This document shows positions 1 to 16,758 of a DNA stretch of 16,758 nt, in pieces. Made by a program: the position numbers and the translations under genes. The notes under the pieces are model-generated. The model saw nothing but the letters and a program-made list of their open reading frames with translations, was not told where the DNA came from and searched no databases. Every line of letters begins with the position of its first letter. Position 1 is the stretch's first letter. The DNA comes from Candidatus Hodarchaeota archaeon (GTDB lineage: Archaea > Asgardarchaeota > Heimdallarchaeia > Hodarchaeales > Hodarchaeaceae): contig JAHQWW010000080.1 of the NCBI GenBank assembly GCA_029856365.1, forward strand, positions 1-16,758, written 5' to 3'.

Positions 1-1025
1 AATTCGATAATTCTTGCATAATTATATAGGAGTGATTTATTTGCTGGTCTACCAAATTTATTACGAAATTCGGTAAGAAGTTCTTGCGCTATTGGTGTGT
101 TAATTTTATCAGCAGCATTGATTCGAGCTAATGGACCAACACGGTAACACCCCTCTTCAAAAGATCTTTTCTTATAATAGGGGAATTTTAAATAGGAATA
201 ATCTTTAACTCGTTCTGCAATTACATCCCGATATTCGACACCTTGAAATTCCTCTAAAACTTGATTATCAGTCCCTAGCAACCTAACCTTTCCGTTATAG
301 AAATCTAGTTCTCCATCACTTCCAACCAATCCCATATGCATTGTTGGATAGTCACCAAGAGTATCAATGGCCTCAGAATACTTATCAAAGAGTGATAATG
401 CTAAATCTTTCGCTTCAATCAGAAATCCATTAGCTAAATCTTTTACTTCCCTTTCAATTTTGTCCCGATTTTCATTGGAAAGCGGATGAGCTTGACCTCC
501 GGGGACACATGTCACAGGATGTACTGTTCTGCCACCGATTATCTTAGTAATCTCTTGGCCAACTTTACGAGCAGCTATAACTTTCTTTACTAGCTCAGGA
601 TTAGCCTCAAGAACACCAAAAACATTTCTTTTTGTAGGATCTGAGTCTGGCCCCATGACAAGGTCAGGTGCAGCCAAATAGAAGAAGTGTAATACATGAC
701 TATGGATATAAGAACCATAAAGCATAAGCTTCCTTAACTTAAACGCAGTAGGAGGAATATTTTCAGGTTCAAGACCGAAAGCATTGTCAACTGCTTTTCC
801 TGAACACATATGATGGGGAGCATGACATATACCACACATACGGGGAGTTATTAATGGCATCTCCTCAACTGGTCGTCCCACTAGGAATTTTTCAAATCCT
901 CTAAGTTCAACAACCTTGACCTGTGAATCCACAAGTTTGTTATTCTCGTCAAGGAAGAGTTTGATTTCGGCATGACCTTCGATTCGGGTTACTGGATCTA
1001 CTTTGATAATTTTTGTTGCTTTCAT
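1..1025 (-). CDS. mvhA: [NiFe]-hydrogenase large subunit, group 3 (MvhA/VhuA-like); 3' end runs out of the window
   Basis: Absent from the ORF track because there is no stop in the window. My translation from ATG at 1025, which overlaps the mvhG TGA (ATGA), reads MKATKIIKVDPVTRIEGHAEIKLFLDE...ELRGFEKFLVGRPVEEMPLITPRMCGICHAPHH...HSHVLHFFYLAAPD...GGRTVHP...YRVGPLAR. It has the TRIEGH, RGFE and L1 RxCGxC nickel-binding motifs. Confidence 0.93.
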   Translation of the reverse strand, partial: MKATKIIKVDPVTRIEGHAEIKLFLDENNKLVDSQVKVVELRGFEKFLVGRPVEEMPLITPRMCGICHAPHHMCSGKAVDNAFGLEPENIPPTAFKLRKLMLYGSYIHSHVLHFFYLAAPDLVMGPDSDPTKRNVFGVLEANPELVKKVIAARKVGQEITKIIGGRTVHPVTCVPGGQAHPLSNENRDKIEREVKDLANGFLIEAKDLALSLFDKYSEAIDTLGDYPTMHMGLVGSDGELDFYNGKVRLLGTDNQVLEEFQGVEYRDVIAERVKDYSYLKFPYYKKRSFEEGCYRVGPLARINAADKINTPIAQELLTEFRNKFGRPANKSLLYNYARIIE

Positions 1026-1927
1026 TTTTTTGCATCCTTAAAATTGTTGAATTTTGTAAAACCAAACTGATGCTGATACAATATGGGTATAGGATCATTG
1101 CCCATAGCTTCCATGACTTGCTCCATAGGAATATCAGAAGACAATGTTCCTAAAAATGAGGCAGCATCAACACCAGGATCCCGATCAGGGTTCAATGGCC
1201 CATGACACCCTCGACATGGTACTCCTACTTTTGGACACCGTGCATCGCATAATCCCCATGTGACTGGTCCTAAACAAATATATCCCTGTTCCAAAAAACA
1301 GCGGTCAGGATCAAGTTCTTCTCCAGCGGATTTATACCACCGTTTTAATTCTGTGATTTTTGTATGTTTTTTCACTCGTGGGCAGGGTTCACAAACCGAT
1401 TGATTTGGTAATTCCAGAGGTTTTCCATCCAAAAGGCTCATTACAGCTTGTGCAATCAGTTCAGGGACAGGAGGACAACCAGGAATCATTACATCTACAT
1501 CGATAACAGAGGAGAGTGGTGCCACTTTCTCTGTCAATGGTGGTACATCGTCCTGAGGCTCTCGACCCAAAGGATTATCTACTCCCATTGTGTTCTTGTA
1601 GACTTTATCAAAGAGTTCTTCATTTGTGTACATATTTGCAAGACTGGGAGTGCCACCGAAACAGGCACAACTTCCTAGAGAAACAATAATTTTACAATTC
1701 TTCCGCATTTCTTTCGCTACATGTATGTTATGCTCATTCCTAATGCCCCCTGTTATAATCCCCACATCTGCTGGAACAAATTCCTTAACATCAGCAAGAA
1801 CAGGGGATCTAACAATTTCTGCTTTAGCTAGAACATCAATGATTGCTTCATGAATGTCTAACAACGAAATATGGCATCCGGAACAGACCATGAGCCATTC
1901 AGTAGCAATTCTTGCTTTGCCACTCAT
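1022..1927 (-). CDS. mvhG: [NiFe]-hydrogenase small subunit (MvhG/VhuG-like)
   Basis: Proximal cluster ligands CSGC, GSC and PGCPP, plus C-terminal CEPC, CFL..CLG and CDARC..PCRGC. Start at 1927 (MSGKARI) is preferred over 1936 because GAGG sits about 10 nt upstream of it. Confidence 0.9.
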   Translation of the reverse strand: MSGKARIATEWLMVCSGCHISLLDIHEAIIDVLAKAEIVRSPVLADVKEFVPADVGIITGGIRNEHNIHVAKEMRKNCKIIVSLGSCACFGGTPSLANMYTNEELFDKVYKNTMGVDNPLGREPQDDVPPLTEKVAPLSSVIDVDVMIPGCPPVPELIAQAVMSLLDGKPLELPNQSVCEPCPRVKKHTKITELKRWYKSAGEELDPDRCFLEQGYICLGPVTWGLCDARCPKVGVPCRGCHGPLNPDRDPGVDAASFLGTLSSDIPMEQVMEAMGNDPIPILYQHQFGFTKFNNFKDAKK

Positions 1928-2058
1928 TTTATACATTCCTCTTTACGTCTATAATCATTTAACTTTCATGGTAGAACAGATATTCAAATTCAAAAAGAGT
2001 TAATAGACTGTCTGAGTAAGGAGTTTAACTTAGGGCAATTTTAAAAAAGTTTGCTTGT

Positions 2059-2077
2059 AACTATTGTTAAAATAGTT
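2059..2077. promoter_or_regulatory. Inverted repeat AACTATT-N5-AATAGTT upstream of mvhG; candidate transcription-factor site
   Basis: Perfect 7-bp arms seen directly, next to a candidate minus-strand TTTTTAAA box near 2040-2047. The sequence is AT-rich, so chance is possible. Confidence 0.35.
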
Positions 2078-2132
2078 GGGTTTTATCTGAATTATGGTTA
2101 TTTTGTCACTACATATCCTATGCCCTCTGCAT

Positions 2133-2148
2133 TTCAGCAGATGCTGAA
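2133..2148. promoter_or_regulatory. Palindrome TTCAGCA-GA-TGCTGAA in the lrp-mvhG spacer
   Basis: Perfect 7-bp arms with a 2-nt spacer. The spacer is too short for a good hairpin loop, which fits a dimeric protein binding site better. Confidence 0.35.
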
Positions 2149-2218
2149 TGTCAGCCAACAAATAGAAAAAAATGTCCCATACATACTTGGAAGCAAGGAA
2201 ATCAATAACTAGAAGAAA

Positions 2219-2776
2219 TTATTCCCCTACTTCTTCAGAAATCCGCTCAATAACCCTACAAGCACCACATTTATCTTGACAATCGTGTTGTTTGAATATT
2301 TTCTTACCAGAACCATTAGGAATGAAAAGCCAGAAAGGTTTATCTGAAAAACCTTCTGATTCCTTAACAAAAAAACTATTCCTCCGTTTAACTCCCGGAA
2401 GATGACTGAGGGGGAATGTGTCAATAAAAGTAGTAATTTTTTCTCTGGTGTCAGCAACAAGACAGATTACAAGATTGTACTCAAAACCAGAGAGAGAAAA
2501 AATGGCTGTGACGAGGGGACAATCATAAAAATAATCCAAGATTGCTTTCTCAGTCTGTGGATTGGTTATTTCGATAAAAGATAAAGCATGGCTGAATTTC
2601 AGTTGAGAGAGATTTAATCCAATACCTTCAGAGATCAGGTTCTTTTTAACTAATTTATCATATCGTCTCTTAACTGTCCCTTTAGCCATACCAAGAGCTT
2701 CAGACGCTTTAGTAAAAGAATTTCGTGGATTTTGCCGAAAATATTCAATAATTGCCTTATCTTTTTCATCCAACAT
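2219..2776 (-). CDS. Lrp/AsnC family transcriptional regulator with Cys-rich C-terminal extension
   Basis: N-terminal MLDEKDKAIIEYFRQNPRNSFTKASEALGMAKGTVKRRYDKL is an AsnC-type HTH, followed by a RAM-like domain (SLSGFEYNLVI) and tail HDCQDKCGAC. ATG 2776 has a GAGGT SD; the track start is 2803. Confidence 0.85.
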   Translation of the reverse strand: MLDEKDKAIIEYFRQNPRNSFTKASEALGMAKGTVKRRYDKLVKKNLISEGIGLNLSQLKFSHALSFIEITNPQTEKAILDYFYDCPLVTAIFSLSGFEYNLVICLVADTREKITTFIDTFPLSHLPGVKRRNSFFVKESEGFSDKPFWLFIPNGSGKKIFKQHDCQDKCGACRVIERISEEVGE

Positions 2777-2814
2777 TAAGAATCTAACCTCGTCATTAAA
2801 CACAGCATAATTAT

Positions 2815-3969
2815 TTAAACTCTACCACTGAGAATTCCACGGAAATAGAACCGACTGAAATATTTTTTGATATAATAAAATAATCTGTTTGGAATATATC
2901 CTAAGCGGAGAGGAGGGCGTGTGTACGTAAAATCTAACACCATAGCTGAGGTTAATCCCATCATCACAAAGCATTGAGCGTGGCCGTTATATTTTGCGTT
3001 AAGTCTACCCTCTTTAATTAACCTTAGGATATTCTTGGAGGCAACTTTCGCTTGATAATGGGCAGTGGAACCAGCCTTAGATATTGGTAACTCAGTAGTG
3101 TCACCCACAGCAAAAATATTTGGATAAGCAATAGACTGTAACCGTTCTTTATCGACAATGACCCAACCTTGCTCATTTGCTAATTTACGATCATCAATAT
3201 AGGTTGCCCCCAGGTGTGGAGGAACAAGAATTAACAAATCGTAATTAACTTCTTCGCCTTCTAGAGAAGTAACTGCCTTTTTCTCGGGAATTATCTCCTC
3301 GGTGTTGAAGAATTCATGAAGTTCAATCCCCTTCTTCTCAAATTGCTTCTCGAATTTTTCGGAAGCTTGATCAATTGAAAAAGCTCCTCCAAGAGGACTT
3401 AGATAATGGATATTGACTTGTTCAAGCATTTTTCGACGCTTAAAATAGTGATAAAGCATGAATGTGACTTCAATAGGTGCAATAGGACATTTGTAAGGTA
3501 AATCAGCTACACCAGTGACTATGTTTCCACCTTCAAAACTTTCTAAGGCATCACGCAACTTAAGGGTGGCTTCTTCATTATAGAAGTGATGTGCTTCACC
3601 AGCATAACCAGTAACACTCTCATAATCATAACGGGCACCCGTAGCAATAACTAACCAATCATAGCAAATCTCATTGCCACTTTTGAATTGGACTACATGG
3701 TTCTGTGGATCTAAATGCACAACTTCCTCCATAAGAATTGAAACATTTTTGTTTACCACTTTACGGAGAGGTCTATATTGTTTTTTAAGGTCTTTTTTAT
3801 CAAATAACCGATAGATTAAGTCTGGTTCATAAAAAACATTCTCATTCTTTGATACAAGCGTGATATCAACCAGTTTTTTGGCCTTTCGTCCCAAAAGATT
3901 GGCAACAACGACACCACCAGTACCACCTCCGAGAATGACAATATGGGGCTTCTTTTGATTAGAATTCAT
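2815..3969 (-). CDS. sqr: Sulfide:quinone oxidoreductase-like FAD-dependent oxidoreductase (short, type III-like)
   Basis: GGGTGG Rossmann motif, ATG motif (IATGA), KCPIAPIE and HAQCF redox cysteines, VGD..LPISKAGSTAHYQA. Lies in a TusA/DsrE gene context. Confidence 0.82.
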   Translation of the reverse strand: MNSNQKKPHIVILGGGTGGVVVANLLGRKAKKLVDITLVSKNENVFYEPDLIYRLFDKKDLKKQYRPLRKVVNKNVSILMEEVVHLDPQNHVVQFKSGNEICYDWLVIATGARYDYESVTGYAGEAHHFYNEEATLKLRDALESFEGGNIVTGVADLPYKCPIAPIEVTFMLYHYFKRRKMLEQVNIHYLSPLGGAFSIDQASEKFEKQFEKKGIELHEFFNTEEIIPEKKAVTSLEGEEVNYDLLILVPPHLGATYIDDRKLANEQGWVIVDKERLQSIAYPNIFAVGDTTELPISKAGSTAHYQAKVASKNILRLIKEGRLNAKYNGHAQCFVMMGLTSAMVLDFTYTRPPLRLGYIPNRLFYYIKKYFSRFYFRGILSGRV

Positions 3970-4001
3970 AAAAAAATCTCCTGTAACGCATTAAGGACAT
4001 G

Positions 4002-4244
4002 CTATCTTACTTTTTTGACAACAAATCGAGTATGGCCGTTTTCTTCGAAAACACCAACCATCTCGTGGTTTGCTTTAGTCACCCATTTAGGAATATCCCG
4101 AATGGATCCAGCATCTTTACTCCAAACCTCGTAGATTTTACCGACTTCACCCTTCCTGATAGTCTTTATTAATTCCATCAAGGGGCCAGGACAATAACTT
4201 CCACGAGCATCAATAACTTGATCAGCAATAATTTCTTGACTCAT
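4002..4244 (-). CDS. tusA: TusA/SirA family sulfurtransferase
   Basis: IDARGSYCPGP (CPxP) motif and DAGSIRDIPKW. ATG 4244 (MSQEII) is preceded by AGGTGA; the track start is 4256. Confidence 0.9.
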   Translation of the reverse strand: MSQEIIADQVIDARGSYCPGPLMELIKTIRKGEVGKIYEVWSKDAGSIRDIPKWVTKANHEMVGVFEENGHTRFVVKKVR

Positions 4245-4258
4245 ATTCTTTTTCACCT

Positions 4259-4669
4259 CTAAATAGAAATAACTTGATCAGCTTTCATGGCTTCTTCTGC
4301 TAAGGTATTTACACCAGCAACATCATCCACGAAAGGTAAAAGGTCATCTTTCTCCAACCCCAAAATTTCAGTGATTTGTACACAAGCAGCAATTCGAAGA
4401 CCACCAAGATCCTTGAGATCCTCCAGCAGCTCCTTCCAATGAACGAGCTTGCCCTCTTTTCGTGCCTGATTAATCTTATTCGATACTTCTGGAAACACAC
4501 TAGTAATCTCAGGTTCAGGGGGAGCATCTTTTTTCAAGGCATAAACTGCATCATGCATGAAGAAGATGAACACTTCGTAATCACTTGTGATCGCACCAGA
4601 GGCAACCAACGCAACAGTCTGAAGTTTCTCTGTTGATCCAGAATCACATACTAAAACCAGTTTGGACAT
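4259..4669 (-). CDS. DsrE/DsrF-like sulfur relay protein
   Basis: EVFIFFMHDAVYAL, RIAAC and DDVAGV..L.E.A..ADQVISI follow the DsrE pattern; GAGG SD upstream. Confidence 0.82.
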   Translation of the reverse strand: MSKLVLVCDSGSTEKLQTVALVASGAITSDYEVFIFFMHDAVYALKKDAPPEPEITSVFPEVSNKINQARKEGKLVHWKELLEDLKDLGGLRIAACVQITEILGLEKDDLLPFVDDVAGVNTLAEEAMKADQVISI

Positions 4670-4704
4670 ATCAGTTCCTCCACGAATAAAGAAAAAGGAG
4701 AGAT

Positions 4705-5214
4705 TTACATGAATAAAGTAATGTCAGCGTCTTTGGCAAACTCTAAGAACGAAGCAGCGCCACCAAGTTCGCAGCCATCGATAAGTTCCTCTTCTTTAAT
4801 CCCCATTACGTCCATTGTCATCTGACAACCAATCATACGAACGCCAGACTCCAGGCACACGTCGCGTAACTCCAAAAATTTGATTACATTAGCTTTTTTC
4901 ATCCAGCGATTCATCATCCAGGTTGCCATCCCAGTCATACCTGGGATCATCCCGATAATATTGGGAACTGGCATCGGTGCAGCTGGATTAGCAATAGGGC
5001 TCACCTTAAGTTTCTTACTTTTCTTCTTGTGGATTAAATTCAATCCATAAAAAGTAAAGAAAATTGCAACTTCCATGTCCATTGCTGCTGCTGTAGAAGC
5101 GAGAATTACTGGAGTGTAAGCAGCATCCAACGTACCAGCTGAAGCAATAATTGCCATTCGTTTGGGTTTCTCTTCACTGGGAAGAGTTATACTTTGAGAA
5201 ATAGATTCAGTCAT
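4705..5214 (-). CDS. DsrE2-type (DsrE/DsrF/DrsH-like) sulfur carrier
   Basis: GTLDAAY..ILASTAAAMD.EVAIFFTFYGL, GCQMTMDVMG and GGAASFLEFA..ADITLF are the DsrE2 pattern; GGTGA SD upstream. Confidence 0.9.
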   Translation of the reverse strand: MTESISQSITLPSEEKPKRMAIIASAGTLDAAYTPVILASTAAAMDMEVAIFFTFYGLNLIHKKKSKKLKVSPIANPAAPMPVPNIIGMIPGMTGMATWMMNRWMKKANVIKFLELRDVCLESGVRMIGCQMTMDVMGIKEEELIDGCELGGAASFLEFAKDADITLFM

Positions 5215-5232
5215 AATATCACCATTCGGCTT

Positions 5233-5469
5233 TTAGTTTCTTCTTCTAACCAGAAAACGATAATCTTTAGGTCCGAGCTCTTCCGCGGATATGAGTTCCT
5301 GGCCTGTGGTACGAGTCCAAGCTGGAATGTCCGCCATACTCCCAGGATCAGTAGTCAAAATCTCTAATACTTGGTTAATTTCCAAGGCTTTCAATGCCTT
5401 TTTTGATTTTAAAACAGGCATAGGACAAGACAAATTCCGTGCATCTAATGTTTGATGTACTTCAGTCAT
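5233..5469 (-). CDS. tusA: TusA/SirA family sulfurtransferase (first gene of the operon)
   Basis: LDARNLSCPMP (CPxP) and TDPGSMADIPAW motifs. Confidence 0.92.
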   Translation of the reverse strand: MTEVHQTLDARNLSCPMPVLKSKKALKALEINQVLEILTTDPGSMADIPAWTRTTGQELISAEELGPKDYRFLVRRRN

Positions 5470-5540
5470 TTTTCTATTCTTCCTCTATAATTCGAATCGA
5501 AATTATCGCCTTCCATTATCAAAATATGAAAGACCACGAA

Positions 5541-5654
5541 TGAACAGCTTAATCCCCTGAGTGAAAGATTGTCCGAGACGCAAAAGAATCAACATAACTG
5601 CTGTTTCTCACCCATAAAGGGAAGCGGTGACGTAATTAAGGACTAAGCTGTTCA
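5541..5654 (-). ncRNA. Putative structured cis-regulatory RNA in the 5' leader of the sulfur operon; family not recognised
   Basis: On the minus strand UGAACAGCUUAGUCCUU (5654-5638) pairs with GGGGAUUAAGCUGUUCA (5557-5541) to give 17 bp, 3 of them G-U. Internal hairpins are present, and it starts about 22 nt downstream of a TTTATAAA box. Confidence 0.55.
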
Positions 5655-5732
5655 ATGACCAAATGATCAATTTAATTTATAAATTTTGCCTAAATAGACA
5701 ATTTAAATGCTTGAGATTGCTCATATGGTCAA
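5655..5732 (-). promoter_or_regulatory. Promoter of the sulfur operon: TATA box with three phased 16-bp semi-palindromic operator boxes
   Basis: TTTATAAA at 5676-5683. Boxes are ATGACC-AAAT-GATCAA (5655-5670), TTGCCT-AAAT-AGACAA (5686-5701) and TTGCTC-ATAT-GGTCAA (5717-5732); their starts are 31 bp apart. Confidence 0.6.
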
Positions 5733-5887
5733 TAATAAATTACATAGTCATTATTCTCCCACCATAATGTAAATGAAAATTCATCTCAGATTAAGAATGA
5801 GTCACTTAGCTTACTCTATGTTTTTTTCAATATACTTTCAATGATTCCAGTTGTTTTCTTTGTTTTTTCTCTCGGATTAAAGAAAAG

Positions 5888-6180
5888 ATGGTTGTTACCG
5901 AAGAAATTTCTTTTCGGGTCATTTTTCAAACATTTATGGAACGATGTTTGGGGAATCAACAGGAGATTGTTCTCATAGCATTCCTTTTCTCAATTAGCCA
6001 CCTTCCCTCACACATCTTAAGTATTGGATTATTTCTTGGTTCGTTTCGCATTATGTATGCTTTTTATGGTGCATTGATGTATGGTTATGGTTGTTATCCA
6101 CTCGTAATCTCTGGGTGATTTCTGCTGCGCATATGTTTAATAATTCGACTAGTTCCATTCTTTATAACTTTCTAAACTAG
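5888..6180 (+). pseudogene. CPBP (CAAX protease/Abi) intramembrane metalloprotease remnant, frameshifted and 5'-truncated
   Basis: Frame 1 has EEISFR and FSISH. After a shift near 6085 a second frame reads WLLSTRNLWVISAAHMFNN...FLN* (stop 6178-6180), which is the C-terminal HxxxN motif. Confidence 0.7.
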
Positions 6181-6572
6181 AATGAGTTATATATCAACTT
6201 TTATTTCTTGTACAAGAATTAAAATGAATTATCAAATAAAATATATTGATTAACCAAAATAAATTGGAATTAAAAAGAAAGTTCACGTTCGAAATCTTTT
6301 AAAAGAGATTGCTCATAGATTTAATAGACTAAATTAGGTAGATGTCTACGCCTTAATATGACATGTAACTGAAAAAATCAAGAATATTTTGTCTAAAAAT
6401 TGTAACTAGGCATTCAGAATTGTAGATTGGCCAAAAAGCTCTTATTATGCAAAGTTAATATTATTCAAAGCCTAAGACAGATCCATCTAAACCAATGATT
6501 TATCCCATAAACTAAAATTAAATAATCTGGACACAATTACTTGAACTATCAAAGTTATAGTAGGGAAAAACC

Positions 6573-7481
6573 TTGACACGTGAAAATCTTTCCTATTTTG
6601 ATAAGCTTTATTCTAATGTTTCACCTGATCTGAGAATTAAGTTTAAAGAATTCCGGGTTAAAAATCCTTACAAAAAAATTGAAATAGATGATGTGATTTG
6701 GAGTTATATTTCCTGTGGTAAAGGGAAAAAATCAATTTTATTCCTGACAGGGGGATCTAGTGTTGGTGATGGTTGGGCTTTTCACATTATAGCGTTTGAA
6801 AACGATTACAGATGCATCTCTGTTGATTATCCAGCTGTTTCAGATATAAGAAGCTTGATAAAGGGAATAGTCGATATCCTCAACGCTGAAGGAATTGATA
6901 AAGTACATATCATTGGTCAATCCTTTGGAGGAATAATAGGGCCTTGTTTTGCTTATCATTATCCAGAAAAAGTTGATAAAATGGTTTTGTCACACACAAT
7001 TGCCAATCTGGAGAGTTCTGATCAAATAGAGAGAGAAAGAAATATTAAAAAGACGGAAAGGAATACCAAGATTATAAGATTAATTCCAAAATGGATTTTC
7101 TACCGAGTTGCACTGAGAAGGATGAACAAACATTTTATGAACTTAGATAATAAGAACTCCGAGTTCTTGAAGGCTTTTTTTACTGAGACAATAAAATATA
7201 GAACCACGAAAAAGCAGGTAATCGCCACGTCTTTGATTATGATTGATTATATGAGGAACTACATACTATCAGCAGAAGATTTTGACAATTGGACTGGAAA
7301 AGTCTTTATTCTTGAATCAGAAAGTGATCAAGCAATCAAAACGGAAGAAAAGCAACCTTTAAAATCGCTATTTAAGAATGTAAAAGTGCATACGTTTAAA
7401 GGAGAAGGAACTAGTCATTTATCTTTATTCAACAAGCGTGAAGAATTTATATCCCTTGTGAAAGAGTTTTTTCATAGCTAG
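6573..7481 (+). CDS. Alpha/beta fold hydrolase
   Basis: GQSFGG nucleophile elbow, candidate catalytic Asp (ESDQ) and His (TSHL); TTG start. Confidence 0.88.
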   Translation: MTRENLSYFDKLYSNVSPDLRIKFKEFRVKNPYKKIEIDDVIWSYISCGKGKKSILFLTGGSSVGDGWAFHIIAFENDYRCISVDYPAVSDIRSLIKGIVDILNAEGIDKVHIIGQSFGGIIGPCFAYHYPEKVDKMVLSHTIANLESSDQIERERNIKKTERNTKIIRLIPKWIFYRVALRRMNKHFMNLDNKNSEFLKAFFTETIKYRTTKKQVIATSLIMIDYMRNYILSAEDFDNWTGKVFILESESDQAIKTEEKQPLKSLFKNVKVHTFKGEGTSHLSLFNKREEFISLVKEFFHS

Positions 7482-7544
7482 ATGAAATCAACGCGAAAAA
7501 CTGTGTCCATAACCTAAACATCTATTTTTTAATATTTGTAAACT

Positions 7545-7567
7545 AAAAATAAAAAAAAGAGGGATTC
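7545..7567 (-). terminator. Oligo-T terminator-like tract after the small Zn-binding gene
   Basis: The minus strand carries long T runs about 30 nt past the stop, between convergent genes. Confidence 0.4.
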
Positions 7568-7593
7568 TTAACTTATTTTAAATCCAATCTAAA

Positions 7594-7761
7594 CTACATG
7601 AAACTTTCTATATTTCGTCTAGCTGCTCGTAATTGTTCTGGGGTGTATTGGTCAATGTTATGATTTTGTTTACCGTGAGCTTGAACTTTTTTAAGTGCTT
7701 CGGCCGTTGAAGGGGCATTTATATCTCTTCCACACATTTTACAATGATATTGTTCGGCCAT
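7594..7761 (-). CDS. Small C2H2-type metal-binding protein (DUF1059-like), 55 aa
   Basis: Below the ORF-track cutoff. Translation is MAEQYHCKMCGRDINAPSTAEALKKVQAHGKQNHNIDQYTPEQLRAARRNIESFM*, with CxxC...HxxxxH; a TTTATATA box lies upstream near 7816-7823. Confidence 0.75.
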   Translation of the reverse strand: MAEQYHCKMCGRDINAPSTAEALKKVQAHGKQNHNIDQYTPEQLRAARRNIESFM

Positions 7762-8240
7762 TCTTTGATCTCATCTTCTGGAGAAGAATTTCTACATTAC
7801 AATCACTATTAATCAATATATAAAAACATTTCCACTATTGAAATTTGTGAAAAATCAGAATTGTTATATCATAAGGGATTTTCATTCTGTAAATCAAATT
7901 ATAAAGTGAATTATAATGCTTAAAATTAAATACAAAGAAAATTCAATAGAAGGGATAATTCTCACTCATTTGAGTCCACTAGAATAAGAGGATGCATGAA
8001 TAAATCTAGGTTGTGAGCTTTTGTTTTAATCTAATAAATCGATAAAAAAGCTTGGTAATCGGCTCAAATAGACCTTAATATCCAAATTAAAATCTTAAAG
8101 ATAGCTGGTTGGTCAAATAGGCCTTAAAAGTTTGATATACTATTTAGACTCGTCAGGGTAGATTATATTAATCGGAAATTTATTTAGCCTTTCTTTTACT
8201 TATGGAGTAATTTTCTTTAATCCTTTACATTCTGATAAAG

Positions 8241-8248
8241 TTTATATA
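8241..8248 (+). promoter_or_regulatory. Candidate TATA box of hsp20
   Basis: TTTATATA preceded by the purine-rich GATAAAG (BRE-like), about 75 nt before the ATG. Confidence 0.45.
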
Positions 8249-8321
8249 CATGAAAATATTGAATGTGTACAGTCTTTCTTTAACTTGAGAAAGGCAACAT
8301 GAGATTTAGAAGGATAAAATA

Positions 8322-8828
8322 ATGTTTGATAGATTTTGGAAGGATATAGATAAATATTTTGAAGAGTTTGGCCAAGATTTTGAACAAGCATTTAAAAAAT
8401 CGTTCAAGGGGCTATCTAAAGATTCTGAAAACTCACTCACATGGGGATATCGGATGTACTGGGATAATTCGATGAATAAACCTGTTATTAAATATTTCGG
8501 TAATTTTGATCCAACAACAGGGAAATTACTTGAAGAAGGATGGCGTATTCCTCCAATAGAAAAGAATTATGACGACAACAACAACATTTGGAATGTTGTG
8601 GTTGATCTTCCTGGAATCAAGAAGGAAAACATCAGCTTATCAGCAACGACTACCTATATTAATATCGAAGCAACATCCAAAAAACGAAAATACAAACACA
8701 AAGTGGACTTTGATCAGGAAATTGATCCTGAGTCTGTGAAGGCCAAATTTAACAATGGTATATTACAGATTTCGGTAAATCCTAAAATTCCCATAAAAAC
8801 GGAAGAGAAAAAGATATCTATTGAGTAA
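8322..8828 (+). CDS. hsp20: Small heat shock protein Hsp20 (archaeal type)
   Basis: VVVDLPGIKKENI, AKFNNGILQI and C-terminal I-x-I (KISIE); archaeal N-terminal WGY...PVIKYFGN segment. Confidence 0.92.
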   Translation: MFDRFWKDIDKYFEEFGQDFEQAFKKSFKGLSKDSENSLTWGYRMYWDNSMNKPVIKYFGNFDPTTGKLLEEGWRIPPIEKNYDDNNNIWNVVVDLPGIKKENISLSATTTYINIEATSKKRKYKHKVDFDQEIDPESVKAKFNNGILQISVNPKIPIKTEEKKISIE

Positions 8829-8846
8829 CAAATGGTGTATATATTC

Positions 8847-9227
8847 ATGAGCGAGAAAAAAAGAAAAGAAGCAGAAAAAATCCAAAAAGAAGTTGGAAAA
8901 AAAAGGAAAGAAGCTGTAAAACTTGAAAAGAAAGCAGCTGAAAAACGAAAAGAAGCGGAAAGCCTCGAAAAGGAAGCTGCAAAGAAGAGAGAAGAATCTG
9001 AAAAAAAGCGAATAGAAGAAGAATTGAAATCCCAGCGAAAGGCTGAGAAAACCCGATTAGAAGAAGAAAAAAGGAAAAAAAGTGAAGTTCTCAAGGGTGA
9101 AGAGAAAAGAAGCATTGAAGAGACTAAGAAAAAACGGGAAGCTGCTGAAAGGAATCTCAAAGCTGAAGAGAAAAGAAGTATTGAGGAGGCCAAGAAGAGG
9201 CGGGAAGTTGCTAAAAAGGAACCTTAA
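8847..9227 (+). CDS. Low-complexity E/K/R-rich helical protein
   Basis: Open frame with repeated units (AAEKRKEAE/AAKKREESE; EEKRSIEE twice). It follows hsp20 directly and is followed by a T-tract. The start is 8832 or 8847. Confidence 0.65.
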   Translation: MSEKKRKEAEKIQKEVGKKRKEAVKLEKKAAEKRKEAESLEKEAAKKREESEKKRIEEELKSQRKAEKTRLEEEKRKKSEVLKGEEKRSIEETKKKREAAERNLKAEEKRSIEEAKKRREVAKKEP

Positions 9228-9468
9228 CAAATTTTTTTTCTTGAATATTGGAACCAATCGTTTAAAATTTTCCTTTTTTCTTAATTACTTGTGATTGTCC
9301 CAAAAATGTCTAGGAATCATGAAATTATCTAAAAAATATTCAGATATGTGTAGTTCAAGGATAAATATTATTCTTCTAAAGCTTTTTATCTTAATTCTCT
9401 AAAGTGTAATTCTCTTCAAGATTCGCTTATAATTCAAGTATGTGTCTCTAATATTGGTTGGTCAAAAT

Positions 9469-10812
9469 ATGACTGCAATTTTAGAACTGTTGATTGCTTC
9501 TTTCTTTATTCTAACTCTTTTGTTAATTATTTTTGAAAGAACTCATAAAACATTAGCTGCAATGCTTGGAGCAGGGCTTTCTCTTCTTGTAGCAATAACT
9601 CCTGGAAGTGTTTCCAACGGTGAAGCTTTAATTCCTGATATTGAGCATTTACTAGAACTCATAGAGATAGATCTTATTCTTGTCATTATAGGTATTACGT
9701 TAATGGTTGGAGTGGCACGTACAACAGGGATTTTTGATTATATTACAATTTTTTTGTTAAAAAAAAGTGGTGACAACCAATACAAACTATTAATTGCTTT
9801 TTCACTTCTGACAATGTTATTTTCAGCATTTCTCGACGCTTATATGGCAATTTTACTCATGGGTTCAATAACAATTGTTGGTTGTGATGCATTAGATATT
9901 AATCCAAAACCATTCATCCTTGCAGAGGCAATCTTCAGTAATCTAGGAGGTACAATGACCCGTATTGCCTCCCCTCCAAATTTAATAATTGGAGGGCATT
10001 TTGATATTGATTTTATAACCTTTCTATTATTAACCGCCCCATTTGTGCTTATTTCAGCTGTTTTTACCATCTTCATCTGGGGTTTTCTTTTCCGAAAGGA
10101 TTTGTCTCAAGGGATATCTAGCCTAAGTTATAATGAAGTTTTATTAATTGACGAAAGAACTGTAATCCAAGATCAAAATGGATTCAAAATTGCAGCTCTT
10201 GTTATGACATTCACAATTATTGGTTTCGCGATCACTTCATTTTTGCCTTTTAAACTTGAATTAGGGTACGTTGCTATGGCTGGTGGCTTTCTTATGGTTG
10301 GTTTAGTAGGTTCTGATGTTGAAAAGTCACTCGAAAAAGTTGAATGGTCAGTTGTTTTCTTCTTAATTGGTCTTCTAATAATCGTTGGTATTGCAGAAAG
10401 AGCTAATTTATTAGATTTATTGATTTTTCCTGTTGAAGCTTTATTTAAGATAGATCTTTTATTTGGAGTTTTATCTCTTCAATGGATAAACGCATTTGCC
10501 TCTTCAGCCTTAGATAATGTTCCAGTCGCATCTGTAATGACTGTAATTATGGACTCACTATTAGAACATTATCCAACACTCAGCTTCAATAGTCTTTTAG
10601 TAGCGGTGGTCATAGGTACAAATCTTGGAGGTAACATCACCCCAATTGGTTCTGCTTCTTCTGTTCAGGCACTTACAATTTTAAAAAGATCTGATAATTT
10701 AGAGGCAAGAACTACATTTATAGAATTTGTAAAATTCGGAATATTAGTGACATTAATACATTTAATAATTGGTACATTTTATCTTTCTTTTCTATGGATT
10801 TTTAGAATTTAA
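9469..10812 (+). CDS. ArsB/NhaD/SLC13 (IT superfamily) anion or Na+/H+ transporter
   Basis: Many hydrophobic segments with SAFLD, SNLGGTMTRIASPPNLII, SSALDNVP and GTNLGGNITPIGS motifs. ATG 9469 is preferred; the track start is 9442. Confidence 0.88.
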   Translation: MTAILELLIASFFILTLLLIIFERTHKTLAAMLGAGLSLLVAITPGSVSNGEALIPDIEHLLELIEIDLILVIIGITLMVGVARTTGIFDYITIFLLKKSGDNQYKLLIAFSLLTMLFSAFLDAYMAILLMGSITIVGCDALDINPKPFILAEAIFSNLGGTMTRIASPPNLIIGGHFDIDFITFLLLTAPFVLISAVFTIFIWGFLFRKDLSQGISSLSYNEVLLIDERTVIQDQNGFKIAALVMTFTIIGFAITSFLPFKLELGYVAMAGGFLMVGLVGSDVEKSLEKVEWSVVFFLIGLLIIVGIAERANLLDLLIFPVEALFKIDLLFGVLSLQWINAFASSALDNVPVASVMTVIMDSLLEHYPTLSFNSLLVAVVIGTNLGGNITPIGSASSVQALTILKRSDNLEARTTFIEFVKFGILVTLIHLIIGTFYLSFLWIFRI

Positions 10813-10834
10813 ATTTATGGACCAGTGAGAGTAG

Positions 10835-11740
10835 ATGGTAGATTTTGATGATGCTTTGAGTAGATTTCGTCAAATATTCGATCAATCAAAAATACTTGAT
10901 AGTCCTGACTTGAAAAATATATTAATTGTTCTTGACGAAACAAAAAGCCGTGAAGAATTCATTTTTCACTTGATAAAACAGTTTCATGAAAGGTGGGGAA
11001 GTAAAGCAACCTTTACTTTTCTATTGGCTGTTAGAGGTTATCTTGAGCAAGCAAAAAAGGCGAGAATTAAACTTGAAACCCTTCCTATATTAATCGAAAA
11101 AGTGAATCAGGAATTTTATGGTGAAGATGAACTTTTTAACGTTGCATTTTTTACTGATGAAGAAAAATCTCCGTTCTATCGCATTGAAGAGATATTAAAA
11201 CAACGTAAAATTGATTTTATTATTATTCCAGTTCCTTTTACTTTATTTGCTTTTGAAGAAAAACAATTAAATACAAGTTTAGGCACAACAATCGATAGTG
11301 TGATAAATATATGTTTGATGGAGAATTTTATCCCAATTTTTCTTGTTCGTCATACTCAAAAAGTACCCTTTGATAACATTAAGGTGCTTGTGAGAGAATC
11401 TATGTTTAGGAGAGATTTTCTTGGATGGTTATTTGCCCTTATATCAGAGGATGCAAAAGTCACTTTATACATTTCAGAATTATCAGAAAATGAAATAGAG
11501 AGAGTTAAAATGTATATGGAAATTATAGAAGAAAAATTAAAGAAATTCACTCAAGATTTCAGAATTGAATTTATGGATGGTCAGTTTGCTTTAGTAGAAT
11601 TCTGTAATCTAATGTCGAAGGAAGCTGATGCTCTAGTTGTGTTTCAAGCATTGAAAAAAATTGAAAACGATGCTCAAAGAATCACTCTCTCTTTATGCAA
11701 TCAAGCATCAAACGTTCTAATTTTTCCTCCATTAGGATAG
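10835..11740 (+). CDS. Divergent universal stress protein (USP)-like protein, probably two domains
   Basis: KNILIVLD...IDFIIIP...SLGTTIDSVI...IPIFLVR, then a second FDNIKVLV...SNVLIFP unit. Lies 22 nt after the transporter. Confidence 0.6.
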   Translation: MVDFDDALSRFRQIFDQSKILDSPDLKNILIVLDETKSREEFIFHLIKQFHERWGSKATFTFLLAVRGYLEQAKKARIKLETLPILIEKVNQEFYGEDELFNVAFFTDEEKSPFYRIEEILKQRKIDFIIIPVPFTLFAFEEKQLNTSLGTTIDSVINICLMENFIPIFLVRHTQKVPFDNIKVLVRESMFRRDFLGWLFALISEDAKVTLYISELSENEIERVKMYMEIIEEKLKKFTQDFRIEFMDGQFALVEFCNLMSKEADALVVFQALKKIENDAQRITLSLCNQASNVLIFPPLG

Positions 11741-11788
11741 ATAATGTTATCGATGAAATAATTCTAGTATATGAATAAGTCCCTCGGA

Positions 11789-12478
11789 TTATTTCGATTT
11801 TTTCATGTTCAAGAGACTTTGCATCTGATTAAGTAAATCTGGTTCTTGTAAAAGAACTTTAAGGATACTTGCTAAATCGGTTATGGAATTTAATTTATTA
11901 ATGTCAATTTGACTTAAAGAGTCCGCTAATTCTGCATTTTTTCCTGCTTTTTCAAATAAATCTTTTTTCGTTTTGGTTTGTAGTACGTTTAATTTTTTAA
12001 ACAATTTATTAAACGGTGTCTTGTCTGGTTCTGATGTTTGTAACAGCTCAGCTAATGTAATTCTAAATATCTGTGCATATTTCTCACCGTTTTCTAATTC
12101 CCAGCATTCAAGGTCTTTTTCCTCGAATTCGGGGTAATAAATTTTCGCTGTTCTACAATATACTTTTTCACATGATCGAGTCCCTTTTTTTTCCCGATAG
12201 CCTGCTGCTGTTACTATCCCTGCATCATCTAATTTCTCCAAATGCCGATAAATAGTTTTCAATGTATAGGTATAATTTCCAGTTTTTTGATCTTGAAAGA
12301 GATTATGAATGTCTTTTACACTCATAAGAGTATTTCGTAAAGCGGAAATAATTAGATAATGCTCTTTGATTAAATCTAATTCCTCTTTTGACACAAATTT
12401 TACATTTTGGGGTTTATATGTAATGTAAAAACAATAATCTGATGATCCTTGGTTTAATTCATTACTGTTTCTCATCAC
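11789..12478 (-). CDS. Winged-helix (ArsR-like) domain protein
   Basis: MSVKDIH...TLKTIYRHLEKLDDAGIV...EKVYCRTAK helix-turn-helix and wing pattern. Confidence 0.7.
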   Translation of the reverse strand: MMRNSNELNQGSSDYCFYITYKPQNVKFVSKEELDLIKEHYLIISALRNTLMSVKDIHNLFQDQKTGNYTYTLKTIYRHLEKLDDAGIVTAAGYREKKGTRSCEKVYCRTAKIYYPEFEEKDLECWELENGEKYAQIFRITLAELLQTSEPDKTPFNKLFKKLNVLQTKTKKDLFEKAGKNAELADSLSQIDINKLNSITDLASILKVLLQEPDLLNQMQSLLNMKKSK

Positions 12479-12676
12479 AAGGCCCTCATGGAAAAATATA
12501 GCAATTTTGATTAAGAATTTGATGAATACTCCTTAATTCAATGGCTACTAAGATATTAGATAAAGGTTCGCCACAATGGTAAAGTAAATAAGTATGATTA
12601 CAATCATTGACAGGACCTGTTAATAAATGTCACTAACCGCGAAATCATTCAAACAACTGAAGGAGAATAAATAGTA

Positions 12677-13612
12677 ATGAAATTAATTTATCGACATTAT
12701 GAACCCAATCAAGGATTAGAAGAACAACAAGCAAAAGTCTATACGGAAGTATCAGGACTTCCTGCAGATGCAGAGGAAATTAAAAGGCGCTTTAAAGGTG
12801 AGAAGAGAGATCCATTAAGTGCTCGTTATGTTTTAACGGAAGATAATGAGCTTTTAGCATATGTTCAGACTAGTAAATGGGCTGCAAGACCAGGAACATG
12901 TATTATTAGCTATCCCTGGGCTTTACCCGATTGTCCTACCGAAGCAAAGGAAAAAATCTTTGATGAACTAGTAACGTGGTTAAAGGACACTATTCATCCC
13001 CAAGTACTTGCAGGTGAAGTCGTATTTGATACGCCTACGACCGATGAACGTATTGCTTTTTTTCAGAGAAAAGGATTCATTGAAAAAGAACATCTTTATG
13101 TTAATAGTGTTGATTTAGATCTTACTGAAATTAGTAATTGGGAGATGGCTGATGAAATTGCCTCTTATACTTGTAGATTAGGTACAACTGAAGATCTTGA
13201 CCAAATAATGGAAGTATGTCACGAGGATAATTATATGCGTGATGTCTTCCCTAGTGTTGAGGAGGCTAAATACTATATTGAGAAAACTTTTCTAAAGGAT
13301 GATCACAACAAATTAATCCTTAAAGACAATCAGATAGTCTCTGTAGGTCTTCCATATCGTAGAAAATTACTACGGGGAAAAGACAAAGGACTTGAAATAA
13401 TCGGTTTAACATCAGCAACACGACTAAACCATCCTCATGCTTGGAAACGGTTGCTTATTGAAGTTGCTAGAGATTGCCTCAAAAATGGTTGGCAGAATCT
13501 TCCCTTAAGAATTAGTACATTATTTTTTGGATATTCAATGAATGCAATCCATATGGCACAATTACAAAACACACTCGAAGATATAGCTGTTCTTTATGCT
13601 CTTCCTTATTAG
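12677..13612 (+). CDS. Hypothetical protein, probable tandem GNAT-fold
   Basis: IAFFQRKGF (GNAT motif B-like) and CRLGTTEDLDQI (start of a second GNAT domain); AGGAG SD. Confidence 0.6.
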   Translation: MKLIYRHYEPNQGLEEQQAKVYTEVSGLPADAEEIKRRFKGEKRDPLSARYVLTEDNELLAYVQTSKWAARPGTCIISYPWALPDCPTEAKEKIFDELVTWLKDTIHPQVLAGEVVFDTPTTDERIAFFQRKGFIEKEHLYVNSVDLDLTEISNWEMADEIASYTCRLGTTEDLDQIMEVCHEDNYMRDVFPSVEEAKYYIEKTFLKDDHNKLILKDNQIVSVGLPYRRKLLRGKDKGLEIIGLTSATRLNHPHAWKRLLIEVARDCLKNGWQNLPLRISTLFFGYSMNAIHMAQLQNTLEDIAVLYALPY

Positions 13613-13637
13613 GATAATGAGCTGAGATGGAGAATAA

Positions 13638-14540
13638 ATGGAAATGAAAGCACTAATAGGAATCCCTCTCTATAATGAACAAGCATACATTTCCGAGTGC
13701 ATTCATTCCCTTTATGAATTTTTAACCGTAAAATGTTCAGAATATGAGATAAGAATATTATTAGTAGACGATGGAAGTACAGATAAATCTCGAAATATCT
13801 ATCAAAAGTTATCAAAACAATATCCATTTCAATATCTCAGGCATGAAGATGGGCCTCGTGGATATGGAAATACAATATTGACACTATTTCAGCAGTCAAA
13901 ATTGAACTATGATGTTTTGATTTCGTTTGATGCTGATCTACAACATGCACCTTTTAGTATTAAAGAGATCTTAGATCTTCTTTATTATAATTCTGAAATT
14001 GATTTAGTTTCTACAAGTCGCTACCTCTCCTATCGCTTTTGGCACCAAAATACTCAAGTTCCAGTGGATCGTTACGTCATAAACATGTTAATGACAAGAA
14101 CAATTAATCATTGCTTTAATCTGCAAATAACCGATGCTTTTTGTGGTTTAAAAGGTTATAGAGTAAAATCCCTTCCTATTACTCTTAATCATGCAGGATA
14201 TGCGTTTCCTTTAGTTTATTGGCAATTTATCTCCCAAACAGGTCTCAAATTTAAGGAAATAGAAACACCAATAATTTATAGGTTGGATCGGAGAAATCGG
14301 GGTGAATGGATTTATCGCTTAAAAGAATATTTTAAAATACTTGAGTCTCTCATCTCCTCCCCCACATTGAAAGAAATTATTCAGCAAGCTTACAAACAAG
14401 CGATTGAATTGCTGACTGAAATAATGAATCATCATTTATACTTCCCAATTTATACATACAACGATTTCTTCAGGAATAATTGTATTAGTTATCTCAAAAT
14501 AAGTGAAGAGCCAAAGAAAGAACAATTAAAATGTTTGTAA
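13638..14540 (+). CDS. Glycosyltransferase family 2 (DPM1-like)
   Basis: IPLYNE, VDDGSTD, GYG, FDADLQH and ITDAFCGLKGY motifs. Confidence 0.9.
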   Translation: MEMKALIGIPLYNEQAYISECIHSLYEFLTVKCSEYEIRILLVDDGSTDKSRNIYQKLSKQYPFQYLRHEDGPRGYGNTILTLFQQSKLNYDVLISFDADLQHAPFSIKEILDLLYYNSEIDLVSTSRYLSYRFWHQNTQVPVDRYVINMLMTRTINHCFNLQITDAFCGLKGYRVKSLPITLNHAGYAFPLVYWQFISQTGLKFKEIETPIIYRLDRRNRGEWIYRLKEYFKILESLISSPTLKEIIQQAYKQAIELLTEIMNHHLYFPIYTYNDFFRNNCISYLKISEEPKKEQLKCL

Positions 14541-14630
14541 CCTTAAAATGCTAACGATTTTGAAAATAGATTCATTTATTTTAAATAGAATTGAATATCA
14601 ATCAAAATAACTATAAATCAAGGATGAAAG

Positions 14631-15057
14631 ATGAGTGTGAAAGTCATTTATCAATATTATAAACCAGATCAAGGATTAGAAGACCTTAAAGCAACAATAT
14701 ATTCAGAAGCAACTGGTCGGCCGGTATCAGGTAAAGATATCAAAGCAAGGTATAGAGATCAGAAAAAAGATCCAAAAACAACCCTATATGCACTAACAGA
14801 AGATAATCCCATTAGCATATGTACAAGCGACAGACTCAACTTCACATATAGGACGAACGCATATAAGCTATCCTTGGGCTCTAGCAGCATGTCCAGTCGA
14901 AGTACAAGAGAAAATATTTGATGAAGTCCTAGCATATCTACTACAGCGGAAACAAACCTTAGAAATCACTACTCCTCTAGTGCTTGATCTATAAGGTGTT
15001 GAAGAGAGAATTGAATTTTTTACAAACAAAGGTTTCTCTGAAAAAGATGGAATGTAA
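14631..15057 (+). pseudogene. Decayed paralog of the 12677-13612 GNAT-like gene
   Basis: IYQYYKPDQGLED...YALTEDN matches IYRHYEPNQGLEE...YVLTEDN. After a frameshift near 14808 it continues LAYVQ...ISYPWAL..CP.E..EKIFDE, has an in-frame TAA at 14992-14994, then ERIEFF..KGF.EK, and is truncated near 15050. Confidence 0.85.
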
Positions 15058-15433
15058 ATTGAGATTAACTCTTTAATCCTCTCACCTGATTCCTCAAAAA
15101 GTAGGTTGATTTCGATTTTCCACTCACCAGATTGTTCAAGAATTGGAATACGTCAATGATGGTTAAAACCTGGTTGAGCTACTCCTGTTATATTACCTGC
15201 AATGTCTCCATTGGGAGACTTAGCAATGAATATATATTTGGCTTTTTTTCAATTGAAACCATTAAAAAGGCGTATATATTCTTTAAAACTCCATTCTGGA
15301 GGTTATTGCTTTCATATATATCCAAGATTTGATAATCAATTTCACTCATTATTCTAGATCGCTGAATTATAGTTTTTTAACTTTTTGGGAAAAATTGAGG
15401 GAAAAATCTGACACAAAAATCGACTTTTTAATA

Positions 15434-15931
15434 TCATTTAGAAAAAAGGGTGATTATTCTTTTTTTCAGGATGTTAACAAGCCCTTCCACTCCTTTCGCA
15501 ACTTCAGGCGTTAACTCTTCGCTGAAATACCCAGTTTCCTTAACTTGTATTCCATAAACCTCAATCTGCTGCGGAACTTGATATCCACCTACTTCAGCAT
15601 ATCCTAAAATTTGAAGGACACCAACACCATGGGAAGATATACTCATTGGTTGTCCTTTTTTATATTCATTTAAGTCACTTATATGGAAGAATTCTCCTGG
15701 TTTTAACCCCTGATCAGTCATAGAGGCAGCATCAACAATTATTGCTCTCTTGTAGCCATCAATTTCATCCAAGATGTCGAATCCCCCCGTATTTAAATAT
15801 TTAAATGAAATATTCAAGTGTTCTAAGCTTGGGTCTTGTTCTAAACACTTAACAACCCTGATACCAGCGCCATCGTCCATCCTGATATCATTTCCAATAC
15901 CAAGTAATACTAAAGCTTTTCCTATATCCAA
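15434..15931 (-). CDS. Hydrogenase maturation protease (HybD/HycI family)
   Basis: LGIGNDIRMDDGAG, IIVDA, SSH and LTPEV motifs; TTG start with an AGGAG SD. Confidence 0.93.
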   Translation of the reverse strand: MDIGKALVLLGIGNDIRMDDGAGIRVVKCLEQDPSLEHLNISFKYLNTGGFDILDEIDGYKRAIIVDAASMTDQGLKPGEFFHISDLNEYKKGQPMSISSHGVGVLQILGYAEVGGYQVPQQIEVYGIQVKETGYFSEELTPEVAKGVEGLVNILKKRIITLFSK

Positions 15932-16056
15932 TTCAGATTCTCCTTAATGTATAATTAAGGTCTTTTTGATCTAAGAATCAAGCCTGCATTTTCATGATAT
16001 TCGTATTTTCTTGAATATCTTTGCCTGTGACTTCCTTATTTTATAATGAATTTTAT

Positions 16057-16758
16057 TTAATTAAACTTTGAAGTTTGAAGTATTTGATTAGAAGTTAATT
16101 TTGCGCTTGTAAGTACACCTGGAATACCCCCACCAGGATGAGTTCCAGCTCCAACTAGATATAAACCTTCTATATCCTCAGACTCGTTATGAGGTCTAAA
16201 CCAAGCAGATTGAGTGAAAGTTGGCGCTAATGAAAACACTGCTCCTTTATAATCAGAATGCAACTCTTCAAAATCTGCAGGAGTCATTATCTTTTCAGCT
16301 TTTATGTGCTGTTGTAAATCTGGCATAAATTTCCTTTCGATTGAACTAATGATATGGTCACGAAACTGTTTTTTTCTCTGTTGCCAATCTATTTTAGAAT
16401 CTTGATTGGGTACTGGTACTAAGATATAACACGATTCACCTTCTTTTGGGGCAAGGGATGGATCTATTCTTGTAGGAATGTATAGATAAGCAGAGAAGTC
16501 TCCTTTCTCACTTAAGCGTTTTTTATTAAAGATATCAGAAATTAAACCTTTATAACGACTGCCTAATAAAATATTATGAATATGTAGATTTGGATACTTA
16601 CAATCTGTACCAAAATAGATCATAAATACGCTCATTCCATAAGTTGCTTTTGAATATCTTTTATTGGCATTTTTCTTACGGTATTTTTCCTCGATCATAT
16701 GCATATAAGTAGTCGCAACAGGAGCATTGGAAATAATAACTGAAGATTCATAATATTT
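16057..16758 (-). CDS. crtI: Phytoene desaturase family (CrtI-like), C-terminal part; 5' end is outside the window
   Basis: DPSLAP.EGES.YILVPVP, QSAWFRPHN and LYLVGAGTHPGGGIPGVL motifs; the frame is open to the window edge. Confidence 0.88.
   Translation of the reverse strand, partial: KYYESSVIISNAPVATTYMHMIEEKYRKKNANKRYSKATYGMSVFMIYFGTDCKYPNLHIHNILLGSRYKGLISDIFNKKRLSEKGDFSAYLYIPTRIDPSLAPKEGESCYILVPVPNQDSKIDWQQRKKQFRDHIISSIERKFMPDLQQHIKAEKIMTPADFEELHSDYKGAVFSLAPTFTQSAWFRPHNESEDIEGLYLVGAGTHPGGGIPGVLTSAKLTSNQILQTSKFN

Follow-up and report, generated by a model that had tools for sequence, protein, structure and literature searches.

What does a leader of 184 nt, counted from the predicted transcription start, do in front of a sulfur-relay operon of an Asgard archaeon? 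The window, by which is meant the whole stretch of DNA analysed here (16,758 nt), is a Hodarchaeales (Asgard) contig from a genome of 4.2 Mb that is 84% complete, and the nearest relatives of its DsrE2 and TusA are Hodarchaeales or Hodarchaeota, Asgard archaea. The operon lies on the minus strand, to which gene and RNA coordinates below refer unless the plus strand is named, in the order tusA, dsrE2, dsrE, tusA, SQR-like flavoprotein and Lrp/AsnC, and then come mvhG and mvhA-like hydrogenase genes. The first tusA (5233-5469; 78 aa; PF01206, E 4e-24) is followed by the dsrE2-like (4705-5214; PF13686, E 1.5e-52) and dsrE-like (4259-4669; PF02635, E 7e-10) genes, by a second tusA (4002-4256; PF01206), for which alignment of relatives points to the ATG at 4244 as the likely start, by the gene of the flavoprotein (2815-3969), whose nearest model is type III SQR at a score below cut-off, and by that of the Lrp/AsnC regulator with its Cys-rich tail (2219-2803). 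Ahead of the first tusA is the probable Shine-Dalgarno sequence AGGAAG (5479-5484), invariant in subclade A of the leaders described below, and this hexamer is enriched upstream of starts genome-wide (55 versus 14). The commonest enriched pre-start hexamers in the window genome are GTGAAA and AGGTGA, and the 16S tail of the genus is the standard archaeal one.

The genes and their surroundings have features worth recording in their own right. The C-terminus of the Lrp protein (2219-2300) has a CX3CX2C Cys motif that may serve to sense metal, Fe-S or persulfide. The operon is a mosaic (L101, L104 and L020 versus L100, L103 and L105); in G007 and G017 DsrE is at 58-59% identity, with tusA and dsrE2 at 83-96%, and leader type does not go with DsrE type. 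Upstream of the promoter, in an AT-rich stretch, the plus strand has a fragment of 76 codons (5888-6118) that matches a CAAX-protease (Rce1-like) family and is likely a gene remnant, and at 8832-9227, also plus strand, a highly charged ORF of Lys/Glu/Arg repeats stands directly 3′ of an Hsp20-like ORF (8322-8828). Many Heimdallarchaeia (L110-L129) have frames of 250-410 aa, often in tandem pairs, in which a rhodanese-like stretch is fused to a TusA domain that shares up to 85% identity with the window TusA. At 2225 nt the 16S rRNA match of L188 (G007:C9:1695-3919) is longer than those of relatives, which are about 1475 nt, and this implies an inserted piece of some 750 nt, perhaps an intron.

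Is the leader folded, and is the fold kept? The preliminary description placed a 17-bp stem, 5654-5638 with 5557-5541, at the front of the message, and both arms can be read directly there; its three non-Watson-Crick pairs (5643/5552, 5639/5556 and 5638/5557) are all G-U, as had been said. In this closing stem, P1, the partner of the predicted first nucleotide is 5542, a span of 112 nt. Folding of both strands against shuffles gave -39.6 kcal/mol for the minus strand (z -3.06; 1 of 200 shuffles as good) and -30.9 kcal/mol for the plus strand (z -2.35). DNA, protein and contig searches yielded 24 orthologous leaders, that of the window included, which are grouped as subclade A (eight, with the window), B (four), C (three), a loose set D (seven) and a sister lineage (L172 and L182). 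The comparison with relatives that had been proposed as a check speaks for P1, which is kept, with compensatory changes, in 22 of the 24; the two leaders of the sister lineage are without the domain, and in L135 and L174 the stem is kept with its outer 2-3 pairs open, i.e., with the first 2-3 nucleotides unpaired. In the other 20, GRAYAG (+1 to +6) is paired along its whole length with CURUUC. Variation is absent at five of the six outer positions; position 4 is C-G seven times, U-A twelve times and U-G once, and position 2 is A-U in 16 and G-U in four. Pairing has no consistent extension upstream of +1: pairs 1-6 are formed in all 20 anchored orthologues, pairs -2 and -4 in five. Measured from +1 to the nucleotide paired with it, the domain spans 110-113 nt in 19 of the 20 and 102 in the remaining one (SD 2.4 with that outlier included), and the spacer to the tusA start codon varies from 43 to 74 nt (SD 9.9). 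With covariation taken from sequence-only MAFFT alignments, P1 outdoes 500 of 500 shuffles in covariation score, in the number of cells paired and in two-sided changes, and it outdoes every slid register too, these controls being of a kind that ignores relatedness; concerted changes reach pair 16. G-U exceeds A-C in the stem by 22 to 7 and the z of the sense strand is the lower in 20 of 22, and therefore the pairing is at the RNA level on the operon strand, which bears out the earlier surmise of a sense-strand structure under selection. Several AU-rich orthologues have a low predicted P1 probability in the full leader. A fully paired 5′ end is found in 7% of 150 promoter-like leaders of the window genome, no more often than in shuffles; for the window leader the value is 1.00. 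The fold is real, a conserved domain of about 113 nt at the predicted front of the message in one Asgard genus.

Beyond P1, subclade A has a second hairpin (5508-5534), 86% paired and weak in G012 and L168, with two-sided change in six of its seven pairs in the subclade A alignment. A further 6-bp stretch complementary to +1 to +6 is found at 5413-5418, a fixed place in the tusA coding region. It corresponds to the Pro-Val-Leu codons after the active Cys of TusA, and the codon pair in question is found in 17 of 24 orthologues, as against 21% of Pro-Val pairs genome-wide and three of nine paralogues; shared ancestry or codon bias may account for it.

Where would this message start, and what would govern its synthesis? 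The TATA box TTTATAAA, at 5676-5683 as claimed, can be read directly from the sequence, and positions -31 to -23 are conserved in 20-23 of 23 orthologues. The predicted +1 is G5653, 23 nt after the box and the place where the conserved pairing starts, and T-1 and G+1 are present in all 23. A 16-bp palindrome, scored by a leave-one-out PWM across the 23 orthologues, is found three times around the box, in positions conserved across the genus. The copy at 5655-5670 (-17 to -2) adjoins the start site and is found in 17 of the 23; that at 5686-5701 is over the BRE position and scores above 5 bits at exactly -48 in 16; the third (5717-5732), at -79 from the predicted +1, is at the same position in eight. 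It is because the nearest box ends at -2 that sequence just upstream of the stem is conserved. The period of -17, -48 and -79 is exactly 31 bp, three helical turns, with 62 bp from box 1 to box 3, and sites of the Lrp family are two or three helical turns apart (PMC2995911); the three boxes thus have the semi-palindromic form and spacing of an Lrp operator array. They are probably the operator of the operon's own Lrp, whose binding is predicted, and with such spacing and an Lrp gene in the operon the signal would probably enter via Lrp. The control regions of the Ss-LrpB type likewise have three semi-palindromic boxes, three turns apart, beside an Lrp gene (PMC2995911). Here, however, the boxes are 16 bp, have another consensus and straddle BRE, TATA and start site, with Lrp binding at the level of prediction, and the likeness concerns the promoter, not the RNA. 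The operator PWM gives no extra boxes within the leader downstream of +1, and an operator regulon is not definable by it since genome-wide matches are mostly inside genes.

What of the nucleotides that P1 encloses? The inner hairpin, at 5609-5584 as first described, is the apical part of an imperfect central hairpin (5573-5621) whose probability is 0.81 in the window and 0.95-0.96 in the three closest relatives, where any substitution is G-U/A-U compatible or falls in the loop. To its sides are the single-stranded motif GUCACCG (5625-5631) and the motif CUUUCACUCA (5558-5567), each invariant only in subclade A (8/8 leaders), and both unchanged even in the two leaders of that subclade in which the central hairpin is replaced. 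The window domain is 91-92% identical to those of G014, G009 and G017 (subclade A1), while in the same comparisons fourfold-degenerate sites are 44-61% and the spacer 57-69% identical. As judged from such identities, the interior is under purifying selection within subclades. Between subclades its identity is 45-50%, i.e., at background level, and therefore there is no shared ligand core; nor is any interior position conserved genus-wide, the best beyond the stem being 15/20. All interiors fold (z -1.3 to -4.6), though they are unrelated between subclades. In subclades A and B alike the closing stem is followed by a single strand, the central hairpin and another single strand, and in B the central hairpin covaries at the same place (four sequences only); C and D have other interior layouts. 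A fixed length of 110-113 nt with a replaceable interior is unusual.

Is the domain mobile or widespread? The preliminary description had raised the thought that many copies in unrelated contexts would indicate a MITE. There is a single copy in the window genome and in each genus genome carrying the operon, always at that operon, and therefore the domain is not a MITE. A model of subclade A gave one match in each of seven genus genomes among 121 searched, and a genus-wide model one strong match in 11 of 22 genomes, which are precisely the ones with the operon; as nine of those 11 were in the training set, what is informative here is that there are no second copies and no matches where the operon was not found. 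Weak matches of the model elsewhere in the genus (E 0.0015-0.2) have no promoter, are often inside genes and were judged to be chance. Orthologous operons of other families are without the domain, and viral contigs have no exact match to the promoter-stem pattern. Fast-evolving divergent tusA paralogues (L014:1633, L136:3001 and L192:3001; about 70% identity) have leaders with 3′ remnants only of a subclade A leader, in three lengths and without promoter or 5′ arm, that of L136 with an interior of 86-89% identity; we read them as leftovers of a duplication. In four distant orthologues of the class a short hairpin begins 24 nt beyond the TATA box, as picked by eye, and an automated TATA pick for distant orthologues gave a mixed result on this. 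Another family (L265-L284), with the order tusA-sqr-tusA-dsrE2 and a leader of apparently about 22 nt, has a conserved palindrome just after the TATA box, more likely a different DNA operator than an RNA hairpin. Other distant orthologous operons (L246, L247, L249, L250, L252, L253, L254 and L256) have, directly upstream of the ribosome-binding site, short hairpins 15-65 nt long, which are either RNA hairpins or DNA operators.

Is the leader then the switchable cis-regulatory RNA that was originally suggested? The motifs of the supposed switch are in place, GGGUGAGA at 5613-5606, UCACC at 5630-5626 and UUUCACUC at 5566-5559, and as far as the window goes the exclusive pairings are close in energy, with alternative inner folds at -37.7, -37.5 and -36.3 kcal/mol, all within 1.4 kcal/mol. 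They are not, however, kept in relatives. In G014, G009 and G017 both alternatives are 3.6-5.2 kcal/mol above the main fold with a probability <0.01; in G006 and G007 the GGGUGA motif is GGGUUA, the GGUGA match is lost and the alternatives again have a probability <0.01; G012 is without the GGGUGA motif, in L168 no more than 5-6 bp of the match to the downstream partner is left, and the other subclades have unrelated interiors. RNAalifold on six subclade A sequences favours the downstream pairing as consensus with zero two-sided changes in it, so this pairing is possible, if unproven. Behind P1 there is no U-rich terminator, the maximum being 2-6 U in 8 nt, and accessibility of the window's Shine-Dalgarno region is 0.65 with the domain and 0.65 without. 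With the alternatives not conserved, no terminator and, in the window, no effect of the domain on the ribosome-binding site, the suggestion of a switch is left without support. The impression that no known family is involved was right: the best Rfam E-value is 0.15, to an unrelated family, with nothing at gathering and E-value thresholds in the window or in five diverse orthologous loci, and ARAGORN found no tRNA in the window. A metabolite- or ion-sensing riboswitch, in which GGGUGAGA would alternate between two partners, could draw on those near-equal folds in the window genome, on the 91-92% identity within subclade A1, on a 5-bp UGRGU/ACUCA pairing possible in seven of eight subclade A leaders and on the location upstream of a metabolic operon. 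Like the Moco/Wco RNA and the SAM classes it is structured, covarying, single-copy and directly before a cofactor or sulfur operon. Yet, unlike them, it has no Rfam match, ligand core, conserved alternative fold, terminator or conserved anti-SD. Conserved ligand-contacting nucleotides are lacking genus-wide, the invariant motifs being confined to subclades, and an expression platform is absent; the domain is in one genus, whereas the operon is class-wide, and signal input is probably already covered by a protein regulator. As of 2021 the fluoride riboswitch was the only one shown experimentally in archaea (PMC8241225). A riboswitch is very improbable here, and the domain is most probably no small-molecule aptamer.

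Could the 113-nt closed domain instead be cut off, or terminated, and persist as a small stable RNA acting in trans, the transcript having two functions? Small stable RNAs with paired ends include 6S RNA, Y RNA and the archaeal H/ACA and C/D guides, and the likeness extends to closing stem, fixed length and, in subclades A and B, a stem with two single strands and a hairpin flanked by frozen single-stranded motifs; CUUUCAC, moreover, is complementary to the top pre-start hexamer of the genome, GTGAAA (90 versus 13). But the domain is co-transcribed with the operon and never found away from it, C and D are laid out otherwise, the motifs differ among subclades, no U-rich terminator marks a 3′ end after P1, and 21 of 22 resemble the 16S tail no more than shuffles do. 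There is no Rfam match, Ro-binding bulged helix or conserved rRNA complement, and no kept bulge-helix-bulge, C/D or ACA signature. Boxes of C/D or H/ACA guides are absent or sporadic, with ACA directly after P1 in 1 of 22; matches to 16S, the rRNA that was searched, are only 8-12 nt and mostly contain G-U, so that an rRNA guide was set aside; and for a bulge-helix-bulge or circular RNA there is one 3-nt bulge, in the window fold only, with pairs upstream of +1 unconserved. Release of such an RNA is on balance unlikely. Refolding, driven by protein or temperature, in which pyrimidine-rich strands of the opened domain would pair with the tusA ribosome-binding site and so control translation, is a little more doubtful. 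In silico deletion of the 5′ arm does lower accessibility of the site in several leaders (window, 0.65 to 0.43; G017, 0.64 to 0.33; G004, 0.81 to 0.34), and G003 and G018 match their own site over 9-12 bp (p 0.03 and 0.01, uncorrected among 22 tests), but in the other 20 leaders shuffles match as well (p 0.07-0.89; 0.21 in the window), and the position of the match is unconserved. Mimicry of the anti-SD or 16S tail was likewise not above shuffles. Might the arms matter as DNA, as a pair of inverted half-sites for a protein, some 113 bp from each other, or as old termini of an insertion or invertible segment? The invariant outer positions and fixed spacing fit this, as does the probable DNA-operator palindrome just after the TATA box in the other family of the class, against which stand the G-U bias, the concerted changes to pair 16, the one copy per genome and the lack of operator PWM matches downstream of +1, and interiors never match in reverse orientation, which tells against an invertible segment; the chance of a DNA-level element is slim. 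Slightest of all are the prospects of a leader peptide or of an N-terminal TusA extension missed in annotation. Three of four A1 leaders do have a uORF of 8 codons with Cys as its last, and gene callers extend some TusA to 118-120 aa, but uORF start, frame and length are not common across subclades, G018 and L132 are without AUG in the domain, and in-frame stops and shifts of frame occur often. In many leaders the 3′ arm shares the tusA frame, but G014, G009, G017, G012, L170 and L184 break it, and with in-frame stops so common a frame hypothesis was rejected.

What then is the domain for? By analogy it appears to work most like a 5′-terminal stabiliser, in an unusual long-range, length-conserved form, and we rate at about an even chance the reading that the leader is a domain that occludes the 5′ end and stabilises the mRNA, with lineage-specific recognition motifs. 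A dimeric regulator, probably the operon's Lrp, would switch the operon at the DNA level via the three palindromes around TATA, and transcription would start at G5653. The first 6-17 nucleotides would then pair with nucleotides about 96-113, as the covariation argues, to give a closed domain with no free 5′ end; so buried, that end may escape 5′-end-dependent nucleases and the polycistronic message would be longer-lived. The interior would have to fold and yet be replaceable. The most likely reason why the single-stranded motifs are frozen within subclades is recognition by a protein or a partner RNA, which may tune decay or translation. In bacteria paired 5′ ends stabilise mRNA or slow its decay (PMC3997798), and archaeal aCPSF2 is a 5′-end-dependent exonuclease (PMC3792030). 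The window genome encodes aCPSF1 and two more beta-CASP or RNase J-like proteins, the matches being below family cut-offs. Pairing from the first 1-2 nucleotides, as in the stabiliser stem-loops of E. coli ompA and papA and B. subtilis aprE (PMC3997798), holds at the predicted +1 in 20 of 24 leaders; shared too are a long leader with a separate open ribosome-binding site and a structure kept while sequence varies, which is so here between subclades, whereas within them sequence is constrained. Different are the archaeal host, the closing stem, which is long-range with a constant span of 110-113 nt where the bacterial leaders have a local hairpin, and the frozen subclade-specific single-stranded motifs, and stabilisation itself is here inferred. 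It counts against a stabiliser that in methanogens removal of a 5′ stem-loop altered translation and not stability (PMC5499594), and that a 20-nt hairpin would suffice to hide a 5′ end; protection alone leaves the fixed span and the within-subclade constraint unexplained. A further reading is possible, though we hold it only tentatively: the 113-nt domain would be gauged by its size, with a sequence-conserved terminal helix and an exchangeable interior, and a co-evolving partner, which might be a nuclease, a ligand or one of the operon's proteins, would recognise it. Sulfur status would thereby be coupled to decay or translation of the operon, or else the domain would be released as an RNA acting in trans.

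Literature searches found no published description of the domain and no cis-regulatory RNA for Asgard archaea or for this operon, and Rfam does not hold it either; almost no cis-regulatory RNAs of Asgard archaea have been described. We know of no cultured host for the genus, and the reach of the finding is limited to one genus and to a proposed function. Even so, a covariation-supported leader, a predicted operator array and a regulator together provide a concrete construct with which to study control of mRNA life and translation in Hodarchaeales, and, if the domain is indeed a module gauged by its size, it would represent a type of post-transcriptional regulator new to archaea, and this in the lineage that stands nearest to eukaryotes.
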